Positions 1 to 64,000 of a stretch of 64,000 nt of DNA are shown piece after piece. Every line of letters starts with the position of its first letter. Positions within the stretch are counted from its first letter, which is position 1. A program made the translations under genes and the position numbers. Source of the DNA: Adineta vaga (lineage: Eukaryota > Animalia > Rotifera); contig CP075496.1 of assembly GCA_021613535.1 (NCBI GenBank), forward strand, positions 12,958,001-13,022,000, in the 5' to 3' direction. The notes under the pieces were generated by a model, which ran no database searches, was not told where the DNA came from, and worked only from the letters and a program-made list of their open reading frames with translations.

Positions 1-494
1 ACGTCGACGAGTTCGTTTTTGTAAATAACGTAAAGGATAAACAACAGCCCAATAACGATCAAGACTGAGTAGAACAAGATTAAATATGCTAGCAGTACTA
101 GAAACAAATGACATTTTCTTTTTCTTTATTTTGAAACATATCTTTAGAATCTGAGAATATACCTCGCAACATAATCAATTGATAACCACATCTGACATAT
201 CGCAGATGAGAATGGCCATCGACCAGTGATAATATTTGCAGCATTTAAAGGCATAACAAAAAGGCCGACAGCTAAATCGGCTATTGCTAAACTTAATATG
301 AATAAATTTGAAACAGTTCGAAGATATTTTTCTGTTTGAATAGCATAAAGTACGAGAATATTACCACAAACCGTAAATACAGATAAACTTGAAAGTACAC
401 AACCCAGAATAATTTTTTGTAGTAATTCTTCGACGAAAATTGTCGAATTAGTCGAATGAATTAATGAAACTTGAAGCGTCTCATTCATACTCAT
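1..494 (-). CDS. Biogenic-amine (histamine H1-like) class A GPCR, 5' part; runs off the window start
   Basis: Exon 494-163, intron 162-98 (GT..AG), exon 97-1. Spliced protein has GNILV (TM1), LAIADL (TM2), and TM3 DYVASTASIFNLVLLSLDRYWAV with the amine-binding Asp and DRY motif. Confidence 0.9.
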
Positions 495-2662
495 TTATCA
501 AAACTAATCTTATATGTTATCATTTGTCATTCATCAATCTGAATTTAACAAGAAGAAGTAAGTCAAATTAACAAAAAAAAAATAATTAATCTTTTTCTTT
601 TTTTTTCTCTAAAATAAAACAAAAAAACCCCCACATGATGAAATTTTTATCATGCTGCTTATAATCCAGTTAAACTGAAAGAGAAAAACAGAAAGCAGAA
701 CGAGAAATGTCAACCATCATCTAATTTCATTTGACATCCAAAGCTAGATTCATATAAGCATGTTTATCAGAATAAGAAAAGACATGCATGCTCATTCTCA
801 GTGGAATAAATTGTGAAATATGTTCTCTATCAAGGCACCAGGTGTTAAAAACGAAAGGAAAATCTATTTTTATGAAGAAATAAAAGTAATACAATACGGA
901 TGATGAACGGCAAAACATCGAGTAATCTTCTTCATTGATTTCAAGACAAGAAAGAGAAAGACTTCGGTATTATAGTCATCGATAGTCAATTGTTTCTAGT
1001 GATGATACTACCATGTCATTATATTGCTATTGGAAAGATGACAGTGAAATGAAAACAAGTGACATTGATAAAAAAAAGAAGAGAGACATAGAAGGGAAAA
1101 AGAAGAATCGCAAGTATAATTGGTGGTGAATAAGAATAAGAAAACATTTGACATGGAGAGCTAGAAACGGATTGTGACAAGTTTTCTTTCATTTTTCTCA
1201 TTTCCGATATCATTGAGACTTGTTTTGAGTCAGTTTCCCTTCATACATTGTTTCATGAAAATATTTTCTTCGAAACGGAATAACTACGATTTGAATGATC
1301 AATATTTTCGAACAGATTGAAAATTTCTCTCTTTAAAAAAACCCACCAAACTTCTTCTTTTCAGCTACATTTGATCATATCTATTCACATTTTCTAATTC
1401 TCTTGACAGACTTACTGATTTGTGTTATTATCATCGTATATGAACTGACATGCTTGTCATGTATCTCCGATCTAACTCGTTCGCGTCTTCTAAAAAAAGA
1501 TCATTAAGCTATCATAAAAAAGTAAGTAAAACATGTCTCAAATCTTCTACAATTGTCACCATTCTATTAGGAAAGTATGACGTCTAAAAATGCATTCTTA
1601 ATATTATGTTGATTAAAACTTTTCTTAATCTGAAACTTATCTGACGGATTTTCTTTTTCTATTATCACACAAAGATATTGTTGTTATGAAAAAAGAAAAG
1701 AATGAGAAATCATTGTAGCAAAAATTTTGAAAAGAAAAGAAAAAGAGTCACCCATATGGTGCGTGCCATATACATGAATGATTCTCAGAAGTACTTTTCT
1801 ATTCAAATGTATATATATATATATATTTATATGAAATATACGAACATCATGATGGATTTTCTATGATCTATCACGCAATTGTAAGAACATTTAAATGATT
1901 ACGAATGTATGCTCGATTTTATTGTTATGTCATGATTTGATTTATAAGACTTCGAGAAATGTGTCGTTCGATTGTTTTCAAAGAAAGTAAAGTGCACTAT
2001 AATAAATGTACTTTAAATAACATTTCAGTTTAGTGCATAACTTGAGGCTAAATAGGAAATTATTTAGTTTTATTCAAAGAATAAGATTCAAATAGGTTTT
2101 ATTCACTAACTGATTTTGAAACAAAGAAAGTCAAAATGGATCATTCTACAATCTTATTAGAATCTTTCAATTAAACAAGAACAAAGAATAGTTCGAATAA
2201 TCACCATTCAGGAAAAAAAACTCTATACAGAATTTATTGCTTCACTTACTTTCTCCAATATATTAATAATAAGAACAAATCAATTAGTTTTCTAATAATC
2301 ACAAGTACGATGATATTAAACTGTTTCTTTTTTGTAAATAAATACAACTATATTTCTATGTTTGAGTCGAACTTGGTGAGAATTCGTATCTAATAATTGT
2401 AACTAAATCTTATATATTCCGTTCGTTGTCGAGTTCTTATCATCAATAAACAAAACATTCTTGAAGTTTTCCTTCATGTCTCTATATCTATTTCATGCTA
2501 CTTGTCACTAATAGCGCATAGCGGCCATTCGTTGTCGATATATTTTATCTGGAAGCACTAACTCATACAGCTAGATATATCTTTAATCGTATTAGAATGG
2601 CCGACGAGTATACAAGAAAAAGAATTAGACATAGAGACGAAAAAAGACTCTATCTATTGATT

Positions 2663-2666
<4 letters not shown>

Positions 2667-2741
<75 letters not shown>
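2667..2741. repeat. (AG)n microsatellite, about 37 units
   Basis: Directly visible perfect dinucleotide run. Confidence 0.98.
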
Positions 2742-2744
<3 letters not shown>

Positions 2745-3728
2745 AAATCTATTTGCTCTTCTGGTAAAATATGATAGAATCATTTTAATCAAATAAAATT
2801 ATATAAAAATCGGGAAATCTGAAGCATAAAAACGACTGTTTTCGATTTTTATTCTCGATCCGATCAGAAACTCATTCAAATAACAACAATCAACTCATCA
2901 ATAATCATTTATTTTCTATAGAAAACAAAACACTCATTGATATTCTTTCTTACTAATAGAAGAATACATGTGAAGAGTAGACATCAATAAAAAATTGCGA
3001 TCAGTTTCATTTTCATTCTAAAAACTAATTAAGCATAAAATAAACTATTCTAAATCTCAAGACTCTATTTAATTGTTCCTCTTTTGCACGCAAACTTTTC
3101 AAACTGACATCTAGTTACATGAAATTCATCCTACGAATAACATGCGATGAACTTCACATCTAACAAAATCTACATTGATCATAGAATATTTCGAAATGAA
3201 AACTATTATTAAGAAAAGACTTAGCATGTAAATATCTTTATTAATAGAAGATACTTAAGAAAAGAGTATGATATTGATACCATTTCTGTCTTATAGACAA
3301 ACATCACTTGTAGATCCTTACAATGCCATTCAAAGTTGTCAAATTCTAACAAATATTTTGTTTATACAATGTCTTAGTTGAAATCTGACAGTTCGTATAG
3401 ACGAGTTTTCATTGGTTAGTTTATATATATATATATGAAGATCTTAATTAGTTTGTCATTATCTTTAATCAATGTTTATCATAATATGAATATTATCTTG
3501 TTAATATGAGAATATAGAAATGATTATTTTAATATTCCTTACTCGAGAATAAATTATTTCCTTCTTCGATTTATTATCGTGCAAATCAGTTTGTTGATTG
3601 AATATATTGAGAATGATGTATATAATGAATTCATTTTTCTAAAGTATTGATTATTCATTGCAATTATCTTTCAAAAAAAGAGATGTTTTGCAATTAATAT
3701 GTAAAAACAAACAAATTGAGAACAATTT

Positions 3729-4685
3729 TTATGTATTTATATAGAGAGATTTTTCTGTTTTATTCAAAGGAATAGATGGATATGAATAACGACTAATAGG
3801 ATGATTATCTGTTAGTTTATTTTCATTGATTTGTATATCAGGTACAATATTTTGTATGGTTTTATTTGTTTGATAATATGGATAATTCATTGATTTTGTT
3901 TTGAGAAGATCATTTTTATATGTTGATTGACTATATCGATCATCCATATGATATGTAACATAAATAGTCCATAAACCTAATAAAAGACAAAGGCAACCGG
4001 ATATTATTTCTGAAATAAGTACAGGTATGAATGATAAAGCAGTTCGTGTAATGATTTTAACACAACCACGTTGTTCATCTTGATCAGTAAAAATCATTCG
4101 ATATTTTTCTTCACGATTACATTCAGCTGCTTGAGAATATTGCTTAGTCCATGTTGAATCTTGTGTCGTACAACAATCATTACTATTTTCAATTTTTAGT
4201 AATTCATCTCGTGCTGATGTTTCTATATTTTTATCATTGGAATTTCTTTTTTTCACTTTTTATTATAACTTACTATTTGAAATGATGAAATCCATAAGTA
4301 ATCGTTCGATATCAACCGGAAAATTATCGACAATATTCTGAATGAATCCAAGCATAATAACAGCAAGAACGATGAGACCAATACCTAAAATAATATTTGA
4401 AACAATCGATATGATCAACATTTCCGTTCGGCCATCGAGTAGAACAGCAATAAAAGCAAGAATAGATGAAAGACATACAATAATACTAATGATTATAGCA
4501 ATAATGGGAAATGATTTATTGATTTTATTTGTTACATAGTCACGTTTACGTTCACGATTTAATAAACTTGTATCACGTTGTAATCGATAGAGACTTAGAA
4601 TAAATGTTAGTGAAGCTGTAATAATTACCAAACAGCTTAAAGAATAGAGTATATAATGACTAGAGGTTTGTTTCAAGAGTGTCAT
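3729..4685 (-). CDS. Divergent tetraspanin-like 4-TM protein (2 exons, ~300 aa)
   Basis: The two listed ORFs are in frame; a 51-nt GTAAGT..TAG intron (4273-4223) removes the stops between them. Three N-terminal TM helices, a loop with CC..C..GC, then TM4. Confidence 0.65.
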
Positions 4686-5610
4686 TACATGGAAGATAAT
4701 TTACAAGAAATAAAAACGCGCGTAATTTATTAATGAAATTATAATGTAAAGATGAACTAATCAAGTATCCGCAAGGGATTTCCATAGAATTACTCAAGGT
4801 TTTAACCAAATCAGCTGAATACAGTTCTCCTTTTCTTTTCTTTTCTAAAGAAACTCATCATACGCTTTTTGACTGCAATCATTTCAAAGCATATTTATCA
4901 ACAATAAAAGATTTTCTTATTTCCGTTTTTCTTGAACTAGATAAGAAACAACAGTACTTAGAGAATTCATTCATGAATTTATTCGTTCGTATTTTCAATC
5001 TCGTATGATCATCATCAGCAATTGCATGCTTAAACAGAATGACACTTGATTAATCAATATAAGATAACAAAAAGAAACTCTTTGCTTCTTCTATAGTTTG
5101 AAATATTTGTTATTGGTTTTGTTTTTCCTTCTCTTCTTTTCTCTTTGTCATGCCATCCAATTGATTGAAGTTGTGGTTACAGCGTCAAGAGGATGACTTT
5201 CTCCTTTGAACGCTCAAGCGACAACATCGAGAATAGGGAACTAAAGAAGAAAAAAAAACTCTACGATAGCAACAAAGAAGAAAAGAAAAACGAATAGTTG
5301 TATGTTAGAATTATCATAATAGTTGTTGCACACATTCTCATTCCTTCAATGATGGGAACGTGCTTCTCGGATTTTCTTTTACAACTCGTCCGCTAGTAAT
5401 GAACTCTGAATTTATATATATATATGTGTATGTGTTTGTTGTAGGGTTTTTTCTCTCTCTCTGTCTTCCTCTTTTTCCTTTCTATCTGACTTTGACAAGA
5501 AAAATGAGAGCGAACATTTCAGTTATATCAACGATTGTTAGATTGTGTCCTTTTCCTTCCTTCAATCTTTCTTGCTCTTAGATCGAACAGATCGACATAA
5601 AAACTAACCA

Positions 5611-6023
5611 ATGGACAATAATTTTAGTGGTAAGAATAAATGAAAATTGTCAATGTTCATATTTCGAGTTTTGTTTTTTTTTTAGATCACACAGCAATGA
5701 CTCCAATCAATGAAAATATTTGTTTGAATGTTTGTACAACTACAGATGATTTCGATAAATTAAAACAAGGTTTAACATTACTTGAACAAGCGAAAACCTT
5801 TGATCATAATCGAGATTATTATGCAGCTATACGACATTATCGTGATGGTGTTGATTATATAATGGATGAATTTATGTCTCGTCCATGTGCGAATGATCAA
5901 TCGAAAGAATATCTTCGTTTAAAATGTCATAAAATATTAAATCGTGTTGATATTTTAAAAAAACTAATCAAACAACAAGAACACGAAACACTCCAGCAAG
6001 CGATGAATGTCGAAGAACAATAA
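5611..6023 (+). CDS. Small stand-alone MIT-domain protein
   Basis: ATG 5611, intron 5630-5685. LEQAKTFDHNRDYYAAIRHYRDGVDYIM...YLRLKCHKILNRVDILKK fits the MIT three-helix pattern. Confidence 0.8.
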
Positions 6024-6157
6024 ATATATATATATATATATATGTTTGTCTGATTTTCAAATAAACGAATGTGTTTTTGTCTTGTGTTTCTTTTTCTCTC
6101 TTTTCTCTTTCTTATTTTGATTTGTAGATGAAAGAAATCTAATGTAATTTTCATCGC

Positions 6158-6604
6158 ATGGATACAACACATATCTATGAAACATCTAATAAAATTCCCA
6201 TTGCAATACCATATCAATCTTCAATACAACTAGAAACATTGACACGAACAGACGAAGAAGAAAATAAATTTATTAGTCGAAATCAATTTCGTTCTGCATT
6301 TATTTTTAGTGGCCTATGGCTTTCATATTGTTGGTGGCTTTCCGAACGTTATCGATTTGATTTTGGTCAATATACAATTGTAATTCGTTTGTTATTTTGT
6401 ATTTTACATGTTTTAACTGTTTGGAAATTCTTTCAATATATGATGAGAATTGCATTTCGTTTCTATCGTTTCACACGACGATTACGTGCAAGTTTACCAC
6501 ATCATTTTATGATTATTGGTTTATCATTATTTCTATTTCTATTATTAACAATTGTTCTTAATTTTAAACAATTTCTACGAGAAGCTTTTGCAATTGTTGA
6601 TTAA
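6158..6604 (+). CDS. Hypothetical ~3-TM membrane protein, 148 aa
   Basis: ATG-initiated single-exon ORF with three hydrophobic segments; family not recognised. Confidence 0.6.
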   Translation: MDTTHIYETSNKIPIAIPYQSSIQLETLTRTDEEENKFISRNQFRSAFIFSGLWLSYCWWLSERYRFDFGQYTIVIRLLFCILHVLTVWKFFQYMMRIAFRFYRFTRRLRASLPHHFMIIGLSLFLFLLLTIVLNFKQFLREAFAIVD

Positions 6605-9600
6605 TATTTGTTGTATTCGGTGTTGACGTATTTTTTTTTCTTCTCTTGTCCCAAAAAATTAATTTATTTTTGTCTTGTTGTTAAGATTCATTGTTAAACA
6701 ACGATTGTGTTCGATATTTTATTATTCCAAAGAACAGACATCATTCTGTTATAGAATAGAAACAGTAAAATAAAATACATGAACTATCAAATGTATATTT
6801 ATCTCATTTGTGGATTAGTTTGATAATGATCACTTGTTTTTTTTTGTAAATTTCAAGGGATGAATGAAAATTCGACAGATCTTTGTATTTCTCAAGGCAA
6901 ACTGACATCCGATCGTTCTTTTTTGTTTCTCGTTAAGAAATCTGAACATATCGATAGAATTAGAATATCAAGCGTAATAAGTATATATGATTTCATGTCG
7001 ATCTTATCATATTAACCAATGATTGTGAAAGTTTTGCAATTTGACTTTTTCATACAAGACAAGAATATCTTCTTGCAATTTGACATTCGGATTCTATTAA
7101 AAACAAGAGATAACTTTAAGAACAAGAGAGAGAGAAAGAGAGAGAAAAAAATAGATCTATCTTTATGTTATAAGAAAAATCTACAACAAGAAAAGAATTA
7201 TAACACTTTGTATTTTAGATGAATCAATTAAGAATATTCAGTCGTCAATGTACTTGAAATGACAGGTAAATATCATCAAATTTGCATTTAATTTTCTTAT
7301 TAATAAATACTTAGATTTAAAAATTCTATTTGTACGGAAAACCGTAAGCGGTCAAAGGTTCAATTAGTTGCAGAATCGTACAAGTACAATCTGGATAATA
7401 ATTTCATAAAAGCGGCTGACAAATCAATCATTATGATTATAATAGAAAAAAAAGAACGACATATGAATATTCATGGCTTCTAACTTAATTAATAGGTGTT
7501 AGTTAAAAAATTTTGCGTTGTAAGAAAGAAGAATTGAATGCATGCACTGCCGCCATGCGACGTTTGCCAGCAGAGTATATATTTTAAGTTGAATAAATAT
7601 AACAGGAACATTATAGAAAAGAATCGAGAATAAATCGTAAAATAATTGTTTTTTTAATATAATTTTATTCATATATGGAAACAAAATTCAACTTTTTCGT
7701 GTAATTGTCAGAAAAGATTATTCTAATGTCGATTGGGTTTAGGTCAAGCAAGTGAGTACAATTCATAGTATATAAACTTATGATCTATAAAACAATCGGA
7801 GTAAGTTGATAGTCTGTTAAACAACGGCGTAGCACTTCAATACTTTAAATTCTGGAAGTAAGAGAAAGTACAATATCTTTGTTCGGTAAATCTAGCATCA
7901 AAAAGCTTTTTCTTCAAGTTTCTTTATCAAAAAAGCAAATTTTCTAATGCAAGAGGCAAAATTTTCCATCTCCTTTGATTTTAAATAATTTTGATTTTTG
8001 AGAGTTTGTATACATCTCATTTGTTTTTGCGATAAGAGATATCATGTCGATTTATGTTATAAATTGAATATACCAAACGTGTTTTACACGAGTCTATTCT
8101 AAAAATGTTCACTTTATAAATTATCAAAAAACCAATTTTCTTTTCCATTACTAATTCAACCATCGGATATTTCTTTTCTAAGAAGTTTCTTTAGGATTAA
8201 ATAAAAAGAATATAGTTCAGAATAGAATTTATTTTTAGTTGAAAACTCAATGATTTCAAAACAATTAGGATTTATAATTTTCCTTTTTTGTCTGATTATT
8301 GATTCACGATAATATAACGTACGAAGGAAATGTGTATAACAATCGAGATAAAAGTCATTACATCAAAATGAATTTTCCTTCAATTTTTATCATGAATGAT
8401 CCATTAAATGCCACTTTTCATGACATCTTTGAAAATTGTTTCTTTACATATGTCAAAAATCGACGTAAATTCTTTTTTATTATTCATTGAAATCATTTAG
8501 TATGATCGAAAAAGCAGATTGACTTTAATGAAGATTTTTATAAGCAGAAAGATGCTAAAAACAATTCTTTCAATGTTTAATTTTCTAAAGAAAACTTAAG
8601 AAATCATTCAGACGTTTCTTTTTTTTTTATTTTGTAGATATTTACAAAAATCATCACAATATTCATAAGTATACATTTAAAAATTCATTATGCACGTAAA
8701 AACGTTCTTGACGAAGTGTTTCAAACGGCAATTTTAGGTTTATTAACACTTAAAGAAATCATGATATGTTACAAAATACAAAGTATATTTGCGTGTTCTT
8801 TAAGTCTCACTACGAAAAAGTCGGTAAGATTTTTCTTTATGGAAATTTATTATTTGAATATGAATAGTCAATACTATATTATTCTATGAGAAAATACATG
8901 TAAATAGTAGGATTATAACGATATGTTTACTATTACAAGGACGTGTATTTGCATGACTAACGTTTATTCCGATGTTTTTAGATGAAAATGCATGATCTTA
9001 TCTTGGAGCATTCGTGACAATCTAATTTAATCCATTAACATTTCACAATACAATAAATATTTCATTCGAAATTAACTTTAATATAGAAATTCTATGATAA
9101 AAAGAATAGTTCTAATATCTATTCTTCATTTTTTTTCTGAAGAATAGTTTATTCGCGAGTTCTTATTCAGTTCATTTAATATCGACCTATATTCCAGATG
9201 ATTTTTTGAGAATTCAAATCTAAACATTTCTATAGCTTTGGATGTGATATAGTATAAGGGTAACACTAATTGATGACGCAGAAAAAATCCGTTAGGCTGT
9301 GCATGTTAAGGACAGAACATTATATCTTTTCTCAGAGAAAGGAGGACGTGTCTAAACATGCAATAAGGATGGGAATTACTTTTTATTTATTGCAATTAAA
9401 ACATCATTCAATGTATTCCATTTAATCACAGCTGTATTCTTCAATATTGTGAGTTCATATCAGAAAATATCAGCGTAAATTAATGAATTTCTCTTCTTCT
9501 TCGTATGACGAAATGTCAAGCGATATTTTTGTTTTATTAAGACTTCCGACAAAGTACATACATGTAATGCAAATAAAGAGGATTAAAACGCCTATGCATG

Positions 9601-10710
9601 CTTAAGAATGATCTATGCAACATTATATCGAAAGATCAAATATTTTCCGAAGTAATAGAAGATATTAGGATGAAATTGATCTCTAAAAATAACCTCGAAA
9701 ATATCCTTTTTGACCTTAAATTTTCTGTATTATTATGAATAAGAAGATGTTCATCATGAGATACTTGACAATAGAAAGATATAGTCTTGATAATCTTTTT
9801 TTCTTTATTTTCATTATCTAGAACATAATTCATCTTCAAGAAAATTTTTCAAACTAAGATCTTTCTTCGTCATGGGAATTTCTAATACTAACCAGATCAA
9901 ATATATTTTGAGTTCGTCTTTTCTTTCTGTTTATTTTCTTTGAAAAACAGTATATAACACTATAATCTATCATATTCAATTAACAATTTACTAAAAGTAT
10001 AAACAACAAATATTTCTGAAACTTATACTCAAGTAAGTTTTTTTCTTGTCAACTAATAATAAATCGAGACACGAGATAATAGTAAGGATATATATTTTTC
10101 AATCATCAGAAACTTATTAGCACTTTATTCATCAATCTCTCTCATTGATTGAATAGCGAAAGAAACTGACAATGCGGATTCCTAGTATGACTTCTATTCA
10201 ATTATCTGAATTAAAGCAAGTAGGATTCTTAATAAATTCTATTATTGCTGTAGTTATGTACTTAGTTCTTTTAACATCCTTTATTCGTTATCAAAATCGA
10301 TCACTTTGTTCAGTCTGTATAGATATGAAAAGGAAATAATGGAAACTTTATCGAATGATTTTCCCAAGAATGACTCTTCTATTGATCGATTAATATCCGG
10401 TTGAAAATAGTTTCATAGAATAAGAGAGAATATGATATATCGATTTTCTCTTTTGTTTTCATCGTAAGAATTTTCAAAAAATATCATATTGAATTCAAGT
10501 ATTTAGAGGAAAGTTTAGTCACCTTTTCTTTCTTACGATCAAATTGCATTTTCATAGTCGAAGAACTCAGTGATTTGTGTGATTAAAAAAGCAACAATTT
10601 TTCTTTTAAACTGTAAATCGAATATTAAAACAGAAATGTGAAGCATGTCATGACTTGGCTAAAAGAAACCCTGTTGTTTTCTGAAAAGAAAAGAACAGCA
10701 TGCTATCGAC

Positions 10711-10740
10711 AGAGAGAGAGAGAGAGAAAGAAAGAAAGAG
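10711..10740. repeat. (GA)n/(GAAA)n simple repeat
   Basis: Visible purine repeat upstream of the orphan GPCR. Confidence 0.85.
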
Positions 10741-11125
10741 GAAGAATAGAGTAACAAAAACAAGATAAATTCTTTTTCCTATATCATTTCTCTAGTTTAA
10801 CGCTTCGTAGATCTTTCGCTGTGAGAAAAACGACTTTGTGCAGTATGAATAGACATTCTTTAAGGATTATGTTTTATCTAAATATTTATTTTTAATTAAT
10901 CAGATATATGCATTTCATTGTTAATTTTTATCAAAGGTAAGACATGTCATGATAGATGAAAACAAAAAAGTGAAAATCGATGTTTGTTTTTCAATTGATA
11001 ATCTTTCTTTTGATATTTCAAACGCATTCTACATGTTATTAATAACATCTATTGTCTATTACATATTCTTTAATACTTATTGAAGATACAATTAGACTAT
11101 TGTTTATTTTCTTTTTCATTTCTAG

Positions 11126-12352
11126 ATGGATATGAATACAACGATGAGAAATCTCTCATTAGAAAATTATGATATACCTATAAAATATATTCGATCAAGT
11201 AATTTTCTTTTATCATGCACAGGTCTTTTGTTGAATTTCATTCTATTCATTATTCTTCTTTTTATTGGTCGACGACAATGTGCAACATATTTTTTATTAA
11301 TATTAATGACATTATGTGATTTATTATATTGTCTAGTTTATCTAAGTATTGTTTTAACAGTTGATCAATATATTAATTTGATTAATCATGAAATTCTTTG
11401 TCCATTATCATTCTTTTTAACACCATCTACTTTTACTGGTTCAACTCTACTTCTTCTTATTTGTCTTCTACATGTTTTGACAAATTATGTACGAAAATAT
11501 GATACCATCCTAGGACAAATAGGTGGACGTTTATCTGTTGTTTTCATTCTTGCATTTATTATTGTACGAGGTGTACTTGGTTCAACATCAATTGAATTAG
11601 TAATTCCCGATGAAAATGCAACCGATATACGTTATTGTACAATTGATATGAATACATCACCAATTGTAACAGCTGTTCAGAATATTAATCATATTTTTGC
11701 TGAAGTAACAGATATACTTGTTTATATAGGATGGATTATTGTCTTATTATTGTTTCTAATCAGTTCAATTTGTTGTAAAAAATCCTCTTTTTGTACTCAA
11801 ACAGATTCCAATATATCATCACTAATCAAACAATACCCATATGCATCATTATTAGTACAACAAAATCAACTTATTAATCAAGAACAAAATCCAATGAGTG
11901 TAACAGTTGAATTATCTGATATGTTGAATTTATCGAATGAACCTATTCTAACAAATAAACAACGACATCATGATGTTTCATTAATAATTCTTTCAATTAG
12001 TATCCTTTCAATTCTATTTTATCTCCCAATTATGATCAATAAATATTCTACGATGTATTTTGTCTATCGTGAACATGTTTTATTAACGGCTGAACAAACA
12101 TATTTTCTACAATTATTACAACATACTGCACATTTATTTTGTTTATCTATGAGATTTCTTCCTTATTTTGTATTTGATAAACGTATATCATTATTTCTTA
12201 ATCAATTAATTGGTTTTAAATATATGAAGAAGAATCCAAGACAGAAACGAAGAAAATGTCGATTTAAACAAAAATATATGTGTACCTGTCAATGTCATCG
12301 ACGATCACAAATCTTAGAATTCACGAATAACAATGACGATGATGAACAATAA
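11126..12352 (+). CDS. Divergent orphan rhodopsin-like 7-TM GPCR (single coding exon)
   Basis: 408 aa with seven hydrophobic segments, GLLLN (TM1), MTLCDLL (TM2), Cys at the top of TM3 and in ECL2 (RYC), FYLP (TM6). Probable 5'UTR intron 10937-11125. Confidence 0.8.
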   Translation: MDMNTTMRNLSLENYDIPIKYIRSSNFLLSCTGLLLNFILFIILLFIGRRQCATYFLLILMTLCDLLYCLVYLSIVLTVDQYINLINHEILCPLSFFLTPSTFTGSTLLLLICLLHVLTNYVRKYDTILGQIGGRLSVVFILAFIIVRGVLGSTSIELVIPDENATDIRYCTIDMNTSPIVTAVQNINHIFAEVTDILVYIGWIIVLLLFLISSICCKKSSFCTQTDSNISSLIKQYPYASLLVQQNQLINQEQNPMSVTVELSDMLNLSNEPILTNKQRHHDVSLIILSISILSILFYLPIMINKYSTMYFVYREHVLLTAEQTYFLQLLQHTAHLFCLSMRFLPYFVFDKRISLFLNQLIGFKYMKKNPRQKRRKCRFKQKYMCTCQCHRRSQILEFTNNNDDDEQ

Positions 12353-15300
12353 ATATTTCATAATGATGATTCGCATCTTGTTTTCTATTTGTTCTATCTA
12401 TAAAAATGATGCTAAAAGCACAATGAAAAGAATCTTTCAGTGCTAAATTATTCAACCGTAATCACTTTTCTATTTATGAAGATTAATTATAGGATGAAAA
12501 AAGTAGATATTTGGCGGATGTTATTCTGCCTAAAAGACATGTGTGTTTCTAGAAACTGAACTAGTGTTGACCATGACATTCTGGGAACTAATTATAATAA
12601 TAGATGTGATGAGTTCAAGTTCCTCGTTGAATATTAATCAGATTTGTTTGTTTAGAATATGAGATTTCATGATGAGAAATAATATGAAAAGAAACTTTTC
12701 CTTTTTTTCGCAAACTGATAATTATATCTGAAAAGAGAGATGTTTTTGTGTTTGTAAGACATTGACTTAGATAAAAGCTCTAGTTCTTTATTAACATAAT
12801 CATCAATATTGATAATATATAGAGAGAAATCTTTGAATCTAATTGATAGAATACATAGGAGTTTTTTCATTTTCTTTCATTCATAGTCTTTACTTCGTGT
12901 AATTGATTTGCAAACGGAATATATGTGAGTTGTTTAAACGTAGATTGGAGCGTTTGGTTTTAGCAATGCTGGCACTACAGTTCAGGAGATTTTCAGTAAA
13001 ATTCTGTTTTTCTTTCAAAGCCTTAATATTGTAGAAATCAGATATACACGTCACTGCACGCTGATTTAATGGATGAACGGAAGGAATAGGTCACATCAGC
13101 CGAGAAAAAATGTTCATTTTAATGTTATACTACGAGAGAATTATAATAACATTGATAAAAATAATCTATATATGAGACATGACTTTTTAAGATGTCTATC
13201 ACTAAATAGCAAGAACAGATGTTATTATTCAGTTCTTAGAATTCTCAAAAGAAAAAATCATGAATTTAATTCTGTTTAACATATCGTACTCATTGAATTA
13301 CATGTAACATTTCATCAATATTTTATTCTACAAATTATTCTTTACATAAGGATATCGAAATGATGCATAAATTCACGAATGAATACTGATTAAAATAAAT
13401 ACATGACTTCATTTTCATTATCACTTTAATTATAGATATGAAAATGTGAATATTTGTATAATTATAAGATGTTTTGTGTAATTCATGCATTCTAATCTTA
13501 ACCGATATACACCTGTGAAAGGTTATTGCTGTCGATATGTCATAATTTCTAGTGGAATGAGTACTTTTCATAAGTATTTGATTGTCAGTTTGGGAAAGAT
13601 TAGTTTTGATAAATGAATATTGGACGTCGTTTTGAAGTATATTACCTCAAAGTACATTTCAAATGACCTTCAGTTATGTAAAATTGATATTTATTATTTC
13701 ATAATATTAAACTATAATCTTAAAGGTTTTTCTTGAGCTAATTTTGATTATTTAATCCAAATGAAAGTTATGCCCTTAGAACTAGATGGCACCCGAGTTT
13801 GATACTCGTTTGCGAAATGCGGTGCGAAAGTACGAGTTGTAATAGCCAATGAATAACTAAAAGCAGATGTTAAGAAGAAAAGAATGTTCAATAAGTTGTC
13901 TATGAAATTTGTGTTGATAAAGTAAAATTGCAGTTGATTTGATTTGCTGGAATTTTGGACAAATAAGACGAATTTGATGAAAGATGTGAGCGGGAGAACT
14001 ATTCTATAATTGTATTTATTTTCTGAATTTAAACTAGATTGTATGTGAGGAACAAAGCAGAAAATTGTGGATAATAATTTCAAAAAAAATTTTAATAATG
14101 ATATTTAGCTTTAGTTTTATTTGAGTTATATACTTGCACATCAGGTAAAAACATATTCATGAATATAGAAGACCTAAAATGTAATTCATGAATAAAGAAA
14201 TAGAAAGATTTTCGATTCATTTAATCACTATTAGTAGTCATATCAATATCCAAAACTACGCAACCTCTACAAGTCATAGCAACTTCGATATATAGAGGAA
14301 TAATTTGATTCTCTAGTTTGCTGTAAAATATATGTTCGATAAGAGTAGCGCTTAAGTTTTATTTCAACATTCGTTTTAATTATCTCGAAAAAATCTATAG
14401 TCAAATTCGTTATTTTTAGGGAATTTTTGTATTCGAATATAGAAGATCATAATGAAATTTGGAAAACTGATGGTTTTACTGCAGTCTAGACACTTTAGTC
14501 TTCACATGAGATCACTTGTTTCTGATTTATCGTTCTTGAGATCATTGCGAGCGAAAAATGACAAAAAGATGTGTACGGGCGATAGAAAGGCACTTACTAA
14601 ATCGTATTCAGGATTCTCTGGCATGAAGAATACCCTGCGAATCATGAATTCCCATCAAACAAGAAAAATATACTCTGTGAAAAATTGCGACACTATTCCG
14701 ACAATATAATGCTTTATTGTCTTTCTCTAGAAGGAAAACGGCCAATTTACATAGGAATCCATTTTCTCGATCCATAGGATTCATTAAATTTTCAACAGAA
14801 GGTAGTACACGAGTAATCAAAGCACGAAACATGATTGAATTCATTACTATAAGAACTCTATCAAGAACTATCAATTTCTTTCTAACGAACACTATTGCTT
14901 GATCGGTTAATGAATTTGATGATTCATATGACTCACTATCTCTAGACCTCAGAAATAGTATAAATATCCATGAAGTATTTCGAACATCCGAATTTTATTG
15001 TGAACAAACGAAACATGATTCTGAAAACTGGACAAAAACTGCACCTTATTCGAGTCTTAAAATGTCTAATAACGTTTCAATGAGCATGATACGATCTACC
15101 GTTCTTGAGATCATCGCGACACAATATATGGACGTTAAATGCGTACAAAACGAACCACTAAAGAGTGCTTTCGCACCGCATTAAAAATGCAGAAATTATA
15201 TTTGTTTTTAATTGAAAGATAATAAAAACAATGAGGAATAGTGTATAGTTAATATTCTATGAGAGTACGTTTTGTAAATCATACTTTGTAAATTAAATGC

Positions 15301-16140
15301 TTTGAAAGTTGAATCAACACAAGCCATCATGATACTTCAAGTATATTCATTTTCTGAGTTTCACACAGTTCTTTGTTTTAGAGTTATCTCTCGGTTTTAC
15401 TCGAATGTCGTCAACTAATCAAGAGCATCATAGTTGTATGGCAAAGCAAAACCTTTATGAGAAATGAAAGGATCTATTCTCCAAATTTCCGAGTTCGCTT
15501 CTTTCGATTTGAGAAATTGACGGAGCGTTTCAAATCGTATTATGATAAAATGTCGACCGATAAAATTTTCTCATCTACATACTTCTACTAATGAATGAAA
15601 TAATTCAACAATAAATTTGTTTTCTGGCTGCTAATTTTGCTAGTTTTTTAAGTAAAAAACAAAGTGAAATTAAATCTATGATACGTAATGTGCATATATG
15701 AAAGTAGGAGCAGCTAGAACGGTTAAAAATAGCATTCTTCATGAACACACACATGATTTTCATACTTGTCTGGTATATATCATTTTGTTCAACGTGAATA
15801 TGAATCTCGATTAAACCTATCAAATCTACATTGCTAATTTGATACAGATCGTTCCAGCAACTTTATAAAGGTATCAAGGTATTAAAAAAGATGATCATCT
15901 ACAATTTGACTGTTGTCGATCGCATGATTTGATCATATATTTTCAACTATAAAAAAAACCGAAAGAAAAAAAGAAAGAAAAACAGTAAAATAGAGAACAG
16001 ACGACAACAAGAAGAAAGACCAATTCTGGTTTTTTTATGTTTGCTTTAATAAACAAGAGGTCTCTCGATTATATAGAGTAAGACGAACAATTTTTGCAGA
16101 GACGAAAAAGAGACAAAAGAAAAGTAGAAGACGAAGAAGA

Positions 16141-19700
<3,560 letters not shown>

Positions 19701-19923
19701 GATTTATAATCTATCTAGAAAACAAACAAAAAAACATAAAATCGATTTTCTTTTATGTTGTTTTCTTTATTCAAAACGTTCTTCTTTTCTATAGATAGAT
19801 ATTTGCATTTCTTTGTTTTCTCCTTTCGAACAAGAAAATGATGGTAATATAAGATACAAAAAAAAAAGAAACAATTGTTGATTTTGTTTGAAACATTTGT
19901 TTCCTTGATTTTGTTGGATGTTT

Positions 19924-20612
19924 TTATTTCGATTTCTTTTGTTTGATTTTTTTCATATAGAAATCAAGTTCTTTGCCTTCGAGGACATAACCATCACATC
20001 GGCCACATTGTCCTGGTCGAGAAGCAACACAAGCTAGAACACGTCCAGCTTGAAATTGTTCTTCAAGTCCTTGTTCAACTTTAGCACGACGTTGTTTAAT
20101 GGCAATTTTTTTTTGTGATTTAGCTGAACGTTTACGATTGAGAACAGCTTCTTCAGCTTCAGCTAATTTTACACCTTTCTTACGACCGAGTGGTAAGCCA
20201 TAATGTGATTCATACCATTGTCGAAATGGCACAGCATCAATTTGTACGATTGTTGATTTTGTTAAAGTTTTCGTACGTACTAATTCCTAAAATAATGAAT
20301 TCAATTTTTTTTTTGAAAAGGAAACATGGATGAATATAAATAACATACATTATTCGATGGATGATACATAACATCGATGACACGAGTTTTTTTGGCAACA
20401 CCTTCCGAACCCCATGAGAAATTTCCAATATCCAAACGAAGTGCACGATATTTTTTGTTACCACCACGTGTTCGAACAGTGTGAATACGTTTTGCACCTA
20501 ATTTGGTGAGAGCCGCTGGTCGACCTAATTCAAATTTTCGTTTTTTATGAGGTTGGGGACGTTTACCACCGGTCTTTCGTCGTTTATGCCAATGGTCACG
20601 GCTAATACCCAT
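19924..20612 (-). CDS. RPS8: 40S ribosomal protein S8 (eS8); one coding intron
   Basis: [18 protein letters not shown]...[15 protein letters not shown]; C-terminal [19 protein letters not shown]. Confidence 0.98.
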
Positions 20613-21028
20613 TGTTTTCTCTTAAAGGTATTATATAACTGATCTAAAAGATAAAACAAAGATCATATTGAGAAAAATTCATTTGTAAGAAAAAACACAA
20701 CAAGTATGTTTGTCGTTTATTGTATACAATTTAGAATCCATTTTTCTCGTTAGTTTACCAGTCCAAATCGCCTCATTGAAATGCATTGAAGGAGGATAGT
20801 TGAATGAAAAAGTTTTTTGTTTCAATCAACAAATTTTATTCTTAAAGAAAAAAATTCATCTTTCAATAAAAAATATACATTTAATTAAGGTAGTTTTCTA
20901 TTCAAACAACTTTTTAGTACGACCTCTAACGAGGTGAATTTATATTCTGGATTTAAAATTAACCAATAGGATATGTTGAAATATAGTATGGAATAACAAG
21001 ACGAAATAGATGATTTTTTATCAAATCA

Positions 21029-22737
21029 ATGTCGTTCGGGAAATCTCGTACAGTTACTCTTTGTTCTCTAGCAAATTTTATCAATGCTGCTGATCGAGCA
21101 ATTATGCCAAGTAAGTTTATTTTGTTCAGTCGACAGAATTAGTATTTGAATTTTCGTCTAGTCGCAATTATTCCAATGGCAAAGGAATTCCATTGGAATT
21201 TGCGATTACAAGGCTATATTCTATCATCATTTCCTATCGGTTACTTAACAAGTCAAATCTTTGCTCATATGTTTGTACGACGTTTTGGTACGAAAACTGT
21301 CCTTGCTTTTGCAGTATTTACATGGTCATTAGTTACGTTCGCGACACCATTTTTGGCACCTCTACCTTTTGTTTTGATTTGTTCAAGGATTGCCCTAGGG
21401 TTTGGAGAAGGGTTAGGTAAATGACAAAATCGAAAGTTTGAATTAGAAAATACTTTTTTTCTTTAGCATTACCAACCATATTTCATATATTCAGTAATTA
21501 TGTACCGATGGAAGAACGATCAAGATCGTTTAGTTATCTAATTGCATTAGGATCAGTTGGACAAACATTTGCAGCTGTGGTATGTCCACATATAGCATGG
21601 CGTGTTGTTTTCTTTATCTTTGGTTTAATGGGATTCTTTTGGACATTTATGTGGATTGTAACTTATAGAGATTTCAATATATCTATGGCAAATACGGGAG
21701 ATGAAGAAGCTTTTATTCATCCATCATCTAAAGTATTTAATTTCATTGGGAAAAAAATTGAAGTTAAGTTAACTTTTTTCTTCGAATGATTTTAGGTAGG
21801 AAATAAAAATTATCGATGGATTGAATTTATTTCACATTGGCCACTATGGGCGATTTATATTGCACATTTCGCTATGAATTGGTCATCCTATATAGTTATG
21901 GTATGGTTACCATCGTATCTAACGACAACATTTGATGCAGATCCAGCGAATTTATCATTTACAGCATTTCCGTATGTTATGAATTGCTTGTCAGGTGTTG
22001 GTAAGTCATTATTCAAAACATATGTCTCGAAATGAGAACAGTCCAAGATTCTATTTTTTCTTTGACTGTCAACCAATATAATGTAAAAATTAGTTCAGCA
22101 TAATCTTAGTTTTCTTTGAGAACTAGAAAATAATGTATGAAGTATATAGTTGCGTTACAGTTCGAGAGGTAATGTGTGAAATTTTTTTGTATCTAAATTG
22201 ATATTGATCTGTTTTTATTTTTCATAGAAAAAAAAAAACATATTGTTAATTTTATTTTTATTTTAGTCGCAGGTCATTTCGCTGATTCACTCATTCAAAA
22301 TCGATGGACAGTCTTATCTGTTCGTCGATTAATGACAGCCATTGGTTTACTTGGTCCTGGTCTTTTCATGCTCTTCTTCATATCAGTAGACAATCTTCTA
22401 CTTGCTGTTGTGTAATATTCATTCCGTTCAATTTCTTTTCTCAATCTAACATCCTTCTCACTTTAGTTTCATATCAATCAGTATGGGTTTAAGTGCATGT
22501 AATTCTGCTGGACATTTATCTAATCATGCTGATATAGCACCGAATCATGCGGGAATTACATTTGCTATATCAAATACTCTTGCAACGATACCTGGTATTT
22601 TAGCGGGACCTGTAACAGCTGAATTAGTTCAAGCTAGTCATGGTCGTTGGTTTCCAGTATTTATTCTTGCAAGTGGTGTTAATTTTGTTGGTGCGATTAT
22701 CTATCAAAGTCAAAGTGCGTCAACACAAATCTTGTGA
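21029..22737 (+). CDS. MFS anion:cation symporter, SLC17A9-like, multi-exon
   Basis: Spliced N-terminus MSFGKSRTVTLCSLANFINAADRAIMP; GYILSSFPIGY, RIALGFGEG, NHADIAPNHAGITFAISNT motifs of the SLC17 family. Confidence 0.88.
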
Positions 22738-23000
22738 ATAAATTCCATTAGACTGAATTGAATAGACAATGATGGATGTTTTTTTTTCTTATTTGTAAAA
22801 AAAAGGATCTGTTTGTATCATGAATGTAGTTACGAAATCTGATTTAAATGAAAAACAAATAGTTTTTTTTTACGTTTAAGTATGGGATATAAATATTCAT
22901 TATAAAAAAAAAGAGAAATTATCTTATTTGTATTTATAAATGAGAAAGGAGAAAACAAACAAAACATGTACACTTCTTTGATTTATCATTGTTTTTAGAT

Positions 23001-24194
23001 ATGCTTTATTTTATTGGTCTTGGTTTAGCTGATGTTGATGATTTAACTGTAAAAGGTTTACGAATAATTAAGAATTGTAAAGAAGTGTATTTGGAAACCT
23101 ATACAACAATTTTACAAATCGATCAGAAAACATTAGAAGAATTTTTAGGAATTCAAATCATTTCAGCTGATAGAGAGCTTGTGGAACTTTCTGCTGGTAA
23201 GATAGAGCATAAAAACATTCGAGAATTATCTTAAAAAGTCTCTTTTCTTTTTTTAAGATAAAATATTGAAAAATGCAGGAGAATATGATGTAGCATTTCT
23301 TGTTGGTGGCGATCCACTTTCTGCAACAACACATACAGATTTAATATTACGTGCTGTAGAATTGAATATTCCATATAAAATTATTCATAATGCATCAATT
23401 ATGAATGCGATTGGTAGTTGTGGATTACAGGTAAAGTCTTTTATCTTTCGATATTGAATTCAAAACATTATATTTATATTGTGATATGAAAAGTTATATC
23501 ATTTTGGTGAAACAGTTTCCATTGTCTTCTGGACAGATACATGGCGACCGACAAGTTTTTGTGAAAAAATTGTTGCTAATCGCCGACGTGGATTACATAC
23601 TCTGTGTTTATTAGGTAAACAAATTAAATCTCAATGAATGAAATTAATTCTTGATTATGATGAATATTTTAGATATTAAAATTAAAGAACAAGATGAAGC
23701 GAGTTATATGAAGTATGTTACTTATTTTATTGAATATATATATATATATATATATGAATGTTGTATGAGGATATATTTAGAAAGACAAAAACATATTTAC
23801 CACCTCGATTTATGACAACATCACAAGCAGCGTCGCAAATTCTTGAATCAGCTAAAGAATTAAAAGTTGAAGATCGTACGTAATTATTTCTTCTTTTTAC
23901 AAACAACACTAAATTTCATTCTAGTGTATGATTTATCAGATTGTTTTAAATTCTTTAGTTATCAATGACAATACATTATGTATCGGTGCAGCACGTATTG
24001 GTTGGTCTGATGAAAAATTTGTTACAACAACGTTACGTCGAATGGCTGATGAAGTTGATTTAGGACGTCCATTACATTCTCTTGTTATTGTTGGACAATT
24101 ACATCCACTTGAAATTGATTATCTCAAAATTCATACAATTGAATCATCCTTTGATCAGTTAGCTGTTGAGAATAATCAAAGTTTGAATCGTTAA
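23001..24194 (+). CDS. DPH5: Diphthine methyl ester synthase, multi-exon
   Basis: [69 protein letters not shown]. Confidence 0.96.
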
Positions 24195-24595
24195 AAGAAA
24201 AGTACTTATGTAAGCTGTTTTTTTGTTGTTGTTGTTGTTGTTGTTATTGTTTCTTTTTGCGTAGTCATCGAAAAGAACAGTGAACTGTTTTAATATAGAA
24301 CATGAAAATTATCGACTAGAATATACTTATGTCGATTTCGTATTGAAAAACACAACTATTTCTATAATTCTCTAACAAAATATCACACCGATCGCTTCAT
24401 TTAACTATAAAAGAAGACAAACGATGAATGCTATGTACTATTCACTTGTCTTACATTACAAGATATCTGATATCGTTCTTTTTTTCTTACTACATAACCT
24501 TTACTTTTATTTTATTTTATAAGAATGATTCATCGTTCTTCTAGATTTTCTTTCTTTGATTTTTAACAAACACTTTTTTAACTATTCGAATCTTC

Positions 24596-25006
24596 ATGGC
24601 AGCTACAAGTTCTGATGAAAGATCTGCAACGGAAAGTATCAATGATAAAATTAAGCAATTAATCAAAGATCATAAAGTCATTGTCTTTTCGAAAACTTAT
24701 TGTAAGTGATTCTTTTGTTCTTAGAAATTAAAAAATCATTTTCTTTCTCTTCAAGGTCCGTATTGTACGAAAGCAAAGAAAGTTCTTGGTAAATATAAAT
24801 TGAATGATTATAAAGTTATTGAACTTGATAATATGGATGATGGTGATGAATATCAAGAAATTCTCGGACAAATGACTGATGCCGATACGGTTCCACGTGT
24901 ATTTATTGCAGGAGAATGTATTGGCGGCGGTGATGATACGGAAAAATTAGACAAACAAGGTGAACTTGAAAAGAAATTGAAACAAGCTGATGCATTGGAG
25001 AAGTAA
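24596..25006 (+). CDS. Dithiol glutaredoxin (CPYC)
   Basis: Splicing out the intron starting at 24702 gives FSKTYCPYC; TVPRVFIAGECIGGGD downstream. Confidence 0.95.
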
Positions 25007-25187
25007 AAAGAAGATATTTTTACTGAAACATTTTTTTTCCCTTCAAATTTAATCAAAAGAATGAATTCTTTTCTAATCCGTTTTTGAAAATTTTATGAAT
25101 AAATATTCTGAGAATGATCTGAATATCCGAAAAATACTTGAAATACATATTTTCCATGGAAATTTTAGAGAAGTTTTGTGTCCCAAA

Positions 25188-25965
25188 ATGACAGAAGCAA
25201 GTACTGAACATGAAAAAGAATTTGAAAAACTTTTCAAGATTATTCATAATGTTAAATTTGCAATGTTAACAACAGTTAATGAAGATGGAACACTTCATAG
25301 CCGGTAATTTTCTTTTTATTTACTTGTATTTTCACTAATCTTCATTTTTAGACCCATGGTTAATAAACAAGCAGATTCATTCCATGGTGAACTCTGGTTT
25401 TTTACACAACGAAGTGGTAAGATTTGTCTATCGGAATGATCTTAATGAATTCATTCATTTACTTTTTCATTGTAGCACATAAGGTGACCGAATTAAAGAA
25501 AGGTTCAGAAGAAGTGAACGTGTCATTCTCCGATCCTGAACATCAATCCTGTATGTAATAATTTTGAAGAGACTTTTTTCCAATTAGAATTCCAAACTTT
25601 TTCAAGATGTTTCTATCAGTGGTCGTGCGGATTTAGTTGATGATAATACGAAGAAACAAGATTTATGGAATGATTCATTAAAAACATGGTAAATTGAATG
25701 ATAAAGAAATCAATTCAACTCTTTTAATCTTCTAGGGTTCCAAAAGGTCTTGATGATCCTGATTTAACATTACTTCGGTAAATAACTTTCTGTATAAAAC
25801 TTCAATTTACTTTGTTGATTTTTCAGCATTCATATAGTTGAAGCAGAATATTGGGATGCATCTGCATCGATTATGAAAAAGTTATATGGATTAGCAAAAG
25901 CATCGATTTTAGGTGATCATTCAACATTAGCTGGTGAAAATAAGAAACTTACATTAAGTTCATAA
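25188..25965 (+). CDS. General stress protein 26 / pyridoxamine-oxidase-like FMN-binding split-barrel protein (bacterial type), 6 exons
   Basis: Hand-spliced: ...FAMLTTVNEDGTLHSRPM...LWFFTQRSAHKVTEL...VNVSFSDPEHQSYVSISGRADLV...LWNDSLKTWVPKGLDDPDLTLLRIHIVEAEYWD. All five introns are GT..AG and preserve frame. Confidence 0.9.
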
Positions 25966-26709
25966 ACATGCATTTCATTTGCTCAATTTATTCCATTAAT
26001 CAAGCAATAAAATTCTATTTCGTACTTTCATTTTAACTCAGCAATTTTTTATTGATTTTAAAATAAAACTTATATTCTAAATACTTATCATAAACTATTG
26101 ACGTCTAAATGTATTACAGAAATATTATTTCTTCAGTAGTTATCACTTGTCGTTTAAGTATGACTTACTGAGAGAAGTATTTCAAGCGATTTTTTGCTAG
26201 AAGACATACTCAAGAAGCTACTAATTACTGTTTGAGATCGTAGATATAACGTCGAATATAGAATAGTTGTTTGGAGAAAGATATTTCTAGATTGTTATTT
26301 TTTTTGTACCAAAGATTGATCGATTGAGAAGATATCTTCGTTAGGTGAAGAAAAAGAGATGTGTATGTATTCTTGTTTGGTAGAATATGAAAGAGTTCTG
26401 TTTATTGATCATTTAATTAAGCAAGTTCCGTAATTGATACGAAAACATCGATATTAAACGATTCAATTGAGTTTCTTCGAGAATGCGATTAGGATAACTT
26501 GTTAATGAGATGAATGATTGTTGATCATTAGAGAACAACAAAATAATTTTGTTTTTCGATGAGTTTATCGAGAAATAAAAGCACGTCCTACGCACATCGA
26601 TCTCTTTTTTTCTTCTCATCTCATTTTGTTGAGTTATTTTTATAAGTGGAAAGTAATCGTTCAGACAACATTTATTCTCTCATTTATTTCGAATAAACTC
26701 AACTTCATC

Positions 26710-27218
26710 ATGCTATCTAATACTATTGTCCGATTAGCTATGGCCATGTGTCTAGCTTTCCTACTTTTCACAACTGTTCTTTCTGCATCCAGTGTAAGTT
26801 TTTTATTTGAATCATTACCTTTCATATTCATTTCAATTTGTTTAGACATCGGACATAAAAACTGAGTAAGATGATATGTCATTTCAGTGAGATCTTTTGA
26901 GTAGTTGCTGTTTTTTCTCTCTCTCTTGTAGAACCAATGTTCAAGAAACGCAATCGACAATGAACGAATCAGATGAAGATTTAAGTAAACTTTGCCAATA
27001 TTTCTGTTCGAATAATCATTTCTTTACTAAAAGGTAATGAATACCCACTCTTTTTTTGAAACTAGAAAAGATTTTTTTGTTATTCTAGAGCTTATTTAAA
27101 AGGTTTTGTTCATGGTCGATCTGTTGATGAAGAAGCTGATAGTAGTGATGATCTTTTGGATAAACGTTTTGTTCATGGTAAACGTTTCGTTCATGGCAAA
27201 CGTTTTGTTCATGGTTAA
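26710..27218 (+). CDS. Prepro-neuropeptide (FVH-amide repeats), 4 exons, 111 aa
   Basis: Exons 26710-26793, 26846-26865, 26932-27033, 27089-27218 join in frame: signal peptide, acidic spacer, then KR-AYLKGFVHG-R...DKR-FVHG-KR-FVHG-KR-FVHG-stop. Confidence 0.88.
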
Positions 27219-27573
27219 ACATCACTAAATCATCTAAAACATTTTCATTTTACTCATGCGTCTATTGTTATTATCAATCAGCTCGAAAACTAATAAAAAC
27301 AAAATGAATGATCTCGAAATTTGATGTTTACTAGTGACATCTGATGGAATTTGTTAAACGAGCGAGAGAAAGAATGAGAGAGTTGCACGTTTCCTCTGAC
27401 AACAATCAGAATAATGAAGTCGGAAGAGAAAAGGAGCGACCAAAATGAAAATATGAAGGCCTTCAATTTGATGATTTAACAGAGCATCGACGCGAAAAAA
27501 AAAAGAAGAAAAGTAACGAATTGTATTTCTTTTGTCATTGCAAAGAGAATCAAAAGATACTTCCTTGTAAATC

Positions 27574-30371
27574 ATGATCACAGTTGCAACAAGTAAAATA
27601 AATAATCAAACGATTCTCCAAGAACAATTCGATGAAAATTATGAACCAACTCCTGAAGAAATTCGTGAATATGCTATTTATATTGGAATTGATCCAGATA
27701 ACGTAAATTTCGACATTAAAAGAGAGGAAAAAGATGTACGTTATTATGAATTCTAATGTTTTATTTAGGAACCTCATTTACTTTCGTTAGCGAAAGAAGG
27801 TATTTTAAAACCATTACCACCTGGTTGGAAACCATGTCAAGAAGGAAATGGAGAATTGTATTATTTTAATTTTGATACGGGAACATCATCATGGGATCAT
27901 CCATGTGACGAAATCTATAAACAACGTGTTATTGATGAACGGTAAATTTATTCCTAAAAATTCTTTCATTCATTGTTTATGTTTTCTTTTTACTAGACAC
28001 AAACGATCATCATCAAATTTACTTGATACTAATCCTCGAGGTAAGATTTGCTACTAGAGAAGTTTCATTTTTTCGTCAATAATGGAACGATTTTAGGTAC
28101 ATTGACACAAACAGGTGGAACTACATCGACTGTTACTGATTATTTAATTGGTGGAAAAAAGCCGTCTACTCTGAGAGATAATAATAGTACATCTGTAGTA
28201 ACAAGAAATGTTATTGAAACAAATAAAATCGGTAAGAATAAGTCAATATTTTCTTTTGAAAATATTTCTTTTTCCTAGATTCTCATTATGAAAATAGTGA
28301 TAATGAAATCGAAGAACTGATGCATAGCGATGATGATGATGAAGAACAAAGTAGTGATGATTTTCGAAGAAAAGTGGATTTTGGTTAGTAAAACAATACA
28401 TATATTTAATGAAAAATGAAAATATTTATTCTAGGAATCGATCCAACACTTTCTGCACGTATTGAAAAAGATGAAAAAGCAGTAAAAGAAGCAATTGCAA
28501 CGTCACGTCCGTTCAATTCTTTAGAAAGTACAGGTATATCTTCCAATGAATTATTCTACTATATATACTCAATCATATGTTGTAGATCGAAAATTTGATA
28601 CTCGGAAAAGTTCGGATGACGATGATGATTATGAAAATCAACGTAAACTACGAGCTGTAAACGCTGAACGACGTTCATCAGGTGTATCTGTACATAAACC
28701 CGAAATTAATGTATGTAAAGATATGATCTTCAATTATTTGATTTGTACAAAGATTTTGTTTTGTAGGATGATAGTTTCACAACTCCACGAGAGGAAGATA
28801 TGACAAGATTTCGAATACGACTTGAGCAGTAAGAAAGATACATTTGATAATTATATTTATGTGGACTTTTGTTTTGTTTTAATAGAGCTAAGGATGAAGA
28901 AAAACTACAAATCTTTGAAGAACATGAAGCTCTTATTGCAAAATATAGAAATGAACTACGTTTAGAAAAGGATAAACAAGAAAAAGTATTACGTGAAAAA
29001 ATGAAAACTGATTTAGCGTAAGATAATTCTCAATGAATTATTTCCTCATTATGGTTTGCCTTCGAATTTAGTTCAATCGAAAATGAAATACATGAAACGA
29101 TGGGTCAGGAAAAACGATTTCTAGAGAGTCGAAAACAAGACGAAATAAATCATATTAAAGAAACAATTGAAAAAGAAAAAGATGAAATTAAAAAGAAATT
29201 ACGGTAATTTAAAATCAATAAACTTTCCAGATTATCAATTGTACAATTTAGAGCGAGTATGCAGTCAGATTTAGATGTGTTTAAAGGTACACTTGAACAA
29301 CAAAATAATGTGAATGCTCAACTTCGATCGTTACAAGATAAACTTACGCGTGAAAAGAATAGTTTTGAAGAGGTTTGATTTTGATTTGATGTAAATTTAT
29401 AATGTTGTCTTTTTCTATTTTCAAGAAAATACGTCATTTAGAAAGTCAACATAAGAATGAAATTGCTGATTTAACACGACGTTATGAACAAGCTAAGAAC
29501 GATCGAGAAAAATTTGAAAAACATTTGAAAGAAGTAAGATAGCATTCGAAGAACGAAATAATACTACAAATATATTTCATAGAAAGACAATCTTCATTCT
29601 ACATTAAAAAGAACAATTGAACAAATAACTGCTGATAAAGCTTCTATTGAACGTAAATTACAAGATGCCGAATCACAATTGAAAGCAATTGATAATAGTC
29701 ATCGTCAAATTCAATTTTCAAATGCTCGTCAATCATTAATAACTACTAGTGATAATGAAAGTGATGATGATGATGATGATGGTAATAATAGTAAAAATTT
29801 AAAATTAGATCAATCATCCACGAAACATCACAATGGTTTTCATCATGATGAAGATGATATCGATCGTTTAAGTGATACGGATAGTGATGTTATTGAAATG
29901 GAACAAACATTAAAAGAATTACGACAAACTCAACTGGAATATATGTCCTTACTTCCAATAACAAATCTTGATGGCAAACAACATTCACATATGAAACCGA
30001 ATACAACTGCAACGGTTGATTTTAGTAAATTATCTGTTGCTGATGTCGGTCCAGTTATACGAAATATTCGAACAATGCAAAGAACAATTCCAAGATTATA
30101 TGAATCTTTAGAAGCAACATCCAATCATCAATTATTAAATGATTCAGGTCGATGGTCAAATAGTTTAATATCAACAACTGGAAATAATACAAACTCATTA
30201 TCGATGTATCAAACTTTAAATTCCTATCAATCAACTTTATCCAAAACAAATCATTGGACTTCTCAACCAAATCTTGTTACACGAGAAGCAGTTTTAAAAG
30301 CAGCACGTCGAGTCTTTTCACCTGCCATTATCGATCAATTAACAACAAATACAAGATCATCAACTCATTAA
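27574..30371 (+). CDS. CEP164: Centrosomal protein 164-like (WW domain + coiled coil), multi-exon
   Basis: [70 protein letters not shown] matches the CEP164 N-terminus; later coiled-coil exons. Confidence 0.9.
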
Positions 30372-30924
30372 AACTGATAGTTCAATAGTTTCTCTTATAA
30401 TTATAACAAAAACAAAAACTTTGCACATGAACGTTTTTTGATTTGTGCAATTTCATTTGACATTTCTTATTTTTAATTTATTTATTTATAAATATGCTCA
30501 CATCTTTTATCCTTTCCATTAATTCTTCTCTTATGATAGATAGAATATCACTTATTGACACATACATTTTTTCTTTCGATTGTGCAAATGTATATATGCT
30601 CTCATTCTCGCTTCTTCCGATTGCACATCAATTCGTTTTTCTTCTTCTTCTTCATCGATGGCTATAGTTAGCCCGGTTGGTTTTCATCAGTGTGAATCTA
30701 GGTTTTTTTTGTGTCTTCTTATTTGCGAAAAATATAAAAGCTTGACGTGAAAATTAGGTCGATGAAAACTTCGTATTTTTACTCTTTTATCTAAGCATTT
30801 ATTTGCATTTCGAAAATAAAAACAAGTATTCAAATCGATCTTCAATTGAGAATATAAAACAGCTGTCAAAAAATATCTCTATCAATTGATTTTACATTTG
30901 ATAATTGTACTCATCATTTTCATC

Positions 30925-32334
30925 ATGAATAATTATAGATTCTTATTGTTTTCTATTCTTGCGATCGTCCTTCCAGTTCAATCAGTTGATCCAAGTTGTA
31001 AAGGTGTAATAAATACAAATGAAATCTTACGCGACGAACCGAAACTTGTAAGTTCGGTGCTTAATGGAAAACGTTTTATTGTTGGATCTGGTTATGATAA
31101 AATCAACATCGTACATGTTTATGGTGGTACACCATATGATATGGGTTATGCACTTGGAAAGTTGATGAGTGAAGATTTGAAACAACTTATTCCAGAATAT
31201 TTTACTTATCTGGAAAATAAAGTAGAAATTTTAATTAAAACATTACCACCTGTAAGTATGAATGTCTTTGGTGAAATGAATATTTCTTTGTTTTTCGAAT
31301 AGTTAGTAGCAAAATGGATTGCTGAATTAGGTTTAAAAGGTGCTCTTGATCTCAATTATGATATTACTCGTATTTATACACCACCATGGTATGACGAAGA
31401 ACTACGAGGATTAGCGGCTGGAAGTGGTGTTAATTATCAAGATATTCGTCGACTGAATCTTCTTCCTGAACTGATCAAAGCTGCATGTACTGTTTTAGGT
31501 GCTTGGGGTGAATCAACAATATCGAAAACAACATTACTTCATCTTCGTTCATTAGATTGGGATGAAAATGCTCCCATTGCTAAATATGCAACAGTGACTG
31601 TCTATCATCCTAATGGAACTTACGAAGGATATGTTGAACATTTTCAAAACTATTACAAACAAAAGTATTCAACATCTCATACATTTGCCAATTTTGGTTA
31701 CCTTGGTTTGATTGGATCGATTGGTGCTTATAATGATGTATCTGTTGGTTTAGGGCAAAAAGTATGGATTACACAAGAACAAGATATAACTACACGTTTA
31801 GGAAATCCATGGACATATGTGCTTCGCGATGTTGTTCAATTTTCTGATTCGATTGATACAGCATTAACAATGCTTTTAAATGCAAAACGAACTTGTTCAG
31901 TTCATCTTGGTCTTGGGGAATATCATCGAAATACATCCTCAACTAGTGAACGAACAATCGATTTTCTTGGTATTGAATATAGTGCTAAAGAATTTAATGT
32001 CTTTTCATGGAAAGATATGTACAATACGCCGAATCATCCAATACTGAAAGATGTCGTCTATTGGGATCCATATGTTCAACCTTCAAATAATAAATGCTTA
32101 GGTAGTTTACTTGTGGAACATTACGGTCGACTTGACCCACTAACTATTATTCGAAATATCACTAGTTTATTAAGAACAGGCAATACATTAAATTTAATTC
32201 TTGATTATGCTGAAAATGCTGCTTATATTGCCTATAGTGCACCTAATGATCCACAGGGACCTTTAGAAGCGTTCAATCGAGTGCATACAAGATTGGATAT
32301 GGCGAAACTTTTTACTGAACCTGCACCAAAATAG
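30925..32334 (+). CDS. Secreted Ntn-hydrolase, dcd1/acid-ceramidase-like, copy 1 (one intron 31252-31301)
   Basis: Signal peptide, GTPYDMGYALG, LLPELIKAA|CTVLGAWG (autocleavage Cys), HLRSLDWD. Confidence 0.85.
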
Positions 32335-32621
32335 ACGATAACTTTTAAGAATATGTTTTTTCATAATAAACTAGTTCTTAAATTCAATGTTATAATACGA
32401 AAAGGGTCACGACAAGCTAATCATCATTGAGATGTCCTTATCACGAATTCTATCATATTTTTTTCTAACAAAGTAACAAGCTTATCATCATGACCGAGTT
32501 CTTTGATAACATATGTGTGTTTCTCCATATAACAATGATGATGAGAAGAAACCTTCTGTTACTTGTTCTGATATAATTCAACGGACGATAAGCATCCATT
32601 CTATAGCAAAACGTCGCAATT

Positions 32622-34030
32622 ATGAATAGCGTTTCTCTTTTATTATTTTCTCTCTTCGCTGTAATTAATATAGTTCAACTTGCTGATCCAAGTTGCAAAG
32701 GTAAATTCAATACAATTCCTATCTTCCGTGATGCACCAAAATTTGTAAGTTCGGTGCCTAATGGAAAACGTTTTATTGTTGGATCTGGTTATGATAAAAT
32801 CAACATCGTACATGTTTATGGTGGTACACCATATGATATGGGTTATGCACTTGGAAAATTAATGAGTAAAGAATTACAAACACTGATTCCAGAATATTAT
32901 GCTTATCTGGATAAAACTATTGAAGATGCTTTAAAAAAAGTTCCACCGGTAAGTAATCGATCGTGTGCAACATAGAGAGAGAACGTATTATTTTTATGTA
33001 GTTTGTTGCGAAATGGATTGCTGAATTAGGTTTACCTGGTGCTCTTGATCTTACTTATGAAATCACACGTTTTTATACACCACCATGGTATGATGAAGAA
33101 ATACGAGGATTAGCTGCTGGCAGTGGTGTTAATTATTTAGATATTCGACGAATGAATTTACTTCCAGAATTAATCAAAGCTGCATGCACTGTTTTAGGTG
33201 CTTGGGGTGAATCAACTTTATCATCAACTTTATTGCATGTACGAGCACTTGACTGGGACGATGAAGCACCAATTGCTAAATATGCAACAGTGACTGTCTA
33301 TCATCCCAATGCTTCTTATGAAGGTTATGCACAACATTTTCATGAATATTACAGACAAGAAAATTATAAATCACATGCATTTGCTAATTTTGGTTATCTC
33401 GGTTTGATTGGATCACTTGGTGCATATAGTGAAGCATCCATTGCTTTAGGTGAAAAAGTATGGATTACACAAGAAAAAGATATAACTACGCGTTTTGGAA
33501 ATCCATGGACATATGTACTTCGTGATGTTGTTCAATTTGCCGATTCTATTGATACTGCTTTAACAATGATTGCTAACGCTCATCGAACCTGTTCAATTCA
33601 TCTTGGTCTCGGTTCTTATGAACGTAATGCAACAGTTCATGATGATCAAACTGTTGGATTTCGTGGTATTGAATACAGCGCAAAAGAACTAAATGTCTTC
33701 AATTGGCAAGATATGTATAATACACCTAATCATCCAATATTGAAAGATGTCGTCTATTGGGATAAACATGTTCAACCTTCAAATGATCCATGTTTAGGTA
33801 GTTTGTTAGTTAATCAATACGGTCATCTTGATGCACCAACTATTATTCGAAATATTACGAGTGTTTCAGAAACTGGTAATGCTTTGAATTTAGTTCTCGA
33901 TTATGCAGAAAATGCTGCTTATATTGCCTACAGTGCACCTGAAGACCCACAAGGACCTTTAGAAGCTTTCAGTCGAGTACATACAAGATTGGATATGGCA
34001 CAATTATTTGCTGAGCCTGCACCAAAATAG
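32622..34030 (+). CDS. Secreted Ntn-hydrolase, dcd1/acid-ceramidase-like, copy 2 (one intron 32949-33001)
   Basis: Tandem paralogue of copy 1 with the same intron position; LLPELIKAACTVLGAWG..HVRALDWD. Confidence 0.85.
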
Positions 34031-34254
34031 AGATGCTTTTTTAAAATAAAGATTATTTAATCAAACTTCTCTTGAATATTCTTTGTTTTGTTGTTTACCT
34101 ATGGAACATTTTATTTTTTAATCTTCAAATTTTGCAGAAAAGAAAAGAAACAAAGAAATACATCAGACAGAATAGAACAATATACACAAAAGAAATAGAA
34201 GAAAAAAACAAAACAACATCGATAACAACATTTTAATATGTCCTAATTTGACTT

Positions 34255-35772
34255 TTATAAATCATCCAAATGTGGTAACCAAAAAATCTAATTCAAATTA
34301 AACCGAATATTTATTATTCATTCAAAAGAGAATAAATACAACTTACTAATTGATTTGATGCACTGACAAGTAACATAAATTTTGGATTCATTGAAACAAT
34401 AGTTGGACCAGACATTGAATCAGAAAGAAGAGTACATACTCGATTACCTGTTTCAGCATTCCAACAATGTATACGTCCATCACTTGCACCTAAATAATTA
34501 AATCATATTATAAATAATTCTTATAGATCCAACAAACCACAAAAGACAAATTGAGCATCGGGACTAAATGATGCTTCGATTGGCATATTTTTTGAATTCG
34601 TAAAACCCTATAACAAGAAATCAAATGAAAATTATATTGATTTCGTATTTCATCTTTGTTTAACAAACCGATAGAGTATGTTTCAATTGTCCAGTAAAAG
34701 CATCAATTAAACGAATTATATTTCCGTTTGTTGTTAACATAATTGTTTTACCGTCTGCACTAAATTTCAAACTTGTCCATTCACAATCTTTTTCTTTAGG
34801 TAATTGAAACGTCGAAAAGGGACCCTAAAAAAAGAAGCAATTCTTTATGAACATACGAATATATCGTCAAAGAAATTTAAACCTTATCAAATGATCGTAA
34901 ATCATATAATTTGATCATTTCAGAAGTAATACCAGCGCCAAATATAAGACCCTAAATATACATAAGAATAGAATGAATGTTATCCTTTTTATCTTACTTC
35001 TGGATCAAAATTAGCCACTGGTCGACCATTTAAATGCATAAGACCCTTTCAAATTAACAATACAAAAGTTATTAAAATATGACTTCGAGAAAAAAAACCC
35101 TCCTTACTGCACAATTCGCTGATTTTAAATCCCATAATCGTACGGTATTATCAAGCGAACCGGACAAGAAAATGTCATCAACAGGTGACATTGACAATGC
35201 AATTACTCTAGAAAAATATATTACAAATATTATATCATCTCTTTTCTTTTCTTTCTTCTACATACTTTCGAACATGACCGGGAAAATATCGAATATATTT
35301 ATTATCATGTAAAGATAAAAATCGAATCGTATCTAAAAAGTAAACATTGAATGAACAAATGAGAAAGAAAAAAATATATTAATTTACCATCAATTTTAGT
35401 TGAACTATGAATAACTGTATTCGTTGCATGAGTAAAACGAATGAGATCAACACCATATTTTTTGCTATTCAATGTTTTCTTTGCTCTACAAAAAAATAAC
35501 AAATTTGAAAATTAAGTTTTTTTTTAAATTTCATACGATCCAGCTTGACAATCATAAATTACAATTGAATCATCATCACTACTCGTTATTAATGTTTCAC
35601 CGTTAGCAGAAAAATCTAATGCATTGATTCGATCTGTATTTTCATGGAAAACACGAGCATTGCGAAAAGTTTTCACAACAGCTTCACTTAATTTCAATCC
35701 TTCAACATTATTATTATTATTATTCGATGTTGAATTGGATGGCGATGTTGTTGGATTTGTTGTCGATGCCAT
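34255..35772 (-). CDS. WDR82: WD repeat protein 82 (Swd2; COMPASS/PNUTS subunit), multi-exon
   Basis: [50 protein letters not shown]-terminal FWLP. An alternative in-frame ATG lies at 35793. Confidence 0.94.
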
Positions 35773-36066
35773 TAATTGAGATTCATCGCGCATAATCAAT
35801 ACATATATAAATATAGAAAAAAACAATGATATTTATCTTTAGAATGAAAGAGTTGACTATAACACTAAAATTTTACATTGTCAGTATGTTACAAACTTGT
35901 TTCAACAATTCAATGAATGGTAAGCGCCACGTGCAACGTACATACAATGAAAGGCATGCTTTTGATTGGTTCTTGATTCAGAATCAGTCATTTGTGTTGC
36001 TCAGAGAAGCAAACGAACGAACGAAGGAACGAAACGAACTAGTCTAATTTAGTAACGAAATTGAAC

Positions 36067-37263
36067 ATGAAACAATTAACAACATTTAGAAATCAATTCG
36101 ATTTTCAATCTATAAGATGGAAAGATATGATTCGGTATGTTTATCTTTTTGGATTATTATTTCATTTATTTGATTCAATTTTAAGATGGTTTCCAGGTCA
36201 TATGCATAAAGGTATGAAAGATCTTGAACAATCTTTATCACGTGTCGATGGAATTATTGAAGTACATGATGCACGTATTCCACATTCTGGTCGTAATCCA
36301 GAATTCTATAAACGTTTAATTGCTGGTCATAAACCACACATACTCATATTGAATAAATCGGATTTAGCTGATCAAAACTATTTGAATAAATCCATTGAAT
36401 GTATTCAAACAGAACAACCAAATGTTCAAGTTATTCATACAAGTTTAGCAACAATTGAAATAAAACAAATGACGAATCTATTCGGTCGTTTACTTCATCA
36501 AATTATTGAATCACCACGTTATACTCGAAGTTCAACACTCGAATATAACATTGTTGTTTGTGGAATACCAAATGTTGGTAAATCAACATTCAGTATGTGT
36601 ATCAAAAAGATATTTTGTTTTGTCTCAAGATTTATAAATTTTGTTCGATTCTAGTTAACAAACTTCGTAATCTCTTTATCAATAAACCCGGTTCTGAGCA
36701 AGTTGGTGCAAGTCCTGGAGTAACACGTACGATGAGTGAGAAAGTGAAAATATCTAATCGACCAAAAGTTTATATTCGTGATTCGCCTGGTATACTTGAA
36801 CCACGTTTAAAATCACCTGATGAAAGTTTTCGATTACTTCTGACAAATGCGATACCGATTCAACAACGTGAATTATCCGATATCATTGCTGATTATGGAT
36901 TATTCTTATTGAATAAATATGATAAACAACGAGAATATATGAAATATTGTGGACTTGATCGACCTACCGATGATATTCTAACGGTTTTACTTTCATTAGC
37001 AAAACTTAAACATTGTACACAAATCTATGGTGATAAGCGAGGTTATGATTTAACAGGAACAGCTTTACATTTTATTAATGAAATTAATAAAGGAACATTT
37101 GGTAAATAAAAATCAAGATTTGTATTGTTTTAGATTTGATTTTGTTTCTTTTGTAGGTCGAATAACATTTGATCAAGATATTCTTGATGGAAGAGAAATT
37201 GAAAAATTAAATGATACGAATTTATTTAAAACAAATGCTGGTCGAATGAGAAAATCGATTTAA
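36067..37263 (+). CDS. MTG1: Mitochondrial ribosome-associated GTPase 1 (RbgA/YlqF family)
   Basis: WFPGHMHKG, IIEVHDARIPHSGRN, NKSDL, GIPNVGKS, PGVTR, DSPG in circularly permuted G4-G1-G2-G3 order. Confidence 0.93.
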
Positions 37264-37354
37264 TTCATGTTTATTTTTCTAAATTTTCGTTTTTTGTTTT
37301 CGTTACAGTAGAAAACAGTGTGTATTTTTTCGATTTGGATAATTTTAGATAAAT

Positions 37355-39678
37355 ATGTCGAAAAATTGGAATGAAAATATTGAAACATTTGCTAGTAAGA
37401 TAAATACGAACTTTTTCCAAGATAACTTATGAATTCGAATTCATTTTTCTAGAACATATACAGATTTATAAAACATTAGCTCTTCGATGGCAAATCAATG
37501 TAAGTTAATGATCATTGAAAAGTTCAGTATCTACATTGAATGATTACTTTCCTTTTTTTTCTATAGCCTAGTTTTCTTCATCGAAACTTAAAATATATCT
37601 ACATTGCTCGAACATTTCCACACTCAAATCGGTAGAAAGAAAAAAACTCTTCGACAATTAACTAACTAAATCAATCTTTTTTTTCTTTGCATAGGATATC
37701 AAATAAAAATATTTCAATCGAAGAAATTTTCAAATCACGTTTAGATGAAAGTGTACGTAAACCAAATTCATTCGTATCATTATTGCGTGGTGAAGCTTTT
37801 AATTTACATTTACGTGGTTGGTCATATGATGCAAGTAAATACATTCTAACGAATTTAATTTAATCATATTTAAGTTTGAATTTTTCTATCTTTTAAAAGC
37901 TTGTTTACAAGATCGACGAGGTGTGAAATACAATGTCTCATTTGATTTATCAGCTTCATGTCTAGAAAATCTATCAAATCAAATGTCAAATATATCTCGA
38001 ACGATGAAACTGGGTCGAATTGATTCAATATCACCTAATGGTTCATCGTCATCAATGAATGATGATGAAGATGATGAATCATCAACAATTTCATTTCATG
38101 TTTCTATGAAATATACATATACATTAACATTTTCAACAACAATTGCAGCAAGTCGTGGTAAAATGTTCTTAAAATATAGGAAAATCTTTGTTTTATTTTC
38201 GTTTTCATATATATCAAAGGCGATGGAAATAAAATTTCCATGTCCTACGGCAAACGTGTACAACTTGATACATTATTTGATGCACGACAGCCAATGGCAA
38301 CGGTTCAATCTATTGAAATTCTACTCACACCTGTATTAATTGATGGGCAAGAGATTGTAAATAATTTTCTTTTAATTAGAAATTCTCGATCTATTTGTTT
38401 TTGTTCTGAAAGTCGAAAACGATTTCTTCACAATTTCCATCAACATTTACAATATATTTTGATTTGACAAGAGAAGCAGTAGAAATGATTCGAAGTGGAG
38501 CATCGACACGAAAGCGACAACCCATATCACCAAGTAAAATTCCAGCTTCACATCAACAAGAACAACAATATCAAGATCCGAATGCTAAACGAATGAGAAC
38601 AACACAAAAAACAAGTAAATCTTGATTTTCAAATTTCAAATCAATCGATTAAATTTTTGTTTCCAGATAAAAATCCTAATAACTCATTATCATTGTGGCG
38701 TGATAATTCAATCAATAATGAACATACTACATCAACGAATCTATCCCTTTACTATAGTTTTCTTACAGATAATAAACAATGTTTAGCAACAAGTTATATG
38801 TCATCAAAAGGACATTGTTGTCTTTGTCAATTTACAGCAATTAATAATGATTTAGAGGTATTAATCAAACATTTATCATACTGTCATCCACGTTTTACAG
38901 CTTCAATTAAAGTATATTTGTCATAATAACGATAATCGAAATTTCGTATATATAATCATTTTCATAGAAAAACAGCGATCGACCAAATATTGAATTGCGT
39001 ATAAATGCATTCTATGATGGATCTCTCGATACATTTGATATGTTTTCGGAATATTATCCACGAAAACGACGTATTACGAGTGAACTTATTCTTTGGAGGT
39101 AATTATCAATGAATAAATTTCGATGAAGGATAAAAATTATTTTTATTTTCAGACCACCACGTTATCGCCGATTGGCAATGGATGATGCACCATTTGTTTG
39201 TCGTCGAGCAGCATTAACTCGAGTTTATCGTCATACAACCGGTGCTCAGCCAATTGAACCGGAACATATACAAATGGATAGTGATGATGAAATATATCCT
39301 GAATGGACACAACAATTATCACGTCGAATGATGGAAGATTTTCAAGATGTCAATGAAGGTGAAAAAGAAATGATGATTATGTGGAATCATCATGTGATGA
39401 AACATAAGTAACTAAAAGAATAGAATGATTTCATTTTCCAAAATTTTCCTCTATGCTTTAGTTTTATTGCTGATAGTCAAATGCCATTTGCTTGTGAACT
39501 TTTTGTTGAAAAACATGCAAAAGATTTACGTGAAAAAAATCTCATTAAAAACTTTTATCTTCATTTGGCTACACTTCAATTATACAATTTAATTAAGAAA
39601 ACAGATCTAGCTAAATGTATTATTCGATTAAAAACCATCTTGGCTTCAACACCATCTGTTTCAACTTCGACAACATAG
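37355..39678 (+). CDS. SUZ12: Polycomb PRC2 subunit Suz12-like, multi-exon
   Basis: N-terminal QIYKTL..PSFLHRNLKY, zinc finger CCLC..KHLSYCHPRF, VEFS-box MDSDDE..PEW..MEDFQDVNEGEKEMMIMWNHHVMKH. Confidence 0.9.
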
Positions 39679-40022
39679 TCTTCAAATCAGATATCTATCT
39701 AATTACACATATATATATATATAAATCTTATCCTATGACTTGTATGTATTTTTTTGTTTGTTTTGTTTTTTGTCATGAAGAGAAAAGACAATATATGGTG
39801 TTAAATATTTCCATAGAGTGATAAAGATATAAATTCATTTTATGAAAACAAAACATTAGGAATAAAATAAGTTCATGTTTATTTAAATGATCTTTATAAT
39901 AAATGTGCTAGATGCAAGAGAATGAATATGTTTTTTCTTGTTAATGTGTACTCATTTAAAGTTAACAAATATGTTCAATTATTTATTGATATGAAAGAGA
40001 AAACGAAAAGAAAAGAATTTTT

Positions 40023-40874
40023 TTATAAACGATCTGAATACATATTATGAGAATAATTGTTCAAATATTGTTCTTCATTTTGTCCCGATAATGACTCATC
40101 ATGTTCAATAATTTGATTAGGTTGATAATAATAATTTGAATTCATTGGAGGATAATAGAGAAATTGTTGTTCTTGTTCGGTATGATTGATTTTTGAATTC
40201 GTATCACGTTTAACTGGTAATCGTGCTGGTGCAGCACGTGCTTTGTATAATTCTTGAAAAAGATCATCGAGAAAATTGTTTGGTAAATGTCGTCGATATT
40301 CGCCGTATTCACATTCAACATCTGTTTTGGTTTGTTTAGCTTGACCTTTGGTAATTAATTGTACTTTTCGACGTTTATTTTGAAACCAAATACGAATTTG
40401 ATCACGTGAAACGCCAATATACTTTGCAATCAAAGTTTTCTGTAAACTATTTGGATATTTATGTTTTTTGTAGATTTCATTGAGCATAACAAGTTGATGA
40501 CGTGTATAATTAGCACGATTTTGTGGTAACATCATTGTCGATGATGATGATGATGAGATGATAAAATTATCCGGTGGAGGAAGATGAGATGGAGGAGGAA
40601 GCGGAACAGATGAAGGATAAAAAGACATATCAGAAGAAGATGCGATTGGTTCTGATCCAGATGGATAAAATGGTTCAATTGTACAATAGTTTTCAATCGA
40701 TTGAAGTGCAACTGGTGCAAATGTTGGTTGATAATTCGTCGCTGTCATGTTTGATGGACATAATAAAGATGACGATGGAGACCAAGTTGATGAATTATTC
40801 GTATAATACGATGATTGATAATGTGATGTTGCATTGAAACAATTTGTATCCAATTGTAATGGTGAAAGATTCAT
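40023..40874 (-). CDS. Intronless divergent homeobox gene (Q50)
   Basis: RANYTRHQLVMLNEIYKKHKYPNSLQKTLIAKYIGVSRDQIRIWFQNKRRK; Ser/Pro-rich N-terminus. Confidence 0.88.
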   Translation of the reverse strand: MNLSPLQLDTNCFNATSHYQSSYYTNNSSTWSPSSSLLCPSNMTATNYQPTFAPVALQSIENYCTIEPFYPSGSEPIASSSDMSFYPSSVPLPPPSHLPPPDNFIISSSSSSTMMLPQNRANYTRHQLVMLNEIYKKHKYPNSLQKTLIAKYIGVSRDQIRIWFQNKRRKVQLITKGQAKQTKTDVECEYGEYRRHLPNNFLDDLFQELYKARAAPARLPVKRDTNSKINHTEQEQQFLYYPPMNSNYYYQPNQIIEHDESLSGQNEEQYLNNYSHNMYSDRL

Positions 40875-41570
40875 ATTGAAAGATAGTGTGTATTATACAA
40901 AATTGATCGTACTGTTTTATATGATGAAAAATAATTCGAATCGAATCTATTTATATGACGAAAGAGTTTTTTTCTCCCCCTATTGAAGAAAAAGTCTAGC
41001 ATTAATTTCTTTTTTCCATGCTCTGCGGGAAGGCGATTGTTGTTCGGTAAGCAATTTATTGCGAACACTAATCAAGTTGATCAGCGATGATGTTTTTCTT
41101 CTATTTCAATGTAGAGTGTATATGTAGGTGAGAATAAGCCAAATTAGACGTCAATATTGTCATCGATAAGATTATGCAATGAGTTTTAATATACTGATGA
41201 GAGAAGTACGTAATCAAATTAGTAGAAGAGAAAGGTAAGCCTGTAGGCAAGAACAGAATTATTCATTCTATATGTTCTATAGATCTACTAAGGTTTTGAA
41301 ATGATCCTATGAGTATGACAATGATGACTGGTTTCTTTGATGTAAGAATAGATGACGAATTCATTCAACGTGTGAACTACTTAGAGTTGTATAGAAACTT
41401 TTATTTTCGACAGATTTACAGTCATTTGCATTTTATCAATGTAGTGTACATAAACTATCCAAACTTGTAAAGAATGAGTATCGTAATTCAGTAGAATACT
41501 GTTCAATTAGTTTTAGTCTATTTCCATAGTTTTAACGATAGTCAACTTATTTCCTAGCAGTTATTCATAT

Positions 41571-41748
41571 GTATGCTGATGAGCGACCTCTTTGATCAAA
41601 GTGGCGTTCGTTTTTTCCTGCTGGCACAGTGATGCATTGCGATGTTGACTACGTCCATTACAATTTCGTAGTTTGATTGCAACGTTGCGTTGGCTTTGAT
41701 TTGGTATTTCGTGGAATACGTCTTTTTGTACGTGTGCATGTACGTGGG
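41571..41748 (+). ncRNA. Candidate structured RNA element (several G-U-rich hairpins)
   Basis: Locally GC-elevated; hairpins at 41581-41609, 41631-41691, 41704-41719 and 41729-41746 found by eye. No family assignment. Confidence 0.3.
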
Positions 41749-41859
41749 TTAGAAATAAGGAACGATTGGCGACGATTAATAGCCATTTCCCACCGTCATT
41801 TGCGTTTCATTTTAAATATTTCATAGAATAACTAGAACCAACTTTGCAATCTTATCACG

Positions 41860-43526
<1,667 letters not shown>

Positions 43527-43645
43527 GAGGAAATTATTCATTTCTTTTCTTGTTTTTCTTACATCTCTACATTTGACTGTCACATTCGTTTCTCCTTGGT
43601 TTTCCTTTCGCTTCTCTCAAACTAATCGTTTATATTTATGTCGTC

Positions 43646-43681
43646 TGTGCGTGTGTGCGTGCGTGCGTGTGTGTGTGTGTT
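43646..43681. repeat. (GT)n/(GCGT)n compound microsatellite in the SEC61A 3' region
   Basis: Directly visible. Confidence 0.9.
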
Positions 43682-45362
43682 GACTTAATATGTGATTCGA
43701 GAAAGAGAGCTTAGGAAATGTTTTTTTTTCTTTCGGATAAAATCTTCCGAAATGAGAGAGAGATAACGAACGAACATATCGACCTTTTCCGGATGACAAC
43801 AATAAATGTGTATGTTTATACATATTGTAGTTTCTAGTTGGTGACATTTTCTTTTCTTCCTATTTGAATGTTTTGTTTCGAACTCTCTCTTTCTTTTTTC
43901 ACATATACCTTATTATTGTTATATCGTTGTTGTTTTTACTTTAAAACTAAACTGTTTTGTGATGATTCAAACAAAACAGAAAAAAATGCAATGTTCTTCA
44001 AAACGATATATATATATACGTCGTATCGATATTGTCTAAAACTTTAAAGAGATAAATTCAATAATGTCCTCACTATTGATTATTTATTAACACAAATGTC
44101 TGAATGATGACAAAGGGAGAATTTACAATTACATCTGTTTGTTTTACAGTCATCTTTGCAATAACATATCAACATTTATTGATTACCAGCAGTATTTTGA
44201 AGTCTATGATCGTAGATCTTCATTGGAAACACCTTTCACAGGTAATATAGCTCAATTTGATGCTTCGAATATTAAATTGATAACAGCACGGTGGTAAACG
44301 ATTCTATTTTGCCGAACTACGTGTTTCCGTTTTGCGATCGCACACGATTAAATACGCCAATATACGGATAGAAACGCGGTAGTATATTGGCTAAGTTAAC
44401 GGAGGGCGTATTCGTCACTCTGTGGCGATATAATTTGCCATCGTCCTCACTTATTCTTGTCAACATCATTTCAATCAATTTGCTTTTATAGTTATCTCTA
44501 AAATTTACAATGCAATTTTCTACTAATTTAAATGTTTTCATCTTTCGAATTTTTCAAAGATCAATTACGGTTAGTTTTATTTCTTTAGATAGTATCAAAA
44601 TTCGTCTCGGTTAATTATATGCAAAAGAAAAAAAATTAGTGATCAAGAAGTAATAAGAGATCTTCTAACAAGAGTGACGGCGAGGTTTACGATGAATCTA
44701 ATATCCATAATCTCTTCACTTTGATCTTAGTGATTTGTATGTTCATTACATCTTTGAACCGAAATACAGTGAATTAAAAGGAAAATCAAAAACGTGGTCC
44801 ACATTTACCATCAAAATTAATAAATATGAAAAACAGCTTCGTGAAGAATAATTTCAACGTCGATTTGAACGCTGACATCGGCTGAGAGTGCGAATCAAAT
44901 ACTAACCCACACCCCTACTCACACCCTTAGATGATTCATCGTTTGAGAAAGATATTTTGTGCTCTCTATATATCAATATGCTTTTGTAAAATAAATAGAA
45001 AGCATCTAACTTTGTTTTCAAATGAACAGAAAAATGACGATATTGTTTGTGACTTTAGGAATGACGCTATACTCATGCAAATTATTTGACTCTATTGAAA
45101 AAATACATCATACATAGATAATGTACGAAATAAATGTTCTTTTAATTGACGAAAATTCTGTCTACGACTACACGAATGAAATCGAATTGTCATGTATGTT
45201 TGAATCTGGTCGATAAAACAGATGTTAGAAAAGATGTTGTACGTTTATATTTTAGTATAAACTACGTAGCTTATATTTCTATTGAAGTAAACAAATATTC
45301 ACGGAACACAAAAGAAGGTTGTTTTTTTATTTCAACTCATCAGCTTTGTCGACGTTAAAATG

Positions 45363-47208
45363 TTAGATCTGAACATTTTTTAACAATGATACAAAGCGAT
45401 AAACATCCATGAATGAATTGTAAAGTGGTACAGCTGCTATACGAATAACATCAGCGCGAACATCCAACTAGAATGATTAAGAAAAAGTAATATCAATCAT
45501 TATTTTTTTAGTAAAATAAATATTTAATCTTACACAAACACCCTGTCGTTCAAGCTCATTGAATAATTGTCGAGCATCAACTCCAATAATACGTAATGAA
45601 AGTAATGCACCTCTCTGTTCTGGATCTAATGGAGTCATAAATTTTATTTTATATTTACTCGATGATTCTAAAACAAAGATAGAAATGTATGAATTATAAG
45701 GAAGAAATCATATGCTATACGATTAATTTCAGTTTCAATCAAATATTCCATATATTGAGTAAGTAATTTTGATTTTTCTCTCAAAGCTTCTATACCAACC
45801 TCTTCAAAAATCTAATTATAAAGAAAAATCAAACATATTATCATTCGTAGAAGCAAAACTACTTACTTCAAGACTTGCTGATAATACTGCACATTGATGA
45901 ATTGATGGATTACTAACTCGAAAGCCATCAGCACCAATATCTCGCTCAATTTGTGGTTTCATTTGAAATCGTGTATCATAACGATTTCCCCACCATCCAT
46001 CCAGTTGTGGATAATTTTTATCAAAATGATTTGTATGAACAAATATACCACCGACACAACCAGCACCTGCATTTAAATACTTATATGAACAGAACACTCC
46101 AAAATCAACATTCCAATCATGTAAATGTAATGGAATATTACCAAGTGCATGAGCTAAATCCCAGCCTACAACACATCCCTAAATGATTATAAAAAATATA
46201 TCTATACGAGAAGAAAACAAATAAAGATTTACTTGTTGTTGACCTGCACGAGTAATTGTTTCCATATCAAATAATTGTCCAGTATAATACTGTACACCAC
46301 CAAGAAATACAAGAGCAATCGATTGACCTTGTTCTTTTAATACTTTTAGTATATCTTCAATTCTAATATAAGTTTCTTTCTATTGATAAATGAAAATAAC
46401 ATAATTAAGAATCAAAGATTCAAATCTAAAAATACTTCTCGTGGTTTGATTGGTACGGATGCTTCTATTGGATCGTATCCATGAAGACGAATTTGTGAAT
46501 GAAAAGCATATTCATCACTAGGAAATGCTCGTTCTTCATAAAGAATTTTAAAACGTTCTTTTGTTGGTCGATAGAATGGTATCTATTAAAAATGAAATCA
46601 TTTCAATTCAATTAAAAAAATGTTTTTTATTTTCTAAACCATCATAAAATGAATATTTGATGATAACTGATTCATTACAGTAACTTCTTTATCTTCTGCA
46701 CCAAGAAGTTTTTTTAGCGTTGGAACACATAGATAATCACATTTAGCAAATGGAATTCTACCATGAACATGTCCATAAACTCCTCTAAATAAATGACCTT
46801 TTTATTCATTAAAAGATTCTTTTTGATTTTAGAAATTTACAAAGTTGCCCAATCTTCAAGCCAAACTTCAATCGCTTTTCGTACTCGTTTGGATTGTAAA
46901 CCTAATGAATGTCCGCAGAGATAAATACATTCACTATTCAGATCCGTACGTGTTTTATCCACTGAAATAGATAGAAAAGATTCTATTATATGAGAATAGA
47001 AGTGAATGAACATCAATGTACCATTTGGTAGATCACCAATTTTTGGAATCAAAAATTCATCTCGTACATGTCTTAGCGAATCATTTTCATCAAGTTTACG
47101 AGCAAATGCTTCATTCGTCAATGAAATTTTCCATTTTTCCGCTTGATTTTTTAGAATATCTTGAGGATTTGATAACGAATGATTACCATTGCAATTATGA
47201 GTAGCCAT
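45363..47208 (-). CDS. KYNU: Kynureninase, multi-exon
   Basis: [37 protein letters not shown] (PLP Lys), [18 protein letters not shown]. Upstream in-frame ATG at 47268. Confidence 0.95.
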
Positions 47209-48105
47209 TTTTGCACTTAATGATAATGTAGCAGTTGATAAAACGATTGTGTCATCTATCGACGGCATGTCTATACTTATAGTAATGCGTGATCTGACAA
47301 GTGAAAGTAAGCGTGACCGAGAAACAAAATGAAAAATGATTTAATTCGATATTTGTACGTTACATATTCAGAAGAAAAGGATAAAAACATAAGGAGAGAA
47401 AAAAATATCGACGTGAATAAATGCACTCGTATCTTCTATATTGCAATCAAATTCTTATGTTATTTTACAGAAAACATTTTATAGACGCGTGATAGATACC
47501 TAGGAAAATCGATGCAAAATACCCTTGATCAGATTATTAACTGTTCTTGACAGTTAGATAAATCGATTTTGAAATGCTCTGACATGTCCTATTACATATT
47601 TTAACATATTGTTTTTCTATCTGTTATTACGACGTAAATATTCGAAAATATTTCAGATCTTGCCTATCGCATATTTGCATCTATGAATCATTAGAAAGTC
47701 AGTTTAGAAAAAAACAATATTACTTTTGGTATACGCCTTAGGTAAATGTACATACGTCACAAATTATTAATTGTTTATTTATCGATAATTCCTCTAAGTA
47801 CATATTCGGATATAATACACATTTTATTATCGTCATTTTGTTGACGTCAATAGGAACATTATATAGATAAAATGTTGTTTCATTTCGTTGCTGTTGATTA
47901 TAGTGAAAAAAAAACAATTCATACAGTTTGTCAATGAAATAAGACATACGCAAAATGTTTTTCTCTTATCTTATTTCATTCGACGATCTTCAGACTATTT
48001 TTGTCTCCTGATACGAATGGGGTATAATAGAATTATCCCATTCTATATCCACTGTTGGTATAAAGTTCGAGATAAACATCATTATTACCATTCTTCTATA
48101 CCAAA

Positions 48106-48474
48106 ATGAAACTCTCCATTGTTTCTATCATTATTGGTCTTGTTTTGATGTGTCTTTTTACAGGTTTGTTACATTCATTATTAGATTGATTATATAATCA
48201 AATTTTTTCTATTTTTTAATGTGTAGTAAGTGAACAAGGTGTTATACGTATCCCAGGTCGAGGTGCTGGTGGTAGTGGTAAACCAAGACAACATTTTATA
48301 CATAAAAATACGCGAAAAGAAGCTGAAGAAGCAGCACGACGACAAGGTGGTGGTCGTTCTCCCGTTCATCACAATGAAAAGGGTCACAAGTCACACTTTC
48401 ATCCTTCAGATAAGAATGGTAATATTCGAAAAGATGGTAGTCATTTTCAATACGGTAAAAAGAAGAATGGTTGA
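48106..48474 (+). CDS. Small secreted His/Gly/Lys-rich protein, 101 aa, 2 exons
   Basis: Exon 48106-48163 (signal peptide MKLSIVSIIIGLVLMCLFT), intron 48164-48226, exon 48227-48474 open to TGA. The frame differs from the listed ORF. Confidence 0.8.
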
Positions 48475-48557
48475 ATATAAACGTTGTTTTTCAAATGACA
48501 TTTGATTGTACACAGTTTATTTATTACAAAGAATACATTTATACAGATTGAAAGTGA

Positions 48558-50190
48558 CTAGAGAAATTCCTTGGAAAACCAATCAGGAATGAAATGATAT
48601 TTTGAATCAGTTGATTTTTCTACAGTGATTTTTTGAGACGATGGATTAAAACGAAATAAGACAACATCTCTAGAGGAAAATAGTTTTCAAAAAAGTATTC
48701 GCTTATAAAAAGATATCTACTTACTTTCGATCGAGTGCATAGTCAGTTGTAACATGTTCTTGAAGATAATTGATAAAGAGTAAAAAGAAATTAAAGAATG
48801 ATGGACGATTCCATGTATCCTATAAAGATAAAAGTGTTGAATGTATTGAAATTCAATTGAAAATCAATTACTGCTGATCGTTCGATATGCGCAATATCTA
48901 ATGGACAAAGTGTATTTACAATACCATTGTTATCTCGTAAACCAATTACCATATTTTTAATACCTTAAAAATCAAAAGGATTTCATTGTATGAACTAAGA
49001 AAAAGGATGAGCATTTATTACCAACAAGAAAACATTGAATCCACCATTTGGCGAATTTACGATTACTAAAGATTAATGAAAGAATTATTTCGATTTATGT
49101 TATTGTGTACTTACTAACGAAATGGTAGATCATCGAGTGTTTTTCCAGCACAAACTTTCAATTCAATATGTTCCGTTGTTGATGATGAGTGTTCAATAAT
49201 GCAATCCATTTCTGCACCATATAACAAACGATAAGAACCTATAGTTGATTGAAATACTCCAGAGAATTGTTTCGAAGGATTGAGTGTCTCCGTTGATAGA
49301 TGATCTAAGCATTGAATAAAGAGGACGAATTTTGAAAAAAATTCAATCAAATTTTACTTTTAGTAACATATTCTTCAAATTTATGACCATAATAACAGAA
49401 TGCACGATGTTCTGGTGTCATCTTTTCTTCCTCTTTCACTTGACTCTCTGTTACATATTCACATAAAAAATACGCATTTTTAAATTTAACAACAGCTAAT
49501 AACCAATCAGAATGTTTTTCAAATATCGAAAACATAATCAAACGAAGAACACCACGCCATGATAAGATATCAAATGTAAAACTATCATCAAAATACTTCG
49601 ATATATTTCACTTTTTTTATTCATGAAAAACTTATACATACTGATTATTTTTGAAAATCTCTTCTTTATGTCGCAATATCCACCAGAGCATTGCATTGAT
49701 ATTTTTACTTTGACCTTCCGTAGTAAAATCAGCTTCGCCAATTTTTAAATCAAAATTAACATTCAATGTTTGAAATGGATATTTATAAACTGAAGATAGA
49801 AGATTAGAGATAATATACTGAATATCACTAGAAAGTAAAACATTTACCACGAAGATATCGTTTATCATCAAAACATTCTTTATCATCTGCTCGATTTAAT
49901 AACGAAAAATAACCAATTTCACGAGTTTGAAAAAATGTTTGTTGACGATTTATGTGTTTCCAAAACGGTATAGACAAAACATCCTGTTCAACAGTTGTTC
50001 TCATACCAATATGGTTACGATTAGAATGTTGTCGATACTTACTTGGTGGTTCTGTAGAATGTTGATCATATCGCGGACGTTTTCCTTGTATGGATGAAGA
50101 AATATGATCAATTCTACGTTCAATAACACCACTTTCTTCTTCAAGAACAACATCCTCTTTCTCCTGAGATTTCACATTCGTACTAGCCAT
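48558..50190 (-). CDS. DXO: Decapping exoribonuclease DXO/Dom3Z/Rai1, multi-exon
   Basis: YYGHKFEEYVT, LLYGAEMDC, HIELK, KWWIQCFLVG..IGLRDNNG motifs. Confidence 0.9.
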
Positions 50191-50459
50191 AATAACTAAC
50201 TATCTAGAATAAAGAATCCTTTTCAACTGATTTATTTGTAATAAAAAATAGACATTCAATTTGATTCTCATTCTCTGATTGTATTAGATTCATTGATTCT
50301 ATATCAAAGAAGTCTTTTATACACGAATATATGAAATTGATCTGAAATGAAGAAGATACTTGATAAAAAAAATCACTGTTCATATAAATACAAATATACG
50401 AAAAAAATGTTAGATATAGAGAAAAGAAAACATAAGATATTCAATGTGTTTTTGGATAA

Positions 50460-53355
50460 TTATATCTGCAAAATAGGATTTGGATCCGGATGCAGTGCAC
50501 GAATAACAATTGATTGAAATTTTTCAATTATTGTTAAGATTTGTAGACGTGTCATATTTTCAAGTGATGCAATCTCTTCGAGATGATATGTTCCATTGAA
50601 ATATTTAATTAATCTACATGAAAGAAAAATATCAATAAATATTCAATAACATCAAGTGATTTACCGAAGAAAATCAATCACATTTTGCTCTTTAGCATCT
50701 TTAATAGCAATAGCTAGAGTTTGTTGATATTCAAGTCGTTCATTCGGTAATGTTTGTGAGACGTAAGGAAGATATTGTAAAGAAGTTCGACTGTTATTTG
50801 CCGTAATACTGCTACCATTGATTGAACTTGTACCAAATACATCATCTTGACTAGTGCCTGTCATTGTTTTCAATGTATCTGTTGATCTGGAATGATGAGC
50901 AGATGAATATGATAATTGATTGGTTGAGGGTGATGAAGCTAAGAGCAAAAAGAAAACAAATAGTAAAAGTAATTGAAAAATCAATGGATTTCTACGAAAA
51001 AAGAAACAATTTACATGACGTAACCAAGATTCGAACATTTTAATCAACAAAAAAAGAGCATATTTATTCAATTTAGTCGTTGAATAAATGATAGAAATCG
51101 AAAGAGCAGCATCATATACATGTATAATATAGCAAGAAACATCAGATGATGAGAAACAACCTATTACCCATTGTATAATCAAAACTATTGACACTCAATA
51201 GATTTCCACGAATATCAATATTTTCACTCGTTATAGAAAAACGTTCACTTTTAGATGATGATTCAAAAGCGTTCGATGAATACTGATTACGTCGCTAGAA
51301 AAAATAAGGCAAAACAAATATATTTTTCACTTACGTAAAGTTGGTACTTCAGAATAAAGTCTCACAAGGGGTACACGTGGTCGTGGTAAACGTGTTTGTT
51401 TATATTCATCTTTGAAATCATTTCGATTATCATTTGGTAAAAGAAGATAATAATAATAATGAACTTGAAGAAGAAGACGATGACGAAGTAACCATTCAAC
51501 ACATTGATAACGTTCTTGCTTTAAAAATAATCGAGATTTGTACTTAAATTTTTTTCGAAGAAAAATCATCTTACCATTTCTGGTTCAGTATCACTACGAC
51601 TCATATGATCATAGAATGGTAGAGCATCGGAATATTCAGCTAATGCTTCTTGTAATGTCGGATAATTTGTGGTATTTTGAAATGTGTCTTTATAAAGTTT
51701 AGCTAAAGATCCATTTCTAAAGAACAATATTTATGTCAAATACAAAAAAAAACATTTAGTGTTTTTTTTTATTATATACTTTGATATATCAGCATCAGGT
51801 GAGATTATATAAATATTATCATCATTAATCGGATAGATAAGTTTTGCTCGACCCCAATAAAGTAAATGAGATGTAAGACGATAAATCTAAAGTAATGAAC
51901 AGTAAATTCTCTTTTAAATGAACGAAAAGAAAAGAAAATCTAGTTAAATTTACTTGAGAAAGTGGTACACCAGTTTCTATAGCTAATCGAGACATTGAAT
52001 ATGATGATCGAAGATGTCGAATAAGTGTATTTAATGTTGAAGAACTATCAGTTGGTAATGAAGTAAGTAAAGCTGATGGATCAATAACAAGTAATAAGCC
52101 ATAATATTGTCTAGAGCGAGAATAAAAAAGTAATAACAATCAAAGTATTCGTAATAAATCATTTCAATTTACTTCAGATATTGTTCTGCATTGGAAAGTA
52201 CATTGAAAGCAAAATCCGTTTCTAATGGACAACTGAATGCAATAGATCGATGTGGTAAACAACAAGATACATTTAACCAATTATTAATTGTTATATTTAT
52301 TTCACCGGAATCTTGTAAACTAATAGAAAAGCAAAGGAACTTTATGATATATTTCTTGTTTGTTATTTCATCTAGACATACTCTAGAAAAATTTGTTTTA
52401 ACATTGCTGCCAATGGACTTTGTTCAGTCATTGCTGAATAAACTAATTCTTTTGTATCTCTACTTGCATCTTCTCTATTTTGTCGACGATTTACTAATCA
52501 AAATCAAATCAAATCAATTCAAAATTGACATTATTTCGAAATACTATACAAGGATCTGTTTCTTCAATTTCATGTTGTTGAAGAACAGCTAATAATTTAT
52601 TATATTCTTGAGTTAAATATTGAACACGTTGTTCTTCACAACGAATAACTGTACCAATACGTTGACTCATTTCTTGATACGATAATAGAACAGATGCTTT
52701 TGCAATAGCCTGAAGAATTTCAAAGAGAATTATTTATTAAAATCATCGACAAATATAATAATTACTCGAAGAACGAAAAAAACAGCAAATGATTTGAGAT
52801 TGGAATTATTTTCTAAACCAAGTGTATGACCAACAAAAACAACATCATCAACTTGGACTTCAACATGAGTTCCATAAGAATTTGAACTTGTTAAAATCGA
52901 AAGAGTTGTGTCATCAAATCTAAAATAAAGAAGATTTTTATTGCATAGAAAAGATCAATCGAAATGAAAAGTTTTACTTTCGAAAAGTTGTTCGAGGTGG
53001 ATCTTCATCTTTAATACTAAAAGTATTGATAGAAATTCAATTCATCTATGAAGAAAAACTTACCTCGGTGGATCAAAATCTTTAGCAATAACGATAGAAT
53101 AATATGTATGAAAACTAACCGGTTCAGCTATAATAATAAAAAAGAATATTTGATATTTGTTTGAAGTTTACAAAATTAAAACTACATACGTTCTCGTTTA
53201 TTAACATTGACTTTTTCAAATTTATATAGAAGTTTATTTTTATCATGTACACTTTCCACAACAAGTAAAATAGCAATAAGATCTTTTTCGAATTCCTATA
53301 AAATAATAACAGAAATAAATTTAATAAGTAAAAGATAACATACGATATGGTCCAT
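50460..53355 (-). CDS. NPRL3: GATOR1 subunit NPRL3-like, multi-exon
   Basis: VQVDDVVFVGH, EEQRVQYL, INNWLNVSCCLP; C-terminal YFNGTYHLEEIASLENMTRLQILTIIEKFQSIV..HPDP. Confidence 0.85.
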
Positions 53356-54604
53356 TTTCGTATCCTTTCTCTTATCTTTGTTGATGAATTGAGATGTTCT
53401 CAAATGAATTTAGAATAAAAGTAAAGTAAGATCAACTATTGCTTCAATAACTTAAATTGTAAAAATGATAATGATATGTGTTTGTATATAGAACCATACT
53501 TGGCTCGAATGAGAAGAGGTCGCTGTATATCGAAAAGAAATCCTCAATTCACTTTTCTCTTTGAATCAACATGATTTCTAGTTTCTCCCTTTTCGCGTCA
53601 CAATTCATCTAAGACGAAGAATTTAACGAAATTGTTTTACTGAAACAACAGGATAAACGATGAGAGGAACACAACTTATTATAAATTGATCATGGTTTTT
53701 ATTGACATATTTGAACAGAATCATTGAAACTCTGGAATTAAAAAATTGCTCTTGTTTAGCAAATACTTAGATAGATAATTCGTTTTAAAGGATGATTGAA
53801 TTGAACTGGAATACATTTTTCTAATAAAATCTATTAATTGATTTCAAGTAAGCTGCGAAAAATTTTGACAGATCTGTGAATTTCATTGAGAAAAAAAAGA
53901 GTGCACTTAGTTTTAACTGAATGTTAACTCATGAAAGATAATTGTTAAAAAGATTCTAATTCATACTATTCATACGATCATGAAAAATGTACTGAAGGAA
54001 TTAGACGAAAAGTTCAATGTATGACAGAATAATTTCGCTTTATGTAGATCATCTATATAAATGAGTAAGTGTTGATTTGTAATATCGCACATTTTCTTTC
54101 TCATCATTTATCAAGTTCTGTATAATGAAAGAAACTATCAACAGTAAAAGCTGTCCAAGTCAAAACAACCTTCAATAATGTGTAAAAAGGAACCATGACT
54201 TTTAACGTTCATTTCCTTAGTCATCGAATTATCGCATTGAAAATTAGATATGCATCATTAATTTGTCATATAAAAGATATGAAGAGTAGGAGTTTTGTTT
54301 TTGTTTATATCATTCGAATATATAATTCATTTCTATTTATTTTTAATTATCTTATTTTTTACAAAAAAAAAGAACGTGCTTGAGATGGTAAAGGATCTGT
54401 TATAATAGTTAAAAATAATGGAGTGTTGGTAAAGGGAAAAATGATGAAATCGACACTAAAAAAATAAAGGTAGAAAAAAATTATAGAAAAACGAAAGAAA
54501 TCTTCTATAACCAAAGCAACTAAGTTATTTCACACTGATAGATTTGTTCGTTGAATTAAAGCTCATTTAATTATTATTCAGTTAGTTATGTAATTGATTG
54601 ACCT

Positions 54605-55601
54605 TTACGCAAGTTTATCAAGTACAGTGCGTACTTCATTAAAAACATCATCCGGTGCTAATTCTGAATTAACCTACAAAGAGAAAATTGTTGATAATCA
54701 ATCATTTGAAATGAAATTTGTATGAAAAATACCTCAGCTAATTTGCCTTGATTTTTATAAAGATCTAAAACCGGTAATGTTTGATTATGAAAGGTTTGTA
54801 AACGATTTTTAATCGTTGTTTCATTATCATCAACACGACCAGATGTTTGACCACGATGTAATAATCTTTCGGTCATTGTATCGTCACCTGCTTTGACATA
54901 GAGAACAAGATTACATGGTGCAATCTTATTAAAGAGAAAATAAAAGAAATATTTTCGAATAGAAAAATGATTAGAAAAACGAACCACTTCTTCAAATTTT
55001 TGAGCTTGAGGAACTTCACGTGGATAACCATCGATAAGAAAACCTTTGGATTTCTCAGCATTTTTTATCATATTTTCCTTGAGTAAATCGAGAACAACTT
55101 CCTACAAATGTATATTTCATTAAGAATTCTATTTTTTGAAAAACAAAACTCGTTACCATTGGAACTAATTTGCCTTCTTTCATCAATGCATTGAGTTGTT
55201 CACCACGTTCAGTTTTTGATTGAACAGCTTCGCGAAGAAGGTCTCTAGAAAAAAGCGAACAATAAAAAAACGATTTCTTTCAATTTCTAATCATTTTCAT
55301 ACCCAGTGCTTAAATGCGTATAACCATATTTTTGAACAATTCGTTCACATTGTGTACCTTTTCCTGATCCTAATTAACGAAAATGATTTCTTCCTGAATA
55401 TATCAAAATAAATGTTACCTGGTCCACCGACGACAAAGATAATTTTCGAATCTTTTAATTTGTCTAATTCAGGTTTACGTTCGATAACTAAGAAAGAAAG
55501 AAAGAATCAAGAAATTGTTTTATCTTTCAATATAAAGGTTAAAATTCATATGTGAAAAGGATCATTTCAGAGAATTGAGTTATATTCTCACCTTGTGTCA
55601 T
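54605..55601 (-). CDS. AK1-like single-domain adenylate kinase (own first exon ATG ACA CAA G; isoform or separate gene)
   Basis: ATG 55601 followed by a GTGAG donor, splicing in frame to VIERKPELDKLKDSKIIFVVGGPG. Confidence 0.75.
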
Positions 55602-57770
55602 ATTTGTTGTGTATTGCTGACTATACTCTCGAAAATAACCCTTAACACAAGATGAGATGTCGAAGAAAAAGACGGCAAAGAAGAAGAAGAAGAAGAGAAA
55701 AGATTCGTAGAAAGTGTATTTGGCACCAACAAAAACAGAAGAGGGAGAAAGAAAGGAAGAAAAAGAAGACGATAGAAGTAGGTAATGGAAATGCGAAGAA
55801 AAAAAGTATGTTAGGCAACGATGCTTCCCAAATCATATAATATGCTATGGTAAACGAAGAAGAAACTATCGTAACAAGAAAATGTACAAACCCTTTCTTT
55901 GCTTACCCATTGAGAAATAACCTTTTAAGCATTGCCTTTATTGCTTTTGTTTCTCGACTTGTAGATGGGACAAAAAAACAACAGCATCGAATGTTAATGT
56001 CAGAGCGACTTACAGGATTTTATGGATAAATACACGACAAATATACATCTATCGATTAACGAAAGATTTGGTATTTTTTTCTATGGATGAAAGAAAAATA
56101 GTCTTATCGAAGGGAGAAATCTTCTATCATAATAATATCTTTATAAGTAGCTCTTTTTAGATAACCGCAGCGTGCTTTGAATATGTATATATATATATTC
56201 GTACCTTTATTCGATAAATCGTGATGATTATTTGTCTAAAAGAATGATAAAAAAAGAAAATATATTGACCAAAAATTCTTCTTGTTTACCCACTTGATGT
56301 TGTGCCAATAATTGACTTAATGCTTTCGATACATCAGTAAATATTTCATTTGCTTTTCGATTTGCATCAATTTTAACGAGTTTTCCTTGTTTATTATAAT
56401 AATCTAAAATTGGTGTTGTTTCTTCATGGAATGTATTTAAACGTTTGGTTATCGTTTCTCGATTATCATCAATTCGACCACTAGTTTCACCACGTTTGAC
56501 TAATCTTTCGATCATAACATCATCCGGAAGATCAAAATAAATAAACGTATCACATACACCAATATCCTTTTCAAATTGAATACCTATGAATAAATAAAAT
56601 ATCAAGATTGCTTTTTTTTGTTTGTTTTGAAAAAAGCATTAATCAAAAGATCGAAAAGTGAGCAATGAAGATCGAAGAAAAAGAATAGTGTTAAATGACT
56701 TACAAGAAATTCTTGAGTTACTGTAATAGAAAAGGAGTAGTTGAAGTTTATATGTGCACGAATGAATGAATGAATGAAGAGAAAAGAGAACGAAGATGAT
56801 TTAATGACATTATTTACCTTGATCAACTCGACGAGGAAATCCATCTATTAAGAATCCGGATGCTTGATCCGCTTTTTCATAAATTGCATCTTTAAGTAAA
56901 CCAAGAATATCTTCCTAAAATCAAATTAATCAATAATTTTCTTTCACAAGAATAGTTTTAATTGTATAATTACAGTAGAAATAAGTTTTCCTTGTGACAT
57001 AATTTCATTAAAATAACGACCTTTCTCTGATGTTGAATCTTTCACAGCTGCTCGAATTAAATCACCAGCTGATAAATGTGTAAACCCAAATTTCCCAATG
57101 ATTTGTTCACATTGTGTACCTTTTCCACTGCCTATATGAATGATTAAAAAATCAATTTCTATTTATCATACTTATTACCTGGTCCACCACCAACAAAAAT
57201 AATTGGTTTGCCTTTAAGTGAATGTTTATGTTGTAATTGTGATTGTGCTCTTTCTTGTTCATGTTTTCGTTGTTGTTCAGGCGTTGGCGATTGTGGTCGC
57301 TCTTCACTTTTTGGTTTTTCTTCTCGTTTACCAACAGGGATAGCATCGAGTTTGGGCAGTCGATTATGATCTGTTGGTAGATGAGAAGACAAAGATGTTT
57401 CGTTTGAATCTGTTGCGTTTTTGATACGTGTTAATGTATTGTTCATTCCACCTTTCCGTCCAATAAATTCATCCCATTTTAATTGTTGATTTCCGTCTTT
57501 ATACTACATAAAGATGAGGAAAAAAATTACTTTTATAAAGATAAAAAGAAGGAAACTTACTCGTTCTAACGAATTAATAATGAACTCAATATGATCATCT
57601 GGTTTATGAACCATCAAACCCGTAACTAGAGCCTAAAGCAATATTGATCCAATAGAACTTATTGATTGTTTTTGAAAAAACTAATTTACTTCAAATAATT
57701 GCGGTATTTTTCGTTTCGAAATATAATCTTTTGCTAATTCAGTATTCGTATTTCCATGTGTACGTGTCAT
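54605..57770 (-). CDS. AK5-like adenylate kinase: N-terminal D/D docking domain + two intact AK domains
   Basis: D/D: AKDYISKRKIPQLFE-ALVTGLMVHKPDDHIEF..KWDEFI. Both AK domains have GGPGSGKGTQC, IDG[F/Y]PR and RG[E/Q]TSGR.DDN. The phase-1 donor at 56289 is compatible with the acceptor near 55489. Confidence 0.85.
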
Positions 57771-58296
57771 TTGTGAAAGAACTTAGTTGACTTAACTAAC
57801 AAAATGAGAAGAAAAAAAAAGAGAGAGGAAGAGAAATCTAGAAATAAGACAACAATAAGCTCGAAACTGTGTTTCTTTTTGCACTGACTCAGATTTTCTT
57901 TTCTTCCATAAACAACGTAGTACGACGAATAAATGAACATTTCCCTCTTTGCTGTTCTCTGCACATTACTAATGTAAAGAGAACGGAAAATATATAAAAA
58001 AAAAGAAGGCTGACAGAAAAAAGAAAAATGCTTTTGATCACCAACATAACTCTTGCTTCATTGGTTGACTTATAGACATTTTTTTTTCACACACGCACAC
58101 AAAAAATAAATAAGAACATACTAGGGATGAGAGGGAAAAGCACAACAGAATGAAAGCAAGAGAGAAGGAAAGAAGTCTGACCCGCTATATTGCACATGAG
58201 ACATTACGAGAAGACTAGATGTAAATAAATCAAAAATAAAAGCGACAAACTAATGCTTTAAATATAAAATATAGATGATTGTAATTGCTTAATTTT

Positions 58297-60127
58297 TCAA
58301 ATACATTTGAGAATATCATTCTTGAGATCTTCATAGATTTCATCGACTTCAACTCGACCATCAACCTGTAAATAAATGAATATAGAATTTGTTTTTCTTA
58401 TAAAACATTGATTGAACTTACATAAATAGCTTTATTTTCTTCTTTGAATTTTTCTACGATTGCATTAAATTCTTCCGCATTGGTTTCTGGTTGTTGTTCG
58501 CCAATATAAATCAATGCAGAACAAGGACCAATCTTTTGTTAGTAAAAAAGATTTGAAAATTAGTTTTTACAACTAAAAAATTTAATTCAATTCGTTTTAC
58601 TTCAGTTTGAAATTTTCGAAGATCATTCGATGATGTTGGAAAACCATCAATAACATAGCCTGTGCATGTACTCATAGATTCAGTTATAGCTGTTTTTAAC
58701 TGATCAAAACGAAGAAATAATTTCTTAAAATCCATATAATGAATTGGTTTATAAGAAAAATCTTCAGCGATTCGTTCTGCTAATGCATAAATAAATGAAT
58801 TGCTAATTTCTTCTTCATTTTCATCTTCAATGTTTTCAAATTCCACATCTAATGATCGTCGTTGACCAATTTTTGGACGATTCAATTCTTTCACTGGTAA
58901 TTGATAATTGTCAATACAAAAGATAATCGGTAGATTAAAATTATTATTTGTCAATTGCGATACTTCAGATGGTTTTGTAGTAGATGTAGAAATATTCGTT
59001 ACATTTAAAGGAAAGATTTCATCTGCAGCACGAATGGCATCTTTAAGTATAAGATCAAAATCATTATTTGAATTAATCTAAAGAAATCTCATTATGATTA
59101 GTATAATTTATTGAATGAAATTACTTGAATTAGATTAAAATTTCGATTAGATGCATTTAATCGATCAGTTGATAGAACAATGGTTAGATCCATACGTCCG
59201 AGCTAGAGATAATTTCATATTTGAGTAAGAGACAAGATTACATCATATTTCTTCTTACTTTTTCTTGCCATTTTTTATAAAAATATCTTTCATTCACATG
59301 ACCAGCAATGATGAAACCTCGAGATTTAGGATAATATTGTTCAATGGCATTTTGAATACAACTATAACGATGTTCTTGTTTGTGAAGATCTAAATATAAT
59401 TAAATAAAGTGACTTTTTTTTCTTTTTTTGTTGGAAATATTTATTTTACCTAGACGATCATCGTAATCAATATTAGCAATATCTTCAATTGATAAGAAAG
59501 TCAATTGATTGTATCTTTCGATTAGTCGTGCACATAGTTTTGTTGCACTTGATGAGCCTAAACGAACAATAGTGAACGTTTACTTTCTCTCTTTGGATAA
59601 GAATATATTTACTGAGAAGAAACATGATAGGTAAAGTTTGCGATGGAGGTCGTTTGCTATTGTCAATTGGTGGTAATGTTGGTGCTTTCACAGCAGTTTT
59701 TCGATCTAATGATTGACTTGTTTTAGATGTTGAATTTGTTGGACGAACAGGTGGTAACATTTTTTGTCGACCTCGAAGAACAGACGGTCTCGATGGTAAG
59801 GCACCTTTGGTATTTGATAGAAATAAATCCGAACGAACACGATTTGGATTATTTTGCACCTAGAAAAAAACATAAATAAAGTTTTTCATTCGAGAAGAAA
59901 ACGAATGCAAATCTAACCTTATCTAAACATTCACGAATGAAAGCAATATGATCATCTGGTTTGTTAACCATAAGTGCAGTCATAATAGACTAGAATACAA
60001 AACAGAATTATAAAAGAAGAAAAAATGTCATTAATTCGTCTACTTCAAATAATTCATCGATTCCTTTTTTATTGATATAATTAACGGCACTTTGATTGTT
60101 ATGGATTGCATTCGATTTTGATGCCAT
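58297..60127 (-). CDS. AK5-like pseudoenzyme: D/D domain + two degenerate AK folds
   Basis: D/D: AVNYINKKGIDELFE-SIMTALMVNKPDDHIAF. P-loop position reads IMFLLSSSSATKLC; SRGFIIAGHVN and GYVIDGFPT replace GFLIDGYPR; no LID. Reading frame intact across the exons. Confidence 0.75.
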
Positions 60128-60269
60128 GATATTTCACTTAAACAAATAATTCTAATTAAAGGCTTTAATTTGTTTTTCTTAAATCTAAAAAAGAATGAAA
60201 TACAAAACACACGTCTATTATTTTCACGATGATTTTCATTTCATTTTCGTCAATTAGTTATCACACGTG

Positions 60270-60604
60270 TTAATTCTTTTTTCTATCATGCATTTCAATA
60301 AAAGTATCCCATCGAACTGGTAATTTCTGTTTTTTCATCTAAATAAAAATGAACAAATTACTTTTCTTTTTACGAATATTTCACAAAACAAACTTCAGTT
60401 AAACTTTCAATAATAAAATCTACATGATCATCTGGTTCATTATTCATTATACCAGCCATTAATGCCTACAAAATATCTTTGATTTTCTTCGTTCAATTTT
60501 TAAAATATTCTTACTTCGAATAGAGCTGGAATCTTTCGTTCTGAAATATACAATTTCTTTCGTTCACTAACAGGATCTTCACTTGCTTTCAATGATGATG
60601 TCAT
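60270..60604 (-). CDS. Stand-alone AK5-type D/D-domain microprotein, 76 aa, 3 exons
   Basis: MTSSLKASEDPVSERKKLYISERKIPALFE|ALMAGIMNNEPDDHVDFIIESLTE|MKKQKLPVRWDTFIEMHDRKKN*. Two phase-0 GT..AG introns at the same positions as in the two neighbouring genes. Confidence 0.8.
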
Positions 60605-60813
60605 CTGAAAAATAAGATTGAAAAGAAAAAGTTAATAAAGAAAGTCTTCATGTGATCACTATATCTCCTCAACGAATAAAACAACATTATCATTAAACTT
60701 TACAATTAACCTAAAAGTAAGGTATGCTTTTTTGTTTTTATATGGATATACAATCACTGGAAAGGAAGACATACATGAAGGATAATAATACGAAAAAAAA
60801 ATAATAAAGTTCG

Positions 60814-63800
60814 TTAAACACTGGTTGTTTCGTTTGGTTTTGTTAGAACAGATGCACCTTTGATCGGTGATGAGATCGCTGTTTGTTGAAGTTGAAGATT
60901 TTCCAAAAGAAAATTTCGTTTTTTATTTCCTCGTCGACTAGCATATTCATCACTGTTTACTGATGGAAAACTAGAATGAGTTTTCGGTGGTTCATATTGT
61001 GGTAAAAGACCACGAACGGTATATTTCCATTGATTATCTTTTGCCTAAAAAAAATCGAAATGAATAATATTGAATATAAATTTAACAGTTATGAAAAAAA
61101 AAGTCGATCCTCTTAACCTTTCATGTCATGAAACAACACACGATGCACCGATTCGCTAACGCAGTTCTGTTTTCTCGGCCGTGCATAGTCAGTATTTTGT
61201 TGAACATCTGGAGAAGAAATCTTGTTATATGATGAATCATTTGAGATTCTATCTTCAATGATACACGATATGAAACGTTTTCATGTAATAGAATATTATC
61301 GTAAAACTCAGATTTCCTCTGGAAAAAATTTATATTTTTTGATATAATGTATTTGTTTGCACTTAAAATTCTAACATATGTTCGCTTTTTTTTCAACGTT
61401 ATCTTATGCTTTTTATTCTTTTTGGTACATAGTGCAATTGAACTAAACATAAATGTTGATAATTAAATCAAATCAAATCTCTGATGAAAAACTATCATTA
61501 TTATTATTACTAATACCTATTTTTTTGCGTACTTCTCAGAATATAAATAAGATGCTTTAGCCGAAGGAGACATGTCTTATTTTAAAGCAGATTATTTTAA
61601 ATTTATCCTCTTTTGTATGAAATATATTCCTTAATAATATTTTAATAAATGATGTATATATTGTTTTACATCATCAGATCAACTTTCTCTCTTAGTTCAG
61701 TGAGAAACTATTCAACATACATCAATAATTAACATTCCATTGAATGTTCGTCCATAAACAGTTGGACAGAATGATAATTTGAATAATGTTCCATTCACAC
61801 TTGCTGGTAATAATTCACCATTTTCAGGTGTTATATCAAACGATCGATCACTATTCGATGTCAAATATGCTTTAAATGGCATTGGTAAACTAATTGAAAA
61901 ATCAAATAAGATAAATTTGAAAACAAACATTTAAAACATACTCTGTTGAACTATATAAACGAAAACCAATCGTTGAAGTTTTATTTAAACCAACAGCTTC
62001 TATTATTATTTCATCATCCGGTGGCGCATCAAGTGTCACAAAACGAATGGGATATTTTAATTGACCACCACTTCCAAGTGTTAAAACAAGTACACAATCC
62101 ATTCTTTAGAAGAAAAAAAGATCAACTTAATTATCGAAATCAAGAGAAAAAAAACCTCTCGTTATTTACGTTAATAATTTAGTTGGTGTATAAACAATGT
62201 TAAATCGAATGATATTTGTTTTATCATTATCATGTTTAAGAAGTTGAATACCAACTGAATTTTGAATGAATGTCTGATTAGCATTGTTCTCATTAACAAT
62301 CGCATAATCTTCGATAGATTTTGCATTTTTCTTCACTAAAAATCATCGAAAAGAAAACTTTCTCTTGTCCAAAAATCATATTCATTTGAATTATTTACTA
62401 TTATTTAAATATCGTTCATCAAAACGAAATAGATCTTGATTTAATTCAAATTCAATTTGTTCTTCAATACGTTCACCAGAAATACATTCAAGAATTTTCA
62501 ATTGATTATTATTCTCTCCTCGTTGAGATATCCAACTGAATGCAATACCTTGTAATGGATATGTCCATGAAAGTTCTGAAGCATCAGCACTTTAAATAAG
62601 AATGAAAAAAAACGTCCAAATTAGAAAGTTTTCTCAAGAAAATATGACATGAATTTTACTTGTCAGGTGACCATGTTTTGCCGGGTGATAATCGTCCAAT
62701 AATACGTAGTTGCGCTTCGTGTCGTGCTAAGATTTCTGGACAGAAAGCAATTGGAATTGCAAATCGTTCTCGTGGTCCCAATGTAATATTATCAAGTTTA
62801 TCAAGTACCACACGAAATGAATTACTTGTTCCTATAAGAATAATTTCATTCTAACGAATCAATCAACAAAGATTTTATCTCACCAGAGGAAAGTGATAAA
62901 TCACATCGAATTGTATGATTTGATGGATTTTGAAAACCAATATTCGTTGTTGCACTTACTCCAATTTCGGTTTTGATGATAATAGGTGCTTGAAGTTTTT
63001 GAGGTTTCGTACCTATACCTCGGACGTTATATGTCAATGTTCCAAGCTAAAATGATGACAGAATATTATTCTCAACGAAGAAATCCAAATGGATGAATCA
63101 GGAAGATTTTTAAATTAGCAAAGATAGATAATAAAGCAAGATGGAGCATGATGTTACTTTTTCAATACTCGAAAGAGATTTTTCAATGAATTGAATCTAA
63201 TGTATGTGGATTGAAAATGAATCGATTTTTCTTTTTCGTTTTTTTAACAAACCTTTTCGTTATTAAATGAAATTGTCGATTGATGTGGTTGTTGTTCAGT
63301 ACCACTACCAATTGAAGATGGATTAAAGATAATATTCACTTTTGTTTGACTTTTCCCTGGAATTGTTATTGTATCTTGATCTGTATTCATCGAAAAGTTA
63401 TTATTATTTGATGACATTGTTTGAAATATAATTTGTTCATCTAATGGATTTTCAAGTATTATTTCTTGGGTTGTATGACTTAAAATGAAACAAAAGCATT
63501 CAAACCAATGGAAAATGATCAATTTTTTTTTTAATAATTCTTACCCTCCAAGTGGTGCACTCATCGGTTGTAAATCAACTTTTCTTGGATTAGTACTTGT
63601 TAAACTCAATTCATACCAAAATTCACCAATTTCTTCATTGAAAAATACCAAACTAAACAACAGACATAGAGCTGGACTTTTTTTTTCAAAAGAAATACTA
63701 TTTCAAAAATGTTTTTTCTTTTTCATAGGCTATATAAATAAGAATAACTATCGTATCTAGTATGCTCGGTTAATCATTATCATGGATTGTCTTTCAAAGA

Positions 63801-64000
63801 GAAAAAAAATAAACTCATTCTACTGAAAAGAAATGTTCATTCCGCATATCTGAATGAGTAAAATCCATTAATAAATGGCGAATCTTTTCCAAGAATTTTC
63901 TATTCTTATAATGCTTACCCGCCATTCCATTGTCCAACAGTTTTAGGTTTATAAAATAGTTCATAACGAGCTTCACCATTTGCTTCAATTTCAATCGTTT
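60814..64000 (-). CDS. CFAP47: Cilia- and flagella-associated protein 47-like, 3' part (starts beyond the window)
   Basis: Repeated ASH/Ig-like exons; GELLPASVNGTLFKLSFCPTVYG, QWKYTVRGLLPQYEPP, C-terminal KRNFLLENLQLQQTAISSPIKGA. Confidence 0.85.

What the first reader, a model, noticed from the sequence alone, without database searches (positions are those of the whole stretch)
26710..27218. Hidden neuropeptide precursor encoding FVH-amide tripeptides
Seen: four small exons (one only 20 nt, missed by the ORF track) splice to MLSNTIVRLAMAMCLAFLLFTTVLSASS-TSDIKTETNVQETQSTMNESDEDLSKLCQYFCSNNHFFT-KR-AYLKGFVHG-R-SVDEEADSSDDLLD-KR-FVHG-KR-FVHG-KR-FVHG*. The repeats differ at synonymous sites (ttt/ttc, ggt/ggc), which argues for selection on the peptide. 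Established: KR cleavage by prohormone convertases plus a C-terminal Gly amide donor (PAM) predicts 3x FVH-NH2 and 1x AYLKGFVH-NH2. Amidated tripeptides are rare (TRH, molluscan NdWFamide). Inference: I do not recognise an FVHamide family, so this may be an undescribed signalling peptide. The CQYFC segment could be a further disulfide-looped product.
Basis: partly seen in the sequence, partly recalled or inferred. Interest (0 to 1): 0.85.

Follow-up and report, generated by a model that had tools for sequence, protein, structure and literature searches.

The report
Bdelloid rotifer FVH-amide peptide precursor
This is a real, transcribed and correctly spliced four-exon gene, conserved across bdelloid rotifers, that looks like a precursor for several copies of a tiny amidated peptide (Phe-Val-His-NH2). 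I found no paper or curated family that describes it, but it is an ordinary kind of gene: a neuropeptide-type precursor.

Summary

- **Second copy in this genome.** A copy on contig C1 keeps the same exon plan and has four KR-FVHG units. The scan had already noted it as s1-498674.
- **Relatives.** They occur in Rotaria, Didymodactylos and 25 AT-rich metagenome contigs.
- **Conservation.** In 20 distinct last exons FVHGRS, RFVHG and KRFVHG never change. Codons vary silently and the acidic spacers vary freely.
- **Processing enzymes.** The genome encodes convertase P-domains and a PHM-type amidating enzyme.
- **Prior description.** No Pfam family matches, and no paper mentions FVHamide.

Best reading: a secreted prepropeptide giving 3x FVH-NH2, 1x AYLKGFVH-NH2 and probably a conserved Cys-loop peptide, acting as a neuropeptide or hormone.

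Shown: the gene, its splicing, its conservation and the enzymes. Not shown: the mature peptides, the cells that express them, or a receptor.

It is a new member of a known kind and is found only in bdelloids at the sensitivity reached. Interest is moderate.

The parts
26641..26646 (+). TATA-like box (TATAAG), about 20 nt upstream of the capped 5' end seen in X6
   Evidence: motif; a cap-switch adaptor abuts 26663 in X6. The contigs of X1 and X3 start further upstream, at 26605 and 26631.
26663..26709 (+). 5' UTR (shortest supported form). There is no upstream ATG between 26605 and 26709.
   Evidence: contig ends; sequence read directly.
26710..26793 (+). Exon 1 coding part: 28-aa signal peptide MLSNTIVRLAMAMCLAFLLFTTVLSASS
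   Evidence: The hydrophobic core has a 12-aa Kyte-Doolittle mean of 2.71. The same exon of 84 nt occurs in the C1 copy and in L004.
26794..26845 (+). Intron 1 (52 nt, GT..AG)
   Evidence: joint 26793>26846 in X1, X3, X6 and X9.
26846..26865 (+). Exon 2: 20-nt microexon (TSDIKT + GA)
   Evidence: A 20-nt microexon at the same place occurs in the C1 copy, L004, L005 and 9 metagenome contigs.
26866..26931 (+). Intron 2 (66 nt, GT..AG)
   Evidence: joint 26865>26932 in all four runs.
26932..27033 (+). Exon 3 (102 nt): acidic pro-region ending in KLCQYFCSNNHFFT-K(R)
   Evidence: The exon has the same length of 102 nt in the C1 copy and in L004.
26993..27007 (+). CQYFC: the CxxxC pair, invariant in 19 distinct relatives
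   Evidence: the exon-3 alignment shows both C residues and the following N as invariant.
27034..27088 (+). Intron 3 (55 nt, GT..AG)
   Evidence: joint listed as 27031>27087 'cut +2', which equals 27033>27089, in X1, X3 and X6.
27089..27218 (+). Exon 4 coding part, including the stop TAA at 27216-27218
27090..27119 (+). AYLKGFVHG-R: predicted AYLKGFVH-NH2. FVHGRS is invariant in all 20 distinct relatives.
27120..27161 (+). Acidic spacer SVDEEADSSDDLLD, variable in sequence and length among relatives
27162..27179 (+). KR-FVHG unit 1 (AAA CGT TTT GTT CAT GGT)
27180..27197 (+). KR-FVHG unit 2 (AAA CGT TTC GTT CAT GGC)
27198..27215 (+). KR-FVHG unit 3 (AAA CGT TTT GTT CAT GGT), directly followed by the stop
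27219..27319 (+). 3' UTR with AATAAA at 27292-27297 and the poly(A) addition site at about 27319
   Evidence: signal. A-runs follow 27319 in X3 and X6.

Best explanation
This is a small secreted prepropeptide gene of bdelloid rotifers.

**Shown**
- The gene is transcribed, spliced from four exons and polyadenylated.
- A second, diverged copy on contig C1 of the same genome is also transcribed.
- Relatives with the same architecture exist throughout bdelloids.
- Selection keeps the FVHG units and their basic flanks, but not the spacers.

**Inferred pathway**
1. The 28-aa signal peptide takes the product into the secretory pathway.
2. PC1/3- or PC2-type convertases cut after KR, and after the single R of the invariant HG-R-S.
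3. A carboxypeptidase trims the basic residues.
4. The genome's PHM-type amidating enzyme converts each C-terminal Gly to an amide.

**Predicted products**
- Three FVH-NH2 (M+H 401.2296).
- One AYLKGFVH-NH2 (M+H 933.5305).
- An acidic spacer.
- An N-terminal pro-peptide carrying a conserved CxxxC loop.

In most relatives, but not in this copy, that loop peptide is also freed by a furin-type RVAR|S site. I judge the peptides most likely to act as neuropeptides or peptide hormones on an unidentified receptor.
For: **Gene and transcript**
- Spliced contigs with all three GT..AG joints occur in three studies. They carry poly(A) and a cap-switch adaptor. Introns and flanks have no depth.
- The exons translate in phase.
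- The genome holds no processed, intron-less copy.

**C1 copy**
- It has the same 84/20/102-nt exons and four KR-FVHG units.
- Exons are 55-75% identical to the window copy, against 44-60% for introns and flanks.
- It is transcribed: the loose ends match its sequence.

**Relatives**
- Rotaria sordida P0011, full length.
- R. socialis P0005, Didymodactylos carnosus P0010 and the JGI protein P0008.
- Loci L004 and L005.
- All 25 hits of a two-unit pattern in 241 million metagenome records are the last exon of this gene, each ending FVHG-TAA.

**Constraint**
- In 20 distinct last exons FVHGRS, RFVHG and KRFVHG are invariant, while spacers vary with indels.
- The first unit was not part of the search pattern. 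It shows 6 codon variants for one unchanged peptide.
- Silent variation occurs at F, V, H, G, K and R codons.

**Synteny**
- A WW-domain gene lies directly downstream in the window, the C1 copy and L005. It is fused to this gene in the Rotaria models.

**Enzymes**
- 11 P_proprotein domain hits.
- A PHM-type exon whose PDB hits are all PAM/PHM, apart from one marginal collagen hit at E 1.8e-4; best E 3e-20.
- A preprint reports PCSK1, PCSK2 and furin paralogues in Adineta vaga (10.1101/802215).

**Weak lead**
- The nearest named ESM Atlas clusters are nearly all neuropeptide precursors, but scores are below 0.9.
Against: - No mature peptide has been observed, so cleavage and amidation are inferred from motifs.
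- No signal-peptide predictor was available. The call rests on a hydropathy profile and the -3/-1 rule.
- The cell type of expression is unknown. Contig depth cannot rank expression.
- The HG-R-S site has its upstream Lys at P7 in most relatives, which is not a classical P4/P6/P8 monobasic context.
- A three-residue ligand is unusually small for a receptor agonist.
- No relative was found outside bdelloids, so no receptor can be inferred by orthology.
- Some Rotaria sp. Silwood1 copies carry FVDG or FVHS, and one keeps no frame across the last junction. Not every copy is maintained.
Confidence: 0.7

Rival explanations
1. The precursor is processed in the same way, but the products are not intercellular signals. 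Free FVH-NH2 has a free amino terminus and His at position 3. That is the minimal ATCUN Cu(II)/Ni(II)-binding motif (established coordination chemistry, from my own knowledge). The peptides could then be secreted metal-binding, antioxidant or antimicrobial agents made by gland or epithelial cells.
For: The unit is released as X-X-His if KR is cut. There are 3-5 units per precursor. Some relatives convert the first unit from LKG-FVHG to LKR-FVHG, which adds another free tripeptide. Both gene copies give well-covered contigs in small runs, though depth cannot rank expression.
Against: The most conserved product in most relatives, A(Y/A/N)LKGFVH-NH2, has its His at position 8 and is not an ATCUN peptide. 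The architecture is that of regulated-secretion neuropeptides: acidic spacers, GKR sites, low copy number. No metal-binding or cell-type data exist.
Confidence: 0.12
2. The gene is a strongly diverged member of a known bilaterian neuropeptide family. One candidate is the gnathiferan counterpart of TRH/EFLGamide, which also has short multi-copy amides. Another is a CCHamide/excitatory-peptide relative (two Cys, C-terminal His-amide). On this reading it is not a new family.
For: Like TRH, it gives several copies of a three-residue amide flanked by KR. The one survey of rotifer proteomes does not list TRH among the families it found in rotifers (10.1101/2024.07.20.604414). The pro-region has two Cys, and the first peptide ends in His-amide.
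Against: No Pfam neuropeptide family matches any full-length relative at E<=1; only unrelated sub-threshold hits appear. A profile search of 1.84 billion proteins found only bdelloids, one cnidarian repeat protein and one spurious hit. The peptide has no pGlu/Glu start and no resemblance to EFLG or QHP. The two Cys are separated from the His-amide by a conserved KR and have CxxxC spacing, unlike CCHamide. CCHamide was reported separately in rotifers.
Confidence: 0.1
3. The functional product is the conserved Cys-loop pro-region, or the uncleaved protein. The FVHG-KR tail is then a processing, sorting or structural appendage and not a source of active peptides.
For: The block SA.SESDDDL.K[FY]CQYFC.NN..F.KR is well conserved. 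In most relatives it is flanked by RVAR|S and KR.
Against: This copy and its Adineta-type relatives (L004, L021) have lost the RVAR site yet keep the FVHG units perfectly. Unit number changes between 3 and 5 while each unit stays exact. That is how multi-copy peptide precursors behave, not how structural tails behave.
Confidence: 0.06
4. There is no real gene: the model is a chance ORF chain or a transcribed pseudogene.
For: None remains. Before testing, the 20-nt exon looked suspicious.
Against: Exact spliced contigs occur in three studies. The exon plan is conserved in more than 20 relatives. The pattern count is 3, against 0.00 expected.
Confidence: 0.01

Closest known systems
Thyrotropin-releasing hormone (TRH) precursor and its invertebrate EFLGamide-type counterparts
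   Same: A signal peptide followed by several copies of a very short peptide. Each copy is flanked by dibasic sites and ends in a Gly amide donor. The mature product is a three-residue amide containing His.
   Different: TRH is pGlu-His-Pro-NH2 and needs an N-terminal Gln; FVH has none. There is no sequence or Pfam match. The receptor relationship is untested. The FVH gene also carries an N-terminally extended octapeptide and a Cys-loop pro-region.
FMRFamide-related peptide precursors (Pfam FARP, PF01581)
   Same: Multi-copy short amidated peptides with GKR/GR junctions and acidic spacers. Copy number changes between species while the peptide stays fixed.
   Different: The C-terminus is Val-His-amide, not Arg-Phe-amide. 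There is no FARP match. An Atlas feature score of 0.87 to a FARP cluster is only a lead.
Molluscan NdWFamide and achatin-type (GFxD) short peptides
   Same: Three- to four-residue secreted peptides cut from multi-copy precursors. The first unit reads K-GFVH-G, and GFVD-G in one Rotaria copy, which loosely recalls GFxD.
   Different: Achatins are not amidated and carry a D-residue at position 2. The repeated units here are KR-FVHG without the Gly. No homology was detected.
CCHamide / trochozoan excitatory peptide
   Same: Two cysteines and a C-terminal amidated His occur in one precursor.
   Different: In CCHamide both Cys and the His-amide lie in one peptide that directly follows the signal peptide. 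Here a conserved KR separates them, the loop is CxxxC, and an acidic region precedes it.
Nematostella vectensis XP_048581297 (annotated 'cylicin-2'), P0004
   Same: A signal peptide and about 25 units of KR-FVYG-(G)KR, giving predicted FVYG-NH2 and FVY-NH2. It was the only non-rotifer profile hit that looks like a precursor (E 2.3e-16).
   Different: It has Tyr where the rotifer gene has His. It has no Cys-loop block and no AxLKGFVHGRS unit, and it is much longer (400 aa). The match rests on a six-residue repeat, so convergence is as likely as homology. No paper mentions it under FVYG.
ATCUN (amino-terminal Cu/Ni) peptides such as GGH and the N-terminus of serum albumin
   Same: Free FVH-NH2 has a free amine, two peptide nitrogens and His at position 3, which defines the motif (my own knowledge).
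   Different: Metal binding is not known to be its function, and the octapeptide product lacks the motif.

Membership tests
Multi-copy amidated neuropeptide/peptide-hormone precursor (generic kind) | N-terminal signal peptide | tested here: met
   n-region with Arg, a 16-residue hydrophobic core (12-aa KD mean 2.71) and a small-residue c-region SASS. It is conserved in the C1 copy, L004, L005, P0011 and the metagenome loci. No SignalP run was possible.
Multi-copy amidated neuropeptide/peptide-hormone precursor (generic kind) | Repeated peptide units bounded by dibasic cleavage sites, each with a C-terminal Gly amide donor | tested here: met
   3x KR-FVHG plus KR-AYLKGFVHG-R.
Multi-copy amidated neuropeptide/peptide-hormone precursor (generic kind) | Peptide units conserved while spacers diverge between species | tested here: met
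   Across 20 distinct last exons, FVHGRS, RFVHG and KRFVHG are invariant and the spacers vary with indels. Silent codon variation is present.
Multi-copy amidated neuropeptide/peptide-hormone precursor (generic kind) | Processing enzymes present in the same genome (kexin-like convertase, amidating monooxygenase) | tested here: met
   11 P_proprotein hits. There is a PHM-type exon at C6:11965568-11965939 (L014) whose PDB hits are all PAM/PHM apart from one marginal collagen hit at E 1.8e-4. Four sampled Cu2_monooxygen loci are not evidence for it: two are DBH-like by PDB search, and two carry DBH-like or DOMON-like motifs in my reading of their ORF translations.
Multi-copy amidated neuropeptide/peptide-hormone precursor (generic kind) | Mature amidated peptides detectable; expression in neurons or endocrine cells; a cognate receptor | not testable with these tools
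   Only assembled contigs of whole-animal runs were available.
TRH / EFLGamide family | Recognisable TRH-type precursor or peptide motif (QHP-G, or E-F-L-G type) | tested here: not met
   No Pfam neuropeptide family matches at E<=1 for P0008, P0010, P0011 or the window exons. The unit is FVH, without Gln or Glu.
TRH / EFLGamide family | Activates a TRH-type receptor | not testable with these tools
   This needs a receptor assay.
FMRFamide-related peptides (PF01581) | C-terminal R-F-amide units; match to the FARP profile | tested here: not met
   The units end in V-H-Gly, and there is no FARP hit.
CCHamide / excitatory peptide | A single peptide directly after the signal peptide, with two Cys forming a loop and a C-terminal His-amide | tested here: not met
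   The Cys pair (CxxxC) lies behind an acidic region and is cut off from the His-amide peptide by a conserved KR.
ATCUN metal-binding peptides | Free N-terminus with His at position 3 | tested here: inconclusive
   The sequence fits for FVH if KR is cleaved. It does not fit AYLKGFVH. Metal binding was not tested.

The most novel reading that the evidence does not exclude
FVH-NH2 is a genetically encoded minimal ATCUN tripeptide. Bdelloid rotifers would then secrete, from a conserved and duplicated multi-copy gene, a high-affinity Cu(II)/Ni(II)-binding peptide. It could serve as a metal-handling or antioxidant agent, or as a copper-dependent signal, in animals known for desiccation and radiation tolerance. 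On this reading it would not be a conventional receptor ligand.
Probability: 0.1. Interest if true: 0.7.

Novelty: new member of a known kind. Interest (0 to 1): 0.45.

Why it matters
Rotifers and other gnathiferans are a known gap in the map of animal neuropeptides. A 2021 survey calls them "the next frontier" (PMC8557429). The one proteome-wide rotifer study used only arthropod family models (10.1101/2024.07.20.604414).

This gene offers a clean, lineage-wide peptide family that homology-based surveys cannot see:
- The gene model is fully verified.
- Two transcribed copies can be compared within one genome.
- The predicted products have exact masses and are cheap to synthesise.

That makes peptidomics, antibody staining and receptor deorphanisation in bdelloids directly feasible. 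An amidated tripeptide ending in His is chemically unusual, and its copper-binding potential can be tested in a day. The 20-nt microexon, conserved across the class, also explains why automatic annotation gets this gene wrong: truncated or fused models occur in Rotaria and in an Adineta-like scaffold.

Tried and rejected
**Joined model**
- The joined spliced protein of the window was never sent to a search tool. Searches used single exons by reference, or database proteins.

**Protein searches**
- A search with the mechanical 79-aa ORF over exon 1 returned only P0001, an unspliced mis-model from an Adineta-like scaffold. It was useful only as a route to L004.
- Full-length relatives of about 110 aa were invisible to the exon-4 query because of the length window. 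They were reached through the profile search and through P0008.

**Amidating enzyme**
- The first candidates were wrong. Two of the best Cu2_monooxygen hits, L008 and L009, are DBH-like by PDB search.
- L012 and L013 were never searched against PDB or Pfam. I read DBH-like or DOMON-like motifs in their ORF translations.
- The PHM-type gene appeared only with the C-terminal domain profile.

**Set aside**
- P0009, a 614-aa LLSNFMHGRS repeat protein, as a spurious profile hit.
- The Nematostella FVYG protein as a possible convergent case.

**Blanks**
- Pfam: only unrelated hits below the cut-offs.
- Atlas feature scores are all below 0.9, so they are a lead only.
- Literature searches for FVHamide, FVH-NH2 and FVHG found only clavanin sequences and noise.

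**Rotaria sp. Silwood1 locus L006**
- I tried to keep the frame across the last junction and found no canonical solution. I did not resolve whether this is decay, an assembly error in an A-run, or another splice.

**Not run**
- No structure or complex prediction, because a disordered 111-aa precursor would give nothing usable.

Full report
**1. What is in the sequence**

- Exon 1 (26710-26793) gives a 28-residue hydrophobic leader.
- Exon 2 (26846-26865) is 20 nt and gives TSDIKT plus two bases.
- Exon 3 (26932-27033) gives an acidic stretch ending ...KLCQYFCSNNHFFTK.
- Exon 4 (27089-27218) gives AYLKGFVHG-R, a 14-residue acidic spacer, three KR-FVHG units and TAA.

The split codons GA|A and AG|A keep the frame, and all introns are GT..AG. 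A degenerate KR-FVHG pattern matches three times in the 64-kb window, against 0.00 expected from shuffles. The units differ only at silent positions, TTT/TTC and GGT/GGC.

**2. Is it a gene?**

Yes. I laid the contigs of four public runs on 26450-27500.
- Three runs from three different studies of the same coded organism (X1, X3, X6) each hold one contig of 530-534 nt. It covers the exons with no mismatch and skips exactly 26794-26845, 26866-26931 and 27034-27088.
- A fourth run, labelled as another organism (X9), shows the first two joints with identical sequence. I do not count it as cross-species evidence.
- X3 and X6 run into A-tracts after 27319. AATAAA lies at 27292.
- X6 carries a cap-switch adaptor abutting 26663, about 20 nt downstream of a TATAAG box.
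- Introns and the flank 27350-27500 have zero depth in every run, so this material is cDNA.
- The genome holds no intron-less copy.
- There is no ATG between 26605 and the start codon.

Contig depth cannot rank expression, so I make no claim about level.

**3. A second copy in the same genome**

The assembly has 100.8 Mb in six contigs, and the window lies on C4. The same search found a diverged copy on C1 (L002). Read on its coding strand, it has:
- an 84-nt signal-peptide exon;
- a 20-nt microexon (SSDATS + GA);
- a 102-nt exon ending ...KYCQELCPNQSPFAK;
- a last exon with AALKGFVHG-R, a spacer and four KR-FVHG units.

Exons are 55-75% identical between the copies. Introns and flanks are 44-60% identical. 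The loose ends of further contigs match the C1 last exon and 3' UTR, so that copy is transcribed too.

The genome size, the six chromosome-scale contigs, the C1/C4 pairing and the bdelloid relatives fit Adineta vaga and its old genome duplication. That name is my inference; the tools code the organism.

**4. Relatives elsewhere**

I searched exon by exon by reference, then with database proteins.
- The exon-4 search and a four-sequence profile (A1) run against 1.84 billion representatives found Rotaria sp. Silwood1, R. socialis, Didymodactylos carnosus, an unnamed JGI protein and an ENA contig.
- P0008 as query added a correctly modelled full-length R. sordida protein of 108 aa.
- All of these are annotated as 'unnamed' or 'uncharacterized'.
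- L005, from a GC-richer bdelloid-like contig, has the full four-exon plan, again with a 20-nt microexon. Its first unit reads KR-FVHG-R.
- L004 has the first three exons, of 84, 20 and 102 nt.
- A two-unit DNA pattern scanned over 241 million metagenome records gave 25 contigs. Every one is the last exon of this gene and ends FVHG-TAA, on AT-rich DNA of 25-35% GC.
- Where these contigs reach upstream, the signal peptide, the microexon (TCATCNGACTCNAAAACAGA) and the Cys-loop exon are present.
- A WW-domain gene follows directly downstream in the window (27769-27942), in the C1 copy and in L005. In Rotaria it is fused to this gene in two automatic models. The loci are therefore orthologous, not merely similar.

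**5. What selection keeps**

Among 20 distinct last exons, FVHGRS, RFVHG and KRFVHG are invariant. The acidic spacers change in sequence and length, and the number of FVHG units runs from 3 to 5. The first unit was not part of the metagenome pattern, so its invariance is unbiased. It is written with six different codon strings.

The residues before it vary: AYLKG, AALKG, ANLKG, APLRG, ANLKR, INPKR. Some lineages therefore release an octapeptide, and others release one more tripeptide.

In exon 3 both Cys and the following Asn are invariant. Most relatives read SN(V/I)RVAR|SA.SESDDDL.K(F/Y)CQYFC.NN..F.KR. This means a furin-type RxxR site and a KR site bracket a 25-residue Cys-loop peptide. The window's copy and its Adineta-type relatives (L004, L021) have lost that RVAR site (VQETQS, HEVQS) but keep everything else.

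**6. How it most likely works**

Shown: the transcript, the reading frame, the conservation pattern, and the presence of the needed enzymes.
- The genome has 11 convertase P-domain hits.
- It has an exon whose solved relatives are all peptidylglycine alpha-hydroxylating monooxygenase, apart from one marginal collagen hit at E 1.8e-4; best E 3e-20.
- Two of the strongest copper-monooxygenase hits, L008 and L009, are dopamine-beta-hydroxylase-like by PDB search. For L012 and L013 I read DBH-like or DOMON-like motifs in the ORF translations only, without a database search. None of the four counts as evidence here.
- A preprint reports PCSK1, PCSK2 and furin paralogues in Adineta vaga (10.1101/802215).

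Inferred, from the established prohormone pathway:
1. The signal peptide is removed.
2. Convertases cut after KR and after the R of HG-R-S.
3. A carboxypeptidase trims the basic residues.
4. Gly is converted to an amide.

The predicted products are 3x FVH-NH2, 1x AYLKGFVH-NH2, a spacer and the Cys-loop pro-peptide. That these act as neuropeptides or hormones is the most likely reading (about 0.7) but is untested. The nearest named clusters in the ESM Atlas are nearly all neuropeptide precursors of unrelated families, at scores below 0.9. That is a lead, not evidence.

**7. Rivals**

- (a) The peptides are not signals. Free FVH-NH2 is a minimal ATCUN Cu/Ni site (my own knowledge), so a metal-handling or antioxidant role is conceivable. 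Against it, the conserved octapeptide is not ATCUN, and the architecture is that of regulated-secretion peptides.
- (b) It is a diverged member of a known family such as TRH/EFLGamide or CCHamide. Nothing tested supports this, though only a receptor assay can exclude it.
- (c) The Cys-loop region is the real product. The perfect upkeep of the units argues against it, because this copy has lost the upstream cleavage site.
- (d) No gene. This is refuted.

**8. Comparison with what is known**

It works like TRH and FMRFamide-type precursors, but it fails the membership tests I could run for TRH, FARP and CCHamide (motif comparison).
- No paper in the searched library contains FVHamide or FVH-NH2.
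- Searches for rotifer, Adineta or bdelloid neuropeptides returned one proteome survey based on 46 arthropod family models and a mollusc-centred study that found few families in Rotaria.
- A 2021 paper names gnathiferans as the unsampled frontier.
- The library lacks most subscription journals, so 'undescribed' means undescribed there and in Pfam.

**9. Verdict**

This is a new, bdelloid-wide peptide family of a familiar kind. It is moderately interesting: it is not surprising in principle, but it is unusually well supported and immediately testable, and it has a chemically odd product.

Noticed in passing
P0004 (Nematostella vectensis XP_048581297, annotated 'cylicin-2'): A 400-aa protein with a signal peptide and about 25 units of KR-FVYG-(G)KR, which predicts FVYG-NH2 and FVY-NH2. 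It looks like an unrecognised cnidarian neuropeptide precursor under a wrong name. No paper holds both FVYG and Nematostella.
   Followed up: partly
window 27574-27942 (+), and L002 896-1069 (-), L005 3289-3480: A WW-domain gene lies directly downstream of the peptide gene in both genome copies and in other bdelloids. From memory its N-terminal region recalls CEP164, but I did not test that. Rotaria sp. Silwood1 models P0006 and P0007 fuse it to the last exon of the peptide gene.
   Followed up: partly
G000 genome-wide; L008, L009, L012, L013: There are 23 Cu2_monooxygen matches. L008 and L009 are dopamine-beta-hydroxylase-like by PDB search. L012 and L013 show DBH-like or DOMON-like motifs in their ORF translations by eye. 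This points to a sizeable expansion of that family compared with a single PHM-type locus.
   Followed up: partly
G000:C6:11965568-11965939 (L014:1571-1939, minus strand): An exon of a PHM-type peptidylglycine amidating enzyme. All its PDB hits are PAM/PHM apart from one marginal collagen hit. A weaker Cu2_monoox_C match at C3:4542628-4542995 may be its duplicate.
   Followed up: partly
L006 174-461 (Rotaria sp. Silwood1, CAJNZF010003603.1): This copy reads GFVDG in the first unit and ends FVHS instead of FVHG. The canonical exon 3/4 junction does not keep the frame. It may be a decaying copy or an assembly error in an A-run.
   Followed up: partly
P0001 / L004 591-1004: The public gene model for the Adineta-like relative reads through intron 1, starts in the 5' UTR, and misses the real product entirely. 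The 20-nt microexon defeats automatic annotation.
   Followed up: yes
same genome, other windows (scan notes s1-484689, s1-505393, s1-505444, s1-494557, s1-505530, s1-502340, s1-483079): The first-stage reader listed at least seven further putative amidated-peptide precursors in this genome. Together they would make a first bdelloid neuropeptide catalogue. None was checked here.
   Followed up: no
window 26450-26563: A low-depth contig (3.2) of run X3 lies just upstream of the gene and stops at 26563. It may belong to a neighbouring transcript.
   Followed up: no

Follow-up and report, generated by a model that had tools for sequence, protein, structure and literature searches.

Docking/dimerisation (D/D) domains work in pairs: the dimer grips an amphipathic helix on the anchoring protein. 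Mammalian AK5 is a cytosolic brain enzyme, and in vertebrates AK1 is encoded by a separate gene.

The anchoring of adenylate kinases (AKs) by D/D heterodimers has been seen in axoneme structures only recently. The D/D domain of AK8 pairs with EFCAB10 on RSPH3 (PMC11779644; PDB 9FQR), and in mammalian radial spokes the DPY30 domain of AK7 pairs with EFCAB5 or AK9, on CFAP91 (PMC11779644). FAP385, a 70-aa protein of the Chlamydomonas radial-spoke neck, resembles the AK8 N-terminus (PMC12399478). The RI-like R1D2 group of D/D domains includes AK5, AK8, EFCAB10 and FBXL13 (Dahlin et al. 2021, PMC8339350).

We analysed a window of 64,000 nucleotides from the bdelloid rotifer Adineta vaga, in which three tandem minus-strand genes, G1, G2 and G3, have an N-terminal RI-type D/D module in common. 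A preliminary description had suggested that they might form an undescribed enzyme/pseudoenzyme/microprotein module; given AK8-EFCAB10, AK7-EFCAB5/AK9 and FAP385 as precedents, it is less new than was claimed. The coordinates given there for the three genes are exact to the base.

60814..64000, minus strand: 3' part of CFAP47, stop codon 60816-60814, with a HYDIN/ASH Ig-like domain match in the window open reading frame (ORF)
60270..60604, minus strand: G1, 76 aa, D/D only; ATG at 60604; exons 60604-60515, 60465-60394 and 60338-60270 (including the stop)
about 60562-60327, minus strand: D/D helices of G1
58297..60127, minus strand: G2, 458 aa, I4U23_021312, 9 exons, D/D and two AK folds predicted to be dead; model identical to P0001
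60094-59851, 59850-59641, 59640-59012 and 58951-58300, minus strand: D/D, linker, putative pseudo-AK 1 and putative pseudo-AK 2 of G2
57837..58296, minus strand: 3' UTR of G2; contigs end at 57860 (X1) or at a masked pyrimidine run at 57837 (X5)
54605..57770, minus strand: G3 long form, 551 aa, I4U23_021311, 13 exons, D/D and two AK domains; P0037
57740-57495, 57206-56230 and 55446-54608, minus strand: D/D, AK-1 and AK-2 of G3

The docking module and its neighbourhood

In all three genes exon 1 has ..LFE at its end, the PDDH motif lies in an exon 2 of exactly 24 codons, and two phase-0 introns lie at homologous places in the D/D part. The shared domain and the identical intron positions noted in the preliminary description thus hold. 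So does the position of CFAP47 directly upstream on the same strand: the genes upstream of the orthologous arrays carry PF24529 (CFAP47) and PF26579 (Ig_CFAP47), and the order CFAP47, G1, G2, G3 is kept in five bdelloid species (Adineta, Rotaria).

A D/D profile made from G2 and G3 orthologues only, run against all six frames of the complete 101-Mb genome, found exon 2 of G1 (E 8e-8). Its other matches were only the ohnologous G2/G3 pair and an FBXL13-like gene. As the profile picks out G1 genome-wide with so few others, the likeness of G1 is not a chance one. The ten best PDB matches of the profile were all D/D domains, each E-value being marginal alone (EFCAB10 0.005, AK8 0.016, FAP385 0.019, PKA RI 0.02-0.4). 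Weak Pfam matches of the D/D part were to DUF5586, Tex55 and Dpy-30 only. The match to the DUF5586 N-terminus had E 1e-5, under the cut-off, Dpy-30 (PF05186) missed its threshold (E 0.088, 13 bits against a cut-off of 22) and RIIa (PF02197) gave no match. Separate D/D exon halves had no Pfam matches because the pieces are too short. The nearest Atlas clusters were RIIa/DUF5586. The model of G2 has helices at H12-21, H23-37 and H42-55 (pLDDT about 70-80), a helix-turn-helix with an extra N-terminal helix. When limited to the D/D region, a word-index search found no proteins other than those of bdelloids, so the label 'AK5-type' is unsupported by named matches. Taken together, these results identify the module as an RI-type D/D domain of the group to which Dahlin et al. 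assign AK5, AK8, EFCAB10 and FBXL13.

Three diverged proteins and their origin

The two AK domains of G3 had been described as active. Both contain the P-loop GxPGxGKGT, the NMP-site arginine, the DGFPR arginine and the LID motif RGxxxGRxDD, and with these catalytic motifs complete both are predicted to be active. The Pfam ADK profile matches the G3 exons at E 1e-14 to 2e-5, and AK-2 matches porcine AK1 at E 2e-72. The gene has an additional product, which involves the following features.

56205..56235, minus strand: 31-nt mini-exon of G3, linking AK-1 to AK-2 in frame; joints 56235>56294 and 55487>56205 (X1, X11)
55488..56204, minus strand: 717-nt intron of the G3 long form, containing an alternative first exon
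55592..55601, minus strand: start codon and first coding exon of the short isoform, spliced to 55487; joint 55487>55592 in X1

The G3 locus also yields a 203-aa AK1-like isoform, from a separate short transcript with an internal first exon. Contigs of the AK-2 exons were far deeper than those of AK-1 in all three runs, and in R. magnacalcarata a separate 202-aa gene is annotated. Presumably there is an internal promoter inside the 717-nt intron. The RNA joint 54924>54985 at intron 11 agrees with P0037. We considered an 18-nt micro-exon in a 234-nt G3 intron and rejected it, as the RNA joint skips all 234 nt.

G2 gave no ADK match in Pfam at E<=10. Another sequence stands in place of the P-loop in its domain 1, while in domain 2 an acidic insert displaces it; both the NMP and the LID segment have been deleted, and the P-loop lysine and the NMP-site and LID arginines are gone. 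This loss of catalytic motifs is common to all eight family members. The folds have been kept. Aligned with AK by hhalign, the two halves scored probabilities of 90.8% and 97.1%. Domain 2 (residues 283-458) matched AK1 with Z 15.3 and rmsd 3.1 over 140 aligned residues, across the whole AK1 chain. Domain 1, folded alone, had pLDDT 83.6, and its best Foldseek matches were AK5 (2bwj) and AK1 (TM 0.65-0.67, by model); by VIA it matched P-loop kinases in general, with Z 10-12. The phase-1 intron at the P-loop position is shared. Judged from these sequence and model comparisons, G2 is a catalytically dead kinase that keeps both AK folds, as the preliminary description of degenerate folds had suggested. 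AK8 was the best whole-chain fold match; we rejected the idea that G2 is a diverged AK8 orthologue because its D/D and intron positions join it to G3.

G1 corresponds to G3 from exon 1 to the beginning of exon 3, and in the D/D tree it groups with G3 (99/99). It derives from G3 as a partial duplicate of the 5' exons. Made up of nothing but the interaction domain of its multi-domain relative G3, it has the size and content of a microProtein. Orthologues of 75-77 aa are annotated at the equivalent place, identified via synteny, in four species. When the D/D part of G3 was used in a word-index search for G1-like small proteins, all that came up were ORF fragments of G3 orthologues that read through introns. 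The D/D profile gave no further G1 copy in the rest of the genome, and none was found in the B-type loci L021 and L015. As far as these searches reach, G1 seems confined to bdelloids.

The family was born from an AK5-like gene with an RI-type D/D and two short-type AK domains, in bdelloid rotifers. G2 is a full tandem duplicate that has lost every catalytic element, and it predates the bdelloid genome duplication. Descent of the paralogues by local duplication, as proposed earlier, stands; the three did not come from a common three-way duplication, as G1 derives from G3 in the tree. The ohnologous locus keeps G2 and G3 without G1, and no G1 copy was found in the 4.6 kb upstream of the ohnologous G2. 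That this locus works without G1 speaks against cross-pairing of the products.

Nei-Gojobori estimates of dN/dS, run on joined spliced models and with dS near saturation, were 0.07-0.26 for G1, 0.13-0.35 for G2 and 0.05-0.17 for the D/D part of G2; the estimate for G3 is based on A. steineri only. Compared with its ohnologue, G2 had a dN/dS of 0.45 with all eight introns kept. Compared with a second haplotype or strain it had 10 synonymous and 6 non-synonymous differences. The frames of G1 and G2 are intact and their introns conserved in five to six species and, for G2, in the ohnologue as well. These comparisons indicate purifying selection on all three genes, strongest on the D/D module. The preliminary description had named a lack of transcription of G1 and G2, or a dN/dS near 1, as counting against it; both genes are transcribed and their dN/dS is far below 1.

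Transcription, polyadenylation and trans-splicing

The evidence for expression consists of assembled contigs. GT..AG joints were present in transcript-like contigs from three studies (X1, X11, X5), and the same joints were missing from the DNA run X8. The 15 joints listed include both G1 introns, each seen in X1, X11 and X5 and neither in X8, every G3 intron from the third onward and at least two G2 introns; nine more joints were detected beyond these 15. G1, G2 and G3 are all expressed and spliced as modelled. Three further features bear on how the RNAs are made.

60605..60606, minus strand: AG acceptor directly before the G1 ATG, putative spliced-leader site of G1
60184..60186, minus strand: G1 poly(A) site (60184) abutting the G2 spliced-leader acceptor AG (60186-60185), from contig loose ends
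57888-57838, minus strand: putative 51-nt GT..AG intron, from a contig running into G3 (X11 record 7: 220 letters = 148 + 72)

Five species share the context ..ttttcag immediately ahead of the G1 ATG, and in a transcript contig from another bdelloid (L019) the 3' end of the spliced leader is joined directly to this ATG. Downstream of G1, 17 untemplated A follow 60184 in X5, and nine letters at 60186 in X11 agree with the 3' end of the spliced leader. Across the genome this leader stands before GT 63 times, against 0 in the control. L019 reads, in order, spliced leader, G1, spacer, G2 and poly(A); the spacer between G1 and G2 is 142 nt in A. vaga. The contigs show the RNAs of G1 and G2 to be spliced, polyadenylated and capped with the spliced leader, the G1 leader being seen in L019. 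In these assembled contigs G1 and G2 look co-transcribed, and resolved by polyadenylation and trans-splicing at one site. The intron at 57888-57838 is predicted from the arithmetic of the contig record and the GT and AG at the expected ends.

In C. elegans operons of the SL1 type, the upstream poly(A) site adjoins the downstream trans-splice site. The rotifer case is alike in that the G1 poly(A) site and the G2 spliced-leader acceptor coincide and a two-ORF contig exists in another species; it is unlike in being known from contigs and one loose end of nine letters. According to a 2021 paper (PMC7986045), operons were then unreported in rotifers, and the G1/G2 junction offers a compact test case for operon-type expression in the bdelloids.

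Proposed function and comparison with known systems

We propose that G1 and G2 work together with the kinase G3 as D/D subunits that have no catalysis of their own. As a whole this seems to us the best explanation, and we would give it an even chance of being right. Since D/D domains work as helix-clamping dimers, G1 and/or G2 could pair through the D/D with G3 or with each other; or they could occupy equivalent helices on one scaffold. Either arrangement would determine how many active AK domains are held at a site and where they lie, most likely in cilia, and the untethered AK1-like short isoform of G3 would provide soluble enzyme. The grounds for taking a ciliary role as the most likely one are just two, the conserved adjacency of CFAP47 and analogy. 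A more ambitious version has CFAP47, G1, G2 and possibly G3 forming a conserved operon resolved by the spliced leader, among the first in rotifers, which would encode stoichiometric subunits of one ciliary AK-anchoring complex with the microprotein and the pseudo-kinase as obligate D/D partners. We regard that version as rather unlikely.

The three genes may instead be independent, subfunctionalised paralogues, each D/D homodimerising on its own anchor at a different site, with the linkage persisting only through the shared transcription unit. This is possible, if somewhat unlikely. Residues of the D/D specific to each orthogroup are conserved (ahead of the loop proline, for example, G1 has MN.E where G2 and G3 have MVHK, and G2 has its own FIRECLDK), a pattern equally compatible with separate partners and with cross-pairing. 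The branches between paralogue groups in the D/D tree are long, at about 1.1 changes per site, and the absence of G1 from the ohnologous locus also agrees with independence. However, in those axonemal AK anchors whose structures are solved, unlike D/D proteins form heterodimers (PMC11779644), and the apparent co-transcription of G1 and G2 suggests matched dosage.

A different kind of interaction would make G1, and perhaps G2, competitive inhibitors of the microProtein type, which titrate G3 off its anchor or poison its dimer, so that the ratio of the trio sets the tethered AK activity; this is the tuning put forward in the preliminary description. An origin as a single-interaction-domain truncation of the G3 5' end is the classic one for a microProtein, and contig depths vary among genes and runs, though depth cannot rank genes. 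Against this, a single G1/G2 precursor would limit independent regulation, and the known small D/D partners EFCAB10 and FAP385 are structural subunits, not inhibitors. We consider inhibition distinctly unlikely. That neither G1 nor G2 has its own function, both being duplicates in decay or artefacts of annotation, as the loss of all G2 catalytic motifs and the failure of the word search to find G1 as a database protein might suggest, is scarcely credible given their intact frames, conserved introns, low dN/dS and processed RNAs, and a pseudogene reading of either gene is refuted by the transcripts, the dN/dS and the comparison of G2 with its ohnologue.

If G1 and G2 do act as subunits with G3, the locus shows how duplication, truncation and loss of catalysis turned a single gene into such parts, which have since stayed together for a long period. 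It would be a natural experiment on the origin of docking partners and pseudoenzymes. The family is apparently restricted to bdelloids, so its wider reach is limited. G2 would be a clear example of an adenylate kinase that is dead yet kept by selection; our literature searches, a weak negative, found no D/D-bearing dead adenylate kinase described. In keeping two kinase folds under constraint without the catalytic residues, G2 resembles scaffold pseudokinases and other pseudoenzymes.

The long form of G3 is built like AK5: an R1D2-group D/D is followed by a low-complexity linker and then by two AK domains of the short-LID kind, whose motifs are intact. Unlike AK5, the rotifer gene also gives an AK1-like 203-aa protein, and the likeness to AK5 is one of domain layout. 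The subunits that we propose would resemble AK8-EFCAB10 and AK7-EFCAB5/AK9, where the D/D of a multi-domain AK is joined by a second D/D helix pair from a partner that is not a kinase. By sequence, the rotifer D/D profile matches EFCAB10 best in the PDB and AK8 next. The proposed subunits differ from these pairs in that the rotifer candidates are recent kinase paralogues in one array, known from genes and RNA. FAP385, the third-best PDB match, is like G1 a D/D-only protein of about 70 residues resembling the docking end of an AK. In contrast to FAP385, G1 comes from an AK5-like, not an AK8-like, gene, and it is linked to and apparently co-transcribed with its relatives.

Gene models and the shared docking domain

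The assembly scanned comprises 100.8 Mb in six contigs, and the window lies on the chromosome-scale contig C4. Three genes occupy 54605-60604, with ends agreeing exactly with those in the preliminary description.

G1: within 60270-60604, minus strand; docking/dimerisation (D/D) domain only; three exons, 76 residues
G2: 58297-60127, minus strand; D/D and two catalytically degenerate adenylate kinase (AK) folds; nine exons, 458 residues, identical to I4U23_021312 (P0001)
G3: 54605-57770, minus strand; D/D and two AK domains; thirteen exons, 551 residues, identical to I4U23_021311 (P0037), one donor site set from RNA evidence

In the DNA run X8 the low-complexity linker of G3 is lengthened by a 27-base in-frame insertion at 57238, a length variant between alleles or strains.

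Exon 1 of each of the three genes closes with ..LFE in phase 0, exon 2 has a length of exactly 24 codons and contains M...PDDH..FI..L, and a second phase-0 intron follows, so that the introns flanking exon 2 lie at the same positions, as had been claimed. A D/D profile built from G2 and G3 orthologues only, with G1 excluded, recovered G1 exon 2 when the entire genome was scanned in six frames (E 8e-8), so chance does not explain the resemblance. The only further matches were the G2/G3 pair of the ohnologous locus and a single unlinked gene, probably the FBXL13 orthologue (G000:C1:5229048-5229209; L023 1498-2952), which has the layout D/D, F-box and LRR, with the D/D within one exon. Against PDB sequences the best ten matches were all D/D domains (EFCAB10, AK8, FAP385, PKA RI alpha/beta; E 0.005-0.4). 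Pfam gave sub-threshold matches only (DUF5586 N-terminus 1e-5, Tex55 and Dpy-30 weaker), the closest feature-based Atlas clusters, as leads only, were RIIa/DUF5586, and the G2 structure model has three helices here. The scan, these matches and the model identify the module as an RI-type D/D domain, a group that includes AK5, AK8, EFCAB10, FBXL13 and TEX55 (Dahlin et al. 2021, PMC8339350); 'AK5-type' in the narrow sense is a tentative label.

Kinase domains and the origin of the array

Both AK domains of G3 retain the P-loop, the NMP-site arginine, DGFPR and the LID arginines. Its exons match Pfam ADK (E 1e-14 to 2e-5) and the second domain matches porcine AK1 (E 2e-72). Both domains are thus predicted to be active, as first described. 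For G2, neither the single exons, nor the complete protein, nor the genome scan gave an ADK match, and the Walker lysine is in place in none of the eight members of its family. In profile-profile comparison the two halves of G2, which have lost the NMP and LID segments, nevertheless align with the AK domains of G3 at probabilities of 90.8% and 97.1%. Residues 283-458 of the G2 model superpose on whole AK1 chains (Z 15.3). Domain 1 folded alone (pLDDT 83.6) has human AK5 and AK1 as best Foldseek matches, and by VIA-align resembles P-loop kinases in general (Z 10-12). A phase-1 intron within the P-loop codon is common to G2 and both G3 AK domains. Sequence and model agree with the earlier reading of two degenerate AK folds: G2 is a double adenylate kinase, and a dead one.

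At the ohnologous locus, on C1, lie G2' (P0022; 431 residues, with all eight introns retained) and G3' (566 residues), and the death of the kinase therefore predates the genome duplication. G1 is absent from this locus and from two further loci of the same kind (B-type). The upstream neighbour of G2' (L009 1022-1549) is not CFAP47; one ORF upstream has a weak, sub-threshold match to the flagellar C1a-32 (CLAMP) family (E 0.003). The first AK domain of G3' (L009 7275-7300) has the P-loop GSGKRTQ instead of GSGKGTQ and the LID SGRDDD, and may be impaired.

The D/D tree places G1 with G3 (99/99) and sets G2 apart, and the third exon of G1 keeps the L.WD.FI motif of G3. The proposed origin by local duplication holds, with the refinement that G1 is a truncated copy of the G3 5' end. 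The A. steineri B locus (L015 4130-10860), ordered G2B, G3B exons 1-2, G2B, G3B, is a local tandem duplication in which a piece of the G3 5' end precedes a copy of G2, and it may illustrate the origin of G1. The public A. steineri protein P0005 is chimeric, combining exons 1-2 of G3B with the second copy of G2B, and the downstream G3B is without the N-terminal half of AK-1.

The position directly downstream of CFAP47 is kept in four further bdelloids: the order CFAP47, a 75-77-residue gene, G2 and G3 is annotated in A. ricciae, A. steineri, Rotaria sp. Silwood1 and R. magnacalcarata, with the CFAP47 genes identified by PF24529 and PF26579. Nei-Gojobori dN/dS between A. vaga and these species, rough because dS is near saturation, was 0.07-0.26 for G1 (one other species pair gave 0.58 at low dS), 0.13-0.35 for G2 (0.05-0.17 in its D/D part) and 0.22 for G3. 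None is near 1, which indicates constraint on G1 and G2. A second haplotype or strain differs from G2 by 10 synonymous and 6 non-synonymous codons. Searched as a profile against 1.84 billion representative proteins, the largest G2 exon gave 16 matches, three of the weakest resembling repeat proteins; the named relatives, found later with the full G2 protein, are all bdelloid.

Expression and probable operon-like processing

Transcript evidence came from contigs assembled from three transcript-like runs of three studies, the A. vaga RNA data being examined up to 60604. Among the joints listed, those of GT..AG type that are absent from the DNA run cover both introns of G1, all introns of G3 but the first two, and two introns of G2, with 9 more joints outside the listing. 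All three genes are transcribed and spliced. Two joints use the acceptor at 55487. That from 56205 gives the long AK5-like form of G3; the other, from a ten-base first coding exon (55601-55592), gives a 203-residue AK1-like protein. Contig depth over AK-2 exons is far above that over AK-1 exons in every run, and a separate gene of 202 residues is annotated at the corresponding place in R. magnacalcarata. The short form therefore starts independently, within the 717-nt intron. At 56181, in a TA-rich stretch of this intron, contigs of all four runs break with unlike continuations, which may reflect a repeat or haplotype difference.

An X5 contig ends with 17 untemplated A after 60184, and an X11 contig carries at 60186 nine letters matching the 3' end of the bdelloid spliced leader, a sequence confirmed by genome count (leader plus GT 63 times, against 0 for the reversed control). 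The poly(A) site of G1 thus falls together with the trans-splice acceptor of G2 (60184-60186). A transcript contig of another bdelloid (L019) starts with the 3' end of the leader, fused directly to the G1 ATG, and continues through the spliced frame of G1, a spacer of 92 nt, a spliced 455-residue G2 frame, a 3' UTR and a terminal poly(A) run; its stretch 1-340 bears on G1/G2 co-processing. The acceptor immediately before the G1 ATG is kept in five species. Processing of G1 and G2 looks operon-like on the evidence of contigs, which do not amount to single-molecule proof. According to a 2021 paper (PMC7986045), no operon had until then been reported from rotifers.

One X11 contig runs from the last G2 exon to G3 exon 3, which suggests read-through or overlapping transcription. 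Its record arithmetic points to a putative 51-nt GT..AG intron (57888-57838) in the G2-G3 spacer, outside the listed joints. Downstream of a long pyrimidine run there is a candidate acceptor (57797-57796), 25 nt ahead of the G3 ATG. In the spacer that separates the CFAP47 stop from the ATG of G1 (60605-60813), non-coding blocks conserved from Adineta to Rotaria (..ctttccagtga.., ..ttaggt.aattgtaaagtt.. and the palindromic tgatcaca) are candidate processing signals or promoter elements.

Possible roles of the D/D proteins

We favour, at about an even chance, a reading in which G1 and G2 would be non-catalytic D/D subunits acting with G3. That each paralogue docks independently is possible but distinctly less probable, and the competitive tuning first proposed seems unlikely. 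What would link the trio to cilia is its conserved adjacency to CFAP47, together with analogy. Our preference for non-catalytic subunits comes from analogy with known systems, for which solved structures are the strongest guides. In published structures the D/D of AK8 pairs with EFCAB10 and docks on RSPH3, and the DPY30 domain of AK7 pairs with EFCAB5 or AK9 on CFAP91 (PMC11779644). Chlamydomonas FAP385, of 70 residues, resembles the AK8 N-terminus (PMC12399478).
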